Source: a virus. Taken from it: DNA of 64,000 nt. Numbering within the stretch: the stretch's first letter is position 1; every line of letters begins with the position of its first letter. A program made the position numbers and the translations under genes. Below are positions 1 through 64,000 of the stretch, in pieces. Where the stretch lies: the IMG/VR virus record IMGVR_UViG_3300045988_122168, one strand, 5' to 3'. Below the pieces are notes generated by a model. The model had not been told where the DNA came from, made no database searches, and worked only from the letters and a program-made list of their open reading frames with translations.

Positions 1-58
1 GATCGGTGGAGTACAGTTCTATCTCGACGATGAAGTAATTTATCTTTTCTTTTTTCAT
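1..58 (-). CDS. hypothetical protein, N-terminal fragment (ORF runs off the left window edge)
   Basis: ATG at 58 opens MKKEKINYFIVEIELYSTD..., 7 nt after the stop of the co-oriented 66..368 gene, and stays open to position 1. Too short to judge further. Confidence 0.3.
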   Translation of the reverse strand, partial: MKKEKINYFIVEIELYSTD

Positions 59-65
59 TCTATTT

Positions 66-368
66 CTATCGTTCCAAGAATATATTTTTAATTATCCATT
101 TCCTAGCCCCCCTCACCCACTCGTGGTCCTCTATAACGAGTAGCTTGTCCGACATCGGGTAAACGTCTATCTCCCCCCACCTCTCGTCAAAGAACTTGAA
201 CATGGTGGCATGGTTACAGGCTCTAACATCGTAAGCGTCGAGGGAGGGGAGTATCTCTCTTTTGAACCTCACCATCCTTTTCAGCCTCGCTGCCTTGCTA
301 TCTTGCTTGACCTTCTCCATCTTGAACACCGTTTCTATTCTCTGTTTATCCATTTCAAGTAAGGACAT
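66..368 (-). CDS. hypothetical protein (100 aa)
   Basis: ATG ORF from the track with no recognisable motif. First gene leftward of the long non-coding region 369..1610. Confidence 0.55.
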   Translation of the reverse strand: MSLLEMDKQRIETVFKMEKVKQDSKAARLKRMVRFKREILPSLDAYDVRACNHATMFKFFDERWGEIDVYPMSDKLLVIEDHEWVRGARKWIIKNIFLER

Positions 369-991
369 ACCTCCGACTTTTTCTTCCCCATGCTAGCTAA
401 TACTCACCGCTTTCTTTACATGGCATCACCTATAATATATTTATTATATATTAGTAGGTTATTAGTAATATAAATGTTACTAATATACTACATCTATATT
501 AACTATACAAGTGATATTCATGAAGAATATAGTGTAGTAGATGGGAGGAGACCTCCACGGTGAGCATTAAATAACAAGAAGAATACGCAAGGGTGGGCGG
601 GACCTTCTGGTCGAGTGACTCCCACTCCCTCTCCATGAAAGCTTCCTGTCTCCCCTCCATAACCTGTGCTATGGATTCCTTGTCAGGAGCGATTCGGCCC
701 GTTGGTGGTCCATGACCTCCACCTTGTACCTTTCGGCATGGGTTACTCGTCGTCAAGTCGTACAGACGTAGCGAGATTTCTTTGAACCTTATTCATGAAC
801 AGTTTATATTCCAGGCACTCTAGCCTTGGTGAGCGTTTTCGGGTGTCAACCGGGGCGACAGGTCGCTCTGTCTTCAACTGCCGCTATATACCTCTTGTCG
901 TGGGAATCTCTATAAAAAGAGAAATCCTTGACCGGACTAGTGTTGATTGGAGATCAGAAAGTCAAGGATAAGCTCTCAAGTATCTATAAAA
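369..991 (-). ncRNA. long ORF-poor, hairpin-dense leader or structured RNA (paralog of 56145..56829); strand inferred
   Basis: The only ORF is a TTG-started low-complexity 85-aa one. An AT-rich block with TGTAGTATAT-type motifs is followed by a G/C-rich block full of short complementary runs (e.g. GGAGG-AGA-CCTCC at 544-556, GGTGG..CCACC at 704-723). Collinear similarity to 56330-56760 (GATGGGAGGAGA vs GATAGGAGGAGA, GACGACGA, CAAGGTRG). Lies downstream of the leftward TATATTTG box at 1201-1208. Confidence 0.3.
910..969 (-). terminator. terminator-like hairpin with U-rich tail (leftward sense), large loop
   Basis: 9-bp stem 961-969 / 924-932 (ATCCTTGAC / GTCAAGGAT in leftward sense) followed by TTCTCTTTTTAT. 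The 28-nt loop weakens it. Sits about 25 nt 3' of element copy A. Confidence 0.3.
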
Positions 992-1178
992 GGCACTTAC
1001 ATTTTCATGTATTTACGCTTCACCGGAACGCTACTTTTTAGGTCAATTTCTTGACGGTCATCCATAGTTGGAACCTCCACGTACAAGTCCCGTGTGCCAC
1101 AGGTTAATTTTTTTATCTAATAAATTCGTAGAACGCAAAAATTTAATGTTGCTTGTCATAGTTTCTGATCTCCTAATC
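945..1178. repeat. 12+4 bp inverted repeat bracketing element copy A
   Basis: GGAGATCAGAAA (949-960) is the exact reverse complement of TTTCTGATCTCC (1162-1173). Pairing extends 4 more bp (945-948 with 1175-1178) past a 1-nt bulge. Confidence 0.85.
992..1103 (-). ncRNA. repeated ~110-nt structured RNA element, copy A
   Basis: Reverse complement aligns with copies B, C and D. Carries the variants CCUGU[GGCAC]ACGGG, GUCAA[GAAA]UUGAC, UACAU[GAAA]AUGUA and 3' GUGCC, all preserving the predicted pairings. Confidence 0.6.
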
Positions 1179-1200
1179 TATCCACTACTGCATAGCAATG

Positions 1201-1208
1201 CAAATATA
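1201..1208 (-). promoter_or_regulatory. Bacteroidota-type -7 promoter box TATATTTG (leftward)
   Basis: Exact TATATTTG on the minus strand (fits TAnnTTTG). About 100 nt upstream of element copy A. Flanking bases resemble the box at 56818-56825 (TATATTTGCAyTGyTA). Confidence 0.45.
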
Positions 1209-1249
1209 CGGTGAAGTTTCGAGAAAACAAAGCGTGAAGGCAAAAAAAA

Positions 1250-1355
1250 ATCACGTGGACGAGGGAATTTAGTAGAAGGTTAAGTCATTGTAGCGTGAAA
1301 TGGGCGGTAGCCCGTGCGGTGTTAAATATCTGTTCTTGGAGATCGTCCACGTGAT
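1250..1355. repeat. 13-bp perfect inverted repeat pair, each arm containing CACGTG
   Basis: ATCACGTGGACGA (1250-1262) and TCGTCCACGTGAT (1343-1355) are exact reverse complements separated by 80 nt. Located between the two divergent TATATTTG boxes. Confidence 0.85.
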
Positions 1356-1400
1356 GATACAAAGGTGAGTAATTTATTCGTGGTTTCAAAATATTTTTTA

Positions 1401-1408
1401 TATATTTG
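1401..1408 (+). promoter_or_regulatory. Bacteroidota-type -7 promoter box TATATTTG (rightward)
   Basis: Exact TATATTTG, 25 nt upstream of element copy B and about 200 nt upstream of the tail-fibre ATG at 1611. Confidence 0.45.
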
Positions 1409-1433
1409 CTAAGTATTTATTGTTTAACAATAA

Positions 1434-1546
1434 CCGTTGGCACACGGGAGTTCGGACGTGGAGGTTCCAACTATGGATGACCGTCAAGAGATTGACCTAA
1501 AAAGTAGCGTTCCTGTGAAGCGTCAACACGTGAAAGCGTGAGTGCC
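1434..1546 (+). ncRNA. repeated ~110-nt structured RNA element, copy B
   Basis: Shares the near-identical core with copies A, C and D. 3' hairpin is CACGU[GAAA]GCGUG and 3' tail GUGCC is complementary to GGCAC in the 5' hairpin loop. The 5' stem is imperfect in this copy (5' strand like D, 3' strand like A). Confidence 0.6.
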
Positions 1547-1610
1547 TATAATCACCATGAAGTGCAAAAAACGCAAAGGATGTGGCGGCAAGCCTAAAAA
1601 GTAGTTTGAC

Positions 1611-4600
1611 ATGAGCGACGAGAAGAAAGAGATACTGTTGGGAGCCAACGCTAGAGAGGTACCCAACTCCATAAAGTTCCCCACGGGGATGAAAGAGAAC
1701 CCCTCCCCGTCACTGGCTGACTTCCTGATGACGCAGAGGGCTGACAACCTCGGTGGTGACCCCGAAACCATAACGCTAGAGACCCTGGGCAAGTTGCTGG
1801 GGGTGGGGGAAGGTAGCGGTAACCCGTCCACCGATCCCATATTCAACACGTTGACGGTTTCGAAGTGGCTCAAGGTTGGTGAATCTATCACGATTAACGA
1901 TCTTATATTCAGGATATTCCGTGACGGTCTCAAGACTTACATACGTGCCGAGGACCTCAAGAACCCGGAGGCGGAGATATGGATTGACCTGTTCGCCGGG
2001 GCGTTCACTAGGCTTATCGCCACGCATTACGACACCCCCGGGTGGCAACAGGGTATCGCCGGGGGATCGTTATGGAACGACGAGACCGGTAACTCTCACC
2101 TAGAGGTGGATTACGCTTACATCCGCAAGAAAGCCACGTTCGTTAACCTAGTTATACAGCAGTTGACGGCGCAGGCCGGTCAGGTGATCATCACCCCCAC
2201 CAACATGAAGATAGGCAGGGTGGAGGAGCTTGATCAAGGTTACAAGTGTTACGCCGAGGACGGTGACTTGAATAATTTCATCGTTTACGACCAAGCCAGA
2301 TGCCAGAAGTTCACGCTAGAACACCAGAAGTACTACTGGCGTCTCGTCATAGCCGTGGGCGCCGATTACTGCATCCTGTCGAAGACAGATCAAGACGGTA
2401 ACGGTGACGTCCCGGAGGCCGGTGACGAGATCGTGTTGTTCGGTCATCGAGACGACAAGAACAAGCCGAGACAATCCGCCATCATGCTGGATGCCGCCTC
2501 TGACCAGGCCCCGGCGATTTCCATATACATGGGTATCAACTCGTACGACCTCACGGGAAAACGGGTGGGAGTTTTCGGTAGAGACCCGCTAGACTCGGCG
2601 GCCGCCGGTATATTCGTGCAGAACGGTCGTTTCGAGAACATCATGATAGGCCCGGGATGTACCGGTCTTGACAACTTCGCCGAGTACGACAAGTTGATTA
2701 ACGATATAAACAAGGCGGTGTCCAAGAGCGTTGACATCATGCCTGACCCCGCCCCCGCCTTCATCACCGACAAGGACGGTAACACGACCCCGGACGAGAT
2801 CACGATACGGGTATCCGAGAACAACTTCAACTCCGATCTCGGCGGTTACCGCAGGTGGTACTACCTTTCAAGCGACGGTTTCAAGGAGATAGAGGGGGAG
2901 AACCAGAAGACACTGGTCATCACCCGAGACAAGGAGTGGTGGGCTGGCAAAAGCACTTTATCCGTCATGTACGAGGTGGAACTGGACGGGGAGAAGTACT
3001 CCGACGTCGCCTCCCTTATCAAGGTATCTGACGGTATCAACGGGGCGGGTGGTTACATCGCCGTGCTGGATAACCCGTACGTGGGTATAGCGTCCGATTA
3101 CAACGGGCAGATCAAGGACGGGCAGCTCGGGGAGAACGGTCGTGCCAAGACGGGTGTCGTGGCTTACGCCGGTACCACTTTACTGTCCCCCAACCCTAAC
3201 CCGGGCAAGGGCCAGTACAAGCTATCCATAAAGAAGGTGTCAGGTTGTACCGCAGCCCTCACGCAGGCGGGTGGCGAGATGTACATCCTTGACATGTTCC
3301 AGGACATGGCGTCAGTTACCCTCACCGTGAACTTCGAGGGAGCCGGGGTGACTATGGACCTCGTTTTCAATTGCAGCAAGACTTTCGACGGCGCTTTAAG
3401 CTCCGAGGAGATAAAAGGTGAACCGGGGGAGGCGGCTTACTCGCTGGACCTCGATAACGACGTCTGCATAGTTTCCACCCAGCCTGACGGTAGCGGTGGT
3501 TACTGGGGTGATAACGCCAAGACGACCGCCATGGTGACGAAGGGGGGAAAGGACATCAGCTCCAAGTACAACTTCTCGACCGAGGCCAACCCTGACACGA
3601 TAGATTACCTCGCCACCAACAACGGGAAGACCGTGCAGGTGAAGGGCATGGAAGAGGATGACGGTTTCATCCTGTTCACCTGCATGCCCAAGAACACCAT
3701 GGACCCGGACACGATAAACGCCCCCACCTTGCAGAAGAGGTTCAATATCTCGAAGAACAAGCAAGGGGAACAGGGTCAACGTGGACCCGGCGGTTACGTG
3801 TGGATCGTTTACGCCGATGACGAGGCCGGTACGGGCATATCGCTCACCCCGGAAGGTAAGAAATACATAGGGTTGGCTCACGACAAGGAAGTGCCTAACC
3901 CGCCCCTGCCTCTTAACCCTGCTGATTACCAGTTCTCGCTGCTGACGGGGGAGGGAGTACCGGGACCCCCGGGAAGTGACCGTTTCATATGGATCAAGTT
4001 CTCTACCACCCACCCGATCACGTCACTGTCACAGGTGACCAACGACGGCTCGGCGGAAGGGCTTCGATTCATCGGGTTCTCTTACAATCAAGTGAACCAG
4101 GAGGAAGACACCTTCCCCCCGGGAGAGGAACAGACCATTGACGTGGCTTACTACAACCGTGAGTACGAGTGGTCAGAGTACAAGGGAAAGGACGGTATAG
4201 GCTTGCAAGTGCAATACTCTAAAGATGGTAACTCAAACTGGCACTACCCGTTCCGTGTGGATGACATCTTCATGAGACAGAAGATGGATGACGGCGTTAC
4301 GTGGTCAGACCCCATGAGGATCGTGGGTGAAGCCGGGCAGGACGGTACATACGTTGACTACCAGTTCGCCAAGAATACCTCGATGGAGACACCCCCTACC
4401 TCGGGATGGCAAGACGCCCCTCCCAAGACTAGCGGTAACGAGTTCCTGTGGATGAGAAAGGGAACGGTTGAACCTCCCGCCACGGAAGTTCCGGCTGACG
4501 GGTGGAGTACCCCTGTCGTGCTTACAGGGCCGTCAGGAGCCTCTTACTGGATCGTCCCGGACACGAGGTTCATCAACATGCTGAACGGGTCTCCTAACCC

Positions 4601-7241
4601 CCCTAAAGTGTGTTTCACGGCAAAACGTGGATCGGTAGCCGACGGGGTGACGGGGTGGTCGCTCGGTTACTGGCGAACCGCTTACTCTAAAGACAATCAA
4701 AAGACCTGGACCACGATAAAGTCGTGGACTTCACAGGTACCTTACATAGACGTTGACATCGACCCGTCGTGGACGAACCTCAGGGCGGAGCTTTACTTCG
4801 ACCAGGGTTTCGTTAATATCTGCGACAGCGAGGTCGTGTTGATACAGGACGTTTCCGGGATACCTGGAGAGTCCAACTACGTTATAGACCTTGACAACGA
4901 GGTGGGTTCAACGAACACCTACTCTGACGGTAGCGGTGGTTACTACGGTAACAACATGCTGACTAGACTGCGGGTGTTCTACGGGACCGAGAACGTGACG
5001 AGCCAAGCCACGGTAACCGTGTCCGCCGACTCGGGTATCACGTTCACGAGAACCAACAATTCCGAGTACGTTCAAGTTCAGGTAACCGGTTTCACCGGGT
5101 CTAACATGACCGGTTCGGTTATCTTCAACGTGTCTAGCGCTAGCGGCGCCTTCCCCTCCATCCAGAAGATGTTCAAGGTTATCCGTGTCCCTCAAGGTGA
5201 ACGTGGACCGGAGGGTGATTCCATATCGGTTCAATTCTCCGTTAACGGGACGTCCGGGTGGCATTACCCGTTCGTGGAGGGAGACATCTACATGAGACAG
5301 AAGGTGGGTAGTGACGCTTGGTCTGACGCCATTCGTGTCGTTGGAGAGCAAGGGCAGCCCGGCAAGGACGGGGAATCCGGTGGTTACACCGAGTTCCAGT
5401 TCTCTATCGGCAAATCTAGGACTAGCCATTCGGATATAGCGGAAAGCTCGTGGACTGACGGCCCGCAAAGCACTACGGTAGAGAAGCCTTTCGCTTGGAT
5501 GCGTAGCAGGACCGTTGACAAGTTCGGCTCGGTGTCCGGGTGGACTTACGGGTCTTACGGCGCCCCCGGTAACGACGGTGCTGACGGTTTGCCCGGAACG
5601 GCTTACTGGCTATCCACCGATTGTTCTAGCGTGTCGATAAAGACCGACAAGGATAAACCTAACGAGAACCCGGCTAACCCGAGAACGGTCACGGCAACCG
5701 CTCACAAGGGAGAGGGAGGGGTAGGAGTTAGCGATTACTCTTGCTACTGGTACGTTGCCGTGTCTTACGACTACATGAAGAACTGGACGGTTATAAAATC
5801 CGTTGGTGGTTCTGCCGCCACCAAGTACACGTACACCGTGGCTAAAAGCGATGCTAAAGGATGGCCTACCAACATCAGGTTCATCGCGTTCTTCGATTCA
5901 GCAGGTGCCAAGATGATAGATACAGAGGACGTCCCGGTTATCAACAACGATCTTAACGACGTTACATCACTAGATTACTTGAAACACGCCTTGCAACAGA
6001 AGACGGAAGTGGATGGAGGTTTAATATCTACCACCTACATCAAGGTTGGTTATTCCCCCTCCCTCAGGGGCGGTAGTTCAGTTCCTGACGAGATACCTAG
6101 TGACTGGGTAGAAACCGGTGGCATGTACGGTGGTTCAACTCTAGCTCCCGGTCAAGGTGACGTGTGGACGATAAGACAGTTCAGGAATCGTGTGCCTAGA
6201 TTTTATAGTGGTGGCGATTTTGAAAAGGCCAAGGCGTCTTTAGCTTACGCCACCACCCAGCTCGGGGCTGACAACTACGATCCCCCCACCGACAAGGTAA
6301 CGTTCGCCGTGAGTGACTCGGGTATATTGTACGCCCAGAACGCCTTCATCGAGGGTACGGTTATGGCTAGTGGGGGGAAGATAGGTAACCTTACCATAGA
6401 TTCTGACGGTTTGGCTTACAATCAAGTTACAGAGAACGGGAAAACGTATTACAAGTCAAAATTGTACAATGGAGGTCTTGTATATCGTGAAAATTGGAAC
6501 GCAACGGATAGCGACTGGGATAGACAAATAGCTATCGGAACATCAGTTATCCCATCTTCTGCCGGAATTAGACCAATGTTGTACGGTAAAGTTAAACAGA
6601 GGGGTAGTTATGATACCACCACTTTCATGTACTTGTCTATCACGGGTGAAACTAGGAATTTTTCAGTTAATTCAGGTCCTCAAGCTATTAGAGTACAAGA
6701 AGGAGATATTCATATTAATAAAGGGTATGTAACTTACAGTGGTAATTCCTATTCTTATTATTCTGGTATAAACGGTTATGGTGATGTCAGGATAGGTAAC
6801 GGATGGGTTGATATAGGACCTGATCCTAATTTTAGTGGCGCTACAAGAACGGAGCCGGGAGGCATTAACTTGGCGTCGCAAAGAGCAGCGTTAATTTTTA
6901 ACGGTTTACGAAGACACTCTTTCAGTTCAGATAGACAACAAATAAGTATTGGAAATGATAACAACATGGTTGTCTTGTATGGAGGTGGATCTAACAAGAT
7001 TGTTAATATAGAACCTAGGTTAGCGATAGGATCATGGTTTTTTATCATGTCATGGGCGGACGAGAAATTCTGGATATACGCCCCGTGGTCTTCAGGAGAG
7101 TATTTCATAATTGATGACTTGTATTATAAAGGAGTTTCTTCTGCCGGTCATGATATAGTATTTGTTATAAAAGTTGATTCGAATAAATGGATAGCGTCTC
7201 AAATGCCTAAAAACTGGCTTTCTTTTGAAGAAAGAGTTTAG
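1611..7241 (+). CDS. tail fibre / receptor-binding fibre protein with collagen-like spacers (1876 aa)
   Basis: ATG ORF heading the rightward virion block. Short G-x-x runs (GEQGQRGPGG, GEAGQDG, GERGPEGD, GEQGQPGKDGESGG, GAPGNDGADGLPG) separate repeated modules. A ~340-aa super-module is tandemly duplicated (SDGSGGY[WY]G; NWHYPF..D[IF][FY]MRQK..WSD..R[IV]VGE; [LA]WMR). Confidence 0.7.
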   Translation: MSDEKKEILLGANAREVPNSIKFPTGMKENPSPSLADFLMTQRADNLGGDPETITLETLGKLLGVGEGSGNPSTDPIFNTLTVSKWLKVGESITINDLIFRIFRDGLKTYIRAEDLKNPEAEIWIDLFAGAFTRLIATHYDTPGWQQGIAGGSLWNDETGNSHLEVDYAYIRKKATFVNLVIQQLTAQAGQVIITPTNMKIGRVEELDQGYKCYAEDGDLNNFIVYDQARCQKFTLEHQKYYWRLVIAVGADYCILSKTDQDGNGDVPEAGDEIVLFGHRDDKNKPRQSAIMLDAASDQAPAISIYMGINSYDLTGKRVGVFGRDPLDSAAAGIFVQNGRFENIMIGPGCTGLDNFAEYDKLINDINKAVSKSVDIMPDPAPAFITDKDGNTTPDEITIRVSENNFNSDLGGYRRWYYLSSDGFKEIEGENQKTLVITRDKEWWAGKSTLSVMYEVELDGEKYSDVASLIKVSDGINGAGGYIAVLDNPYVGIASDYNGQIKDGQLGENGRAKTGVVAYAGTTLLSPNPNPGKGQYKLSIKKVSGCTAALTQAGGEMYILDMFQDMASVTLTVNFEGAGVTMDLVFNCSKTFDGALSSEEIKGEPGEAAYSLDLDNDVCIVSTQPDGSGGYWGDNAKTTAMVTKGGKDISSKYNFSTEANPDTIDYLATNNGKTVQVKGMEEDDGFILFTCMPKNTMDPDTINAPTLQKRFNISKNKQGEQGQRGPGGYVWIVYADDEAGTGISLTPEGKKYIGLAHDKEVPNPPLPLNPADYQFSLLTGEGVPGPPGSDRFIWIKFSTTHPITSLSQVTNDGSAEGLRFIGFSYNQVNQEEDTFPPGEEQTIDVAYYNREYEWSEYKGKDGIGLQVQYSKDGNSNWHYPFRVDDIFMRQKMDDGVTWSDPMRIVGEAGQDGTYVDYQFAKNTSMETPPTSGWQDAPPKTSGNEFLWMRKGTVEPPATEVPADGWSTPVVLTGPSGASYWIVPDTRFINMLNGSPNPPKVCFTAKRGSVADGVTGWSLGYWRTAYSKDNQKTWTTIKSWTSQVPYIDVDIDPSWTNLRAELYFDQGFVNICDSEVVLIQDVSGIPGESNYVIDLDNEVGSTNTYSDGSGGYYGNNMLTRLRVFYGTENVTSQATVTVSADSGITFTRTNNSEYVQVQVTGFTGSNMTGSVIFNVSSASGAFPSIQKMFKVIRVPQGERGPEGDSISVQFSVNGTSGWHYPFVEGDIYMRQKVGSDAWSDAIRVVGEQGQPGKDGESGGYTEFQFSIGKSRTSHSDIAESSWTDGPQSTTVEKPFAWMRSRTVDKFGSVSGWTYGSYGAPGNDGADGLPGTAYWLSTDCSSVSIKTDKDKPNENPANPRTVTATAHKGEGGVGVSDYSCYWYVAVSYDYMKNWTVIKSVGGSAATKYTYTVAKSDAKGWPTNIRFIAFFDSAGAKMIDTEDVPVINNDLNDVTSLDYLKHALQQKTEVDGGLISTTYIKVGYSPSLRGGSSVPDEIPSDWVETGGMYGGSTLAPGQGDVWTIRQFRNRVPRFYSGGDFEKAKASLAYATTQLGADNYDPPTDKVTFAVSDSGILYAQNAFIEGTVMASGGKIGNLTIDSDGLAYNQVTENGKTYYKSKLYNGGLVYRENWNATDSDWDRQIAIGTSVIPSSAGIRPMLYGKVKQRGSYDTTTFMYLSITGETRNFSVNSGPQAIRVQEGDIHINKGYVTYSGNSYSYYSGINGYGDVRIGNGWVDIGPDPNFSGATRTEPGGINLASQRAALIFNGLRRHSFSSDRQQISIGNDNNMVVLYGGGSNKIVNIEPRLAIGSWFFIMSWADEKFWIYAPWSSGEYFIIDDLYYKGVSSAGHDIVFVIKVDSNKWIASQMPKNWLSFEERV

Positions 7242-7271
7242 TTATTATTAATATACTAAATTTACATTGAA

Positions 7272-7769
7272 ATGAAAATTAAATTGACTATTTTAGACCG
7301 CATGATGTTGTTATCAAACGTCATTGAATCTTTTAATTCACAGAACGGAACGAAAAAAGAAATCGTGATGTGTCAATCCGCCTCCCTCGCCCTAGGGTTG
7401 TCGCCAAAGGATTACGAGGAGTTCGAGATCACTTCTGACGAGAAGAAGGGAACCGTGTCATGGAACAAGAAGGGTCAAGAACCTAGAGATTACGAGTTAC
7501 ATCACATGGTGGTAAGTTTCATCTGTGACGAGATCGTGAAGAAAATGCAAGGTAACAGCCTTAACGGTCCTGTAATGTCATTGTTCGATCGTTTCATGAC
7601 CATGATCGTCGAGAACCCGGAGAAAGGATTGCTTGACCCGGAGACCTTGAAGAAAGTGGAAAAGGAACACGAGGAACTGGAAGACTTGTATAAAACGTTT
7701 AACCCGGCCCCCGTCGATGAGGAATCCAAGGAAGAATCTAAACCGAAAGGACGGCCAAGAAAGAACTAG
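7272..7769 (+). CDS. hypothetical protein between the two fibre genes (165 aa)
   Basis: ATG ORF with an acidic C-terminal part ending in an AT-hook-like KPKGRPRKN. Position suggests a fibre-associated or assembly role, but there is no motif proof. Confidence 0.6.
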   Translation: MKIKLTILDRMMLLSNVIESFNSQNGTKKEIVMCQSASLALGLSPKDYEEFEITSDEKKGTVSWNKKGQEPRDYELHHMVVSFICDEIVKKMQGNSLNGPVMSLFDRFMTMIVENPEKGLLDPETLKKVEKEHEELEDLYKTFNPAPVDEESKEESKPKGRPRKN

Positions 7770-7774
7770 AAAAA

Positions 7775-10700
7775 ATGTCAAAGAAGATTACCCTAGAGAA
7801 CGTGGATTCATCGGAGTTACCGGAAATCCCGGTGATCGGGGAAGTCAAGCAGATAAGGTTCACGCAAGACATGGAGTTGGTCAGCACGCTGGCTGACTCC
7901 GACTTGTTTATGATACAAGCGGGTGCCGACCTTGAAGCTAGACCGAACACGATCACGTTTGATTTAATAATAAAGAATTTATCCGGTCCCATCGAGGAGG
8001 GAAGTAAAAAGTTCGTTACCGGTGACATGATGTTCAAGGTTATCGGGGACATGAATCTTCTTGACACGTGGGACAATACCAACTTGGTTAGTTCCCTGAA
8101 CGCCACGTACGTTAACGTGAGAAGGATAGAGGAAGAGTTACGTCGTGAGATCAACCGTTCCACGGGGAAGGACGAGCAACATGACGAGCAGATAGCTAAC
8201 CTCCGTCAAGACCTCACCTCCACCAACGAGATGTTGAATCAAGAGATCAACAGGTCGGTGGCTAAAGATAACGAGCATGACGAGTTACTGGAAGGGTTGC
8301 GTGATGACGTGGATTCCACTAGCTCCAAGCTAGACGCGGAGATCGACAGGTCAACGACCAAGGACGCCGAGCATGACACCTTGCTCAAGGGGTTACGAGT
8401 GGACGTTAACGCTAACAAGAGCGCCATAGACTCGGAGGTTGCCAGATCGACAGCCCGTGACGAGGCTCATGACGCCGCCATATCAAAGAACGCTAGCGAC
8501 ATCACCACCGAATCCAGCAGGGCGAAAGCGGAAGAGGCGAAGATACGGCAGGAGATGCAAGCCGCCGACACTAACCTTCAAAACGCCATAACCGCCGAGA
8601 CCGAGCGAGCCACGGGCGTCGAGGAAGACCTGCAACGACAGATAACGGACCTTTCAGGATCAACGGACGACAGGCTCGAAGCGCTAGAGGCGTTGTCCCA
8701 CGAGCAAAACACGGACACGGGTACCACGAGCAAGACGTTCGTTATAGACTCCGGTAACACGGGAGCCATGTTGAAAGCGGAAGGTGGGGGATTGTCTACC
8801 CGCACCAAGGGAGACGCCGGTTACGCTAACTTCACCGTGCAGAACCTCGTGATAAAAGGTGACGTCACTCAAGAGGGTGACACTTTCATAACTCAAGCGG
8901 AGAGGGTTGAAGTGCGTGATAACATGATCCTGATTAACGAGGGAGAGACTGGCGCCGGTGTAACGGCAGGTTTCGCCGGTATAGAGGTAGATCGTGGAAC
9001 GGAACAGAACTTCATGTTCGGGTTCAACGAGTCGGACGGGATGTTCAAGATCGGGAAAGAAGGGAACATGTTCGACGTGGCACTTAGACAGCCGGTGGGG
9101 GACATGATTGACGGGATGTTCGCCTCGTGGGACGCCGCCACCAAGACGTTCAAGACCACTAACGTGATACCGTATAACAAATCGTTAGATTTCAAATTTG
9201 ATCCGGAAATCGTTGACGCTACCCTCAAAATGAAGTTTATGGAAGCCGGATTAGGATTATCCATGAGTGGCGATGATTCCATCTTGGCGTTATTACCGGG
9301 TATGCCACAGGATGAAGTCAAGTATTCCTTAATTTCAACTAACACGAATGGTATAATACTTGGAGATTCTAGTGGTTCTAATGACAAGTTTATTCTTGAT
9401 ATAAAAAAACCTTCATTCATTAGTCCCGTCCTTGATAAAAATGTTATCATAGGGGGTAAGAATGCTTATTTCTCGTATTATAGTCACAGTGTGGGGAGTC
9501 CAAACACTATAATCGCTTCTTGTGGAGTTAAAGCACCTTCTTTTTATCGTGCATCAGACAATGCCGAGGTGTTGTACTCTCTTGATCAAGCGAGACTAAC
9601 CGATGGCATGTTCCTGTCATGGGATGCCGATAACAAGAAGGTAGTGACCACGAACAAGGTACCGTATGGCGGGAAATTGTACCTGGCTTTCGATGACGTT
9701 TACATCACTCAAGACGGTAGAAGTATCGAGTTCCATACCAATGATTACTGGTGGAGGGCCAATACTTCATCTTCTAACACGATGTTTTCTTCTAGCTCGG
9801 GGTTGTTCGATTTCTCTGGTAATATTATCGTGAACAACAAGGTTCAAACTACCGCCTCCACCCTCCGCCTGGAGACTACTGGCAAGTGCCTGTCAATAGG
9901 GAATAACGGTACATCCACCCTCGACACCACGTTAAAGGCTAACACGTTCTACCGTTTCTCGGACAGCTCGGAGGTGTTGTACCAGGCTGACCTCAAGAGC
10001 GTGTTAACCGGCAAGGAAACGAACTACGCCCCCACCGTCAAGGCCGTGTCAGATGCCATAGATGCAGTTAACACGGGGACCACTGAATCTCTCAAGAATT
10101 ACTTGAAGTTGAGTGGAGGAACCATGACCGGTTCTATAATTATGAATAATAGTATAGTACTTAAATCTAAAGATAATAATGGTGTTGAAAGAAGATTAAT
10201 CGGTAAATCTATTGAAGGAACAACACATATTGGAGATATTGACGGGAAAGCTCAAATATATACATCAGATACTGATGTGATTCATTTTAGATCAACAGGT
10301 TCATATAAAATACTAGATTCCTACAACCTCCCCGACCCCGCCACCAAGTCAGGGAATAACGCTTTCACTGGAACGAATTCGTTTGTCGCCAACAAGTTCT
10401 CTGTTGGTAGTTTTAAAGTAGATAGAAATAGTAACCTTGAAGTAAATATTCCATATAAAGAAAATGTTACAGCATGGGGAAGGTCATTGTCTTTCATGTA
10501 CAATAGTCTTGAAGATACGAGAGTGACTTTTGGTTCGATGATTTCAGCTACTGCTGCTAATTACGCATATATTGGAATTGGAAGTGTTAGTTATAATAAT
10601 GCACAATACAAGTTTCGTACAGAATCCCTAGATTTAAATACAATATTTAGAATTGATTTTGGTGACGCATCAGCTATTTCAGCTGGTAAATCAACTATTG

Positions 10701-13627
10701 TTTTTGGTAGTAATGTACGTAGCTGTTATGTTAGATCAAATGATACTGATTTAGTACATATCAAGAATAGTAATAGTTACAAGATATGGGACGCTAGCAA
10801 CCTCCCCACCCCCGCTTCCACCTCTGACATACCGGACGTGTCTGACATGGCCAAGAAGAGCGAGGCTAACACCTTCACCGCTCAAAACACCTTCACTGCC
10901 GGACAGTTCAACGTGGGCCCATTTGAAGTGTCAAGTACTGGCCAATTATTGGTAAATATAACAACATCAGGTGGATGGGAAAGATCAATCACGTTTAAAG
11001 CCAATAGTGATAATGCTACTAGTATTCGGATCGGTGGTCATGGAATCGGTAGTACTTCAAACTTTGCATGGATTGGAGTAGGAGACGTGGAATATGATAC
11101 CGCTCAATACAGGTTTTACGGTACGTCAATGAAAGTTCCTTCAGTATGGTCACTAGATGATGCAGATGGAAATTCCTTGATTTGGACACAAAGTACTCAG
11201 TTAGCACATATTGGTCGTGCAACAGGAACTACCAAGATAAGAAGTGGCGCAGTAGATTTGATTCACACCAAGGGAGCAACTGATTACAAGATACTAGATG
11301 AATCCAACTACTCTCAATACTTGCCAACCAACAACAAGTGGACATATGGATTTGTTAATACTTATATTGGAGGATCTAATGCTGATTTCAATACTTTGTT
11401 TGCAGGTCCAGATTCTCCTAAAATATTATTTAATTACTATCGTCCAATTGGTAATAATACTAACGCCCCCACCGGAATGTCATATGGTGCCGTTTTACAA
11501 ATAGATGGCAATTATAATTCCGTTTATAATAATGTAGTACTTCGACCTCAACTCGCCTTTGATATTAATCATAATGTTGAAAATGGAACTCGTTATATGT
11601 GGTTCAGAACCGCCAATAACCTAGGGTATGGTGATTCATCCAATTGGAAGAGAGTAGTGACCGCGGACGAGAACGTGGCTGTGCTGGTGATGGATGCGAA
11701 CACGTATCCATCTATCGCCAGAATAGATGGGACTACCTACAATTGGCTTAGGACGCCAGCCCAAGGACTATTGCCTAACACTCAAGCAACTCTTGATTCG
11801 GGTGGCACCTCATACCTTGGCACCAATGACTGGTCATTTGGTTACGCATCAATACACACCATATACTCTAAAAGGTATATGTTCGGTAATACAGGTGTTG
11901 ATTTTAGATTAGACACTAATAACAAGATAGCCGCCACCATTTCGGGATCGGCACGAGGGATAGAGATAGGTGATTTGCTTGTTTCCAGTAATTACGGTGA
12001 GGATGCGGCAAAAGTACCTACCAACGGTATATTCGCATCAGGTATTATTAAATCATATTCTGGGTTTTCATCTGATTCTAGAATAAATAATCTTAATATT
12101 AGTAAAGCATCAAATGATGCTTTACTAATTTCATCATTTGCTGGAGAAAATGTAATTAATAAACCGGGGGTCGACCCTGTGAGTGGACAGTCAGTTGGTG
12201 ATGGAGTAGCTCTTACCTATTTCTGGGACGGAGATTATGCATTTCAATTAGTTGGGGATATTGATGGTACAGGAATGGCGTATAGAAAATACACTCCTTC
12301 TACTGGAAATTCTACTGATTGGAAGTTCCTAGCTGATACTAAATGGGTTAATACTAAACTAGGTGGATATTTACCTTTGACAGGGGGAATATTATCTGGT
12401 CAATTAATTATCAATTCAATATCTAATTCATTAATATTAAATAACACAAATTCTAGTGAAACTGAATCCTTTATTAAAGTTCAATTAAACGGAACTAGTA
12501 AGGCAGCTATTGGATTCTTGTCTAGCATTGGAAGCTATATATATAACTATGAAAGCAATAAATATTTATTTGTAGGAACTGATGGTGCTTATCTCGGAAA
12601 TACAATTTCAAAAGCAAAACTACTCACTTCAGCAGACCTGTCAGGGTACGCCACGCAAACGTGGGCTAACAGTAAATTTGCCCCATTATCAACATTTAAA
12701 ATATTGAGTGGTTACCCGGCCATAGTTAATGTTGGTAACGAGTTTATATTAACATCTAATCAAAGTGGTATGTATGTTAATTATAGAACTCCTAGCGATA
12801 CAATAATACCAACTACATGGTATTGGAAAAACGGTACATCTACTGGATACGCTAATGGATATTGGGGAAAGCTGTACATGGTGGAAAAACTTGTTGCTAC
12901 CCAAGAATGGGTATCTGGTAGAGGCTACTTGACAAGTATCACCAAATCAATGGTGACTTCGGCTCTAGGGTACACCCCCCCCACCACCAACACCACCTAC
13001 TCTCAAGCTACATCTTCAACGCTAGGTTTGGTGAAGGTAGGCGCTACCGGTTTGGCGTCCAAGAATTACGCCGTGCAGCTTAATTCTAGCGGTCAAATGT
13101 ACGTGGCGGTGCCGTGGACGGATACTAACTCCACTTACAGTGCCGCCACTTCGTCAACTTACGGTCTTGTCAAGATCGGCGCCACGGGACTAGCGTCTAA
13201 AAACTACGCTGTCCAGTTGAATTCTTCCGGGCAGATGTACGTTTCCGTTCCTTGGACAGACACCGACACGAACACTCATTACACGACTAGATTATACGCT
13301 GGGGCATCTGGATCGGCTACTAACGTGGCCATATCTAACCCTTACTTGAAGGTGACTGATGACAACACTTACCGTAATCAGGTAAGGTTCATTGGAGCCG
13401 GGGCCACTTCTATATCAAGTGACGATTCAGGTAACATTACCATAACATCAACGAACACGACGTACGACTTGTCGTCTTACTTGAAAGAAAATGATAATAT
13501 AAGTAAGCTAACAAATGATAGAGCTTATGTTAGGTCAACTTCTACTTTAAGGGTTAATGACATTCAAGTGGTAGAAGGGGCGGCTGGAACAGCCACTGGA
13601 GTTTTATATGTTGTACTAGAAAGTTAA
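7775..13627 (+). CDS. tail fibre protein with coiled-coil and tandem-module architecture (1950 aa)
   Basis: Four tandem ~31-aa coiled-coil repeats (EINRS.GKDEQHDEQI.. type, nt ~8140-8510). About 2.5 tandem ~165-aa modules (NAFTG.N.F, L.VNI, W.RS..F, YA[YW]IG[IV]G, AQY[KR]F, DL[VI]H[IT]K, YKI[WL]D.SN). Two C-terminal 41-aa repeats (ATSST[LY]GLVK[VI]GATGLASKNYAVQLNSSGQMYV.VPWTDT). Confidence 0.7.
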   Translation: MSKKITLENVDSSELPEIPVIGEVKQIRFTQDMELVSTLADSDLFMIQAGADLEARPNTITFDLIIKNLSGPIEEGSKKFVTGDMMFKVIGDMNLLDTWDNTNLVSSLNATYVNVRRIEEELRREINRSTGKDEQHDEQIANLRQDLTSTNEMLNQEINRSVAKDNEHDELLEGLRDDVDSTSSKLDAEIDRSTTKDAEHDTLLKGLRVDVNANKSAIDSEVARSTARDEAHDAAISKNASDITTESSRAKAEEAKIRQEMQAADTNLQNAITAETERATGVEEDLQRQITDLSGSTDDRLEALEALSHEQNTDTGTTSKTFVIDSGNTGAMLKAEGGGLSTRTKGDAGYANFTVQNLVIKGDVTQEGDTFITQAERVEVRDNMILINEGETGAGVTAGFAGIEVDRGTEQNFMFGFNESDGMFKIGKEGNMFDVALRQPVGDMIDGMFASWDAATKTFKTTNVIPYNKSLDFKFDPEIVDATLKMKFMEAGLGLSMSGDDSILALLPGMPQDEVKYSLISTNTNGIILGDSSGSNDKFILDIKKPSFISPVLDKNVIIGGKNAYFSYYSHSVGSPNTIIASCGVKAPSFYRASDNAEVLYSLDQARLTDGMFLSWDADNKKVVTTNKVPYGGKLYLAFDDVYITQDGRSIEFHTNDYWWRANTSSSNTMFSSSSGLFDFSGNIIVNNKVQTTASTLRLETTGKCLSIGNNGTSTLDTTLKANTFYRFSDSSEVLYQADLKSVLTGKETNYAPTVKAVSDAIDAVNTGTTESLKNYLKLSGGTMTGSIIMNNSIVLKSKDNNGVERRLIGKSIEGTTHIGDIDGKAQIYTSDTDVIHFRSTGSYKILDSYNLPDPATKSGNNAFTGTNSFVANKFSVGSFKVDRNSNLEVNIPYKENVTAWGRSLSFMYNSLEDTRVTFGSMISATAANYAYIGIGSVSYNNAQYKFRTESLDLNTIFRIDFGDASAISAGKSTIVFGSNVRSCYVRSNDTDLVHIKNSNSYKIWDASNLPTPASTSDIPDVSDMAKKSEANTFTAQNTFTAGQFNVGPFEVSSTGQLLVNITTSGGWERSITFKANSDNATSIRIGGHGIGSTSNFAWIGVGDVEYDTAQYRFYGTSMKVPSVWSLDDADGNSLIWTQSTQLAHIGRATGTTKIRSGAVDLIHTKGATDYKILDESNYSQYLPTNNKWTYGFVNTYIGGSNADFNTLFAGPDSPKILFNYYRPIGNNTNAPTGMSYGAVLQIDGNYNSVYNNVVLRPQLAFDINHNVENGTRYMWFRTANNLGYGDSSNWKRVVTADENVAVLVMDANTYPSIARIDGTTYNWLRTPAQGLLPNTQATLDSGGTSYLGTNDWSFGYASIHTIYSKRYMFGNTGVDFRLDTNNKIAATISGSARGIEIGDLLVSSNYGEDAAKVPTNGIFASGIIKSYSGFSSDSRINNLNISKASNDALLISSFAGENVINKPGVDPVSGQSVGDGVALTYFWDGDYAFQLVGDIDGTGMAYRKYTPSTGNSTDWKFLADTKWVNTKLGGYLPLTGGILSGQLIINSISNSLILNNTNSSETESFIKVQLNGTSKAAIGFLSSIGSYIYNYESNKYLFVGTDGAYLGNTISKAKLLTSADLSGYATQTWANSKFAPLSTFKILSGYPAIVNVGNEFILTSNQSGMYVNYRTPSDTIIPTTWYWKNGTSTGYANGYWGKLYMVEKLVATQEWVSGRGYLTSITKSMVTSALGYTPPTTNTTYSQATSSTLGLVKVGATGLASKNYAVQLNSSGQMYVAVPWTDTNSTYSAATSSTYGLVKIGATGLASKNYAVQLNSSGQMYVSVPWTDTDTNTHYTTRLYAGASGSATNVAISNPYLKVTDDNTYRNQVRFIGAGATSISSDDSGNITITSTNTTYDLSSYLKENDNISKLTNDRAYVRSTSTLRVNDIQVVEGAAGTATGVLYVVLES

Positions 13628-13629
13628 TT

Positions 13630-14499
13630 ATGGGGCTAATATTAGACAATAAAGGAATATCTTCAATGACCTTTAACGGGAAAAAGGTCAAGGAATGCTG
13701 GTTAAATGGAGTGAAAGTTTGGCCTAATTATCCAGATTTAGACCCTGTAATAGCACAGATAACACTAGATTTAGGAAATATGCCTCTTCATTATTGCAAA
13801 TTTGATGGATATACAACACAAACTCCTTTACTTATTGAGGATGTCTATAATTATGCTACTAAATTTATCAGTACCCCAAATAGTCCTAAATTTGAACAAG
13901 GTCTTGGAGGAAGGAAAGCACTAAAATGCAGTTATGTTGATATTTCTTTAGCTCAATTAGCTAAAGCACAATATAATGTATTTATATCGATGCTGATAAA
14001 ACAAACTACTAAAAATAGTAGTTATTCAGGAGTTTTGGGAGGAACTATATTTGGATTAAATACAGAAGGATTAGGATATGCTTTAGGATGGGGTTCTAGT
14101 ATCCAAGGTAATAAAATATGTGCTGAAAGTTATGCGGGTGGTGGTGCTGCTGCTGCTTATAACACTGTTATGACTACCGATAAATGGTATCATGTTATGG
14201 CGGAATTCAGGTCTCCAATAACTGCAACAGGAGGAGGAACACCAACATCTTATCTTTCTGTAAATGGTTCTTCATTTGTTCAAGCTAATGGAGCAGGTAG
14301 TATAGGCAGTCCATTAGATTATAGTGATTTATCCGTTGCTCAAGGTGACAGTTACATTCATTTAGGCTGTACATGGCAGGGTGGACAAAGATACTTTAAA
14401 GGATTTATTCAAGATTTTGTATTATGGATAGATGATAGGCTTACAGATACTCATGTAGAATTGTTAAAAAATTATTATAGAGAACTTGGAGTATATTAA
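13630..14499 (+). CDS. LamG / concanavalin-A-like lectin-fold protein (289 aa)
   Basis: Pattern typical of LamG-like jelly-roll domains (..WYHVMAEF.., ..YLSVNGSS.., ..YFKGFIQDFVLW). AT-rich gene directly after the fibre gene. By-eye assignment. Confidence 0.45.
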   Translation: MGLILDNKGISSMTFNGKKVKECWLNGVKVWPNYPDLDPVIAQITLDLGNMPLHYCKFDGYTTQTPLLIEDVYNYATKFISTPNSPKFEQGLGGRKALKCSYVDISLAQLAKAQYNVFISMLIKQTTKNSSYSGVLGGTIFGLNTEGLGYALGWGSSIQGNKICAESYAGGGAAAAYNTVMTTDKWYHVMAEFRSPITATGGGTPTSYLSVNGSSFVQANGAGSIGSPLDYSDLSVAQGDSYIHLGCTWQGGQRYFKGFIQDFVLWIDDRLTDTHVELLKNYYRELGVY

Positions 14500-14529
14500 A
14501 TATGAATGGATATTATAACAAATTAATTT

Positions 14530-15006
14530 ATGATGTACATGACAAAAATTTATTACGACAACTGGTTGGCGAGGTTGATACTTTTCAAGGGGTATTCAAC
14601 CATAACGCTAGGTCCTTTCATATTGACGAAAATGAAAGAAGGGCAGTTACCTGATTACGCCATTAACGAGGAACGTATTCACGTTCGTCAATGGAAAGAT
14701 TGTTTCACGATGGGTATGATAATCGCTTACTTCGCTAGTTTCCTTTTCAGCGCCCCCTACCACTGGTACGCGTTCTTGCCGTTCCTCTTGCCTTTCACGT
14801 TGTACTACATCATGTACCTCGTCGAGTGGTTAATATCGTTCATTCACCACGTTATAAAAGACAAGGGGAAAGAGGTTGGAGAATCCAACAGCAAGGCTTA
14901 CTACGCCTCGGCGATGGAGATGGAGGCTAAAGAGAACCGTGATAACATGGATTACTTGAGAACTAGGCCTTTCGGTGCCTTTTTTAGATACTACGGAAAG
15001 ATTTAA
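14530..15006 (+). CDS. multi-pass membrane protein (158 aa), possible holin-like
   Basis: Several hydrophobic segments (ARLILFKGYSTITLGPFIL, MGMIIAYFASFLFSAPY, AFLPFLLPFTLYYIMYLVEWLISFI). Adjacent to a putative wall hydrolase. Confidence 0.55.
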   Translation: MMYMTKIYYDNWLARLILFKGYSTITLGPFILTKMKEGQLPDYAINEERIHVRQWKDCFTMGMIIAYFASFLFSAPYHWYAFLPFLLPFTLYYIMYLVEWLISFIHHVIKDKGKEVGESNSKAYYASAMEMEAKENRDNMDYLRTRPFGAFFRYYGKI

Positions 15007-15010
15007 TTTG

Positions 15011-15018
15011 TATATTTG
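15011..15018 (+). promoter_or_regulatory. -7 promoter box TATATTTG, 4 nt from the ATG at 15023
   Basis: Exact TATATTTG followed by TGAT then ATG. Same box-to-ATG spacing as at tnpB (29583-29590). Confidence 0.4.
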
Positions 15019-15022
15019 TGAT

Positions 15023-15460
15023 ATGGAACACGTTATTAAACATATCAGGAAAGAGTTCTTCGACGATGCCACGGTAGGCAGGATCGAGATTGAGGGAACT
15101 GATTTTTGCTGGGTGCTTGAAGACGCCGTGAGAGACGTGAAGATACCCGGCAAGACGGCTATCCCCGCCCACAAGTACAAGGTTGCCATCACTTACAGCC
15201 CGAAGTACGAGAGAGACATGATCTTGTTGTACAACACTCCGGGACAAACCGTTGACGTTAACGGGATGAAATTCTCCGGCATAAGGGTTCACGGTGGCAA
15301 TGACGTGGATGATACCGATGGATGCCCTCTGGTCGCTTACAACCGTACCGGGGAGAGAACGATACAGGGTCGTGCCGACAGGGACATACAGGCTCTAGTC
15401 GAGAAGTTTATCAAGGATGGTGATGAAGTGTTCTGGGAAATTATAGAAGAAAGGAGTTAG
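15023..15460 (+). CDS. putative cell-wall hydrolase (YkuD-like H..G...G-C motif), tentative
   Basis: ATG 15023 preferred over the track start 14975, which overlaps the upstream gene and precedes the promoter box. IRVHGGNDVDDTDGCPLV resembles the L,D-peptidase active-site signature. Flanked by small membrane proteins. Confidence 0.35.
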   Translation: MEHVIKHIRKEFFDDATVGRIEIEGTDFCWVLEDAVRDVKIPGKTAIPAHKYKVAITYSPKYERDMILLYNTPGQTVDVNGMKFSGIRVHGGNDVDDTDGCPLVAYNRTGERTIQGRADRDIQALVEKFIKDGDEVFWEIIEERS

Positions 15461-15462
15461 TC

Positions 15463-15756
15463 ATGCAAGCTAGCGTCAAGAACTGGAAGAAACCCACCCC
15501 ACGGAAAATAAAGATGATAGGCGACACGTGCGTCTACACCCTTCCCATGTGGCAGGGGTTGATAACCACATCCCCGTTCTCTGACACTTGGAAAATATGG
15601 CTTAACTTCATCATAGGGGCGTTATTAATCATGGCGAAGGCCATAACTAAACTATTTTCTGAAAATGAGCAACTGGATAGACAACGTGACAGGCAACGTT
15701 GCCAAGGCGGTGATGGGGGCGGTAGCACTAGTGGTAACGACAGCTATGGCGACTAG
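15463..15756 (+). CDS. small membrane protein (97 aa)
   Basis: ATG ORF with a central hydrophobic segment (WKIWLNFIIGALLIMAKAI). The low-complexity tail overlaps the next ORF by 92 nt. Confidence 0.45.
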   Translation: MQASVKNWKKPTPRKIKMIGDTCVYTLPMWQGLITTSPFSDTWKIWLNFIIGALLIMAKAITKLFSENEQLDRQRDRQRCQGGDGGGSTSGNDSYGD

Positions 15757-15979
15757 TTTCAACAAGCCGACCAAGGAGTACGTGGACTTCAAGGATAACG
15801 AGATCAGGAAGGAGTTGTTGAACTTGAGGGAAATCCATAACGCCGAGTTCAAGAGTTTAGAACGCACCATAAAACTGGAGATGGACGACCTCCGGAAGAA
15901 TATTGAGGATTGGAGGGAATCGGACAAGTCTAAATACGAGCTTATACTTAAACTTATTGAAAAACAGAATAATAATTAA
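15665..15979 (+). CDS. N-terminally anchored coiled-coil protein (104 aa), spanin-like topology
   Basis: Predicted TM segment (AVMGAVALVVTTAMA) followed by charged helical sequence (KELLNLREIHNAEFKSLERTIKLEMDDLRKNIEDW). Confidence 0.5.
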   Translation: MSNWIDNVTGNVAKAVMGAVALVVTTAMATSFNKPTKEYVDFKDNEIRKELLNLREIHNAEFKSLERTIKLEMDDLRKNIEDWRESDKSKYELILKLIEKQNNN

Positions 15980-15991
15980 AATTGAATTGAA

Positions 15992-16270
15992 ATGAAAAGA
16001 ATCAGGCCGATCAACGATTACGTGATCATCAAGAAGACAGAGCAAGAGATGCGAAAGGTGGGGAGTATATTCATCCCGGAGACGAGAAACGAGATAACAC
16101 GGAAGAGCGAGGTTGTCGCCATGAACGAGGGCAGGGATGACGTGAAGGCGGGAGACATCGTGTTGCACCCCTCCCGTACCGGCACGCCGTTCTTCCTAGG
16201 TGACGACGAGTTCGTTGCCATGCATGACAAGGAGATAATAGCTGTTATAGAAGAAATCGATGAAGAATAA
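15992..16270 (+). CDS. GroES/Cpn10-like co-chaperonin (92 aa)
   Basis: Aligns by eye with GroES along its length: IRPINDYVIIKK (GroES IRPLHDRVIVKR), GSIFIPE loop region, VKAGDIVL, C-terminal EFVAMHDKEIIAVIEE (GroES EVLIMSESDILAIVE). Confidence 0.7.
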   Translation: MKRIRPINDYVIIKKTEQEMRKVGSIFIPETRNEITRKSEVVAMNEGRDDVKAGDIVLHPSRTGTPFFLGDDEFVAMHDKEIIAVIEEIDEE

Positions 16271-16880
16271 CTGGAAGATAGCGATAGCGTGGATAGCGAC
16301 CGTGCTGGTGGTGTTCATCATCTCGAACCTAGCAAGTCGGAACCGAGAGGTGGGGGGAGAGGTGTATAACGCCAAGGCGATGGAAGATTCCATCAGGCTT
16401 TACAAGGACCGGTATAACCGGGAGGTGGCGGAGAAGCTATCCATGTTATCGGTTTCCAGCAAGGTGCTAGAGGAGAACGATTCCCTGAAACAGTTGATCA
16501 AGGGGATGAAGCCGGAATTCATCGTCAAGGTGAACACCGTGTACAGGGATACCGGAACGATAAAATTTGATACCGTTTACAGGAACGTGTACATCCCGTT
16601 TCATGACAGGAACAAGTACAGGTACATCTCCGGAACGGTGATGGAAGATGGCATTCACTTCGATAACTTCGAGGTGTACGCCTCCCAGTATTTGGTTTCC
16701 GGCAAGAGGAAGAAGTTCATGGGTAGCACCGAGTACATCGTGAGGGTGGTTAACGAGAACCCGTACGTTACCACCACCGCCATTCAGCCCCTCGTCATAA
16801 AGGAGAGGGACCGGTGGTACGAGAAATGGTGGGTGTGGGGATTGGCAGGATTAGCGGGTGGAATTTTAATAAGTAAATAA
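16260..16880 (+). CDS. membrane-anchored hypothetical protein (206 aa)
   Basis: Hydrophobic N-terminal (IAIAWIATVLVVFIISNL) and C-terminal (WWVWGLAGLAGGILI) segments. No other motif. Confidence 0.6.
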   Translation: MKNNWKIAIAWIATVLVVFIISNLASRNREVGGEVYNAKAMEDSIRLYKDRYNREVAEKLSMLSVSSKVLEENDSLKQLIKGMKPEFIVKVNTVYRDTGTIKFDTVYRNVYIPFHDRNKYRYISGTVMEDGIHFDNFEVYASQYLVSGKRKKFMGSTEYIVRVVNENPYVTTTAIQPLVIKERDRWYEKWWVWGLAGLAGGILISK

Positions 16881-16897
16881 GAATTGTTTAATAAAAA

Positions 16898-17006
16898 CCG
16901 GTGGTACACCGGGGTTCGGACGTGGAGGTTCCAACTATGGATGACCGTCAAGAGATTGACCTAAAAAGTAGCGTTCCTGTGAAGCGTCAATATAAATACA
17001 AGTACC
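16898..17006 (+). ncRNA. repeated ~110-nt structured RNA element, copy C
   Basis: Same core as the other copies. 5' hairpin is CCGGU[GGUAC]ACCGG and the 3' tail is GUACC, so the loop and tail changes are mutually compensatory. Lacks the GAAA 3' hairpin. Ends 12 nt before the ATG at 17019. Confidence 0.6.
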
Positions 17007-17018
17007 TGATTATTTAAA

Positions 17019-17294
17019 ATGGAATTGAGAGAATTTAGCTACATGGATAACGGCAGGAAGTTATGTTTCCGGGTGGGACAATCGCTGTCGTTCACGTCAC
17101 GGGGTGGGGGTTTAACGAGCATGGTCATACACTCGATCAAGAAGGAGCGCCTTAAAAACCGTGACAAGATAACCATACACGTCCGGGAGAAGGACGGCAA
17201 CGAGGCGGTGGTGTGGAAGGAGATATACCGTCACGATGACGGGAGTTTAACCATTGACGTGAGCGATTATGAAAAGGAACTTGAAAGGGATTAA
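17019..17294 (+). CDS. hypothetical protein (91 aa)
   Basis: ATG ORF immediately after element copy C. First gene of the packaging operon, so it could be a small terminase subunit by position only. Confidence 0.55.
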   Translation: MELREFSYMDNGRKLCFRVGQSLSFTSRGGGLTSMVIHSIKKERLKNRDKITIHVREKDGNEAVVWKEIYRHDDGSLTIDVSDYEKELERD

Positions 17295-17859
17295 CGGGGT
17301 GATCGTTCACGTCCCCGAGACGTACGAGACTACCATAACCGCCCCCGGTGGAACCAAGTTTTACGTGAACAACACGATAGATGACATGACATATGTCGTG
17401 AGACACGGGGAGGTGGTAACGTCATCCGATCCTAGAATAAAGGCCGGGGACATCGCTTACTTTCACCATAACATGGTTAAGCGCCGTAGCGTGGAGTACG
17501 TGGACGGGAAGGTGGGTAGCAGTAACGAGCTATTCGATGACATGTTCATCATCCCGGTGGAGTTCATATACCTCGTGAAGAGGGGGGAAGATCATCTAGC
17601 GATTGACCCGTGGTGCTACGTGTCCCCCGTCCTCAACGACAAGTTCAAGGAGGGTAGCTTCGAGATAGCGAACGCCGGCAAGTACAAGAAGCAGCACGGG
17701 GTCATGGTATACTCTAACGACTCGTTACGAGAACAAGGGGTAAACGATGGTTCACCCGTCGTGTTCAACCTTGACTCGGAGTACGAGTTCAAGATAGATG
17801 ACCGGGTGCTGTACAGGATGAAAACGCCGTGGATAATAGGAGAGCTTGAAGATGAGTGA
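17269..17859 (+). CDS. hypothetical protein (196 aa)
   Basis: ATG ORF overlapping both neighbours (26 nt and 8 nt). No motif recognised. Confidence 0.6.
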   Translation: MKRNLKGINGVIVHVPETYETTITAPGGTKFYVNNTIDDMTYVVRHGEVVTSSDPRIKAGDIAYFHHNMVKRRSVEYVDGKVGSSNELFDDMFIIPVEFIYLVKRGEDHLAIDPWCYVSPVLNDKFKEGSFEIANAGKYKKQHGVMVYSNDSLREQGVNDGSPVVFNLDSEYEFKIDDRVLYRMKTPWIIGELEDE

Positions 17860-20464
17860 CGACAGATTCATACAATCGTGCAAGATCGCCGTGGGAGAAC
17901 TGATGAAGGTTATCACGGCGGACATCGACACGGCCGTAATGGAGAAGGAAACCACCGTCAAGAACGCCATTAAATTAAAGAAGAAAGCGATAACTAGCTG
18001 CAAGAACATGCTTGGTTCCATCCTGAATCATGACAGGAAACAGGAGAAGTGGGTTCGAGCGACGCTAGACAAGATAGTAGAATCCAGCCAAGGGGTGGTG
18101 GAATCCCTCTACTCCGGGTTGGAAGATGTCGTGATGAGTAATGACGTTATCGGTAACGATGCCGATAGCATATCTACCATGATAGACACCAAGCTAGTAG
18201 CCTTCAACGATGTGATGGAGATAGAGGACATCGTTCATGACGTGAAGAGCAAGCTGGAAGAAGAAGACATCATGCTTGAAGAGAGCGATTACAAGGGAGG
18301 GTACGCCGAGAAATACGCTGACAAGTTCGCCAAGATGAAGGACAGGTCAGGGTATCGTGCCGACATTGATGCCGTGGTGATAGACCCGGAAGGCACGGTG
18401 GGGGAGATCATCGAGATAAACGATATAAGAATAGCCCTCCCCAAGAAACCTCTCAAGGCGGATATTGACTGGGGGAAGAGATTCAGGCAAGACCAGTTCT
18501 GGCGCAGGCAAGCACCTCCCAAGGAGCTGACTTCCCGCACGGCCAAGAAACACGAGGATTACATAGATTCCGAGTACATGAAGAAACGGAACGGGTACTG
18601 GTTCATGAATAACGGTGAGGCCACGTACATAACCGGCGCCCACTGGTTCATGATGACCCATTGCTACACGGGAGCGGACGGGGGGTATTACTACTACTCC
18701 GCCGCCCAGAGGAAGTTGTTCCTGTTTCTTGAAGCCATGTACAGGGATAACCGGTGTCTAGGTATCATTCTGGAAAAGATTCGTCGTTTCGGGGCAACGG
18801 ACTGTATCATGGCGTTCATACTTTGCAAGACGATAGAGCAAAGAAACAAGCTGACCGGGATGACTTCCAAGACGGATACCGACGCCAAGTCCAACTTCGT
18901 GAGGCTCACTACCATGTTCTCGCGCCTCCCGTTCTACTTCAAGCCCATGTGCATGGACGAGAAATCCAAGTCTGAACTGGAATTCGCCCAGCCGGGTAAC
19001 AAGCTCAAGAAGGCGGGACAGGAGAAGGAAATAGTGGACGTGGCGTTGAATACACGCATAAACTTCCGCCCCACCAACGAGTCAAGTTACGACGGTGAGG
19101 CTTTGCTTTTCTACTTCGGTGACGAGTTCAGCAAGTGGAAGAAACAGAACGGTAACACGTTAACTCACTTCACGATGGTGAGAAAATGTCTCACTAAAGG
19201 TCGTCGTATTACTGGGAAGGCTATCCTTATTTCCACCGTGGAGTTCATGACCGGGAAGGACGCCAACGATCCCGAGGCCTTGGCGGGGGACAGGTACAAG
19301 TACTTGTACTACAACTCCGATCCGAGAAAACGTGACGGTAACGGGCAGACTGTTACCAACCTGTACAAGATATTCATAAGCTGTTTCGAGCATTACGAGG
19401 GGTTTATTGACAAGTACGGGAACATGATAGTCGATGACCCTAAATCACCGGTGAGAACGATGGACGGGGAGAACATGTCGATAGGCGTCAAGACGTACTT
19501 GAGCAACGTGGACGAGGCTTTAAAGAATAACCCGAAGCAATTGCTAGAAGAACACAGGAAGAACCCCCGCACCGAGGAGGACGGGTTCAAGCTAGCCCTT
19601 AACATGTGCATGTTCAATCAAGCCAACATACTGGCCCAGATAAAGCACAACGATAACATGGATGGAACTCATCTCCGGAGGGGAAACTTCGAGTGGTATC
19701 AAGGGGTTGCGGATAGTGGACACGTCATCTTTATCGACAAGCCGGATGGACGGTTTCTGGTTAGCTGGATACCCGAGGAAGGCCTCAAGAATAACGTGAA
19801 ATTCGAGAACGGGTTGTGGTTGCCGCTTAACAGGCATATAGGTAACTTCGGCATAGACCCGTACCGTGTTAACAAGACCGTGGACGGGAAGGGATCAAAG
19901 GGAGCGATACACGGGTTCTCCGGCATAAACTCTTCCGGGGCGCCCAACTTCAACTTCTTCCTAGAATACATAAACAGGCCGGATTCCAAGGAGATATTCT
20001 TCGAGGACGCCATCAAGGCGATGGTGTTCTACGGGATGCCCGCCCTCATAGAGAACAACGTCAACAACCTCATAGACGAGATGTATCGCAGGGGTTACAG
20101 GAAGTTCTCCATGACAAGAACGGACAAGGAACGGGACAAGCTGTCCGAAGACGAGAGGGTGAGGGGTGGTATGCCTTCCACGTCCGAGAACGTGTCGCAG
20201 ATGATAAACGCCGCCATCGAGTCGTTCGTGGAGAACAACGTTGGTAGCTCCGAGATGTATTTTAACGCCACGCTAGAAGACTGGCTGGCTTTCGATGACA
20301 AGAACAGGACGAAACGTGACGCCTCCATATCGTCAGCCTACGCTCTCATAGGATGCACTCGCAAGAAGAGACGCAAGGTGGAAGCGATTGAACCGGTGCC
20401 AACGAGACCCATGTTCAGGATATACGAGAATGTTGGAACTTATGGAAAGTTAAAAAATGGATAA
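17852..20464 (+). CDS. terL: terminase large subunit
   Basis: ATG 17852 (track start 17846 is TTG). Walker-A-like EKIRRFGATD, Walker B LLFYFGDEF, and an RNaseH-type nuclease region around FGIDPYRV. Overlaps the portal-sized gene. ~250-aa N-terminal extension. Confidence 0.72.
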   Translation: MSDDRFIQSCKIAVGELMKVITADIDTAVMEKETTVKNAIKLKKKAITSCKNMLGSILNHDRKQEKWVRATLDKIVESSQGVVESLYSGLEDVVMSNDVIGNDADSISTMIDTKLVAFNDVMEIEDIVHDVKSKLEEEDIMLEESDYKGGYAEKYADKFAKMKDRSGYRADIDAVVIDPEGTVGEIIEINDIRIALPKKPLKADIDWGKRFRQDQFWRRQAPPKELTSRTAKKHEDYIDSEYMKKRNGYWFMNNGEATYITGAHWFMMTHCYTGADGGYYYYSAAQRKLFLFLEAMYRDNRCLGIILEKIRRFGATDCIMAFILCKTIEQRNKLTGMTSKTDTDAKSNFVRLTTMFSRLPFYFKPMCMDEKSKSELEFAQPGNKLKKAGQEKEIVDVALNTRINFRPTNESSYDGEALLFYFGDEFSKWKKQNGNTLTHFTMVRKCLTKGRRITGKAILISTVEFMTGKDANDPEALAGDRYKYLYYNSDPRKRDGNGQTVTNLYKIFISCFEHYEGFIDKYGNMIVDDPKSPVRTMDGENMSIGVKTYLSNVDEALKNNPKQLLEEHRKNPRTEEDGFKLALNMCMFNQANILAQIKHNDNMDGTHLRRGNFEWYQGVADSGHVIFIDKPDGRFLVSWIPEEGLKNNVKFENGLWLPLNRHIGNFGIDPYRVNKTVDGKGSKGAIHGFSGINSSGAPNFNFFLEYINRPDSKEIFFEDAIKAMVFYGMPALIENNVNNLIDEMYRRGYRKFSMTRTDKERDKLSEDERVRGGMPSTSENVSQMINAAIESFVENNVGSSEMYFNATLEDWLAFDDKNRTKRDASISSAYALIGCTRKKRRKVEAIEPVPTRPMFRIYENVGTYGKLKNG

Positions 20465-22862
20465 ACAAAGAAGAAACGTCACGATCCCGAACAGGGAGGC
20501 TTCCAACGAGGAGAAGGAAAGCAAGGATTACGGGTTAGAATACGCCCGGTACATAGAGTTCGAGTGGATCACGGGCAACGATTACGCCAGCAGGAAGAAG
20601 AAGTTCGAGGAACTGGAAGCGCTTCGAGACAACGAGGTGGATATTGACCGGTTCAAGAACATGCTTAACATCCCGAAAGATCAGGCTTACCTGTCGCTCA
20701 ACTGGGAGTTCACGTCCGTGGTTCCAAAGTTCGTTAACGTGGTGAAGGACAGTTTCCCCGCCGACATGTTTAAGATAAAGACCAAGGGCGTGGACATCAT
20801 GTCAAGGGAAGAGCGGAACATGTATCGAAAGAGACTTGAAACCGAGATGCTAACCAAGGATTTCACCCAAGAGATGACGATAGCCACCGGTATCAACTTC
20901 GTGCCGGATTACGTGCCGGATTCCAAGGAAGAGCTGGACCTTCACATGCAACTGGAATACAGGCAGAAAAAAGAGATAGCCTCGGAAATCATCATTAACA
21001 GGGCGTTTGACTTGAATTATTTCAGGGAGGTTCAAAACAGGATCGCCGAGGACTTGGTAACGATAGGAGAGGCCGCCGTGCGGGTGGAGGCAGATCCGAA
21101 CTACGGGGTCATCATGAGAAGGGTAGACTGCAAGAACCTTCTTCACTCGTACGACCCCCTCTACACCCGTGACAAGAAGGGATGTTACTACTTCGCCGAG
21201 ATGATGGAGATGACAGCCGGCGAGATCGTGAGAAAGAGCCGTGGAGAGGTATCGTACGGTCAACTGGCTAGGGGGGTGGGAGATAGAAGGTTCAAGCCTG
21301 ACGAGGTGGCTAACGAGGACGACTTGTTCACCGTGATGTACTTCACGTTCAAGACCACGATGGACGAGGTGTTCAAGCGCAAGCGCAACAACCTTATACC
21401 CAAGGACAGGGATTACGTCCTTCCGAAAGAATCATCTTCTAGGATGATAAAAGGTAAATACGACGTGTGGTTCGAGGGGTACTACGTGCTTGGCATGAAC
21501 CTCGTGTTCAATTACCACATGATGCGAGACATGATCAGGCCGGTGAATAACGCTAACACGGTAATGCCACCGTACATCATGTACGAGCTAACGGTTCCCT
21601 CTATCGTGGAGAACTTGAAGTCTTACGCCGAGGATATACACCTTATAGTATTGAAACTTAGACACTTGATTTCCAAGATGAAACCTGACATGTTCGAGAT
21701 CAACGTGGACGCATTGATGAACATAGACATCGGTACCGGTGCCAAGCTCACCCCCTCCGACGTGCTGGACATGATGTACCAGACGGGAGCCTTGCTGTAC
21801 AAGGGAACGGCTTACGACGACGATCAAATATTACAGGGTAACATCCTTCGTAACATACCGACGTCTGACGGGCAGAAGCTCATGCAGCTTATCAACGCCT
21901 ACAACCAGAACATGAACATGTGCTACGAGGTTACCGGCGTTAACAGGGTACGTGACGGGTCCGCACCGCTTAACGGGGCGCTAGTTGGAACGCAACAGAT
22001 GGCCCTTAACATGAGTAACACCGCCACCAAGCACATCTTCGAGGGACTCATGTCCATAAAGAAGGGGACGGGGGAGGTTAGCCTTAACAGGGCGCAACAG
22101 ATGTCGATGTACAAGGAATCGTTCTCCGATGACGTGATGTCTTACTTGCTGGAAGATGACGTTATCGACGACTACAAGACCCTGTACAAGTACAATCTTG
22201 ACGTGATCGTTGAAGTCGCCCCCGATGCCGAGGAAAAGGCTAAACTGGATCAGGTGATACTCGCCGCCGTTCAGGCCGGGCAGATCACCCTCGCCGATAG
22301 GATGGACATCCTGTCTATCGACAACATCAAGATGGCGTCCAAGTACTTGAAGGTCATCATGAAGAAACGTCAGGACGAGGCGTTCCAGAAACAGAAGGAG
22401 ATGGAGGCGATGAAGACCCAGATGCAGGCGCAGGCGCAGGTTGCCGTCGAGCAGCAGAAACAGCAATCCCTGATGATGGAAATCCAGGCCAAGGGTCAGG
22501 AATTACAGTTCAAGACTCAATCGGAGATACAGATAAACGAGAAGAAGGTGGAGGGGGAGATCATACTGGAACGTGTTAAACACCAGTTGCGGATGCAGGA
22601 GCTAGGCTTGCAGGCACGTGTGACTGCCGAGTCGAACCAGTACAAGGAACAGGCCAAGGATGCCCGCACATACAAGCAAGCGCAACAACAGAGCGCCATG
22701 ATCAACCAGAGACAGAGGGGAGGCCCGACTATACCGTTCGAGAGCATGAACGCCATGCAGGACGTTCAAGCCGCCCCGCCCGTCGAGATTCCACCGATGG
22801 AAGAAGTTAACCAAACGCAAAATTATACAGGAGATGGCACCACCGAAGAAGGACAGGTCTGA
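20457..22862 (+). CDS. portal protein (801 aa)
   Basis: Follows terL with an 8-nt overlap. Size, position and a Q/E/K-rich C-terminal coiled tail fit a portal. No direct motif proof. Confidence 0.6.
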   Translation: MDKQRRNVTIPNREASNEEKESKDYGLEYARYIEFEWITGNDYASRKKKFEELEALRDNEVDIDRFKNMLNIPKDQAYLSLNWEFTSVVPKFVNVVKDSFPADMFKIKTKGVDIMSREERNMYRKRLETEMLTKDFTQEMTIATGINFVPDYVPDSKEELDLHMQLEYRQKKEIASEIIINRAFDLNYFREVQNRIAEDLVTIGEAAVRVEADPNYGVIMRRVDCKNLLHSYDPLYTRDKKGCYYFAEMMEMTAGEIVRKSRGEVSYGQLARGVGDRRFKPDEVANEDDLFTVMYFTFKTTMDEVFKRKRNNLIPKDRDYVLPKESSSRMIKGKYDVWFEGYYVLGMNLVFNYHMMRDMIRPVNNANTVMPPYIMYELTVPSIVENLKSYAEDIHLIVLKLRHLISKMKPDMFEINVDALMNIDIGTGAKLTPSDVLDMMYQTGALLYKGTAYDDDQILQGNILRNIPTSDGQKLMQLINAYNQNMNMCYEVTGVNRVRDGSAPLNGALVGTQQMALNMSNTATKHIFEGLMSIKKGTGEVSLNRAQQMSMYKESFSDDVMSYLLEDDVIDDYKTLYKYNLDVIVEVAPDAEEKAKLDQVILAAVQAGQITLADRMDILSIDNIKMASKYLKVIMKKRQDEAFQKQKEMEAMKTQMQAQAQVAVEQQKQQSLMMEIQAKGQELQFKTQSEIQINEKKVEGEIILERVKHQLRMQELGLQARVTAESNQYKEQAKDARTYKQAQQQSAMINQRQRGGPTIPFESMNAMQDVQAAPPVEIPPMEEVNQTQNYTGDGTTEEGQV

Positions 22863-23127
22863 ATTATCCAGGTCAGCCAAGTATTACCGGGATCACCCGG
22901 AGGCTAGGGAGAAGAAGAAAAAAACGGATACCGAGGTTAACCGCAGGCCGGAGCAAAGGAAGAAACGGTCAGAGCTTAGCCAGCGTAACCGTGAGCATGA
23001 CAAGAAGCACGGGAAATCATCTCGTGCTGGCAAGGACTACGATCACGCAACGAAACGGTACACGTCATCTTCCGCCAACCGTGGAAGGAAGAACGGTACC
23101 GCCGGTGACAGGAGGGCGAGGGGATGA
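22834..23127 (+). CDS. small highly basic protein (97 aa)
   Basis: ATG ORF rich in K/R (EAREKKKKTDTEVNRRPEQRKKRSELSQRNREHDKKHGK). Overlaps the portal 3' end by 29 nt. Confidence 0.5.
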   Translation: MAPPKKDRSELSRSAKYYRDHPEAREKKKKTDTEVNRRPEQRKKRSELSQRNREHDKKHGKSSRAGKDYDHATKRYTSSSANRGRKNGTAGDRRARG

Positions 23128-23465
23128 GAGGGAAATCTAAATACGGGAACGTCAAGTCGGGTGGTCACGCCTCGAAGAAGGAGGCCGCCCGTGCCGCCAC
23201 CCTCAAGCTACTGGAGAAGGCCGGCAAGATCAAGGACCTGCAAGAACAGGTCACTTACACGTTGATACCGGCACAGTTCGAGGGGGAGGGGAAGAACAGG
23301 CATTGCGTCGAGCTGGCTTGCAAGTACGTGGCCGATTTCGTGTACACCGACGTCGAGACGGGGGAAACCGTGGTGGAGGACACCAAGGGGTTCCGCACTG
23401 ACGTTTACAAGATAAAGCGCAAGCTGATGCTTAAAGTACATGGAATCAAGATAAAAGAGACGTAG
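23124..23465 (+). CDS. DUF1064-type small nuclease-fold protein (113 aa)
   Basis: Pattern KYGN.K...HASKKEA...L.LLEKAGKI.DL..Q..Y.L ... KYVADFVY...GETVVEDTKG.RT.VYKIK.KL is characteristic of DUF1064 phage proteins. Confidence 0.65.
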   Translation: MRGKSKYGNVKSGGHASKKEAARAATLKLLEKAGKIKDLQEQVTYTLIPAQFEGEGKNRHCVELACKYVADFVYTDVETGETVVEDTKGFRTDVYKIKRKLMLKVHGIKIKET

Positions 23466-23503
23466 AAAATCTTTTAACGTTTTGTTATTATAGATTTTAT
23501 CTA

Positions 23504-23511
23504 TATATTTG
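23504..23511 (+). promoter_or_regulatory. -7 promoter box TATATTTG upstream of scaffold and capsid genes
   Basis: Exact TATATTTG, 23 nt upstream of the ATG at 23535, in a 69-nt intergenic gap. Confidence 0.5.
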
Positions 23512-23534
23512 TGTAACAATTTAAATTAAATCGA

Positions 23535-24575
23535 ATGGCAAAATTGGATGAAATACTGAAGGATATAACTTTCAAGCCGGGAGAACAGGTCCCTGCCGTC
23601 AAGGAGGGAGAAACCGCGCCGGAACCGAAAGTTGAAGACGAGGCAGACGCCCCCACCCCCGAAAAGATGGAGGATGTCAACAAGGTCGATGATCAGGAAA
23701 TAGATTTCTCGAAGGTACCGGAAGAGAAAATACTGGGATACCTGGCCGGTAAGGTAGGTAAGGAAGTGAAGACGTGGGATGATCTGGTAGAGATTCGAGA
23801 GGTGGAAAAAGAGGTTGAGAAACCCGTTGATTACGCCAGTCCTGACGTGGCTAACATCGACAAGTTCGTCCGGGAAACCGGGAGGGGAGTGGACGATTAC
23901 TTCAAGGTACAGAAAGACTGGGACAACGAGCCTAACGAGAAAGTTGTCAAGGAGTACCTCAAGACTCAATACCCGTCACTAGACAAGGAGGATATTGAAG
24001 TCATGTATGAAGACTACTTCCAGACCGAGGAGGTGACCGAGGACATGCTAGATGACGAGAGAAAGGCAATTGACCGCAAGAACAGGTCAAAGCTGGTTAG
24101 CTTGAAGACCAAGGCCGAGGAAGCTAGAAAGTATTTTAACGCCCAGAAAGAGCAATACAAGACTCCTCTCAAGCGTGTGGAGGAAAACGTTGACAAGGGA
24201 AAAGAAGAATGGGTGAAGGGGGTGAAAGGAGCCTTGTCAAGTCTTGATAAGATCGAGATTGACGGTTTTAGTTACGAGATTCGTGACAAGTCGAGATACG
24301 ATAAAGTGTTCGACGGGATCGACTCGCTGCTGGGAACGTTCAAGAACGAGGACGGTACCTTCAATTACGGCAACCTGGTAAGAGTGATCACCGCCGGGAT
24401 GGAATTGCCGAAGATACTGGAAGAACACGCCAAGGCGGTGAAAGCTAATACCGTCGAGGAGGAAATGAAGAAGAAGTCCAACGCCACCACTGACGCCCCT
24501 AAACCGGGAGACGTCAAAGGTCCATCGGAGGACGAGTTCCTGAGGTTCCTCAAAGACAAGAACTTTATAAGATAG
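23535..24575 (+). CDS. scaffolding-like acidic protein (346 aa)
   Basis: Very E/D/K-rich, helical-looking sequence directly upstream of the capsid gene. Positional inference. Confidence 0.5.
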   Translation: MAKLDEILKDITFKPGEQVPAVKEGETAPEPKVEDEADAPTPEKMEDVNKVDDQEIDFSKVPEEKILGYLAGKVGKEVKTWDDLVEIREVEKEVEKPVDYASPDVANIDKFVRETGRGVDDYFKVQKDWDNEPNEKVVKEYLKTQYPSLDKEDIEVMYEDYFQTEEVTEDMLDDERKAIDRKNRSKLVSLKTKAEEARKYFNAQKEQYKTPLKRVEENVDKGKEEWVKGVKGALSSLDKIEIDGFSYEIRDKSRYDKVFDGIDSLLGTFKNEDGTFNYGNLVRVITAGMELPKILEEHAKAVKANTVEEEMKKKSNATTDAPKPGDVKGPSEDEFLRFLKDKNFIR

Positions 24576-24581
24576 AATATT

Positions 24582-25946
24582 ATGCTTACAAGTGTTACAT
24601 CAGATTTTTACCTTGATCCGAACATTAAAGTTCAACCGATCTCCGGTAACTACATGAGTCTATATGACTTCACTACCAAGTTTTACCCTTCATTGAAGGA
24701 CAGAATCATCGACCAGTACGGTAATCAAACGATCCGTGGGTTCCTTGATAAATACGCTCAAAAAGAGATGATCTCCGCCGACACCCAGTTCTTCGGGATG
24801 ACCGGACGTAGACGTAAATTGCTGGAAGGCGTGACCCGTGCCGGTGACGTGTTCACGATCGCCGCTCACACCATTCGTCCGAACGAGAACTTCATGGTTA
24901 TCGACAAGGCCGGCAAGAAAGTGAACTACGGTATCTGCGTGCCGGACGATTACGACGCTGGCAAGTTCACCGCTAAAACCTATGACGGTGCAGACTGGAC
25001 CGTTGGGACTACCGGGTTGACCATCATGGCTGCCGGTTACGAGTTCCAGAAGGGAACACCGGGTATGACCCGTGCCTTGACCCGTGAGGTTGAGATCGGT
25101 AGCACGTCCCTTATCATCGGCAAGGACATGTTCGAGATCAACGGTTCCGACATGTGCGACGCAACGTGGTTGAAAACCCCGGATGGAAACGCATTCTGGA
25201 CGAGCGCCGAGATCGAGGAGGCTAGAGAGAGAATGCTGGATCAAATGGAGATTCAAGCGTTCGTTGGGAAGAAAGCCGTTGACGCTTCTGACGCCAAGAC
25301 CGCAGGGTTCCGTGGTATCGAGGGAGTGTTCGACCAGATCAGAAACGGTGGTAACAGCTTCGAGGGCAACATCGCCGGTACTGCCGACATCGAGTCAATC
25401 ATCAAGCGTCTTGACAAGGTTAACGGCGAGACTTACAACTTGTTGTACTTGTCTACCGAGGCATCGTTGTCAATCGACAACTGGTTGGCTAAAGTTGGTG
25501 GGGCTGGTTCCGCTACATGGGGTTACTTCGATAACAAGCAACGCATGCTTGACTTCGGATTCGACGCATTCAAGATGGGTGGGTACGAGTTCTACAAGAC
25601 CACCTGGAAACTGTTGAAAGACCCGACCGTTTTGAACCCGGATAACTTCGCCGCAGAGAACCAAATCCACGGTATCATGGTACCGCTAGGACGTGCTTCT
25701 ATCACCACCGGTTACAACGGTGACTTGAGCGGGCAGAACAGCACGATCAACGCCCCGTACTTGACCAAGTTGTACAAGGGCATGCCGGGATACAGCCGTG
25801 AGCTTGTAACCACGTTCCACGGTTCACAGAACGTGCCGGACGCTACCAACACCTGGGACGTTTTCGGTATCGACTGGTTGTCTGAATGGGGATTGCGCTG
25901 CGTGGGATTGAAGAAATGGGCGATCTTCGAAGGCGTGTCAGCCTAG
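24582..25946 (+). CDS. major capsid protein (454 aa)
   Basis: Follows the scaffold-like gene and is itself followed by the strongest intrinsic terminator in the window. Size fits HK97-fold capsid proteins. No direct motif proof. Confidence 0.62.
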   Translation: MLTSVTSDFYLDPNIKVQPISGNYMSLYDFTTKFYPSLKDRIIDQYGNQTIRGFLDKYAQKEMISADTQFFGMTGRRRKLLEGVTRAGDVFTIAAHTIRPNENFMVIDKAGKKVNYGICVPDDYDAGKFTAKTYDGADWTVGTTGLTIMAAGYEFQKGTPGMTRALTREVEIGSTSLIIGKDMFEINGSDMCDATWLKTPDGNAFWTSAEIEEARERMLDQMEIQAFVGKKAVDASDAKTAGFRGIEGVFDQIRNGGNSFEGNIAGTADIESIIKRLDKVNGETYNLLYLSTEASLSIDNWLAKVGGAGSATWGYFDNKQRMLDFGFDAFKMGGYEFYKTTWKLLKDPTVLNPDNFAAENQIHGIMVPLGRASITTGYNGDLSGQNSTINAPYLTKLYKGMPGYSRELVTTFHGSQNVPDATNTWDVFGIDWLSEWGLRCVGLKKWAIFEGVSA

Positions 25947-25974
25947 GCTTAATTGATCTTAAATATTAAACCTC

Positions 25975-26010
25975 GGGGGAAGGGAATAATAACCCCTCCC
26001 CCATTTTATT
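25975..26010 (+). terminator. rho-independent terminator after the capsid gene
   Basis: GGGGGAAGGG (25975-25984) pairs with CCCCTCCCCC (25993-26002) with one mismatch. 8-nt loop, followed by ATTTTATTT. Confidence 0.7.
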
Positions 26011-26036
26011 TGAATCTGAATTTAATTAACAAAAAA

Positions 26037-26149
26037 CCGTTGGCACAACGGGGTTCGGACGTGGAGGTTCCAACTATGGATGACCGTCAAGAGATTGACC
26101 TAAAAAGTAGCGTTCCCGTGAAGCGTCAATACGTGAAAGCGTAAGTGCC
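26037..26149 (+). ncRNA. repeated ~110-nt structured RNA element, copy D
   Basis: 5' hairpin CCGUU[GGCAC]AACGG, GUCAA[GAGA]UUGAC, UACGU[GAAA]GCGUA, 3' GUGCC. Starts 27 nt after the capsid terminator and ends 11 nt before the ATG at 26161. Confidence 0.6.
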
Positions 26150-26160
26150 TCGAATCTAAT

Positions 26161-26973
26161 ATGGCAAGTACTAAAGAAACAAAGAGAATCACGGAAGAAG
26201 AGGCTAAAGAGCAAATTATCGCCGACCTAGAGAAGAGGGGGTTGGGGAAGAAACCGTTAACGTTCCTCCTCACGGGTACCCGTAACAATCACTCGTTAAG
26301 ACCGAAGACACGTCACGTGTACACCGGCAAGAACGGGGAGACTTACGTGTTCAACCTCCGTTACACCCCGGTATCCCCCACCGCCATCGAGAATGACCAG
26401 AACATTGATGGACCGGTAGAGCTTAGACGGGTAGATTTCCCGGGAGACCGTTGGACCGTTTACCCTGAAGACAGGGGATTACAGATGTTCCTCATGCTAC
26501 ACCCTTTCTACGGGAAGAACAAGGTGTTCTACGTGGAGGACTTGGAGGCTGACGCCGCCATCGAGGAGAGCATGTGGACTGACATGGGTACCGTGATCGA
26601 GCTTTGCAAGACATCAGACTTCGAGGTGTTACAGGCCGTTTACGCCACCTTGAAGGGAGTCACCACCGAGATGAATCCCACCATCCTTCGTGCCGGTATC
26701 CTTGACAAGATGAAGACCGGGACTAACCCCCGGGAAATCATCGAGATGTTCGGTGACAAGAGAAACACGATCAAGTTCAAGATTCAGTCCGGTATACGGT
26801 TGAACATCTTGAAGATGAACGCTAGAAAGACGGAATTGAGCTGGACTAGCGGTGGCGTTATCTACACTTGCGCCCCGGGTCTTAACATCATATCCGAGTT
26901 CGCCGAGTGGGCCATGACAACCGAGGAGGGAGGGGCCACTTACGACAAGATTATAACCAAGTTAAACGCTTAG
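26161..26973 (+). CDS. hypothetical virion-module protein (270 aa)
   Basis: ATG ORF right after element copy D. No motif recognised. Confidence 0.65.
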   Translation: MASTKETKRITEEEAKEQIIADLEKRGLGKKPLTFLLTGTRNNHSLRPKTRHVYTGKNGETYVFNLRYTPVSPTAIENDQNIDGPVELRRVDFPGDRWTVYPEDRGLQMFLMLHPFYGKNKVFYVEDLEADAAIEESMWTDMGTVIELCKTSDFEVLQAVYATLKGVTTEMNPTILRAGILDKMKTGTNPREIIEMFGDKRNTIKFKIQSGIRLNILKMNARKTELSWTSGGVIYTCAPGLNIISEFAEWAMTTEEGGATYDKIITKLNA

Positions 26974-26978
26974 AACAA

Positions 26979-27656
26979 ATGATAGACGAGGTGTACAAGG
27001 TAGTCAACGTGCTACTCAACAAGAACGGGTACGGGGTCATAACTCCCGACGAGTTTAACTCCGTTTGCGGGCTAGCCCAGTCAAAGATATATTCAGAGAT
27101 ACCTAACAGGTTGAGAATGAAGTATAACAGGGACAAGCAAGGATACTCGGCAATACCGAAAGACATTCTTGAAAGCACCTTGTACAAGCTCGCCGTGGTG
27201 GAAGATTTGGAGAAGGGGGAAGATGACCCCTTCTTCCCTTTCCCCCCTACCGAGAAGTTAAACGCCGTGTACAGGGAGGGGAAAGAGGCCACCATGATAG
27301 ACGTGGCACGGCTAAGGATGATAGGTAACTCGAAGTACAACAGGCCATCGGAGACGTACCCGAATTACTCCATCACGGAGGACGGGATACAGGTGTTGCC
27401 TGACAACCCCTCGATAGAGGTGCATTATTACAAGATACCGCCGAGACCCCGGTGGACTTACGTGGTCATAGAGGGAAAGCCGGTGTTCAACCCTTCCGTC
27501 AAGAGTTATCAAGACTTCACGCTGTCGGAGCATTTCTTCAACGTGCTGGTTGTCGAGATAGCGTTATGCTTCGGCGTCCACTTGAGGGAGGCGGAAGTGA
27601 TACAGGTGATGGCACAGGATCAAGCTAACGAATTTCAAAAGGATAACGCCATATGA
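26979..27656 (+). CDS. hypothetical virion-module protein (225 aa)
   Basis: ATG 26979 (MIDEVYKVVN..) preferred. The track start 26907 would overlap the previous gene by 67 nt. Confidence 0.6.
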   Translation: MIDEVYKVVNVLLNKNGYGVITPDEFNSVCGLAQSKIYSEIPNRLRMKYNRDKQGYSAIPKDILESTLYKLAVVEDLEKGEDDPFFPFPPTEKLNAVYREGKEATMIDVARLRMIGNSKYNRPSETYPNYSITEDGIQVLPDNPSIEVHYYKIPPRPRWTYVVIEGKPVFNPSVKSYQDFTLSEHFFNVLVVEIALCFGVHLREAEVIQVMAQDQANEFQKDNAI

Positions 27657-28426
27657 ACGTAAAACTAACAGACATTATCGACTCGGTGTTGATAGACGCC
27701 ACTGACCCGGACAGTTACGTTCACGGTGTCAGCAGGGAACTGGTCATAAAACACGCCCAGAGAGCGGTCGAGGAACTGCGATACGTGGGTGACAAGCAAT
27801 ACAAGGAGGCGGAGGGGGAGATGAACGCAGTGGGCAAGTTCAGGATGCCTAACGACTTCATCGACTACATAGCCATCTACTTCCTGCACGACGGGTACAA
27901 GATTCCCGCCCTCTACAACGATAACATCAACACGTGGTACTCGTACATGCTCAAGAACGATGACGTGTACGCCGCCCAGAACATCCTGACGAACGAGGAA
28001 GAAACGATGATAGACAACAACGACTACGAGATCGTGAAGGGGGTAGACCTCAACGGTATGAAGTCAGCCGAGTGCATGCTGCCATGCCGTCACAACTCTT
28101 TCCTAGTTAGCAAGAACGGTTACCAGTTCGATTACAGGGATAACACCCTCACCTTCGACGACGTGCCGGAGGGTTACGATCGCATACTTATATGCTACGT
28201 GTCTAACGTGGACCTCACGGACATCACGAAGATCAACGTTCACCCGTACTTGCAGAAATACCTAGAGGCTGACATATACTGGAGGCTCATCGAGAGAAGA
28301 CGTAACGTGCCGATGAACGAGAAGATACGGGCGAAGGCAGAGAAGAACCGTCGTTACAAGGATGCCAAGTTCGAGATAAACTTCAAGAGAGAAGAAATTA
28401 TTCAAGCGTTATTGAGAGCTTTATAA
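27653..28426 (+). CDS. hypothetical virion-module protein (257 aa)
   Basis: ATG ORF with a 4-nt overlap with the upstream gene. No motif recognised. Confidence 0.65.
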   Translation: MNVKLTDIIDSVLIDATDPDSYVHGVSRELVIKHAQRAVEELRYVGDKQYKEAEGEMNAVGKFRMPNDFIDYIAIYFLHDGYKIPALYNDNINTWYSYMLKNDDVYAAQNILTNEEETMIDNNDYEIVKGVDLNGMKSAECMLPCRHNSFLVSKNGYQFDYRDNTLTFDDVPEGYDRILICYVSNVDLTDITKINVHPYLQKYLEADIYWRLIERRRNVPMNEKIRAKAEKNRRYKDAKFEINFKREEIIQALLRAL

Positions 28427-28465
28427 ACTATCATTGCAAGAATAAAACATCTTTTGAATTTAAAC

Positions 28466-29578
28466 CTAAGCAGAGATATGCAAATTAGCACACCACATAC
28501 CCGATTTTTCAGGCTGGTTTATGGCAGCCCCAAGCAGGGCGATATTTATAGCGGCATTAATATCCGCGTCCATATCGTTCCCGCAATGCTTACACTTGAA
28601 AGACTTGTTATTCCTAGTACCAATATGATGGCACTTGGAACAAGTCTTGGAAGTATATGCTGGTGGAACGACAATCAACGGCACTCCATCCCTTTTAGCC
28701 TTGTATTCAATAAAAGACCTAAGCTGGGAAAAACTCCAAGAAGAAAGTTCTCTTTTAAACGTTTTATTTCCACGCTTGGAATTAGATCGGATGTTTGTCA
28801 AGTCTTCAATAGCGATGCCAACCCCTCTAGTTTTAGCTTCATTGACTATTCGCTTGGAGATGGTGTGATTGATTATCGTTGCCGTGGTTCTCTCTTTCCC
28901 TTTAAGCCGTTTCAAGAGTCTAGCGCATCCACGTTTACATTCACGTGTTCTATCTCTAGTGCCTTTGGATTGAATAGAACCACGAATTTTCATTCGTTTT
29001 TCCCTGTACTGGTTAAGAAATTGAGAAGAGTATTTTTTACCGTCAGACGTGCAGACTATATCAGTTATTCCAAAATCACAACCGATAAACTCTTCAACAT
29101 CTTCCATGTCTTCCTCGGGAACTTCTACCGTTTGAAAAAGGTAAAACTTGCCTCTCTTGAAAACAAGATCGGCTTCTCCCTTGATATATGGAATGTAATT
29201 AGTGTTATGACAAACGAAAGCAACCTTCTGCCTCTTGTTAACAGTCCATATAGAAGCAACGTTTCCATGATAAGAAAGTACGCGGCTATCATAGCTTATA
29301 CTTCCAAGTTCATTGAAAACACGTTGTTTCTTCCTGTCAATCTTGTACGCGTCGGCAACCTTGCTAATACAACGAACAACTATTTGAGCGGAAAGTTTAA
29401 ACTTGTCTCTAATGTCATTATAACACAAGTGATGAAGTTTAAATTGATTAAAAACTCTATTCTTCCATGCGATTTCAGAAATAAGGTTACAAGCCGCGTT
29501 AGCCTCCTTGATCGTTTCAAGAAGAGCTTGATACTGGTCACCAGTTGGAAGAAGTTTTATTTTCAATGTCAGTTTCAT
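28466..29578 (-). CDS. tnpB: TnpB RNA-guided nuclease (OrfB_IS605 family, 370 aa)
   Basis: RuvC motifs are intact: IGCDFGI (D), GVGIAIEDL (E), DADINAAINIA (D). Zn ribbon CSKCHH..(10)..CKHCG. N-terminal MKLTLKIKLLPT..Q...L is typical of the family. Confidence 0.9.
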   Translation of the reverse strand: MKLTLKIKLLPTGDQYQALLETIKEANAACNLISEIAWKNRVFNQFKLHHLCYNDIRDKFKLSAQIVVRCISKVADAYKIDRKKQRVFNELGSISYDSRVLSYHGNVASIWTVNKRQKVAFVCHNTNYIPYIKGEADLVFKRGKFYLFQTVEVPEEDMEDVEEFIGCDFGITDIVCTSDGKKYSSQFLNQYREKRMKIRGSIQSKGTRDRTRECKRGCARLLKRLKGKERTTATIINHTISKRIVNEAKTRGVGIAIEDLTNIRSNSKRGNKTFKRELSSWSFSQLRSFIEYKAKRDGVPLIVVPPAYTSKTCSKCHHIGTRNNKSFKCKHCGNDMDADINAAINIALLGAAINQPEKSGMWCANLHISA

Positions 29579-29582
29579 GTCG

Positions 29583-29590
29583 CAAATATA
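29583..29590 (-). promoter_or_regulatory. -7 promoter box TATATTTG, 4 nt from the tnpB ATG
   Basis: Minus-strand TATATTTG followed by CGAC then ATG (29578). Confidence 0.45.
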
Positions 29591-29703
29591 CGAAACATAT
29601 CTGATATATTCAAATATTTGAAAAAATATTCATATAAAAAAGTAATAATGATTCGATTATTTCAATGTAATATTTATTTTTGTGGTTCATCAAATTATTT
29701 ATT

Positions 29704-32700
29704 ATGAAGGTAATACAAGATTTCTCGGGGGGAAAGATGAACATGGACATCGACCCCCGCTACATGCCGAAGGGGCAATACCGTGAGGCTCGAAACGTCC
29801 GTGTGATAGACACCGATAACGAGAACTCCGGTGTCATCGAGAGCATGGACGGGACGAGAGTGGTCATCGACGAGCCACTGTTCACGGCCGGATCGGTTAC
29901 CGCCGGCATGTACGAGTACAACAACAAGATATACCTGTTCACCGCCCTCAAGCAAGGCGGTTTTTCTATACTGGAATACGATTCCGTTACCGGCAAGGGA
30001 AGCCACGTCCTCGTTGACCAGCTATCCACCTTGCGGGAGGAAGACGGTCTACGCAACACGATATGTTTCCTTCACAACAAGAAGGACGATCAATCGGTGT
30101 TCACGCAAGCCTACAATCAAGGTTTCGGGTGGTACGTGCCGTCCAAGGAAGAGATCAAGGACGTGATAGACAACATCGAGGAGACGTGGAAGTTCCTTAT
30201 CTCCGAGAGGGAGGAAGACATCATCACGTTCAACAACCAGTACATAGGGGTGGGTACCGCCGTGGAGGTCCAAGAGGACACCCCCACCACCCGTTCGGCT
30301 CGTGCCTTGTCAGCACCGGTACCACTGGTGAACGAGCAGGAAGGCTCCGGTAATTACTACTGGACGTCCACCGAGTACGACAAGGATCAAGCGTACGTGT
30401 ACGGTTTCCTCGGGCTTCAACTGGCACCGAAGACCAACCATTACATGTGCGTTGTTATCAAGAGGTTCCGTTTTGACATACCCCCGAAAAAGGGAGACTC
30501 GTATGACGGTGGAACGATCTACAAGGTGGACATGGAGAAGATGGAGGCGAGGGCGATGAAGATGCTGCCCACCACCTTCGTTTACGATTCCACCCCGGAG
30601 GTACTCACGCAGGACCTTGTCACCCCCTTCAACCTTCAAACGAGGGTGAGCGGGTTCGCCATGCTTAACGACATCATGGTGTTCCACGACTGGATGACCA
30701 ACGAGCCGGTGGAGATAGACACCAGCAAGACGAGAGGGTACTTCAAGTTTTATGACTGGACGGCGATGAAGCTGGTTAAACGTCCACCTCTCTCCGTTGA
30801 CGTTGAGATAGCCGAGAAATCGGAGCTGGGGGAGATGCGTAACATCAACCCGTTGTTCGCCGCTCGCTACATTTACGATACCCGTGAGACGTCAGCCATC
30901 AGTCCTTATTCCACCTCGACGTCCGAGCTTGATGACGAGGACTCGAAAAAGGTAGAGTACGACATGATGGTAGAGTGTTACGTGTACAAGGACAAGGTCA
31001 AGTTCGTTAACTCCTACATGGACCCGGTTTCTGGCGTGAAAACGTACTGGACCTCTCACGAGCTTTCCATGTCGTTACCTAACACCAGTTTCTCGAAGGC
31101 TTACTTGAAGTCTTTCAAGACGAGGTCTTTTGACGCAAACGACACGAGCTTTCACTCGGAGGGTGTTATAGCGTTCACGGGTACAACGGATAATTACCTG
31201 GACCCGGCGGGGAGGGGGTATTTCACTCACTTCAAGACGAACGCTGATGCTATCGACGTGGTGGGTGACATGTTCATAAACAAGAACGACGGTGGTGACA
31301 TCAACAAGGCTGGTGATCAAATATATTACGCTAGAACTCATGGTGCATCTGGAAGTAATAACGGGCAGTTGATGCTGTTCGAGTACAACAAGAACGATAA
31401 CTCCCTGTCAGAGATTCAAGGGTTCGTGGGGGACGGTGACCAGCACGAGGGAGGTTTCTGCATGTCGGATTCTGGAAAGCAAGTGTACGTCGTGTACAAG
31501 AGCGAGTTCGCTTACAGTTCCGAGTACGGGAAAGGAGGCACGTTCACTCAAGTGAAATTGAATGACTTCATATCCATAATAAGCAAGCCGAGGGGAGTGA
31601 AGATTATATGCGATTCTGACGGTAGCGTCGTGTACGTATCCTGTAACCAGAACTTCGATACCGACAACAAGTACACGCTGGTATCCGAGAACTACGGGAA
31701 GAACTTCACCACGGTATCCACCTCCCTCGTCAACGAGTTCATGTGTTGCTCTTCTAACGGGAAGTTCTTCGCCCTCGCCGGCAAGACCGTTGACACCATA
31801 TACTACTCGAAAGACTCCGGTAAGACGATGTCAAAGGTTACCCCCCAGTACGTGAGTGACCCGCAGAACTATCAAGTGACCGGTATGTCCATGTCCCCTG
31901 ACGGTAGAACGTTTTACGTGACGGCCATCAACGGTAACACGGCTTACCTTTTCGCCTCGCAGAACTACGGGTTGTCGATAACCAAGATAAACAACTACTC
32001 TCACGAGGGAGTGGTGGGGGCGTCAGTTTCTTACGTGCGTGGATCGTACTCGAACGAGACGCTTAACGAGATCAGTAACGCCACCTCCGCCGTGAACGTG
32101 ACGGTGAACACAGGTAACGAACACGTGGAGAAGATAGAGATACTCATGAAGACGGGGCAGGGGATGTACAAGGTGAAAACCATAGACAAGAAGAAACTGG
32201 GGCTGGAAGATAACGTGGACTACACCTACAAGTTCTCTTACTCCGGCAACTACCCCCTAATCCCGATGAAGGACGTGAACAAGTTGTTCGATAACGTCCC
32301 CATGATGGCTAGAAGTTGCATGATAATACAGAACTCGCTGCTATTCGGGGGGTACGTTGATGGTTTCGACATAGACACGGACGTGTCCCTGATGGTGGAG
32401 ATAAACAACTCCCCCACCACTTCCACGACGTACTCTTTAAAGACCGGGACGACTCAAGGTTACGGTATCATCTTCATGGATGACTTCGGGAGGTGTTCGC
32501 CCGTGCTGGCTCCCGTTGACGTTACCGTTCCCAGGATAAACGCTGACGCCGCTAACATCGGTCGTGTGGCAACCGTTATCGTGAAGGGTAAGGCCCCGTC
32601 ATGGGCTACCAAGTTCAAGTTCGCCAGACGTAACCCGAAGGTGCTATTCGACGTGATCGACGGTTTCGATAACGCCTACGTGATAAACGGGAAGTTCTAC

Positions 32701-34434
32701 CTTGAGATAACATCCATGCCGTGGATAGTCCCCACCCCCGGTGACAAGCTGGAACTGGTATCCGAGATGGAGACGATAGCCACGGAGGTATCCACGAAGG
32801 GTTACATCTTCGAGGTGAAGGACAAGGTGATCGTGCAGGGAGAACCCGGGCAGTTGTCGGTGACCTTGTCTGACGGGACGAAGGTTGACATGGGAGACCC
32901 CGACAAGGTGGATGTTCCCAACGGTCGTTACCTGATCATAGAACCCACCTCCAAGGAAGGGTACACGGAGGATGACATACTCAAGAAGGAATCGAGATGG
33001 ACGACATCCGTGTTCTACCTTATCATGTACGAGACCAAGGATGACACCGTGGTTTATCAAGAGATACCCGGCATCTATGACGTTGACAAGGGGATGGCCG
33101 GCGCTTACATACTCGATAATGACGGCGACGTGATGGTAACCACGGGACCCGTCCGGGAGATAAACAAGTTCTCTAACGGGACGTTGTTCACCACGCTGGG
33201 ACGACCGAACGCCGTATCCGATAATTACAGCCGTGAGGACAGGTACGCCTCCCTCACCGTTTCCGAGCCTTACGTGGAGGACACGAAGGATAACGGGCTG
33301 GCCTCGTTCAATCAATCGCTAGTCAACTACACGGACCTCTCCAAGAAGTACGGGGAGATCGTGAAGATAGACGACATAGGTTCAGATATAGACGTGTACC
33401 AGAGAAACAAGTGCAGCCGTGTGATGTACAAGAAGAACATCTTGAACACCCCCACCGGTAGCGCTCTAGTGGCTAAATCGGAGGACACCTTCGGGGAGCA
33501 ACAAGAGTACGCCGAGGACTACGGGATGTCTCACTACGAGACCTACTCCCGGTACGGGAACTCACGGTTCTTCGTGGACACGAACACGGGCCAGGTGATA
33601 CGCAAGAGTATCAACGGGTTGTTCCCGGTAAGCTCCTACGGGATGTTGAATTACTTCCACGACAGGTTGACAACTAGCGGCGTGAAGTGTGGCGCTTACG
33701 ATCCCAAGACTTCATCGTACATCGTCGGGATGAATGATTGTTGCGTGAACTTCATGGAACCGGTAGACGGGTGGACCTCGTTCTACGACATGGTGCCTGA
33801 CCTCATGGCGAGGGCGGGAGCTTACTGTTTCTCCACTAAAGATACCATCATACGAAGGATGGGAGGGGAACCGGGATACCAGAACCTGTTACTGGGTAAA
33901 ACGGTATCGAGCAAGATTCACCTCGTGAACAACGAGTATCAAGATTCCAACAAGGTGTATAACAACATGATACTGGAATCTAACATCTCCCCTACCTCCA
34001 CCACGTTCAAGACGTTCGACCTGGAAAGAACGATAGATCAATCTTACTTCAAGAAGAAGGAGAACTTGCTGGAATCGTTCATCCCGAAGGCGGAAGGCAC
34101 GTCACAGCCCGTGCTACTTTTCGTTGCCGCCGGTGACGAGGAAGGGTTGAAAACGTTCAGGACGTACACGGCCTCGCTGGTGTATTCAGGCATGGACGTG
34201 TTCAGGGACGGGGAGGTGGTAACGTCTATCGAGGTGGTTAGAGATGACGAGGTGACGCTAGCCGACCCGGTGGATGTAAACGAGGGGCAGGTACTCTACG
34301 TTAAAGTTGATGACGGGGTTAACGGTGACGCTATCAGGGGAAAATATCTCGAAATAATTTCGTACTTTAGCGTTGATAAAGAGAAGTTACTCGTTAAATC
34401 AATACAACTTGATATAGATGAATCGAAAATTTAA
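29704..34434 (+). CDS. large virion/tail-associated protein with BNR (Asp-box)-like repeats (1576 aa)
   Basis: ATG 29704 (track start 29680 is TTG). Repeated Asp-box-like turns (SKDSGKTM, SENYGKNF, SSEYGKGGTF, SQNYGLSI, SPDGRTFY) suggest a beta-propeller. Function inferred from size and position only. Confidence 0.5.
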   Translation: MKVIQDFSGGKMNMDIDPRYMPKGQYREARNVRVIDTDNENSGVIESMDGTRVVIDEPLFTAGSVTAGMYEYNNKIYLFTALKQGGFSILEYDSVTGKGSHVLVDQLSTLREEDGLRNTICFLHNKKDDQSVFTQAYNQGFGWYVPSKEEIKDVIDNIEETWKFLISEREEDIITFNNQYIGVGTAVEVQEDTPTTRSARALSAPVPLVNEQEGSGNYYWTSTEYDKDQAYVYGFLGLQLAPKTNHYMCVVIKRFRFDIPPKKGDSYDGGTIYKVDMEKMEARAMKMLPTTFVYDSTPEVLTQDLVTPFNLQTRVSGFAMLNDIMVFHDWMTNEPVEIDTSKTRGYFKFYDWTAMKLVKRPPLSVDVEIAEKSELGEMRNINPLFAARYIYDTRETSAISPYSTSTSELDDEDSKKVEYDMMVECYVYKDKVKFVNSYMDPVSGVKTYWTSHELSMSLPNTSFSKAYLKSFKTRSFDANDTSFHSEGVIAFTGTTDNYLDPAGRGYFTHFKTNADAIDVVGDMFINKNDGGDINKAGDQIYYARTHGASGSNNGQLMLFEYNKNDNSLSEIQGFVGDGDQHEGGFCMSDSGKQVYVVYKSEFAYSSEYGKGGTFTQVKLNDFISIISKPRGVKIICDSDGSVVYVSCNQNFDTDNKYTLVSENYGKNFTTVSTSLVNEFMCCSSNGKFFALAGKTVDTIYYSKDSGKTMSKVTPQYVSDPQNYQVTGMSMSPDGRTFYVTAINGNTAYLFASQNYGLSITKINNYSHEGVVGASVSYVRGSYSNETLNEISNATSAVNVTVNTGNEHVEKIEILMKTGQGMYKVKTIDKKKLGLEDNVDYTYKFSYSGNYPLIPMKDVNKLFDNVPMMARSCMIIQNSLLFGGYVDGFDIDTDVSLMVEINNSPTTSTTYSLKTGTTQGYGIIFMDDFGRCSPVLAPVDVTVPRINADAANIGRVATVIVKGKAPSWATKFKFARRNPKVLFDVIDGFDNAYVINGKFYLEITSMPWIVPTPGDKLELVSEMETIATEVSTKGYIFEVKDKVIVQGEPGQLSVTLSDGTKVDMGDPDKVDVPNGRYLIIEPTSKEGYTEDDILKKESRWTTSVFYLIMYETKDDTVVYQEIPGIYDVDKGMAGAYILDNDGDVMVTTGPVREINKFSNGTLFTTLGRPNAVSDNYSREDRYASLTVSEPYVEDTKDNGLASFNQSLVNYTDLSKKYGEIVKIDDIGSDIDVYQRNKCSRVMYKKNILNTPTGSALVAKSEDTFGEQQEYAEDYGMSHYETYSRYGNSRFFVDTNTGQVIRKSINGLFPVSSYGMLNYFHDRLTTSGVKCGAYDPKTSSYIVGMNDCCVNFMEPVDGWTSFYDMVPDLMARAGAYCFSTKDTIIRRMGGEPGYQNLLLGKTVSSKIHLVNNEYQDSNKVYNNMILESNISPTSTTFKTFDLERTIDQSYFKKKENLLESFIPKAEGTSQPVLLFVAAGDEEGLKTFRTYTASLVYSGMDVFRDGEVVTSIEVVRDDEVTLADPVDVNEGQVLYVKVDDGVNGDAIRGKYLEIISYFSVDKEKLLVKSIQLDIDESKI

Positions 34435-34819
34435 AATCAGGAATTACGACCCGTCAGATCATGCCATGATAAGTGAATGGTGGGAAGAGTGGGGGTGGAA
34501 GCCAGTACCCCCATCCTTCCTTCCAGCCGGTTTTATCGTGGAAGACGATGAAGGCCCGTTGTACGTGGCTTTCGTGTACATGACCGGGACGGGGATATGC
34601 TGGCTAGAATGGTTATTAACAAGCAAGAAAATCGACGTCTCCCGGAAGAGGGGGGCGAAGGAGTTCTTGATTGGCAAATTGGAATCCATGCTGCGGGCAA
34701 CGGGCGTGGAAGCGATATTCACCACTTCCAACGACGCCGGTCTAGTGAACGGCCTCAAGAAATGTGGTTTCGAGATTAGTGACACGAACATGGTTCAAAT
34801 GATTAAAATTTTAAAGTGA
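34418..34819 (+). CDS. GNAT-like N-acetyltransferase-fold protein (133 aa)
   Basis: C-terminal half fits the GNAT acetyl-CoA-binding region (SRKRGAKEFLIGKLESMLRATGVEAIFTTSNDAGLVNGLKKCGFE). By-eye assignment. Confidence 0.5.
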   Translation: MNRKFKIRNYDPSDHAMISEWWEEWGWKPVPPSFLPAGFIVEDDEGPLYVAFVYMTGTGICWLEWLLTSKKIDVSRKRGAKEFLIGKLESMLRATGVEAIFTTSNDAGLVNGLKKCGFEISDTNMVQMIKILK

Positions 34820-35562
34820 TGGCAGCAGCGACATCTATCATCCTCGCCGGAACGGCGCTAGCATCAACGGGCTTAGGGGTAGCCAAGTCCGTGAAAGAGG
34901 CGAAACAGGCGAGGGAGGCGAAGAAAAACATTGACAATTACCAGCGCCAGGAGATAAACTTCGAGAACTATCTCATGGCGGTAGACGCACCAACCGACCA
35001 GTACGTTCAACAGTTGAAGAGGGTACAGCAAGAGTCGGCTAACTATTCGGAACAGGCATCCTCGGCCGGGGCGAGGGGGTTGTCTTTACTTCCCGGCATA
35101 CAGGAGCAAACTTACGCTCAAGAGGAACAACTGGCGGCTAACTTCCAGAACCAGTTGTACGAGTTACAGAAACAGCAAGCTATCATGGCGGCTGAACAGG
35201 AGAACAGGGAGTTCCAGGCTAGAGAGAATCGTGAACAACGGGAGCTTGCCGGGTACGGTGCCTTGTACGAGGCAGGAAGACAGGGGCAATACTCCGGGAT
35301 GGCGGAAGCTCTGGGAGGTGTTCAAGCGATAGCCGGCATGGCATCAGGATGGAACCTTGGAGGCGGGGGAACGACCACCACGATGCCCACCCCCACCAGC
35401 CAGCTTAACTCGGCGGAGACGGTAATGAACAGGAACGTGGCTACTAGCTCGTTAACCGACATGGCGGGTAACAGTTACGGTTACAATCAAGGGGTAGGTT
35501 ACACCACCATCCCCCAGACGCAGGCGTTGAAATTACCAACTTACGATTACAAGAAGATATAA
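34819..35562 (+). CDS. hypothetical internal/virion protein, N-terminal hydrophobic segment, Q-rich (247 aa)
   Basis: ATG 34819 forms TGATG with the upstream stop (track start 34816 is GTG). AAATSIILAGTALASTGLGVA hydrophobic start, then Q/E-rich helical sequence. Confidence 0.6.
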   Translation: MAAATSIILAGTALASTGLGVAKSVKEAKQAREAKKNIDNYQRQEINFENYLMAVDAPTDQYVQQLKRVQQESANYSEQASSAGARGLSLLPGIQEQTYAQEEQLAANFQNQLYELQKQQAIMAAEQENREFQARENREQRELAGYGALYEAGRQGQYSGMAEALGGVQAIAGMASGWNLGGGGTTTTMPTPTSQLNSAETVMNRNVATSSLTDMAGNSYGYNQGVGYTTIPQTQALKLPTYDYKKI

Positions 35563-35563
35563 C

Positions 35564-37438
35564 ATGGCAAATCAATATACAGGAGAGGCGTACATGGGCG
35601 TGAAGCCTGTCGAGGCTGATTTCGGTCAGGTTGGCATGAACGCCCTTAACATCGACATGGCGTTGCGTGCCGCAGGTCTTGAACAGGAGAAACTGTACGC
35701 CAAGCAAGCGAAAGAGGCGCAGCAAAAGCTAGAGACCGACTTGAAGGATTTCGACAAGCTGGCCACGGAGGCTTTGAACTTGCAACCACAAGCCTTTGAC
35801 CAGCAAGGGGTGGCTATCCTCATGGAACACACGCAACAAGAGATAGCCGACATGAGAAGGGAGCTAGCGAACCCGCTTATCACCCCCACCCGTAAATCGG
35901 AGATCATGGTCAAGATCGGTGACATGAAGAACAAGGCAGCGTCTTACACGAACCAGATGAAGAGTTTCCAGACTTTCCTCGAAGGGTTATCCAAGACTGG
36001 GAAGGGGGGAATCGATGACGTGATGAACGTGGGGTTGATCGGTGCGTTGAACGAGGCTATATTACTTGCCGGGAAGGAAGGGGTCAAGAGCAAGGGTAAC
36101 GGTATTTACAGTCTGGGAGGCATGATCGACATGTACTACGCGAACGGGATGCTGAACTTCACCATGTACGACAAGAACGGCGAGGCTCTCGCTACCGGTT
36201 CGCCGGCGGAGTTACAGGCCAAGTTGAGCGGCAAGCTGAAACCGTTCGTGGACCTTGACGGGTTGATGGATAACTCTATTAAACAGATAGGTGATTCGGT
36301 GGTTAGAAGTTTCCAGAGAACCCCTGACGGTAATATACTCAATATAGAGTCCACCAATCTTAACAATATCAAGCAAAGAGCGGGTGATTACTGGGAGGCA
36401 ACATTCCGTAATAATTACGAAACTAATCCTTACATGCAGAAAGGTGCCACGATAGGGTTGTGGGACACTCCCGAGCAAGCCAAGGCTTATTTCGTTGATC
36501 GTGTGGCTATGGCGGCAGACCAGAACGTGAAACAATCGTTACAGAAAGACCCGAACTACGTTAGCTACTCGGAGAGTAGGAAGATGGAGAATGTTGACGT
36601 GGCTCTTGATTACATACAGAGAGCGCTTAACGGAGAGAAAGATGCCATTCAAAGGTTCGTTGGTACTAAATCTATATCTTACGTGAACAAGGATGGCGAG
36701 AACGTGAAAGCTCAACTCGAAGGCATATCTTCCGCAGGTGATGTAACGACGTTACATTTCGTTAGCGAGGGTAAGAAACGACAAGGTCAAGCGTCATCTA
36801 AATTTGATCAAGGTTTTGACATTAGCTTCAAGATGGATGATCCTGAATCTGTCAAGCAAGCCACTTTATACCTCAAGGACTACTGGAACGGGGGCGCTCA
36901 ATCTGGCGAGAAGTTACTCGACTCTGACATATTGAACGGGTTTAATTTTAACGTGTCTCCCAGGGTGATCGGTAAACGTGTTAACGAGTCTGGCGATATA
37001 GAGAATGACCCGGTAATATCTCCTTACATAGAGAAGATACGTTCTATATCTAACGATATAATAGAAGGGAAGAACAAGGGGACATCAACCAAGGAAAGTA
37101 TCAGGGAAACGCTGCAAGAAATGATTAATAGCGGTGCGCTTCAAGGTAACGTCAGGACGGATGACTTGTTCTTTTGGAGGGGACAGGATTTAGTGCTTGA
37201 AGACAGGGAAGGTAACGAGGTGTTCGCTATACGGTACAATGATCCAGAGAAATTCGCCGGGAAGATAATTAACGAACTTGGGAAGATTACCTCGATGGCC
37301 ACTTCAACTGGTGGTCCAAGAGTGAATAACCCCCAGTTCTTGATCGGGGCTAGAAGAGGCGGAAATCAAACTAGTAGAAGCGTCACGGTTAGAAGTAATA
37401 ACGGATCGAGAGGACTTCCTTCTTTCGGTCAAAACTAG
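35564..37438 (+). CDS. hypothetical virion protein (624 aa)
   Basis: ATG ORF, 1 nt after the upstream stop. No motif recognised. Confidence 0.65.
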   Translation: MANQYTGEAYMGVKPVEADFGQVGMNALNIDMALRAAGLEQEKLYAKQAKEAQQKLETDLKDFDKLATEALNLQPQAFDQQGVAILMEHTQQEIADMRRELANPLITPTRKSEIMVKIGDMKNKAASYTNQMKSFQTFLEGLSKTGKGGIDDVMNVGLIGALNEAILLAGKEGVKSKGNGIYSLGGMIDMYYANGMLNFTMYDKNGEALATGSPAELQAKLSGKLKPFVDLDGLMDNSIKQIGDSVVRSFQRTPDGNILNIESTNLNNIKQRAGDYWEATFRNNYETNPYMQKGATIGLWDTPEQAKAYFVDRVAMAADQNVKQSLQKDPNYVSYSESRKMENVDVALDYIQRALNGEKDAIQRFVGTKSISYVNKDGENVKAQLEGISSAGDVTTLHFVSEGKKRQGQASSKFDQGFDISFKMDDPESVKQATLYLKDYWNGGAQSGEKLLDSDILNGFNFNVSPRVIGKRVNESGDIENDPVISPYIEKIRSISNDIIEGKNKGTSTKESIRETLQEMINSGALQGNVRTDDLFFWRGQDLVLEDREGNEVFAIRYNDPEKFAGKIINELGKITSMATSTGGPRVNNPQFLIGARRGGNQTSRSVTVRSNNGSRGLPSFGQN

Positions 37439-37444
37439 AGCATC

Positions 37445-40400
37445 ATGAATGACGGTAGAAAGGTAGACAAGACATTATACAAGGATATACTGTTAGACTT
37501 CGCCAACGATCAAGGTATTGACACGTCTAACGTCACCGATGATTACGTGAACAGCGCATGGGAAGGGACGGGGGGAGACCCCACCAAGCTCATGAAGACG
37601 CTGGCTAAATCAATAGGTTTTCCAGAGGGGTCCGTTAACGACAAGTACATGGAGAAGTTGTATGACAATTACGATGTCATAGACCCGAAGTACATGAAGT
37701 CAACGTACGGGTACTTCACCCCCGACGAGCGCAAGTTGTTCCTTCCGGAGAACGCAGACGAAAGGCAAGAATTCAGGCTGGAAACGTCTCTAGGCGCCCT
37801 TGATGACTATTACAAGTCACGAGGGGAGTTGACCCCGTTCCAGAAGGAGAGGATGTTCTCTAGCCGTGTCCAGAGACGGATTGATGAAGCCGGGGGGACG
37901 AACAACGAGATAAACGATTACGCTAAAAGACTGGCTAACAACCTTGGGATGGTGTACGACCCGTCACGAAAGACTTACGTGGTACCGGGGGAGGAAAGGG
38001 CCAAGTACCAGTTACTCCTTAACGAGACGTACCTTGACCCCAACGAGGTGGATAGGATGAACCCCACCATCTCGGACATGAAGAAACAGAACGAAGAGAT
38101 ATACAAGATAGCCGAGGCTGAAAGTGACAAGTACTGGGACCGGAGAGAGAAAGACCGCAGGGAGAACGTGTGGAAGTCCATGACGTACGACCCCCTCGCC
38201 ATATCTGGAGAGAACATGAGGGAATTCGGGGAGGCGAACGCTTCGTTGATACTAAGTGATAACACCCGGAAGACTCTCGAACTGGTGGAGAAGGTGGAAG
38301 AAGGAGGGGCGAACATGGCACTCGGTATCGGGGAGGGGTTGAAAGATTACGCCTCCAACTTGATATTGTTGAACCAGCGTCTCGGTCAGAACGAGAGGGT
38401 AAGGAACGTTAACCAGAGGCTTGAAGGAATTTACGAGGACGTGATGTCACGACACCCCGAGTGGAGGTACCGGGATCATCCCGTGTACTCCGACGGGGAA
38501 ATGTTACCCCCCGACAGTGCCGCAGAGATAGCCGTGAAGCAAGGGTACATTAACGAGGAGGTAAGAAGGTTGATGGACGAGCAATTCTCACAAGATGACA
38601 TCAACTTGCTTAACGCCTTCCAGTTAAACATACAGGCTCAAGAAGAGTTGTCGAGAGCCACGAACACGTCGTTCAGGGTGGGGTACGGTATGGGACAATC
38701 ACTAGGTTTCATGACCGAGTTCGCCCTTACTGGTGGTCTCGTTGGACTGGGCAAGACGGCGATCAAGGGAGGGGCAACCATAGCCGGTAGGAAGATAGGC
38801 GCTAGCTCGCTAGTAAAGTCCCTTTCTAACACCAAGATCGTTGACAGGGCGATAGATTTAAGTGGCAAGATCGTGTCTTCAAAAGCGGCTAACGTGGCCA
38901 CTAAAGCCGTGGAAAAAGTTGCTGGAACGAGGGTTGGTAAATCCGCCGGGAAGTTCAGCACTTGGGTGGCGAAGAATTCTACCGAGGCAGCGTCTCGAAC
39001 GCTGGTAAGCCCGACTTTCATGGCTAACGTTGCCAACGATATAACTAACGGGGTGGACGTGAAGACGGCGGTGTTTAACAATTTCGGGGACCTGTTCGTG
39101 GAGAACTTCTCCGAGGGTTTATTCATGCCAGCAAAGCCGTTGAATACCGTGAGAGAGTCCATGACCAAGAGCGCCCTTCGTCGTGGTCTTGACCAGATCA
39201 TGTACCGTGGAGGTTTCGCCGGGTACGGGCAGAGGGGATTCACCGGGTGGATAAAAGGTATGGCGGAGGAAATGCTAGAAGAGAAGTTCGGTGACGTGGT
39301 GAGAGGGTCGTGGACGGCCATAGACAGGGGAGAGTCCAATTACCTCACTAGAGAGTTCATAAAACCGGATGACCTTGAAATGGTGTACTCGATAGCTTTA
39401 ATGTCCACAGGCCTGTCAGGATCGGGATGGATAGCCAACAAGGCAAGGAAAGCCCCACCCCGAACCGAGGAGATACGATTCCGTGCCAACAAGTACGGCA
39501 AGATGATCCCGTCCGAGCTTAGAGAGCGCATAGACGTCTTGATAGCTGACGGTGAACTAACTACCGATACTAAAATAGAGGATGCCACGAACGAGATAAA
39601 CGGTGCCATAAACGGCCTGTACGACGAGTTCACGGCTGGTGGAGAGAAGGTGAAGGAGCAGAAGGATTTAGCCACGAACGCCTTGAACTACTTCAAGAAC
39701 GCCGTGGAACTTGATTTACGTGATCACCTGACCGGGTTGCAGGATGCCATGAACGACGAGAACTTCCAGGCGGAGGGGGAGAGATTCACGTATCAGGGCA
39801 AGGAGGTTCAAGCTACCGATACCACGGTACGGGAGGAGGGGAAGGTAGAGGTGGAGGACGCCGATGGTAACCGTGTTATCGTCGATTATAACGACCTCAC
39901 CCCCGTTCGAGAAGAGGTAAAGAGTGAAGAAAAAGAAGTTGAACAAGGTAAAATTAAGCAAGATGCCAGCGAAACTAGAGAGGTGCGTTCGGAAAGTGAA
40001 GGCACAGAACAGCAAGTCAGGAAAGAAAGTGAACCCGTGGGCGGTGTGTCAGAAGTCAACGGGACTGAAAGTACACGCCAGCAACAAGAAGAGAAAGTAA
40101 GCCAGACCCCCACCCTCGACAAGCTACCCATGCAGGTGGCTAGAGACTACTACGAGAAGTACAAGGACGAGGGTATAGCCCCTAAAGAGCTGGCGTGGGA
40201 AGAGGTGAAGAAAACTGACGAGTGGAAGTCGTTAACGAAAGAGGAAAAGAAACTGGCGGAGGAAGAGTTTAACGATAACCACGAGGAGATATTCGGTGAC
40301 GAGAAGATACCGTACATACGTGAGACCCCTTACAAGATCAACAAGAAACCTGTAACCACGAAGGAGGCCACCGCACGATTGAGGAACAAGGTTAGACAGC

Positions 40401-43400
40401 TCGGCATCGGCGCTTACAGGAAGGGGGCGGGTGATCTAACCAGTCGTCTCAAGAAGATTCGTGGCGTGATAAGGGAGGGACAGGACCTGTTAACCCCCGC
40501 CCAGTACCGGAAGATAATGTCCAAGCTGGCGGGAGGTATAAAGACGCAGGCCAAGTACCAGAATCTCGTTAACGAGGTGGAGAGGATGATCAACGAGCAA
40601 CAACAGAAAGCGACTCTTGAAGAGCGTGGTAACGACGTGAAGAAGGCTAAACAGTCGGTGAGACGTTCCAACATGACCAAGGCGAAGAAACAGCAATTGC
40701 TAGATTTCCTTGACACCCCCACGGGCAAGATGACGCCGGGAGACCTCGACATGTTCAACAACGTGGTTGCAGACATACAGGAAGGGAGATTCTCCGAGCT
40801 GACGGAGTACCTCGTGGACATCTACAAGGTTGAAGAGGGGGAGGGGAAGAACAAGCTGACGCCGGAGTCGGTTGACAGGTTCTTGAAAAACGTTGACAAG
40901 AGGATAAACAAGATGTCCAACGAGCTGGACGAGGCGTCGTTCAAGGACATGAACAGTTACCTTCGATCCATAAACAACATCCGTAACAAGGCGTTCAGGC
41001 TGTACGAGAACGATCAAATATCCGAGAATGACTTGCAGTCCATCTCCGAGAAGATCGACAACTTCATGACCGGGGAGAAGGGATTCGAGAAGATGAACCA
41101 GAAGGTGCGTGACAACGTGGAAGAGATGGTGGGAATGGAACTGGAAGACGCTTACCAGATGTACCCGATGGGGACTTCCCCCCTCTCCGTGACGGTGTCC
41201 AGCATACTGTCCAACGCCGAGTACATACCAACGCTAACGAACTTCCAGCTTAACAGGCTCTACAACGCCCTGTACAACCTGAACAACGGTTACATCACCC
41301 GTGAACTGGTGCAGGCGCAGGAGGACCTCGCCCGGCATGACATGTTCGAGTCGTTCAAGAACGAGATCGACCCGAAACTGGACGCCCTGGTTAACAGCAA
41401 CAAGATGGAGAAATGGAGGGATCGTGCTTACAAGTTGCAGAAGGCTCTCGACATTCGTGACCTGAACACGGCGGAGTACATGCTGTGGGACAACTATTCC
41501 ACCCCCATCTACGACAACATAGTGTCCAAGTACATAGAACCGGCAACCATACAGGCTCACGTGGCTCAAGCGAGGATGTTGAAACCGTGGGCGGCGGCGA
41601 TCGAGGAGTTCAGCAAGTATTACGTTCTTCCCGTTGGCGTGTTAAACACGAGGGGACGAACCATGATGGACCTAGCCGGGATGCTCATGATAGAGAATAA
41701 CTACCAGAAGAATGACCTGGTAGGGAAGGAGGGGGTGTCCAAGCTGAATCACTCGTGGTTCCTAACCGTCAAGAACGACATCGCCAACAGGGACGCCGTG
41801 GAGACGAGAAGGATCAACAACGCCACCGAGTTATTCGTGCTTGACGAGGACGGTTCGGTTAACATCGACAAGACGATTGACTCCCTCCCCGCCCGTGACG
41901 CAAAGGCCGTGAGGACGCTTATCAACGCAGCACGCCAGATATTCGACGGCGAGTTAAGGGACATGAACATCGCTAGCGCCGCCTTCCGTGGGTACGACAC
42001 CGGGTTTGATCAAGTTGATTACGCCCCCCGCCAATCCACCGGTGGTAGCACTGACATACAGGCCATAGAGACCATACAGGAGATGGCAAACGAGAACTGG
42101 GGTGGTCAACTACCGGCGGCACACGCCATACATTCGAGGAGGGGAGGTATCCACAAGGTGAATTTTGACATCGCCTCGATGGTCACTCGCTCGATAGAGG
42201 AAGCCACGATGGAGTTCAACGTGGTACACCCGTACAACGCCGTGGTAAAGGCTTTCAAGGACAGGATGAACAGGCCGGGAACTAACAAGGACGAGAAGAT
42301 GGTATTAAACGCATACGTCAACACGATAAAGGATCGTATAATATCCACCTATCACCTTGATAATTTCCACAACCGCACGAACAACAACTGGAACAAGTTT
42401 AACAAGTACATAAGTAGCGCCGCCCGTACCGCCTTGCTCGTGAACCCTGCCAAGATGGCAACCGAGATAGTGACCAACGTGGGGGGAGCGATCATAAGCG
42501 ACGGTATCAGCGTGAACCCGGTGACGATGGTCAAGAACATCCAGCAACAGCAAGCCATGAGGGACATGTACGAGTTCTACTCCGTTCCTGACGCCGAGAT
42601 GATGTCCAAGTACAGCGAGCTTACACGTGACGCTTACGGGAAGAAAACGGGCAAGAACGCCAAGATGATAGACGCATGGATCAGGTTCCCCGACCTTATC
42701 ACGTCTTCCAACATGTACATCAAGATATTCAATAACAGGTTCAAGGAACTTAACGGCTCCGAGCTTGACATTGACAGGTGGCAGAAGGATGACAAGTACC
42801 GCAGGGATATAACGAAAGATTTCAGGACCGCCCACCGTGACGCCATGAAGAGAACGCAGGAATCGTTCAACACCGTGGCTCCCGTGTCTCAAGCGTCCAA
42901 GACCCGGTTATTACCGTGGTCAAAGAACATATCCCGTGACGAGGTACTCGGTAGGTGGGTGGGATTCATGATGTCCTACTCCATCAAGGAGGTCGAGATG
43001 ATGAAGGTGGGGTGGGGACGAATGGTAGAGGGAGCCAACCAGAACAACTCGAAGATGTTCCTCGATGGCCTGGGGATGCTTACCAGTCGTTTCACACGTA
43101 GTATAGCGTACAACCTTACAAAGCCGTTGATAGGTGCTTACCTCGCCTCCCTCGCTTTCGGTGGGGACGACGACGATTCGGTATGGGACGTCATGCAGGA
43201 GAGAACGTTGAAGAATGGAGCCATAGGTCTCGCCGGTATATTCCTTGGAAGGTACGGTACCGTGGCTGACATGGCAGCATCGTTCATACTGGGTGGTGTC
43301 AAGTTCGCCGAGCAAATAGGAGCCATAGATAACGAGACGTTCGAGGGAATAACCAAGATCGCCGGGTGGGCTACTTACGCCAGACCGCAGAACCCGTATA

Positions 43401-43723
43401 ACATCAAGCTAGGAGAGTTGTTCGAGGAAGTGTTACCGGCTATCGGTATATTCATGAACGCCATCGATGATAACGCCAGCATGGCATGGAAGATATACGA
43501 TCGTGCGGAACATAACGAGCCTCTAACGGACTCGGAAGAAGAGTTCCTCCGGGCGTGTGGGGCGTTCTTCGAGCTGATGACTTTCATCGTCCCGAACGTG
43601 TTCACGGCCAACCTTAGAACAATCCTCAAGGACGGTGCCAATTACAAGCGCCGGCAGGAGGCTAACAAGGAACGTGAGAGTAACACCAGAAAAGCGTTTA
43701 AAAGTAGCGGATTAGCTTTTTAA
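37445..43723 (+). CDS. giant internal-virion / tape-measure-like protein (2092 aa)
   Basis: Gly/Ala-rich segments (GLVGLGKTAIKGGATIAGRKIGAS..), a long E/K-rich central coiled region and C-terminal hydrophobic stretches (GAIGLAGIFLGRYGTVADMAASFILGG). No polymerase or enzymatic motif seen. Confidence 0.5.
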   Translation: MNDGRKVDKTLYKDILLDFANDQGIDTSNVTDDYVNSAWEGTGGDPTKLMKTLAKSIGFPEGSVNDKYMEKLYDNYDVIDPKYMKSTYGYFTPDERKLFLPENADERQEFRLETSLGALDDYYKSRGELTPFQKERMFSSRVQRRIDEAGGTNNEINDYAKRLANNLGMVYDPSRKTYVVPGEERAKYQLLLNETYLDPNEVDRMNPTISDMKKQNEEIYKIAEAESDKYWDRREKDRRENVWKSMTYDPLAISGENMREFGEANASLILSDNTRKTLELVEKVEEGGANMALGIGEGLKDYASNLILLNQRLGQNERVRNVNQRLEGIYEDVMSRHPEWRYRDHPVYSDGEMLPPDSAAEIAVKQGYINEEVRRLMDEQFSQDDINLLNAFQLNIQAQEELSRATNTSFRVGYGMGQSLGFMTEFALTGGLVGLGKTAIKGGATIAGRKIGASSLVKSLSNTKIVDRAIDLSGKIVSSKAANVATKAVEKVAGTRVGKSAGKFSTWVAKNSTEAASRTLVSPTFMANVANDITNGVDVKTAVFNNFGDLFVENFSEGLFMPAKPLNTVRESMTKSALRRGLDQIMYRGGFAGYGQRGFTGWIKGMAEEMLEEKFGDVVRGSWTAIDRGESNYLTREFIKPDDLEMVYSIALMSTGLSGSGWIANKARKAPPRTEEIRFRANKYGKMIPSELRERIDVLIADGELTTDTKIEDATNEINGAINGLYDEFTAGGEKVKEQKDLATNALNYFKNAVELDLRDHLTGLQDAMNDENFQAEGERFTYQGKEVQATDTTVREEGKVEVEDADGNRVIVDYNDLTPVREEVKSEEKEVEQGKIKQDASETREVRSESEGTEQQVRKESEPVGGVSEVNGTESTRQQQEEKVSQTPTLDKLPMQVARDYYEKYKDEGIAPKELAWEEVKKTDEWKSLTKEEKKLAEEEFNDNHEEIFGDEKIPYIRETPYKINKKPVTTKEATARLRNKVRQLGIGAYRKGAGDLTSRLKKIRGVIREGQDLLTPAQYRKIMSKLAGGIKTQAKYQNLVNEVERMINEQQQKATLEERGNDVKKAKQSVRRSNMTKAKKQQLLDFLDTPTGKMTPGDLDMFNNVVADIQEGRFSELTEYLVDIYKVEEGEGKNKLTPESVDRFLKNVDKRINKMSNELDEASFKDMNSYLRSINNIRNKAFRLYENDQISENDLQSISEKIDNFMTGEKGFEKMNQKVRDNVEEMVGMELEDAYQMYPMGTSPLSVTVSSILSNAEYIPTLTNFQLNRLYNALYNLNNGYITRELVQAQEDLARHDMFESFKNEIDPKLDALVNSNKMEKWRDRAYKLQKALDIRDLNTAEYMLWDNYSTPIYDNIVSKYIEPATIQAHVAQARMLKPWAAAIEEFSKYYVLPVGVLNTRGRTMMDLAGMLMIENNYQKNDLVGKEGVSKLNHSWFLTVKNDIANRDAVETRRINNATELFVLDEDGSVNIDKTIDSLPARDAKAVRTLINAARQIFDGELRDMNIASAAFRGYDTGFDQVDYAPRQSTGGSTDIQAIETIQEMANENWGGQLPAAHAIHSRRGGIHKVNFDIASMVTRSIEEATMEFNVVHPYNAVVKAFKDRMNRPGTNKDEKMVLNAYVNTIKDRIISTYHLDNFHNRTNNNWNKFNKYISSAARTALLVNPAKMATEIVTNVGGAIISDGISVNPVTMVKNIQQQQAMRDMYEFYSVPDAEMMSKYSELTRDAYGKKTGKNAKMIDAWIRFPDLITSSNMYIKIFNNRFKELNGSELDIDRWQKDDKYRRDITKDFRTAHRDAMKRTQESFNTVAPVSQASKTRLLPWSKNISRDEVLGRWVGFMMSYSIKEVEMMKVGWGRMVEGANQNNSKMFLDGLGMLTSRFTRSIAYNLTKPLIGAYLASLAFGGDDDDSVWDVMQERTLKNGAIGLAGIFLGRYGTVADMAASFILGGVKFAEQIGAIDNETFEGITKIAGWATYARPQNPYNIKLGELFEEVLPAIGIFMNAIDDNASMAWKIYDRAEHNEPLTDSEEEFLRACGAFFELMTFIVPNVFTANLRTILKDGANYKRRQEANKERESNTRKAFKSSGLAF

Positions 43724-43764
43724 AAGAGAAACATTTCGTATATTTATGACGTAAATACAAGCGT

Positions 43765-43878
43765 ATGGCTAGAAACACGAAAACGACATCAGTTCGCAGG
43801 CCCATAATGAGGCCAGCAACTGCATCAAGAAAGATTACATGGGATGGTAAACCTAGAAGAAGTAGTAAGAAGAAATGA
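43765..43878 (+). CDS. 37-aa arginine/lysine-rich mini-protein (below track cutoff)
   Basis: ATG..TGA: MARNTKTTSVRRPIMRPATASRKITWDGKPRRSSKKK. The stop overlaps the next start as ATGA (43875-43878). A near-consensus box TATATTTA lies at 43739-43746. Confidence 0.45.
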   Translation: MARNTKTTSVRRPIMRPATASRKITWDGKPRRSSKKK

Positions 43879-44243
43879 AATCTACGGTTAGACTTATAAA
43901 ATTGGCCCCGATCCTGTTAAACATGTATGTAGCGATAGTTCTTACGCTATCACTCATGGATGTGGAGGTGGTGTCTTTTGATTATGTTTTAGGACATTCC
44001 GTTTACGTGGACATTATGCTATGGCATTTGTCGAAACGATTTAGATTTTGTTCATGGCACAGGGTATTAATAATCAACTTACTAATACAATGTGGCGTAC
44101 AATTAATTGATGTATTATCAAATTACACGATTGAGTTCTGGACATTATTGAGTATTGCTTCGGTATCTGTTGTAGTATCAGCCGTAACTTCAACCATTTT
44201 ATATTTCAAACATGGGTGCTGTAAAATTGACGAATCTAAGTAG
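43875..44243 (+). CDS. multi-pass membrane protein (122 aa)
   Basis: Three to four hydrophobic segments (LAPILLNMYVAIVLTLSL, VLIINLLIQCGVQLI, FWTLLSIASVSVVVSAVTSTIL). Confidence 0.55.
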   Translation: MKSTVRLIKLAPILLNMYVAIVLTLSLMDVEVVSFDYVLGHSVYVDIMLWHLSKRFRFCSWHRVLIINLLIQCGVQLIDVLSNYTIEFWTLLSIASVSVVVSAVTSTILYFKHGCCKIDESK

Positions 44244-44496
44244 ATTGTTCAGGCACTTCGCCGACATGATTGATAATGGTTATTGTGACAACATCACCGA
44301 GGATGATATAGATGCAATGACCGAGGTACTTAAACCATACCTCAACGTTAAAGTAAATTATGAGCAAGCGAAGAAGATCACTGGTAAGACTGACAGTGCG
44401 TTTAACAGTAAAATATCAAGATGTGGACTCAAGCCAACGAAAGAAAGACTTTATCGCTACATTGACATGCTTAAAATCAAACACAAGAAAGTTTGA
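44212..44496 (+). CDS. hypothetical protein (94 aa)
   Basis: ATG ORF and last gene before a strong terminator. No motif recognised. Confidence 0.5.
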   Translation: MGAVKLTNLSRLFRHFADMIDNGYCDNITEDDIDAMTEVLKPYLNVKVNYEQAKKITGKTDSAFNSKISRCGLKPTKERLYRYIDMLKIKHKKV

Positions 44497-44531
44497 GTGG
44501 TTAGTTAGTTTCATATTGGTAATTATCAAGT

Positions 44532-44567
44532 ATGCCCACCCCCTCCAAGGGTGGGTATCTTTTTTAT
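44532..44567 (+). terminator. rho-independent terminator closing the rightward virion block
   Basis: CCCACCC (44535-44541) pairs with GGGTGGG (44549-44555), extended by flanking pairs, followed by CTTTTTTATT. Confidence 0.75.
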
Positions 44568-44570
44568 TCC

Positions 44571-44798
44571 CCGATATGTGAATTCCCATATCGGCTGATT
44601 ATCAGGCGAGGTCGGAATTCCGACCACGACCTGCCGTCGGGATAACCGACGTTAGGTACCTGATCTTACTAGTGATAAGGGGAGGTGTACCCTGGGATGG
44701 GGTATACCGTGAAATGCAGTATACCTACACTGTTTTAACTAATTTTAGCTTTTGCTGATTATCAATAAGTTACGATAAAAACGGGAATTCCCGTTTTT
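44571..44798. repeat. cluster of palindromes, three centred on GAATTC
   Basis: CCGATATG-TGAATTCC-CATATCGG (44571-44594); GGTCGGAATTCCGACC (44610-44625); AAAAACGGGAATTCCCGTTTTT (44777-44798). Also CGTCGG-GATAA-CCGACG (44635-44651), direct repeat GCTGATTATCA (44594-44604 and 44754-44764), and three GGTRTACC-like boxes (44684-44725). Confidence 0.85.
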
Positions 44799-44934
44799 AT
44801 AAAACACTATGATTCAAATAGTAACATCATGGTTATTTTTTTGATATAAAATTTTATTAAATAGAAATTTATGGAATGCATTTTTATCAACAATAAAATA
44901 TATACAGATATATTGTTTTTATAAATATTATTCG

Positions 44935-44942
44935 TATATTTG
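44935..44942 (+). promoter_or_regulatory. -7 promoter box TATATTTG upstream of the KilA-N gene
   Basis: Exact TATATTTG, 25 nt upstream of the ATG at 44968. Confidence 0.5.
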
Positions 44943-44967
44943 CAAAGTCAAATTTAATTTTAATATC

Positions 44968-45306
44968 ATGGAAATAAATGAAATTATTACTGAAATGTGG
45001 CATAGAGTCCGCATAAGTGAAGACAAAAACTACGTGCGAAGTTCTGATGTTTGCAATATAATAAACAGGATTCGTATAGAAGAGAATAAGTCAGTATTTA
45101 ACGCTACCCAATGGTTGAATTCTAATCCCGTGAAAGAATTAATATCTACTCTTAAAGAAGAGAGCGTGATAAAGAAAGACAAGGGGAGAGGAGCCGCCAC
45201 GTGGTTGCATCCTGTACTTGCTATCGAGATGCTTATGATGGGTGGGGGGCCAAAAGCTAAATTGTGGGTGTTCGAAAATTCTAATATATTATCAAAATTA
45301 AAATAG
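44968..45306 (+). CDS. KilA-N domain protein (112 aa)
   Basis: Pattern ..RSSDVCNIIN... GAATWLHPVLAIEMLMM resembles KilA-N DNA-binding domains (..GTWVHP.LA...A.W). Confidence 0.55.
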   Translation: MEINEIITEMWHRVRISEDKNYVRSSDVCNIINRIRIEENKSVFNATQWLNSNPVKELISTLKEESVIKKDKGRGAATWLHPVLAIEMLMMGGGPKAKLWVFENSNILSKLK

Positions 45307-45307
45307 T

Positions 45308-46024
45308 ATGAGCGATATTATTAAAATTACAGGGGTGGATGGCAAACATGAAACAATGACATCCATACAAATTGCAGAGATAACAGGGAAACAACATTCT
45401 CATGTAATGCGTGATATTAGAAACGTATTAGACCAAGGGGTATCCGAATCCAATTTTGGATTGGGTTCATACACAGATGCTAACGGCATGGAACGTCCTT
45501 GTTACTTCCTAACTAAAAAGGGGTGTTTAATATTGGCTTCTGGATATGATGTAAAGTTGAGAGAGAAAATTATAGACAGATGGGAAGAGTTGGAATCAAC
45601 TCATTCTAAATTTGAGATTCCTCAATCGTTCTCCGAGGCGTTAATGCTTGCGGCTAAACAGGCAGAACAAATCGAGGCACAACAAAAACAACTGAAAGAA
45701 CAAGCCCCAAAGGTATTGTTCTCAGATGCGGTAGCCACTTCAACTAAATCATGTTCGATCCGTGAACTAGCCAAGTTAATCAAGCAAAATGGCGTAGACA
45801 CGGGAGAGAACAGGTTGTACGCATGGTTGAGAAATAACGGGTATCTGTGCAAGTTCGGTGAATCATACAACCAACCCACCCAAAAAGCGATGGAGATGGG
45901 ATTATTCGAGATCAAGAAGACATCTATCACCAAGCCTTCTGGTGATATTCTAGTTACTACGACCACGAAAGTAACGGGGAAGGGTCAGATTTATTTCGTG
46001 AATAAATTTCTAAATAGGAAATGA
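45308..46024 (+). CDS. Rha-family regulator with C-terminal ANT/KilAC antirepressor domain (238 aa)
   Basis: N-terminal TSIQIAEITGKQHSHVMRDIRNVL (Phage_pRha signature). C-terminal ELAKLIKQNGVDTGENRLYAWLRNNGYL...PTQKAMEMGLFEIK (KilAC/ANT). Confidence 0.75.
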   Translation: MSDIIKITGVDGKHETMTSIQIAEITGKQHSHVMRDIRNVLDQGVSESNFGLGSYTDANGMERPCYFLTKKGCLILASGYDVKLREKIIDRWEELESTHSKFEIPQSFSEALMLAAKQAEQIEAQQKQLKEQAPKVLFSDAVATSTKSCSIRELAKLIKQNGVDTGENRLYAWLRNNGYLCKFGESYNQPTQKAMEMGLFEIKKTSITKPSGDILVTTTTKVTGKGQIYFVNKFLNRK

Positions 46025-46028
46025 TACC

Positions 46029-46517
46029 ATGAAAGCGCTAACGATTAAACAGCCGTGGGCATCGTTGATAGTCCACGGGATTAAAGACATCGAGAACCGG
46101 ACGTGGAGAACGGATTATCGTGGCCCGTTATTGATTCATGCCTCCAAGACGATATACGGTGGCAACCTGAAAGGGTTTCTCAATAAAGAACAGTTGGAAG
46201 CGGTAGGAGAAGGGTACGATGAAGTGGTGAGAGAGCAATTGACTCACGTGGGAGCTATCATCGGGAGGGTTGATATTGTTGATTGCGTGGTAGACCACGA
46301 GTCGGTGTGGGCAGAACATGATGACGAGATATTTAATGTCTTATCCCCCACCTTCCCCCTTCCCAAGAAGCGTGTCGTGTACAACTGGGTACTGGCTAAC
46401 CCGGTGCAGTTCGTTAAACCCATCCCCTGCCCCGGCAAGTTATCCCTATGGGATTACGATTTGATCGACAGGATAGACGGGGAGACACGCCCGGTTTGTA
46501 ATTGTAGGTTACGATGA
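46029..46517 (+). CDS. ASCH (PUA-like) domain protein (162 aa)
   Basis: MKALTIKQPWASLIVHGIKDIENRTW...LLIHASK is the typical ASCH N-terminal signature. Confidence 0.75.
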   Translation: MKALTIKQPWASLIVHGIKDIENRTWRTDYRGPLLIHASKTIYGGNLKGFLNKEQLEAVGEGYDEVVREQLTHVGAIIGRVDIVDCVVDHESVWAEHDDEIFNVLSPTFPLPKKRVVYNWVLANPVQFVKPIPCPGKLSLWDYDLIDRIDGETRPVCNCRLR

Positions 46518-46559
46518 CGAGCCTGAAATGCGTCGTGGTAGAAGAAGACGGAGAATGTG

Positions 46560-46955
46560 ATGGGAAGGGATCGTTATTATTTCAGTAGCAAGACGTTCGA
46601 GGATTACCTTGACGAACATGGTCCTCACTTCTCCAAGAAGTTATGCGAGCTAGCTGTTAGCTGCATGGAGAACGCTGACGGTTCAAAGCACAGGTATTCC
46701 AAGGAGGAAGTCAAGGAACTTCTGAAAAGGAACGGGGTGACGGTAAAGAAGGCGAGCGAGTACGATTGTTGTTTCGTGGCCAACATGGCTTACGCCGATT
46801 TCTTTCCCGAGCCGTTGCGTAACGAGTTCGATATAGCGATGTACGTGAAAAAGTACATTGACGACCCGGACGGTTACGATGGGATAGCTTTTTCACGGTA
46901 TCTTGCCGACTTGAAAAGAACGGGCAAGTATATTGACTGGGAAGAGATGATTTAA
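46560..46955 (+). CDS. hypothetical protein (131 aa)
   Basis: ATG 46560 (track start 46557 is GTG). Last rightward gene before the convergent terminator. Confidence 0.55.
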   Translation: MGRDRYYFSSKTFEDYLDEHGPHFSKKLCELAVSCMENADGSKHRYSKEEVKELLKRNGVTVKKASEYDCCFVANMAYADFFPEPLRNEFDIAMYVKKYIDDPDGYDGIAFSRYLADLKRTGKYIDWEEMI

Positions 46956-47086
46956 AAAAACAAGACCTATGGACAAGATCATGTATTTAATAGAACTACT
47001 CGATGACGAATGCAATTTTTACACCTGTCAGGCGGTAGTGGTAAGACTTAGAGATATGGTTTGTGAATGGGTCAGTTAAGCGAGAA

Positions 47087-47118
47087 AAGGAGTGGTTAAT
47101 TCCACTCCTTCTTTTTTC
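47087..47118. terminator. bidirectional terminator at the convergence point of rightward and leftward blocks
   Basis: AAGGAGTGG (47087-47095) pairs with CCACTCCTT (47102-47110). CTTTTTT follows on the plus strand and a U-run follows on the minus strand. The stop codon of 47096..47425 lies in the loop. Confidence 0.6.
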
Positions 47119-47425
47119 TTGCCAGTTCCTCCCCCGCTTTTTTCGCCTTTTCTACCAGCGTTTCTTGAGAGAACCCGCTTGCCAGTATTCGAACGATAAC
47201 CGGGAGGATGTTAGGATTCTCCGAGAAATAAGATGCTATGGCGGGGGCCATGTCTCCCAGCTTGAAATCCGAGAACACGGACGATCTTAATTCTTGGAAT
47301 CCCTCGTCATTAACACTCTTCTCGAAAGACGTCACGAGTAAATACCCCACCCCCATCTCTCTCAGTTCACCTACCAGTTCCTGTAACTCTTTTAATTTTT
47401 TAGCTATTTCCTTTTCTTTTTCCAT
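47096..47425 (-). CDS. hypothetical protein (109 aa)
   Basis: ATG ORF and last gene of the leftward block. No motif recognised. Confidence 0.55.
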   Translation of the reverse strand: MEKEKEIAKKLKELQELVGELREMGVGYLLVTSFEKSVNDEGFQELRSSVFSDFKLGDMAPAIASYFSENPNILPVIVRILASGFSQETLVEKAKKAGEELARKKKEWN

Positions 47426-47426
47426 A

Positions 47427-47630
47427 TTATTGCTGTTTTGTGATTAACAGGACCATGAGGTCCCCTATGATATTGTTTATTATCTCCTTGGCGTCCATCC
47501 TCCCCCTCTTGTTGGAGACGGATTCTTGTATGGATGCAAGCCTGTTGTTGAATTCTGTCATCAGGCTGTTATTCAGGTCTATCGATTCCTGCAACCTGTC
47601 CATTTTACTTGCAAGTTCCTCGCTCGTCAT
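47427..47630 (-). CDS. hypothetical coiled-coil protein (67 aa)
   Basis: ATG 47630 forms an ATGA overlap with the stop of the upstream ATPase gene. The track start 47672 is GTG. Confidence 0.5.
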   Translation of the reverse strand: MTSEELASKMDRLQESIDLNNSLMTEFNNRLASIQESVSNKRGRMDAKEIINNIIGDLMVLLITKQQ

Positions 47631-48250
47631 TGCCTGAAAGATTGACCCGTGAACATTACCCTCTTGCAGCACGACTTGATCCTCTCTAGCGTCCTTTCCC
47701 CGTACCTGTCGATTATCCCCCTCGCGTTAAGGTTGGTGGACACGAGAACTAGGTTCCCGTTCTGTTCCGCCCTGTCCATGAGTTCGGGAAAAGCGTGCCT
47801 CTCGTTGCCGTAAGTCATGATCTTGGATTCCATCCCCACGTCATCGAGGCACACGATCTTCTTCTTCAACACGTCATCAAGGTTATCTCCTATCGAGGTC
47901 ATCGTGTAGTAAGATGCAACCTTCCCGTGTCTCTCGGCGAGGAGGGGGAATATATCACGAATGAACACCGTTTTCCCCCTCCCGTAAGTCCCGTACAGGA
48001 ATAATCCCCTCCCCTCGTTGTCAGACAACCATCCGGCAATCTCGTCATACTCGGGTATCCACTTGAAAGAACCTCCTATAAAGTGCGAGTAAGCGTTTTT
48101 AAGCCACTTTTCGCTCTCGGGTATAGAAATGTATATCCTCTTCTTGAAAATGGCTCCATGATTGTAAGAATAGCCTCTAGCGATCAATTCCCTGTCCATG
48201 ATTAAAACCTCTCGTAAATGTTGTTCAATGACGGGTAGTATGGAATCCAT
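47627..48250 (-). CDS. DnaC/IstB-like AAA+ ATPase (helicase-loader type, 207 aa)
   Basis: Walker A LYGTYGRGKT and Walker B IVCLDDVG. Size and motif spacing are typical of DnaC-like loaders. Confidence 0.65.
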   Translation of the reverse strand: MDSILPVIEQHLREVLIMDRELIARGYSYNHGAIFKKRIYISIPESEKWLKNAYSHFIGGSFKWIPEYDEIAGWLSDNEGRGLFLYGTYGRGKTVFIRDIFPLLAERHGKVASYYTMTSIGDNLDDVLKKKIVCLDDVGMESKIMTYGNERHAFPELMDRAEQNGNLVLVSTNLNARGIIDRYGERTLERIKSCCKRVMFTGQSFRQ

Positions 48251-48525
48251 ACCTTGTCGAGCTTACCCTTCCAGTTCTTGACCTCTTTGCCGTTAGAATC
48301 TATCCACTTCCCCTCCACCTTGCCCTCGTACGTGGTCCTTATTTTCTTCACGGTCTGTGACGTGCATACCTTTCCCTTGTCGTTGAAATACTGGATTATT
48401 TCCTCGTCAGTCGGGATAGTGAACGCTGCCATTCTCTTCTTGCACCCGGCTATCCACCTCTTGAGGTTCTTCTCCACCAGTTCCTCGTTTTCCTCAATCA
48501 GTTTCCTCGTCTCTTCCGAAATCAT
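48202..48525 (-). CDS. hypothetical protein (107 aa)
   Basis: ATG ORF overlapping both neighbours in a packed operon. No motif recognised. Confidence 0.5.
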   Translation of the reverse strand: MISEETRKLIEENEELVEKNLKRWIAGCKKRMAAFTIPTDEEIIQYFNDKGKVCTSQTVKKIRTTYEGKVEGKWIDSNGKEVKNWKGKLDKVWIPYYPSLNNIYERF

Positions 48526-48940
48526 GTCTCAACTTGTTATAGGTTTCACGAAAAGTCTTGTCGGTTAACATGAGCGATTCGAACTTGGCAATCGAGTGGT
48601 AGTAGTATTGTCTAGTCCTGCCCAGAATCTTGCAGGTCGTGTGCCTGTTATCGTACGAGTCATCGGCTAGCTTTATGAACGCTGTCACGGCACGCAGGAC
48701 GGGCAACTCTGCCCTTCCCCCCGCCATCGCTTCCATCGTTGTAACCCCGAAGGCCCGGCAACAAGCGTTGAGCAAGTCCATCATCTTGTCGTACATGGAT
48801 GGTTGTTTCTCGTTCTCGCCGTACATTATGTCTCCCACGTCTTGCTTGAAGTCATCGAACAACATCTTGAAGTTCCCCTTCGGGTGCTTCATCACGTCCT
48901 TGTACAGTAATTCTATCCTGTCGTCTAGTTCTTTTATCAT
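48494..48940 (-). CDS. DnaA-C-terminal-like HTH protein (148 aa), tentative
   Basis: ..LRAVTAFIKLADDSYDNRHTTCKILGRTRQYYYHSIAKFESLMLTDKTFRE resembles the DnaA domain IV pattern (R..AMYL......S...IG..FG.RDHTTV.H...K......D). Adjacent to the DnaC-like gene. Confidence 0.4.
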   Translation of the reverse strand: MIKELDDRIELLYKDVMKHPKGNFKMLFDDFKQDVGDIMYGENEKQPSMYDKMMDLLNACCRAFGVTTMEAMAGGRAELPVLRAVTAFIKLADDSYDNRHTTCKILGRTRQYYYHSIAKFESLMLTDKTFRETYNKLRHDFGRDEETD

Positions 48941-48941
48941 G

Positions 48942-49394
48942 TTATTTCAATCCACTTAACTCGTTCAACAAGTTTGAAAACTCTCTAGCGTACATCATGA
49001 CGATCCTTTCCGGTTGATCTTTCGCCGCTTTTAACCATTCCTGTCCAAGCGTGTCGCACAGCTTGCAGAATAACAGGGTGGCGTTGTTCAATGCAACGTT
49101 GGCGTTGATACCAGCCTCGTTAACCTTTCCTTTCCCACCCCCACCTCCACCACTGAAGGATGAAGGTGCCTCCGGGACGATCTTCACCTTGAAGCTGTCC
49201 GGCCTGTTCCCCGGTTCTATCGTGTAGTCAACCGTCTCGCCCACCTTGAAGGCGCAGTTGTTACCTTGTTTCGTCATGTTACCCCCCACGTCGCCGTTCT
49301 CGAAACGGACGGTCCACGTGTGAAAAACACCTTGTTTACCTACCCAGTCTTGTCCTTGAACGACACTGGTCACTTTTGATTTCTTCTGTTCCAT
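48942..49394 (-). CDS. hypothetical protein with glycine linker (150 aa)
   Basis: ATG ORF. A beta-rich N-terminal half, a GGGGGGKGK linker and a helical C-terminal half. An ssDNA-binding role is possible but unsupported. Confidence 0.55.
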   Translation of the reverse strand: MEQKKSKVTSVVQGQDWVGKQGVFHTWTVRFENGDVGGNMTKQGNNCAFKVGETVDYTIEPGNRPDSFKVKIVPEAPSSFSGGGGGGKGKVNEAGINANVALNNATLLFCKLCDTLGQEWLKAAKDQPERIVMMYAREFSNLLNELSGLK

Positions 49395-49442
49395 GTTAAT
49401 ACCTGAATGTTAGTTTATCAATTAACTCCCATAAATCTTCCG

Positions 49443-49592
49443 TCATGACTTCTCTTTTAAAAGTTCGACGTATTTCTTGTAGAAGATGCAGTCCTCACAT
49501 TCTTGCTCGTCAGAACCGCACCCGCTTATTTCCTTGCTACAAAACGCCTTGAACACTCTCTTGACGTCTTCAACGCTAACGAACTCTTCCAT
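49443..49592 (-). CDS. 49-aa cysteine-containing mini-protein (below track cutoff)
   Basis: MEEFVSVEDVKRVFKAFCSKEISGCGSDEQECEDCIFYKKYVELLKEKS. The ATG overlaps the upstream stop (TAATG). Confidence 0.45.
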   Translation of the reverse strand: MEEFVSVEDVKRVFKAFCSKEISGCGSDEQECEDCIFYKKYVELLKEKS

Positions 49593-49798
49593 TAGCTTAT
49601 CTCCCCGTGCGATATGCAATATCCTTGTTCCATGAGGAATACAAGATACTCGTGTTCTTTCGGGGAGGGAGAACCCTCTTTCAGTAACACGTCCCTGCCC
49701 TTGGCAACGTACCCGTGTCTTCTGAGGTACGCCATTGCCGTGTACCTCTTGTTGCGTGTTTTCTTGTCTACCCTTAATTTTAAACCTCTTTTACCCAT
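49592..49798 (-). CDS. small basic protein (68 aa)
   Basis: ATG 49798 lies 4 nt after the upstream stop (track start 49822 is TTG). MGKRGLKLRVDKKTRNKRY.. Confidence 0.5.
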   Translation of the reverse strand: MGKRGLKLRVDKKTRNKRYTAMAYLRRHGYVAKGRDVLLKEGSPSPKEHEYLVFLMEQGYCISHGEIS

Positions 49799-49802
49799 TT
49801 GC

Positions 49803-50078
49803 TTAATCTTTAAAACGTTCAACGTGTCTTCCAGATTTCCCGATAAACTTCAATATAACCTCGGCGTGCAAGTCTTCTTTCGCCTTGAACTTCATCTCTT
49901 CCCACAACGACAGGGTGACGGGTATCCTTCGTTCCTTCTTCCCGTTAATCTCGATGTACCAGATGTTGTCGTTATCTATCTCCCGGTCTATCGTGTGATG
50001 ATACTTGCTGTAAGTTGACACCGATCGTGGCGATTCGGGCTTCCTCACCCCCGGTCTCTTATATTCTTTTTGTTTCAT
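49803..50078 (-). CDS. hypothetical protein (91 aa)
   Basis: ATG ORF in a packed operon. No motif recognised. Confidence 0.55.
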   Translation of the reverse strand: MKQKEYKRPGVRKPESPRSVSTYSKYHHTIDREIDNDNIWYIEINGKKERRIPVTLSLWEEMKFKAKEDLHAEVILKFIGKSGRHVERFKD

Positions 50079-50958
50079 TGGCTATCTTGCACTTGAAAGG
50101 ACAGTTCTCGCAAGACGTCTCGTTGGGAGAAATCTGGTCCCACCCCTGCAAGACCAGCGTGTTGTAAACTATGGCCGCTTCTCTCGCCATGTCTTGACAC
50201 AATCCCAGTCTCTCCGCCGTGCAATCGAACCTGTAATCCCTAGTGTTAACTATGCCTTCCTTGTCAGGTCTAAGATCGGCCACGATGTAGAACACTTGCG
50301 GGTCCTTCATTGCGGCGTTCCAACCGTTGTAGAATAACTCCGGGTGTCTCCACTCGTTATACTTCCTTGTCTGGTGGTTTAACTTGAACGATCGGATGAT
50401 ATGATGGTGCATCAATCCCCTCACCTTGTTCACGAACCTTGGGTCACCCCAGCAAGATTCCGAACACTTGTCCGGGAAGGAGGGGGAGAAGTAAGTGCTA
50501 TCAACGTTACTTGTCAGGTACAGGATCAGGGAGGATAGCACCCCCTTGTAGTTACACGGGAAAACGTCAAGAGTGTCCTCGAACCATACCTTTATCCCGT
50601 TGAAATCGTTCACGTAAGATATTAAGGGCATGTTGGAGTTCACGTCGTTAACTATCGTCCCTCCCCTGAATAACACGGATTTCCAGAACCTTCCCCTCTC
50701 CAGTATTCGTATCTCGTTCGTTGACTTGTCCCCGTTAGATAATCGTTTCATCCTGCACTGGCTGCCATCACCTGTTATGATGGACTTGAAATAATCCTTC
50801 ATGGCCATCACCTCCCCGTTATCGTGCAGGACTATGGTCTTGTCAAGCAATCCCCTTATCTTCTTGGGACAGGCACGATGCGTGCTTATGATCTGGTCAT
50901 CGCAAACGTGTATACCGAACTCCTTGAAGAGCCTAGGCGTCATTATCAACTGCTCCAT
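50059..50958 (-). CDS. hypothetical protein (299 aa)
   Basis: ATG 50958 lies 1 nt after the upstream stop (track start 50988 is GTG). Cys/His-rich, with no motif recognised. Confidence 0.6.
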   Translation of the reverse strand: MEQLIMTPRLFKEFGIHVCDDQIISTHRACPKKIRGLLDKTIVLHDNGEVMAMKDYFKSIITGDGSQCRMKRLSNGDKSTNEIRILERGRFWKSVLFRGGTIVNDVNSNMPLISYVNDFNGIKVWFEDTLDVFPCNYKGVLSSLILYLTSNVDSTYFSPSFPDKCSESCWGDPRFVNKVRGLMHHHIIRSFKLNHQTRKYNEWRHPELFYNGWNAAMKDPQVFYIVADLRPDKEGIVNTRDYRFDCTAERLGLCQDMAREAAIVYNTLVLQGWDQISPNETSCENCPFKCKIANETKRI

Positions 50959-50959
50959 G

Positions 50960-51298
50960 TCACTCTTCCTCCTTGTTAAAGAAACCACAGTTCTTGCCCA
51001 CTAGCTCGTAATACACGTCAGTTTTGTCACGTCTCTCGCTAGCGTTACAGAACGGGACCTTGACGCAGCAATGATCGTTATAACCGGAGATGGAGGGGAA
51101 GAACCTCATGTCACATCTCAAGCACTTGTCGATATGATCCGACTTGTTGTACCTCTTCACCTTGAAGAGTATGCCCTTGCGTTTAATCACGCTCCCCACC
51201 GGGACGTGAGAGTTCCTGTAAGCGCTCCTTAACACGAAGAACAGGAATACCAGCAAGGCAATGGCTATTACAATGAATATAGTTATCATGTTTTCCAT
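50960..51298 (-). CDS. N-terminally anchored Cys-rich protein (112 aa)
   Basis: ATG ORF. ITIFIVIAIALLVFLFFVL is a TM segment, followed by several Cys. Confidence 0.55.
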   Translation of the reverse strand: MENMITIFIVIAIALLVFLFFVLRSAYRNSHVPVGSVIKRKGILFKVKRYNKSDHIDKCLRCDMRFFPSISGYNDHCCVKVPFCNASERRDKTDVYYELVGKNCGFFNKEEE

Positions 51299-51315
51299 TT
51301 AGTTTAATTATAATA

Positions 51316-51323
51316 CAAATATA
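51316..51323 (-). promoter_or_regulatory. -7 promoter box TATATTTG (leftward)
   Basis: Exact minus-strand TATATTTG, 17 nt upstream of the ATG at 51298, in a 70-nt gap. Confidence 0.5.
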
Positions 51324-51368
51324 CGTACTTTATTTGACACGTGTAATGATATAGGTAAATACTATAAA

Positions 51369-52010
51369 CTACTTGATATCATCTACTAGATTTATCTTTA
51401 CATGAGACAACTTGTAGTCAAGAATGTCCCATGCTGCCTGAATATCAGGCTCTTTCTCGAACACTAGTTCCACGTTATCGTGCTTGAAAGAATTAAGGAA
51501 CATGGTGGCGTGTCGAGCTATATTGGATATGTAGTTACTTTTCACTACGTAGTGGCACTTGAATTGCTCGCTGACGTAATTGCTGAAATCCTCCTCCTTG
51601 ATCTGGAAGTAGGAGGCCATGCTTATGATCAGCACGAGGAGGGCGAGGGTGGTTGTCTCGTTCGAGTCGTCTATTCTCTTGTCGAAGAACCTCTTGACGG
51701 AGTAGAAGAACACCGTGTAATCGTGTCTCATGTCATCGTACAGGTCATCTAGCTGGGTGGTCAGGAAATCCCTGTACTCCCTCCCCACCTCCATGTACCT
51801 GTGGTTTATCCACATCCTGATGTTTCTTTTCAGCTCGTTGCAGTGGAACTTGTTTTTCTTCACGTGAAGGCCGCTTTTCTTGACGTGATCTTCCAGTTCC
51901 ACGATGTAGTTTTCCATGATCTCGGCTAGAAAAGAAGTGAGGGTTAGATTGTAAACCCTCACGTTAATGTCTAGTTTCTCCTCGATCAGGGGGACCTTAA
52001 TGAATGCCAT
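51369..52010 (-). CDS. hypothetical protein (213 aa)
   Basis: ATG ORF. No motif recognised. Confidence 0.6.
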   Translation of the reverse strand: MAFIKVPLIEEKLDINVRVYNLTLTSFLAEIMENYIVELEDHVKKSGLHVKKNKFHCNELKRNIRMWINHRYMEVGREYRDFLTTQLDDLYDDMRHDYTVFFYSVKRFFDKRIDDSNETTTLALLVLIISMASYFQIKEEDFSNYVSEQFKCHYVVKSNYISNIARHATMFLNSFKHDNVELVFEKEPDIQAAWDILDYKLSHVKINLVDDIK

Positions 52011-52422
52011 ACTCTGACAGTTGATCCCAGAACATCTCCTTGTACGTGTCGGAGTAAGCGGCGAATCCCTCCCCGGAGAAGTTGTAATGATGGTGTAACT
52101 CGGTAACGTGTATCTTCTCTCCCTCTACCGTCACGAACCCGTCAAGGTCGCACAGCACGGTTTGGATCGGGGCGTTACTCTCTTTCGCCTCCTTGATGGA
52201 GATGTAATCCTTTGGCCACACCTTAACCACGTCGAGGCCGTAGATGTCCGTGTTGCCGTTTCTAAGGCACAGCACGGTAACGAGGTATCTCTGGTCCATC
52301 AAGAAGTTGGTTACCCCGAATTTCTTGTTGCTTACGTTCCAGAACATTATCCCGTCGGAGGTGGGTAGGAGGGTACTCGTTGACAAGTCCCACACCCGGA
52401 ACATTAATTTTCTCATGATCAT
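51997..52422 (-). CDS. hypothetical protein (141 aa)
   Basis: ATG ORF with a 14-nt overlap with the downstream gene. Confidence 0.6.
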   Translation of the reverse strand: MIMRKLMFRVWDLSTSTLLPTSDGIMFWNVSNKKFGVTNFLMDQRYLVTVLCLRNGNTDIYGLDVVKVWPKDYISIKEAKESNAPIQTVLCDLDGFVTVEGEKIHVTELHHHYNFSGEGFAAYSDTYKEMFWDQLSEYGIH

Positions 52423-52459
52423 TATTTTAGAAGTTTAAACTTGATGTAAAGATAAGAAA

Positions 52460-53149
52460 TTATCCCCACTGATCGGCCATTGCGTCAGCAATACCTTGAA
52501 ATGTCTTGCTCCTTAGTCTCTGCCTCTCTTCCTTTGGGAGAGAAATCGCATCGTAATACCATTTAGACATCTTTTTCCCACTTTTAGTTATCGCTATCTC
52601 CCCCTCACCCACGATGTTGGTGGGAGTCAACTTGGGAAGTCCCTTGAGCCATAAACAAGTCGCTTTCCGAGCCTCATGCCCGAACATGAAAGGTTGAACG
52701 ATTTGATCGGGCTTCCTGTAACATGTACTCATGATTCCCACGGGATTCTCTATGGCGATCTTCTCGATGTCAGATTTGACGAATTCCATGAAAAATTTCT
52801 TGCCATCATCCCTGTCCTTGGCCCTGTTAGGGTATCTGGGGTGAGGTCTTCTCTGCTCTACTGGTAGCCCCTTGTCTTCCGGGTGATAGTACCATGAAGC
52901 ACCGCTAGATGACAAGAAAGTGCATGGTGGGTGGGCAATCATCAAATCCCATTTATCTATCGTCACCTCCTGTCCCCCCTGCGTCTTGAACGTCCCGCCT
53001 TTCATCACTTCAAGAACGTCTCTCTTGATGTGGTATTCAGGATAACCGCCTGAACAATCTACTATATCACAACTGTAAGCGTTGTGTCCTTTCTTTCTAA
53101 AAGCGAGGCATACCGTTTGGCTTTCCTCGCAAGCTATTAAAACATTCAT
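52460..53149 (-). CDS. phage-type DNA methyltransferase-like protein (PPC motif; no clear AdoMet motif I)
   Basis: N-terminal VLIACEESQTVCLAFRKKGHNAYSCD and LMIAHPPCTFLS match a family of small phage proteins usually annotated as DNA cytosine methyltransferases. I cannot see a canonical F.G.G motif. Confidence 0.45.
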   Translation of the reverse strand: MNVLIACEESQTVCLAFRKKGHNAYSCDIVDCSGGYPEYHIKRDVLEVMKGGTFKTQGGQEVTIDKWDLMIAHPPCTFLSSSGASWYYHPEDKGLPVEQRRPHPRYPNRAKDRDDGKKFFMEFVKSDIEKIAIENPVGIMSTCYRKPDQIVQPFMFGHEARKATCLWLKGLPKLTPTNIVGEGEIAITKSGKKMSKWYYDAISLPKEERQRLRSKTFQGIADAMADQWG

Positions 53150-53853
53150 TTGTTATCTAGTAAGTCGTGTAAAAATTTTCTACCTTTCTCCGTCCACCGG
53201 GTCTGTATTTGTGTCCCCTGTTCCCCGTTAGCCATCATGTACGGGACGGACACGGTGTGAGTGTACCCGTTGCCTTGGTACTTGGCGTACAGTATCCACG
53301 CCCCACCCTGCCTGTATTGAACGCCCATCTTCGCCAGTCTAGCGTTTAACGTCTTGGCCGATAGACCGAACTCCTGCGCCACCTGGGTGGTGGTGTATGA
53401 ACTCTTCGATGACATCGCCTTGTCGAAATACTCGACCTTGGGGGCGGCCTCTTTTATCGTCTCCGTGAGCAACGTTTTCTCTTGCTCTAGCATCTCGATT
53501 CTTTGTTCCCTTCTCTTGATAGTCTCTTGGGCGATCATGACTGCTCTAGCCATTATCTCTTCCGGGGTATCATTGTTACTAGTAGACATATAACCGCCAT
53601 TCTTTCTTATAGCTGGTAAAACTTCTGATGTTACCCATTTACGGAAAGGCTTAACACGTGGAGATGAACTTTGCAATATCACGTCATAGAATCCAGATTC
53701 AGTAACAAAGTTTGCCATTGAATTACCAGTTATACCCTCACTAGAATTTAGGGCGTGTAAATCAATTAATTGCACATCGTCTTTGTCTAGCCTGTTTTTA
53801 ACTTCACTAGGATTTGTCAATTCTAATATGGTCTTTGAAACTCTGCACAGCAT
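53146..53853 (-). CDS. Bro-N / KilAC antirepressor-type protein (235 aa), N-terminus apparently short
   Basis: Bro-N core (ESGFYDVILQSSSPRVKPFRKWVTSEVLPAIRKNGGY) plus C-terminal KilAC/ANT (TTTQVAQEFGLSAKTLNARLAKMGVQYRQGGAWILYAKY). The usual first ~25 residues of Bro-N are missing. Confidence 0.7.
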   Translation of the reverse strand: MLCRVSKTILELTNPSEVKNRLDKDDVQLIDLHALNSSEGITGNSMANFVTESGFYDVILQSSSPRVKPFRKWVTSEVLPAIRKNGGYMSTSNNDTPEEIMARAVMIAQETIKRREQRIEMLEQEKTLLTETIKEAAPKVEYFDKAMSSKSSYTTTQVAQEFGLSAKTLNARLAKMGVQYRQGGAWILYAKYQGNGYTHTVSVPYMMANGEQGTQIQTRWTEKGRKFLHDLLDNK

Positions 53854-53942
53854 TATCTACATATTCTGCAAGAGCGTTCCATACCTTATTTTCGATGTAA
53901 CGAAAAGCAGAATAGACTAATGGCTTGGTAGCTATGGAAACT

Positions 53943-55304
53943 TTATTGTTGTTCATCGTTCAATAGGAGTTTTGCGATACGGCGTACCAATGTTACATTT
54001 ATAGCATTACCCAAGGCCTCTAAAGTTCGTGTAGATGAAAGCGAGCTAAAATTCAAGTCTTGCATACCTTGAATTGCAGCGGCTTCACGGATTGTCATAT
54101 AGCGACCTTTATTGGGCTCTCCCTCAGATAGAATCTCAGCGGGTAATTTTACCCATGGAAAAATAGGAATTTGAGTACCTACCAAATTTAGTGCAGGTGC
54201 GAAATTGGGTAGTTTTACACGAATACCCGAAGCTCTGAATTGGATAATTTTATCTTCAAGTGTAGGAGTAGCCGTAATACCGCAATTCCATTCCATTTTC
54301 AAATGGCTATTTTCAAAATTGCGAATTTTTTCAATCCACGGATCAAGCCATGATTTGTTTCGTTCATAAAATTTGCGGTTTTGTTCGATATATCTTATTT
54401 TCCAATTTGGAAATATTAGTGAAGTTGTGGTTTGAGCATAGTTGGGTAACTGTGCTATGCAAGCCTCTTTTGTCAGTCCATTTATGGGTTGCCCCAATTT
54501 TCCTAGCTTGCCTTGCAAATTTTCAAGAGATTGGAATACAGGGGCTTTATTTTTGAAATCATATGTGGCTCCAAATTCCATGGCCCATATAGGGAATGAC
54601 GGTATAGTATCGCCGTGCGCGATAGTTTGGTCAATGAACTCTTGCCAAACTTCAAGTTGAAGCCTTGTTTCAGGTTTTAGCTTTGTGATATTAGTATCGC
54701 TCGCATCAATAACCTTATTGATGTCGCAAAAACGCGATGCGCCTTTCTGAGCAACAGGGAAACGAAAATGGTCTAAAGAACCTTTTTCATTGGCAATAGC
54801 AACAATGAAAATTCTTTTTCGATGTTGGGGAAGTCCAAATTGATGTGGTGAAAGAATGTCAGCTTTCACATCATAATTTAGCGCAGCTAACTTTTCTTGT
54901 ATTACTTTCCATGTATTACCGTTGTCGTGATTCTTGAGGTTTTGCACATTTTCGAGTAAAAGATATTTGGGTCTATGTTCAGCAACGATGGCACAAATAT
55001 AGTCGAATAACGCACCTCTCTGTTTAGTGTCATTAAAACCTTCTCTTTTGCCTGCTTGACTAAACGGTTGACAAGGGAAGCCTGCACATACAATATCATG
55101 TGGAGGTATGTCTTCCGGGTTGATCTTTGTTATATCGCCATAAATTGGGGTCTCTGGAAAATTTAAAGCATATAATTTTCTTAAATCATCTTTAATTTCA
55201 GAAGCAAAGACGCACTTACACCCTAATTGCTGCAAGGCGAGGTGAAAGCCCCCAAGTCCGGCGAACAAATCAATGAATGTATATTGTTGTTTATTATTTT
55301 TCAT
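53943..55304 (-). CDS. DNA (cytosine-5)-methyltransferase
   Basis: ATG 55304 (track start 55313 is TTG). Motif I FIDLFAGLGGF, motif IV GFPCQPFSQAG, motif VI LLENV, motif VIII QHRKRIFIV, motif X GNAINV. Confidence 0.9.
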   Translation of the reverse strand: MKNNKQQYTFIDLFAGLGGFHLALQQLGCKCVFASEIKDDLRKLYALNFPETPIYGDITKINPEDIPPHDIVCAGFPCQPFSQAGKREGFNDTKQRGALFDYICAIVAEHRPKYLLLENVQNLKNHDNGNTWKVIQEKLAALNYDVKADILSPHQFGLPQHRKRIFIVAIANEKGSLDHFRFPVAQKGASRFCDINKVIDASDTNITKLKPETRLQLEVWQEFIDQTIAHGDTIPSFPIWAMEFGATYDFKNKAPVFQSLENLQGKLGKLGQPINGLTKEACIAQLPNYAQTTTSLIFPNWKIRYIEQNRKFYERNKSWLDPWIEKIRNFENSHLKMEWNCGITATPTLEDKIIQFRASGIRVKLPNFAPALNLVGTQIPIFPWVKLPAEILSEGEPNKGRYMTIREAAAIQGMQDLNFSSLSSTRTLEALGNAINVTLVRRIAKLLLNDEQQ

Positions 55305-55500
55305 CACTATCAATTAAATCTTTGGGATCTACTTGAAGAATTTTTGCAATTTCGAAAAGCACTTCTAGACTTGGCTGTCGTCGATTACATACGTAGGAAT
55401 TGACAATACAGAAACTTTTTCCAAGTTTCTCTGCCAGCCAGGTCTGTTTGATGCCTTTCTCTTCAAGCACCTCTTTGATTCTATTCATGGGTTTATCCAT
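55294..55500 (-). CDS. Xre-family HTH protein (68 aa), controller-protein-like position
   Basis: ATG 55500 (MDKPMNRIKEVLEEKGIKQTWLAEKLGKSFCIVNSYVCNRRQPSLEVLFEIAKIL). Overlaps the methyltransferase start by 11 nt. The upstream part of the track ORF looks non-coding. Confidence 0.75.
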   Translation of the reverse strand: MDKPMNRIKEVLEEKGIKQTWLAEKLGKSFCIVNSYVCNRRQPSLEVLFEIAKILQVDPKDLIDSDEK

Positions 55501-55691
55501 ACTGTGTATAGATTGATTTATTTGAGATGCGAAGATATAAAATATTATGCAATAAAAAGATAAAAGCAGGAGATTTTTTCCGTTCACTATGATATTTCTA
55601 TGATTAAATACCGAAGAAAGTTTTAAATCGATTCTTTTAGTTCGTTTTTAGGTTAATTTGAACTTTAGTTTAGTCAATAGATTTTCCAGAT

Positions 55692-56144
55692 TTATAATGT
55701 AAAGGTGTGAAATGAAAACAACATCCAAACAAGTGCAAAGAAAACGGCTTTATTACAGTGGTTTATAAGGGTGTTGTTATTTGCAGTTGTTTTCATTGTT
55801 TGCAGTTGTTTGGTTCTTTTTTGGTGCATAGATGCTAATTTTCCGGCAGCACCCTTGTATAATTTAGCCGAAACAGCATCTAATCGTTGTTGATGATTAA
55901 CTGTTGTCAAATAGTTCCCGTATATATCCAAAAGCTTGATATAATCTTCATACTTCCTACACTTTTCCATCTCCCAAAGAATCATTTCAGCTTTCAACGG
56001 ATCACTTGACAACCATTCCAAACGATCCTCCAAAGCAATCCGTTCTTTTTCACCACCACAAGCAAAAGTTGTATAACGTTGTAAATAATCGTAGCCATAA
56101 GGTTGTCTTAATATAGAAGCATCCGATAACTTTCCTTTTTCCAC
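55692..56144 (-). CDS. hypothetical protein (150 aa), GTG start, possibly a truncated remnant
   Basis: There is no in-frame ATG near the start. The frame is open for 18 codons upstream of the GTG, with no start codon among them. Hydrophobic C-terminus. AT-rich like the adjacent methyltransferase cassette. Confidence 0.4.
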   Translation of the reverse strand: MEKGKLSDASILRQPYGYDYLQRYTTFACGGEKERIALEDRLEWLSSDPLKAEMILWEMEKCRKYEDYIKLLDIYGNYLTTVNHQQRLDAVSAKLYKGAAGKLASMHQKRTKQLQTMKTTANNNTLINHCNKAVFFALVWMLFSFHTFTL

Positions 56145-56698
56145 GATTGTTTTATAATATTCCGGATAATCTGCTGGAGTCGGAACGCTGGAAACTACTT
56201 AAAAACTATGATACAAAAATGAAATATGAGTTTACTTTCACTCAAAGTTAATACTTTTCCTTACTAATTCAAAGAACATGGCGATTCTTTACCTTGCATG
56301 ATACCCACTGCCACCCTAAAGCCTTAACATCTTCTCTACTATATATACTACATATATACTAGATGTACTATATATAGTTTAGCATACTACTACCATAATT
56401 GTATATATGATAGGAGGAGATGCAAGAAGGGAAGAACGAGAACCAGCATGGTTATGATGAGTCTCATCACTAGAGACCATCGTGGCTTGATCCTGACCCT
56501 ACCTTGAAAGGGGAGTTAGTATAATAGTCTCTCGACCATGCAAAGGACCAAGTTGTCGTCGTCCGGCATTGCTTGGATTTCCTCGGGATCATCACCGTCA
56601 GTTGGAACTTTTGGGCCGGCTTGAATATTCAAGAGTGATTGCCCGGGGGAGGGGTGGTTCCAAAATAACCCTCGTTACTTCCCTCCTTGCCGGGCATT

Positions 56699-56742
56699 AA
56701 AAAACCCGGCCTTGAGCCACTCCTTTCAAGTACCGGGGTTTT
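56699..56742 (-). terminator. strong hairpin with U-tracts on both strands (terminator after 56830..57282)
   Basis: CCCGG-CCTTGA...TCAAG-TA-CCGGG composite stem (56705-56737), flanked by A6 (56699-56704) and T4 (56739-56742). In the leftward sense it is followed by U6. Confidence 0.55.
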
Positions 56743-56817
56743 CTACTTAATATATGATTAGTAGGAAAAAGTTTATCATGTCATCGTTACTTTATTTGGA
56801 GTGGCGCAGTAACAGTG

Positions 56818-56825
56818 CAAATATA
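56818..56825 (-). promoter_or_regulatory. -7 promoter box TATATTTG (leftward) facing the ORF-free region
   Basis: Exact minus-strand TATATTTG, 5 nt after the stop of 56830..57282. Flanks resemble the 1201-1208 box. Confidence 0.4.
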
Positions 56826-56829
56826 CGAC

Positions 56830-57282
56830 TTAATCTTTAAATTCCAACTTTCGTTGCAAATCTTTTTCGTCCTCCCCCACCGCTTTTTCAACTTCTTCCT
56901 CGAAATCCTTGGTGTCTTTCTTCTTGAGGGTTGGATCGGATACCCATTCAAGGGCGTAGAATCCCTTGTAGTACTCGATACCTTTCACGGGTTCTAGCCG
57001 GTACCTCCCCACTCGATCTTTCTTCTCTATATCGTTCATCGTGAACATCTTTGAAGCATTCACGTAAGCCGATCCTGCCTTGCTCCGTTTTATCTTGAAC
57101 GATTCGTTATCGTTCCTCGTGAACTTGAAATATAACCTTTCGTCATTCCCCATGCCTATGGTGATACCGTCATACTTGGAGAAGTAATCCATCGTCTCCT
57201 TGTATATACTTACCATCCCGTTGCCGTATATGCCAACGTACAGTTCAGATGGTATGTTCTTGAAAATCTTGATGTTTAACAT
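56830..57282 (-). CDS. hypothetical protein (150 aa)
   Basis: ATG ORF. No motif recognised. Confidence 0.6.
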   Translation of the reverse strand: MLNIKIFKNIPSELYVGIYGNGMVSIYKETMDYFSKYDGITIGMGNDERLYFKFTRNDNESFKIKRSKAGSAYVNASKMFTMNDIEKKDRVGRYRLEPVKGIEYYKGFYALEWVSDPTLKKKDTKDFEEEVEKAVGEDEKDLQRKLEFKD

Positions 57283-57518
57283 GGTTCGCTTTCTTTTTGT
57301 TTATTTATATTCTCTATTAATATTTCCACGAAAGTTCGGGCGGGGGTGGAAAATGAGATGTGTTCGTGAAGGCTTCGCAAGCAATATAGTTCCACCCCAT
57401 CCCCCGCGCATATCCTGATGATATCTGCCATCGCTTTTATAACCTCCAAGTTCCTGAGATTTTCCATCGAGTTATACACGAAACAATGTTTCAGTTTTTC
57501 TATCTCATCTGGTTTCAT
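57276..57518 (-). CDS. hypothetical protein (80 aa)
   Basis: ATG ORF overlapping its neighbours in a packed operon. Confidence 0.5.
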   Translation of the reverse strand: MKPDEIEKLKHCFVYNSMENLRNLEVIKAMADIIRICAGDGVELYCLRSLHEHISFSTPARTFVEILIENINKQKESEPC

Positions 57519-57804
57519 AATTATCCGGTATTAAAAATTCAACTTTATTTTTCTCGCATATCTTGACGAAGTTTTCCTCTATCGAGAGGGATGGGTTTGC
57601 CAGTTCGAGGTTGCTCATCGTTATCGGAATCCCCCCCACCCTGTACTCGTACCATCCACGTAACAAGGACTTGTACGATGAATCAACGCTGAAATAGGTT
57701 CTGGCGATGATCCCTACCCATCCCTCGTCAAGTAATTTCTTGAGTAACAGGTAGTCTTTGCTCCAAGCGTACTCGGCTACCTTGTTTAATTCGATCACGT
57801 TCAT
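57505..57804 (-). CDS. hypothetical protein (99 aa)
   Basis: ATG ORF in a packed operon. Confidence 0.55.
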   Translation of the reverse strand: MNVIELNKVAEYAWSKDYLLLKKLLDEGWVGIIARTYFSVDSSYKSLLRGWYEYRVGGIPITMSNLELANPSLSIEENFVKICEKNKVEFLIPDNYETR

Positions 57805-57815
57805 GATAGTGGTAT

Positions 57816-58229
57816 TTATATTCTATCTTTAATTATATGACAAGCCTCTTGCAAAGCATATTCCATAGTATCATCGTATTCTTCATATGATTTACTGCAA
57901 CATGAAATTACTGTTACTTCCCCTATATGTAAGGTATTACATATCTCGTACCAATATCCAATATCGTCTATTTGTATTGTGACAAATAAATTATGCTTTT
58001 CCCTTAACCACCTTAATAAAGCGGTTTGGGTGGGGGCGGGTACACAATCAACGGGTAACGTTGCACGAGATGTTTCAAGGTATTCTACTGATATGGGGAT
58101 GGGTGGGGATATTAATATCGTGCTAGGTATAAGCTCGTTTTCACCATGATTGTAGAAATGTAATACCTTCCCGTCAAACCCCACCTCCATCGCCAGTTTT
58201 GCCGTTTCAAGACTTACTATTTGATCCAT
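57816..58229 (-). CDS. hypothetical protein (137 aa)
   Basis: ATG ORF in a packed operon. Confidence 0.55.
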   Translation of the reverse strand: MDQIVSLETAKLAMEVGFDGKVLHFYNHGENELIPSTILISPPIPISVEYLETSRATLPVDCVPAPTQTALLRWLREKHNLFVTIQIDDIGYWYEICNTLHIGEVTVISCCSKSYEEYDDTMEYALQEACHIIKDRI

Positions 58230-58231
58230 AA

Positions 58232-58486
58232 CTATATTTCTTGTTTAAGTTTCTTTACTATCCACTCCCCGAAGTCATCTTGTATTTTAGCAGCTTCCCC
58301 GTATGGCAGGTTTAAAGCCCCCTCCCCGGTTAAGTGTCCCCATCCACGGATAAGCATGACATTTATGCCATCTATGGTTACTTGCCCGGATGGACTGTAC
58401 TTTACTTCTCTCTTTACTGACTTGTCTGTCCTGCTATTAAGAATGTCAAGTATCAATTGCTTGGATTCTTGTGGTATTTTCACCAT
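58232..58486 (-). CDS. hypothetical protein (84 aa as drawn; probably the 3' part of a longer frameshifted gene starting at 58578)
   Basis: ATG ORF. A 94-nt gap lies upstream, which is unusual in this block. An ATG at 58578, 2 nt after the upstream stop, reads into a C8 tract and would join this frame after a -1 shift or with one extra C. Confidence 0.55.
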   Translation of the reverse strand: MVKIPQESKQLILDILNSRTDKSVKREVKYSPSGQVTIDGINVMLIRGWGHLTGEGALNLPYGEAAKIQDDFGEWIVKKLKQEI

Positions 58487-58546
58487 CCAATCAAAGCATC
58501 GTACTCCTTCTCTGGTACTGACCCCTATCCCGAAATGGTCGTGGAA

Positions 58547-58554
58547 GGGGGGGG
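58547..58554 (-). repeat. C8 homopolymer (G8 on plus strand) at an ORF junction
   Basis: Counted directly: gtggaaGGGGGGGGcttg. Confidence 0.9.
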
Positions 58555-58580
58555 CTTGTATATCTCGTCAAATTTCATAT

Positions 58581-58820
58581 CTATTCCTGTTTATCTGTTT
58601 CTTCTACTTCAATGAATATCACGTCGTTGTTGTCTGTTCTAGTTAATTTACTGCAATAACCAACTACATAATCAGTAAGAAAATCGCATCCATATTCTGC
58701 AAATGGTTGCAAGAAACAGTTTGTACAATAATTTCCCTCCCCCTCCACGCACTTCAACGTCTTGAGTCCAAACTGGAAGGTTTCGCCTACTTTATATTCT
58801 GTCTTTGCCATGATCACCAT
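58581..58820 (-). CDS. hypothetical Cys-rich protein (79 aa)
   Basis: ATG ORF with CVEGEGNYCTNC..C spacing (possible zinc ribbon). Confidence 0.5.
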   Translation of the reverse strand: MVIMAKTEYKVGETFQFGLKTLKCVEGEGNYCTNCFLQPFAEYGCDFLTDYVVGYCSKLTRTDNNDVIFIEVEETDKQE

Positions 58821-59125
58821 TCTATTTTTTGAAATTCTTGCTTACCTATCCAATCAAATTCACAATCATATGGCCATTCTTCTTCATCGCAATCATCAGG
58901 ACATTCATCAGTATGAACGTGATAATCTTCCTTTTTCTCCAAGACAATAACGTTTGACTTGTATTGAATTTCAGCGATGTAATTTCTCCCCTCTATCGCC
59001 TCCTCGGAAATCCCTTCATAATCATTTTCGGTAAGCCATTCTTCTGCTTCTTTTATCGTCTTAAATTCTTGATATTCTCCATTAGCGGCATCGTATGCCA
59101 CATATCTATATCCTTTGTTGTACAT
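58814..59125 (-). CDS. hypothetical acidic protein (103 aa)
   Basis: ATG ORF in a packed operon. Confidence 0.55.
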   Translation of the reverse strand: MYNKGYRYVAYDAANGEYQEFKTIKEAEEWLTENDYEGISEEAIEGRNYIAEIQYKSNVIVLEKKEDYHVHTDECPDDCDEEEWPYDCEFDWIGKQEFQKIEW

Positions 59126-59135
59126 GATTAAAATA

Positions 59136-59279
59136 CTATTTTTGGTCCAAATTATTGAATGAATTTCTTAGGATTAATATTGTAGTTATCCCTCTAAAAT
59201 CTGGATTATTCTCCTTTAATTCTAGCCATAATTCTTTATGATTTGGCAAGTATCTATCTAAAAATTCATCTAGTTTCAT
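59136..59279 (-). CDS. 47-aa mini-protein (below track cutoff)
   Basis: ATG..TAG: MKLDEFLDRYLPNHKELWLELKENNPDFRGITTILILRNSFNNLDQK. Fills the gap between two genes. Confidence 0.35.
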   Translation of the reverse strand: MKLDEFLDRYLPNHKELWLELKENNPDFRGITTILILRNSFNNLDQK

Positions 59280-59299
59280 AATCTTCCTGTTACTTTTTC

Positions 59300-60286
59300 T
59301 TAGTTATCGTTCTTCCCATTCTCTTGTCTCTTGATTATGTATTCTACCGCCTCTTCCGGGTTCATGTGTTTTCTAGCCACTTCGAAAGCCTCGTGTATCA
59401 ATAGCGTGTCAAGATATTTAACCTTCGAGGTGGGGGAGAGTTTCCTGAAATCAAATATCTCGTATCTATCATGAGTGGTGACAAGGGAGAATAACGATTC
59501 TTGAACTTCATCGGATAATTTAGAAAAATTTCTATGGAAGAAATCTTTAATGCCACCATTGCTTCCATCCAACCTGTTAACAAGTATTTTAGCGATGTTG
59601 TTCAAGAGGTCATCGTCTATCTTTAAATACTTGTCAATACTGGCCAGTATTACCCACTCCCCCCTCTTCTCTCTTATCGTTTTAAGTATCTCTTCTTTCA
59701 CGTCCGGGTCGTTAATGTAAGGACTCTTGCACCACTCGCAAAGGGGATACCCGTCAAGGTGTGTGTAATTGCTACATCCCCACTCGTAATTCTCACCGTT
59801 AACAAGATTCTTTGGCTTGCGAACGAAATCCATTAAATCGCTCTTACACAGGTGTACAGGTAAAATGTAGTCATTCAATAACTTGATAGCTTGATTCAAT
59901 CCAAGTTCCTTGAACACTTTTCCAAGAATAATACTGTTATCGTAATAGTTTACGATTAACGCTTCAATGAAACTACCGTATGATGTTACGCACACTGATC
60001 GAGTGGGGGAGCATCCTATCGTGTGCATAATATCACTAATCAGGTTGTAACAGTGTTTCACATCGTTAATGTCCTTGTCTCTCTCCCACCTCTTTTTTAT
60101 TAATTCCAAGATGAAATTAGCGTTATCATCGTGATCTCGTTTACCTCGTAATTCCTTGATTTTAGAGTTGGCGTTCTCTAGCCTTAATTCAAGGTTAGCG
60201 ATTCGCTTGTCTTTCTCGCTAACGAGCGTCTTGATGTTATCGTTAACAAGCTCGTTAACATCCAGTGTTAAATAGTTTTCTTCCAT
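59300..60286 (-). CDS. hypothetical protein (328 aa)
   Basis: ATG ORF with an N-terminal coiled coil. No motif recognised. Confidence 0.65.
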   Translation of the reverse strand: MEENYLTLDVNELVNDNIKTLVSEKDKRIANLELRLENANSKIKELRGKRDHDDNANFILELIKKRWERDKDINDVKHCYNLISDIMHTIGCSPTRSVCVTSYGSFIEALIVNYYDNSIILGKVFKELGLNQAIKLLNDYILPVHLCKSDLMDFVRKPKNLVNGENYEWGCSNYTHLDGYPLCEWCKSPYINDPDVKEEILKTIREKRGEWVILASIDKYLKIDDDLLNNIAKILVNRLDGSNGGIKDFFHRNFSKLSDEVQESLFSLVTTHDRYEIFDFRKLSPTSKVKYLDTLLIHEAFEVARKHMNPEEAVEYIIKRQENGKNDN

Positions 60287-60303
60287 TGCAGATAGTGGTA
60301 ATT

Positions 60304-60426
60304 TTAATATGTGTTATCGTAATAATCACTCCCGTTCTTTAGTATCTGGATTATTGATATAACAAAGAACGCTACTATTAAGGAGGTGATCGGGTACTCG
60401 TTAATTAACTCGAAGAAATCTCTCAT
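60304..60426 (-). CDS. 40-aa single-pass membrane mini-protein (below track cutoff)
   Basis: MRDFFELINEYPITSLIVAFFVISIIQILKNGSDYYDNTY. ATGA overlap with the upstream mini-ORF. Confidence 0.4.
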   Translation of the reverse strand: MRDFFELINEYPITSLIVAFFVISIIQILKNGSDYYDNTY

Positions 60427-60545
60427 CTCTCGGGTATTTTAGTGTTGTTCACTTCTCTCAACCACTTCCGGTAGGACTTGATCTTGTCCCCCACCCCGTA
60501 AAGTCGTAGCATGGCAACGTGCCACTCGTACAACTGCCTTTTCAT
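60423..60545 (-). CDS. 40-aa basic mini-protein (below track cutoff)
   Basis: MKRQLYEWHVAMLRLYGVGDKIKSYRKWLREVNNTKIPER. Starts 16 nt after the upstream stop. Confidence 0.4.
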   Translation of the reverse strand: MKRQLYEWHVAMLRLYGVGDKIKSYRKWLREVNNTKIPER

Positions 60546-60561
60546 TCGTTTATTCTTGATC

Positions 60562-61146
60562 CTAGTCCTCATGTTCTTCCGGCTTTTTTGTTGTTCCTAG
60601 TAGATGCTCGTTACCCTCGTAGGGAATCCATTTATTCCATGCCAGTCCACCTACACTTGTCATCGAACCATCGAGTTCATACCCGAATTGAACGAGGGTC
60701 CAACGTTCCGTATCTCTAAATTTAGCGAGGCATAAATCCAGAGGTTTAAACACGTGTTCCGGCTCTTTCTTCACGTCTTCAACTCGTTTCGTTTCCGGGT
60801 TCCATGTATACCCGTTTTCTTTCAACAACTCGTGAATCAACTCTATCTCGGAGAGGGTGGAGGGTCTAATTACTTCTACTCCAAATCCATCATCACAATA
60901 TGAATTGAAGCGTAAATCCTTGTCAATCGTGTTAAAAAACACGTGATAATGGACTGGATTCGTTGTTCCTTTCATGTAGGACTTGTAAATAAGAACGTAC
61001 GTGTACTCTTTTGTTTCGATAGTCACGTATTGCCCTTCCTCGTAGGTCAAGTACCAGGGCAATTCAAGGCATAAATTCAATCCAGTTTCCTTTTTCATGT
61101 CATATAAACCCGTCGTGGTAAATGAACGAGCGTGCGAGGTATTCAA
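60562..61146 (-). CDS. hypothetical protein (194 aa from the TTG start; an alternative ATG at 61098 would give 178 aa)
   Basis: This frame stays open upstream through a T9 tract, where it meets the 61154..61309 ORF. See findings. Confidence 0.6.
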   Translation of the reverse strand: MNTSHARSFTTTGLYDMKKETGLNLCLELPWYLTYEEGQYVTIETKEYTYVLIYKSYMKGTTNPVHYHVFFNTIDKDLRFNSYCDDGFGVEVIRPSTLSEIELIHELLKENGYTWNPETKRVEDVKKEPEHVFKPLDLCLAKFRDTERWTLVQFGYELDGSMTSVGGLAWNKWIPYEGNEHLLGTTKKPEEHED

Positions 61147-61153
61147 TTGTTCA

Positions 61154-61309
61154 TCAAAAAAAAACGCCTACCAGTGGATAATCACCCTTGGCGTCCCACT
61201 TGACTATCTCGTACTCGTTTTTATAACTATCTATTATTATCCCCTCCACTTCACCGTTCTGGATTTTCTTCGCCATTTCTAAATCGAATGGAATTGTAAC
61301 TGTTTTCAT
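61154..61309 (-). CDS. 51-aa protein (below track cutoff), possibly the 5' part of a frameshifted longer gene
   Basis: MKTVTIPFDLEMAKKIQNGEVEGIIIDSYKNEYEIVKWDAKGDYPLVGVFF. ATGA overlap with the upstream stop. Ends inside a T9 tract. Confidence 0.5.
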   Translation of the reverse strand: MKTVTIPFDLEMAKKIQNGEVEGIIIDSYKNEYEIVKWDAKGDYPLVGVFF

Positions 61310-61602
61310 AATATTTCAATTATAGGGTATTCAAAATCAACATCAAAATACATTTTTATCTTGTGCGTGTAACACAAGTCCACGAGTTCGGCGTACTTCA
61401 ACTCTATCGTGTACACGAGCATGGATCGCCTGGGACGGTTCGGGACCTCCTCTATTCTCAGGTCAAGGAGAGGGGGTTTGCATCTCTCGATAGCCTTCAT
61501 CGCTATCTCCCGGTCGTTGTCATCCCCCACCTCGTACTCGGTATGGTATGCGTACAGGTAATCGTTCCTTTTACTCGTTACCATGAACTTCTGTGTCTCC
61601 AT
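61306..61602 (-). CDS. hypothetical protein (98 aa)
   Basis: ATG ORF in a packed operon. Confidence 0.55.
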   Translation of the reverse strand: METQKFMVTSKRNDYLYAYHTEYEVGDDNDREIAMKAIERCKPPLLDLRIEEVPNRPRRSMLVYTIELKYAELVDLCYTHKIKMYFDVDFEYPIIEIL

Positions 61603-61957
61603 AAGTTTGCAGTTTACGTTTGTGAAATTCTATCATGCACCTCGCCACCCTCTCCTTGTCACCCTCCATGAGGCATCCGAAATCGAAAACCTCTTTCATG
61701 ATCTCGTTGCAGAGGGCCTCGTCATTCCTTAACTTCCTCCCGTGCGTTTCCATGAACACGCCGAAGGTGAGGCTGGGCTGCACTAGCTCTGTTGTCGTCT
61801 TGTATTTTTTCAAGTCCATGCTCACGTGAATGCATCTAGCCTTGCAACCAACCGTTAATTTTTTCTTAATAGTTGACGTGTTCTTGTACCCGTGAGCGTC
61901 CAGCAATGATTGCAACTCTATAAGTTGAGTTATGTTTCCTCTTATCGTGTGTATCAT
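61571..61957 (-). CDS. hypothetical protein (128 aa)
   Basis: ATG ORF in a packed operon. Confidence 0.55.
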   Translation of the reverse strand: MIHTIRGNITQLIELQSLLDAHGYKNTSTIKKKLTVGCKARCIHVSMDLKKYKTTTELVQPSLTFGVFMETHGRKLRNDEALCNEIMKEVFDFGCLMEGDKERVARCMIEFHKRKLQTYGDTEVHGNE

Positions 61958-62196
61958 ATTATCCAGTTATCTCTTAACAAAGAATTCATCTTGTAAATAA
62001 CTTGATTCAACGTGAACCCGGTCACCCGTAGTGTTGAATCGTATTTTATCTCCCATTCCATGTTATCTTTCAAGAAGTTAACGCTCAAGTAACAAGGGTT
62101 GTGATACCTGTCATCTCGAACGAGGGAGTATCTTCTTGCCGTCTCGCTGTCCTCGTTGTTGGAAAACAGGATCGGTGGTGGTAGTTCTACTTGCAT
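61954..62196 (-). CDS. hypothetical protein (80 aa)
   Basis: ATG ORF with a 4-nt overlap downstream. Confidence 0.5.
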   Translation of the reverse strand: MQVELPPPILFSNNEDSETARRYSLVRDDRYHNPCYLSVNFLKDNMEWEIKYDSTLRVTGFTLNQVIYKMNSLLRDNWII

Positions 62197-62198
62197 AT

Positions 62199-62627
62199 TT
62201 ATTCACTTAGTAATTGACTGAAAGTCTTGTTCCCGTACACCGTGTCTTCTAGTCTCACCCTCTCGAACATTCCCTTGTCCATGAATGAACGAATGTCTTC
62301 CGGCTTGCGGGTGGGTGGGAACATCCGGAACTTGGATGGGGGGATGTCATTTTCCATCGTGACAACCACCACCCCGAGACACTTGTAAACCTTGAACTTG
62401 ATAGAGGCGTACAGAACTGCTCTTTTCACCTCGATCAATAGTTTGCTCGTCAAGCGGGAAGATAATTGATTGTAGAGCCTGTAAACGGCTTTCTTGTCGA
62501 ATCCTGTTACCTTCTCGATCACGGGGAGGGGGACTTCTTCCATTTTCAAGGCCACGGCTATCATCTTCTGGCTCCCCTCCACGAGCCGTAGTTCCTTCAT
62601 GAGGTTGTCAACGTTAATTTCCATCAT
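62199..62627 (-). CDS. hypothetical protein (142 aa)
   Basis: ATG ORF in a packed operon. Confidence 0.55.
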   Translation of the reverse strand: MMEINVDNLMKELRLVEGSQKMIAVALKMEEVPLPVIEKVTGFDKKAVYRLYNQLSSRLTSKLLIEVKRAVLYASIKFKVYKCLGVVVVTMENDIPPSKFRMFPPTRKPEDIRSFMDKGMFERVRLEDTVYGNKTFSQLLSE

Positions 62628-62733
62628 CTTTCTCTTGTATCTTGTAAACCGTTCTAAGTGACACGTTGAACACGCTGGCGACTACCTTCTTGTCCATTCC
62701 AACGGATAGCAACGCCATGATGTCAGCCTCCAT
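62614..62733 (-). CDS. 39-aa HTH-like mini-protein (below track cutoff)
   Basis: MEADIMALLSVGMDKKVVASVFNVSLRTVYKIQEKDDGN. GMDKKVVASVFNVSLRTVYKI looks like a Hin/resolvase-type HTH. Confidence 0.45.
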   Translation of the reverse strand: MEADIMALLSVGMDKKVVASVFNVSLRTVYKIQEKDDGN

Positions 62734-62741
62734 GACGGGGG

Positions 62742-62957
62742 TCACTTGTCGAACTTGTCGTCTCTTAATCCTATCCATCTTAGAAAACGATAAAAGGGTT
62801 GGGGGTGTAATCTAATCGTGAGGGTGAGAAACGCCACGGTTCCCATGAAACCCAGTATCATTTCCCCCTCGTTCTCGCAGGCGATCCAGAACCCGGCACT
62901 GAACAGGAGTCCTCCCCACGAGATCAATCTCGATAATAACATGACGTAATCAATCAT
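62742..62957 (-). CDS. two-pass membrane mini-protein (71 aa)
   Basis: ATG 62957 (MIDYVMLLSRLISWGGLLFSAGFWIA...) overlaps the upstream stop by 8 nt. The track start 63053 would overlap the upstream gene by 104 nt. Confidence 0.45.
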   Translation of the reverse strand: MIDYVMLLSRLISWGGLLFSAGFWIACENEGEMILGFMGTVAFLTLTIRLHPQPFYRFLRWIGLRDDKFDK

Positions 62958-63483
62958 TCCCGGTTGGTTTAAGTTGTGATAGCTCGGCTCGCAGGCTTTC
63001 CACTTGATCGCACCCGTTATCTTTTTCTTCTGGCTCCATGTTAATGGATTCAAGGTACGCCTTGTAAGCCTCCGGCCATTCTTGTTCTAGCTTTCTAGTG
63101 GTTCCTATCGTGTTCAGAGTGCAGTTAATCCTGTTAGTCATCTGCTTGATGTCTTGTTTCACGCTCTTTATTTGGTTCACCATGTCCTCGCATTGCATGG
63201 ACGCCTTGTCTATCACCGTGTCGTTCTCTGACACGAACTCGCCAAGGGTGATGTACTTGTCGCTGTAATCGAGATTCCACAGGCAGATGTATTTTGTCGT
63301 TTTCACGAAACCGCTATTCTCTTTCACGAAAGGTAGCAATTCTCTTGGTGTCTCCCCGTCAATGATTTTAACCATCCTTTCCCCGATCTGTTTCTTGATG
63401 TCTTCTATCTTGCTCGTGAGAGGTTCTAGTAATCTTTCCCGGATATTCTTGATGTCTTGTTGTGATAATTTCTTGTGTCTCAT
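62950..63483 (-). CDS. hypothetical protein (177 aa)
   Basis: ATG ORF. Charged and helical-looking. Confidence 0.6.
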   Translation of the reverse strand: MRHKKLSQQDIKNIRERLLEPLTSKIEDIKKQIGERMVKIIDGETPRELLPFVKENSGFVKTTKYICLWNLDYSDKYITLGEFVSENDTVIDKASMQCEDMVNQIKSVKQDIKQMTNRINCTLNTIGTTRKLEQEWPEAYKAYLESINMEPEEKDNGCDQVESLRAELSQLKPTGND

Positions 63484-63495
63484 GATGTTATGTTT

Positions 63496-63705
63496 TTAAA
63501 CTAGTTTCTTGTACCTTCTTCCATCCATTGTAAAAGTGTCCTCGATCTCCATGTCAACGGGTGATAGGAGGTGGAGGATGTTGTATTTTATAGCCTCTAT
63601 CCCGGTGTACAGCTCCCCTCCCTTCAACGTTCTTGTTACCTTCCCGTTCTTCCTCACGGTCATGTTATCGAGGCGGGAGGGGGTTATGTAATACCTTCGT
63701 TTCAT
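63496..63705 (-). CDS. hypothetical protein (69 aa)
   Basis: ATG ORF and first visible gene of the leftward block. Confidence 0.5.
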   Translation of the reverse strand: MKRRYYITPSRLDNMTVRKNGKVTRTLKGGELYTGIEAIKYNILHLLSPVDMEIEDTFTMDGRRYKKLV

Positions 63706-63866
63706 TTTATGGTAACTAACTATGGTAACTATATATCTGATTACACTAGTATTTTTTTTCGAATTTCAAATTATCTGAAACGTACTGAATAGTGTTAGTA
63801 TCCCATTTTCGAACGATGGAATTGTCTTTTAAAACACATTCTATGGTCGAGCGACAATTTATATAT

Positions 63867-64000
63867 GAGTTGTCGTAAGCCTTTACCGTTGAGTTGCCGA
63901 AAGCCTTTACCGTTGAGTTGCCGTAAGCCTGTACCGTTGAGTTGTCGTAAGCCTCTACCGTTGAGTTGCCGGAAGCCTTTACCGTTGAGTTGCCGGAAGC
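63867..64000. repeat. 24-bp tandem repeat array (5.6 units, truncated by the window end)
   Basis: Units GAGTTGYCGNAAGCCTNTACCGTT start at 63867, 63891, 63915, 63939, 63963 and 63987. Only three positions vary. Confidence 0.95.

Follow-up and report, generated by a model that had tools for sequence, protein, structure and literature searches.

The sequence upstream of the tail-fibre gene in viral record IMGVR_UViG_3300045988_122168 raises the question of what kind of element recurs, almost unchanged, at four places in one stretch of 64,000 nucleotides (the window), and what it may do for the phage that carries it. The original prediction described four copies of a structured RNA of approximately 110 nt and recognised no known family. 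A search of the window with the 60-nt core at up to two mismatches found exactly four places where zero were expected by chance, and the four copies were alignable over ~125 nt within flanks that were unrelated to one another. Scanning with R1, a covariance model built on the element family and run with filters off, returned only these four copies (A, B, C and D) at 122–134 bits, with the next best match at 10 bits, and the predicted number of copies is therefore borne out (Table 1). Comparison of the whole window with Rfam 15 at the gathering threshold gave zero matches, whether to ribozymes, riboswitches, RAGATH-18, HEARO or other families, and E-value scans of the copies together with four tnpB-linked loci returned noise only. 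The statement that no known family could be recognised thus stands as far as Rfam is concerned, but the element itself proved to be the omega-RNA scaffold of TnpB, which is a well-described class.

Table 1. Positions of the scaffold copies and associated features in the window
Feature	Position	Strand	Basis or remark
Copy A, orphan omega-RNA scaffold	991..1113	-	R1 122.4 bits
Copy A layout: 10-nt A-rich lead, P1, P2-P3 core, short GAAA hairpin, GUGCC, U at -1			sequence
Copy B, orphan omega-RNA scaffold (feature under study)	1424..1547	+	R1 122 bits
Copy C, orphan scaffold, 3′ hairpin lost, pseudoknot GGUAC/GUACC	16888..17007	+	R1 125.9 bits, alignment
Copy D, orphan omega-RNA scaffold	26027..26150	+	R1 133.7 bits
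Guide-equivalent of copy A, TTTATAGATACTTGAGAGCT	971..990	-	directly 3′ of scaffold end
Guide-equivalent of copy B, ATAATCACCATGAAGTGCAA	1548..1567	+	includes ATG 1557 of 15-aa mini-ORF
Guide-equivalent of copy C, GATTATTTAAAATGGAATTG	17008..17027	+	ATG at 17019
Guide-equivalent of copy D, CGAATCTAATATGGCAAGTA	26151..26170	+	ATG at 26161
Empty E site	23500..23545	+	window reads ...TTTAAAT followed by TAAATCGAATGGC...; fifth solo copy there in relatives
TATATTTG, Bacteroidetes-type -7 box-like motif upstream of copy A	1201..1208	-	sequence; putative promoter element
TATATTTG, -7 box-like motif 15 nt upstream of copy B	1401..1408	+	also at empty B sites; putative promoter element
Terminator-like hairpin ATCCTTGAC...GTCAAGGAT and T-run, 3′ of copy A	914..969	-	sequence

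The consensus fold obtained from alignment A2 (39 sequences) comprised a 5′ hairpin (P1), a nested core (P2, P2b and P2c), a GNRA-capped P3 and a 3′ hairpin, with the loop of P1 pairing to the last five scaffold nucleotides. Among these 39 relatives 98.5% of cells were paired and double changes occurred at 11 pairs, in comparison to ~35% pairing in slid-partner controls. Analysis of 87 distinct tnpB-linked sequences identified compensatory changes at 30 of 35 pairs, and all five pairs of the pseudoknot covaried in these sequences; the pseudoknot was absent from the model used to make alignment A3. Seven pseudoknot variants were found (GGCAC/GUGCC, GGUAC/GUACC, GGCAU/AUGCC, GGCGC/GCGCC, GGCGU/ACGCC, GGUGA/UCACC and GGUAG/UUACC), with GGCAU/AUGCC being restricted to the B locus, and in this RNA family the 3′ strand occupies positions -6 to -2 with a U at -1. 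The UAUGG and CCUAAA strands, which had been likened to the 11-nt receptor of a GAAA tetraloop, were invariant across the 39-sequence alignment and so gave no covariation by which to judge this likeness, and CUAU (48–51) is predicted to pair with GUAG (81–84). Single-sequence folding energies of the copies were unexceptional (z = +0.2 to -1.9), so the support for the structure comes from covariation and not from thermodynamics. The hairpins, the exchange of a GAGA for a GAAA loop and the loop-to-tail pseudoknot that had been read from the four copies were all present as described, and the deeper alignments upheld both the covarying stems and the claim of a structured RNA.

The 3′ hairpin distinguished two classes of sequences. 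A short, GAAA-capped version is common to most solo copies and also occurs in tnpB-linked form at the locus termed F, and it is absent from most tnpB-linked copies, where its place is taken by a longer hairpin with the tnpB stop codon inside it. The short-hairpin class taken alone had 99% of cells paired and double changes at seven pairs; these compensatory changes may be older than the loss of tnpB. In alignment A4 one unpaired G was padded at column 26 of copy A for register, with no pair affected. Copy C has lost its 3′ hairpin, and its orthologues in some genomes also lack part of P3.

The identity of the element emerged from its relatives. A distant DNA search revealed a 64-nt match in Prevotella Lak megaphages, corresponding to the 3′ end of an ORF reading ...CPNCGKLINRDYNAALNILDEG...VDYPTMDDRSEMNLKSSDRVKQE that Pfam assigned to TnpB (HTH_OrfB_IS605, OrfB_IS605 and Cas12f1-like TNB domains). 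One in-frame TAG interrupts the TnpB frame of Lak-A1 (L001, 346–1608), in agreement with reports of stop-codon recoding in Lak phages. Scanning IMG/VR with an 18-mer yielded 70 loci, ~16 of which have the motif at the very end of a ~400-aa ORF. Seven loci belong to close relatives of the window phage; the TnpB encoded there is 408 aa long and ends in ...SDVEVPTMDDRQEIDLKSSVPVKRQYVQV and a stop codon, which is the reading frame of the element. R1 matched the 3′ end of ~90 TnpB genes whose proteins shared 54–100% identity, and the element overlaps the last ~45 codons of tnpB and ends at the transposon right end. The full element is ~1.42 kb in length and consists of a left end (...GGCAACTATATAGTAAATTACA...), tnpB and a right end (...AAGTGCC(T)), without tnpA. 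The 408-aa protein possesses the three TnpB Pfam domains and readable D-E-D RuvC motifs, its closest solved relative is ISDra2 TnpB (E = 9e-77), and ~200 TnpB relatives were found in IMG/VR. In three other phages (L171, L180 and L197) a second, divergent omega-RNA-like match of 45–47 bits was observed at positions 310–448 of the minus strand, upstream of tnpB and on the opposite strand, and may represent another solo or neighbouring element.

Each copy in the window is almost certainly an omega-RNA (reRNA) scaffold, split by internal deletion from its nuclease gene and corresponding to the terminal ~125 nt (from a point just 5′ of the P1 stem to the right end) of an ISDra2-like, tnpB-only IS200/IS605 element with activity in this phage population. 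What is unusual is its orphan state; the kind of RNA is known, and no new RNA class is involved. Two other readings of the conserved unit were weighed and both appear very improbable. A structured-RNA class unrelated to mobile elements, such as a ribozyme, a riboswitch or a protein-binding leader, would agree with the absence of an Rfam match at gathering or E-value thresholds and with the presence of GNRA loops and a pseudoknot, but the occurrence of the same RNA at the 3′ end of ~90 TnpB genes and a topology equal to that of the solved ISDra2 omega RNA speak against it; the location at the 3′ end of tnpB and the homology of the cognate protein to ISDra2 TnpB in effect refute it. The other reading takes the conserved unit to be a gene for a 22-aa peptide (MDDRQEIDLKSSVPVKRQ..) following GGAGG, and is favoured by a frame that is open in all four copies and by two variable sites (GAG/GAA and CCN) that are synonymous. 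These sites lie in a tetraloop and an unpaired linker, and since the 408-aa TnpB of relatives ends in the frame of the element, the 22-aa ORF is a relic of the TnpB tail. In ISDra2 TnpB the matching C-terminal region shows disorder and little conservation (PMC10097598). In relatives the peptide encoded by the stems varies freely (DDRQEIDLKSS, DERGESHLRSS, DDRSTSSLRSS) with the base pairs preserved, indicating that selection acts on the RNA. An independent peptide gene was accordingly rejected.

With respect to the origin of the phage, searches of INPHARED for near and distant DNA matches with the packaging genes identified no relative, and a TerL protein search found 36% identity to Flavobacterium 'elemo' and Cellulophaga podophages. 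When bacterial genomes were surveyed for a host-borne source, the 18-mer was present in only five contigs and the RNA in one of them, a 2.4-kb Prevotella MAG contig.

A tblastn search of the window with the 408-aa TnpB gave no match, and all four window copies lack a cognate tnpB directly upstream in cis. The window corresponds to positions 233–64,232, reverse-complemented, of ENA ERZ28596920 scaffold_107 (75,219 bp), and an intact cognate tnpB was absent from the 74.2 kb examined of this 75.2-kb source contig. What the source genome retains is a 243-codon 5′ remnant of the gene (tnpB408) that continues into ...HETATV and a stop codon (L209, 11027–11770), ~0.7–1.4 kb left of window position 1 and outside the window. 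The remnant has no RuvC-II/III, zinc ribbon, omega RNA or right end, and the neighbouring gene for a collagen-like protein of 180–210 aa is deleted as well. Genomes L206 and L213 carry an intact tnpB408 at the same place.

The window does encode a TnpB of its own (ORF 28466–29578, minus strand, 370 aa) with D-E-D motifs and a Pfam TNB match of 1.7e-25, and a 417-aa plus-strand ORF at 28454–29707 is probably a shadow of this gene. Its element (28417–29680, minus strand) sits antisense between two late plus-strand genes, shows TATATTTG 4 nt upstream of its ATG and terminates in a conserved 3′ RNA and right end of its own (...GGTAGTTTA, also given as ...GATAGTTTAT) with a covarying hairpin. It is sporadic, being found in only six close relatives, and a version with 79% identity occurs in unrelated phages. 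The 370-aa protein was rejected as a partner of the four copies on the grounds of its ~26% identity to the 408-aa TnpB, its sporadic occurrence, its unrelated 3′ RNA and the lack of an R1 match at the 3′ end of its gene.

Comparison of phages at least 91% identical to one another showed that all four sites can be occupied or empty: the D site was empty in 9 of 23 loci, and empty alleles of the A, B and C sites were also present in relatives. Solo copies also occur at additional loci in relatives, among them E. The empty E site of the window is a candidate target of the E guide carried by relatives, with a 12-nt seed match. At locus F the full element (L206, L213), a solo copy (L056) and the 5′ remnant (L209, the genome of the window) were each found in different genomes, and in L045 a 3′ partial tnpB is fused to a neighbouring gene. 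Intact tnpB408 donors are common in the phage population and include 10 IMG/VR contigs in addition to L206 and L213. The 5′ junctions of solo copies vary between loci by up to ~15 nt, which places them at various points in the 3′ part of the tnpB coding sequence, and the left end of the element is absent from all of them; solo copies are therefore interpreted as internal-deletion derivatives and not as PATE-type mini-transposons. Despite these differing junctions, six loci retain the complete scaffold. Hybrids at the A locus show gene conversion between copies.

Full tnpB408 insertions in L014, L035/L066 and L015 (relative to window positions ~51300, ~14530 and ~58500) are accompanied by direct repeats of 4–7 nt (AAATGG, TGATG, AGGT); target duplications are not expected of IS200/IS605 elements. 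In L027 a full tnpB408 element replaces window segment 52419–53174, which contains an ORF for 229 aa (52460–53149, minus strand) without a Pfam match. This segment adjoins a Bro-N/KilAC antirepressor-like gene (53146–53853) and marks the position of a replaceable cassette.

Copies B, C and D are located between a TAnnTTTG-like motif and a start codon, with 9–11 nt separating the scaffold end from the ATG (9–12 nt when the E copies of relatives are included), and with the E copies they make up essentially the whole 5′ UTR. Their predicted position in late-gene leaders was confirmed. These motifs and short leaders are also present at empty sites. Full-length copies are likewise found immediately upstream of start codons in A/T-rich leaders, and the leader position of the solo copies can therefore be attributed to an insertion preference. 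Copy A is not a leader; it belongs to a short unit on the minus strand. Within the surroundings of copies A and B, a lysine/cysteine-rich mini-ORF of 15 aa (MKCKKRKGCGGKPKK, 1557–1604) separates copy B from the tail-fibre gene (1611–7241); it is conserved in relatives and deleted in L010, where a 27-nt deletion that begins exactly at the scaffold/guide boundary of copy B removes its start. A 13-nt inverted repeat (ATCACGTGGACGA / TCGTCCACGTGAT, at 1250–1262 and 1343–1355, arms 80 nt apart) occupies the divergent intergenic region between the two copies and is conserved in L002.

In a TnpB system the guide is read from the DNA that follows the scaffold, and the 3′ flanks of the copies differ at every locus. 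At empty B sites (L021, L041) TTAAAT is followed by a 20/20 match to the B guide and at empty D sites (L098, L119) TTTTAAT is followed by a 20/20 match to the D guide. The match to the C guide at the empty C sites sampled was limited to the first 8 nt, and the empty A site had no TAAAT-like motif 5′ of a window-type guide. Other insertion sites read TAAAAT, ATTTAT, ATCAAT, TATAAT and AACAT. Taken together, the motifs at empty and other insertion sites suggest an A/T-rich candidate TAM ending in -AT, the candidate itself being read from empty sites only; the left-end flanks of full-length copies, searched for a TAM, had no conserved motif and displayed short direct repeats instead. Diversity of the guide segment at locus D was 0.157 in comparison to 0.152 at third codon positions, which rejects an excess of guide-segment diversity and leaves no signature of target escape at this locus. 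Variation between genomes in the right flank of copy A sets in precisely at the scaffold/guide boundary. Among the orthologues compared at A and B (window 971–990 and 1548–1575; L003, L021, L026, L034, L041, L010), this flank is 5 or 11–12 nt shorter in relatives through an indel from that boundary, and copy A of the window is flanked by a 10–11-nt repeat, TTTAT(T)AGATA.

On the basis of these sequence comparisons, we give an even chance to the proposal that the copies work as trans-acting homing guides when a co-infecting relative supplies TnpB. Copies B to D would be transcribed with the late genes and copy A as a short, terminator-bounded RNA, and the transcripts would fold into a TnpB-binding scaffold whose guide would be the 16–20 nt after the scaffold, i.e. 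the start region of the downstream gene. Because the tnpB408 of this genome is truncated, such RNAs could act only with TnpB from a co-infecting relative. The TnpB-RNA complex would then cut genomes that have no insertion at the corresponding locus, and recombinational repair templated by the occupied genome would transfer the element together with linked alleles (non-restorative homing or marker exclusion). The occupied site would be self-protected, its TAM having been replaced by the scaffold end, GUGCCU, and in the absence of TnpB the copies would be inert leader sequence. The empty B and D sites, with TAAAT or TTAAT preceding 20/20 guide matches, were counted in favour of this proposal as the best explanation; the lack of an intact tnpB in cis, the decay of copy C, the poor fit of the C and A guides and the absence of a target-escape signature were counted against it. 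That selection in addition keeps solo scaffolds as dispersed trans guides at late-gene starts, so that a nuclease and guides split between genomes amount to an RNA-guided gene drive or marker exclusion, is a tentative and rather doubtful extension.

Alternatively, the right-end remnants may be neutral deletion scars in short, A/T-rich leaders that have no present function and are slowly decaying. This is the main rival and a serious possibility, short of an even chance. In favour of this reading, the cognate tnpB of this genome is truncated, and the copies are evidently dispensable since near-identical phages lack them; the hairpin losses of copy C and its orthologues and the deletion intermediates L045 and L209 point the same way, and the low divergence of the copies may reflect recent origin. 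Against neutral decay stand the complete scaffolds at six loci with different 5′ junctions, the almost uninterrupted pairing and seven double-change pairs of the short-hairpin class, which include the pseudoknot variant private to the B locus, and the abundance of intact TnpB donors in the population. It is also conceivable, but improbable, that the scaffolds have been exapted as cis leaders that tune late genes through mRNA stability, translation or TnpB binding that hides the start codon (guide +9 to +14). Conflict between a guide RNA and the RNA of a host gene is a feature of IStrons, which this arrangement would resemble. The nearly complete occupation of the 5′ UTR close to the ATG by B, C, D and the E copies of relatives and the -7 box-like motifs just upstream of copies are consistent with such a role. 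However, every locus is polymorphic for presence and absence among near-identical phages, and this dispensability makes a required cis-regulatory role unlikely; the position is explained more simply by insertion preference, copy A is not a leader, and it appears implausible that a transposon nuclease would repress abundant late mRNAs stoichiometrically. Homing guides that act in trans are retained as the preferred reading.

TnpB omega RNAs, and orphan omega RNAs used in trans as a concept, are already known, as are sporadic TnpB genes in crAss-like phages (PMC11054128). Our literature search found no paper on orphan omega RNAs in phage late-gene leaders. The analysis exchanges a candidate 'new RNA class' for a precise identity, and it adds a covariance-supported omega-RNA family that is undetected by Rfam 15 and widespread in phages of Bacteroidetes-type hosts. 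Within one phage population, among members that are more than 91% identical, it also documents every state of a single TnpB element, from the full copy through 5′ remnant, 3′ partial and scaffold-only forms to the empty site. Should the orphan scaffolds prove to act in trans, RNA-guided homing between co-infecting phages could be tested directly in this system, which would also provide a compact ISDra2-like nuclease whose scaffold is naturally minimised (short GAAA hairpin) and whose TAM is probably A/T-rich.

The closest known system is that of ISDra2, whose solved complex contains a 116-nt scaffold with four stems and a pseudoknot between nt -6 to -2 and the loop region of 5′ stem 1 (PMC10097598). 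Like the ISDra2 omega RNA (structures 8BF8, 8EXA and 8H1J), the RNA described here is encoded at the 3′ end of tnpB, overlaps its C-terminal codons and ends at the right end of the element, has a scaffold of ~115–125 nt in which the 5′ stem loop pairs with nt -6 to -2, and would take flanking DNA as its guide; the cognate proteins are homologous and share the D-E-D RuvC triad. In contrast to ISDra2, this family has an extra hairpin between the core and the 3′ strand of the pseudoknot (the hairpin whose long versions hold the tnpB stop codon), its candidate TAM is TAAAT/TTAAT in place of TTGAT, the window copies have no tnpB and no Rfam model detects the family.

Non-autonomous, PATE-like IS200/IS605 elements encode only an omega RNA, for which use in trans has been proposed (Meers et al. 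2023, PMC10055086). The copies in the window resemble PATEs in being guide-RNA scaffolds without a nuclease gene that would need TnpB in trans. They differ in that a PATE retains its left and right ends and is mobilisable by TnpA, whereas these copies have no left end, have 5′ junctions that differ by locus and look like internal deletions, and are located in phage late-gene leaders. Non-restorative homing, including into co-infecting phages, has been discussed for OMEGA systems (review PMC13565253). The proposed cutting of an element-less allele in a co-infecting phage, with the element and flanking markers being copied in, parallels the free-standing homing endonucleases of T-even phages (Seg, Mob), but recognition here would be RNA-guided, with the guide and the nuclease in different genomes.

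TldRs, which are nuclease-dead TnpB-like repressors without catalytic residues, are encoded beside a guide RNA that directs them to the promoter of another gene. The present copies are like TldR loci in that a TnpB-type scaffold occurs outside an intact transposon, and unlike them in that no TnpB-like gene is adjacent, the related protein keeps its D-E-D residues and the putative guide is the local flank. Virus-borne CRISPR mini-arrays without cas genes are orphan guides that need a nuclease from outside and have been proposed to act in conflict between viruses. Such mini-arrays carry acquired spacers, whereas the scaffold and nuclease family are different here and the guides are fixed by the insertion site. 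If the proposed division of nuclease and guides between genomes is true, it would constitute a functional analogue of the cas-less viral CRISPR mini-arrays, built from the guide RNA of a transposon.
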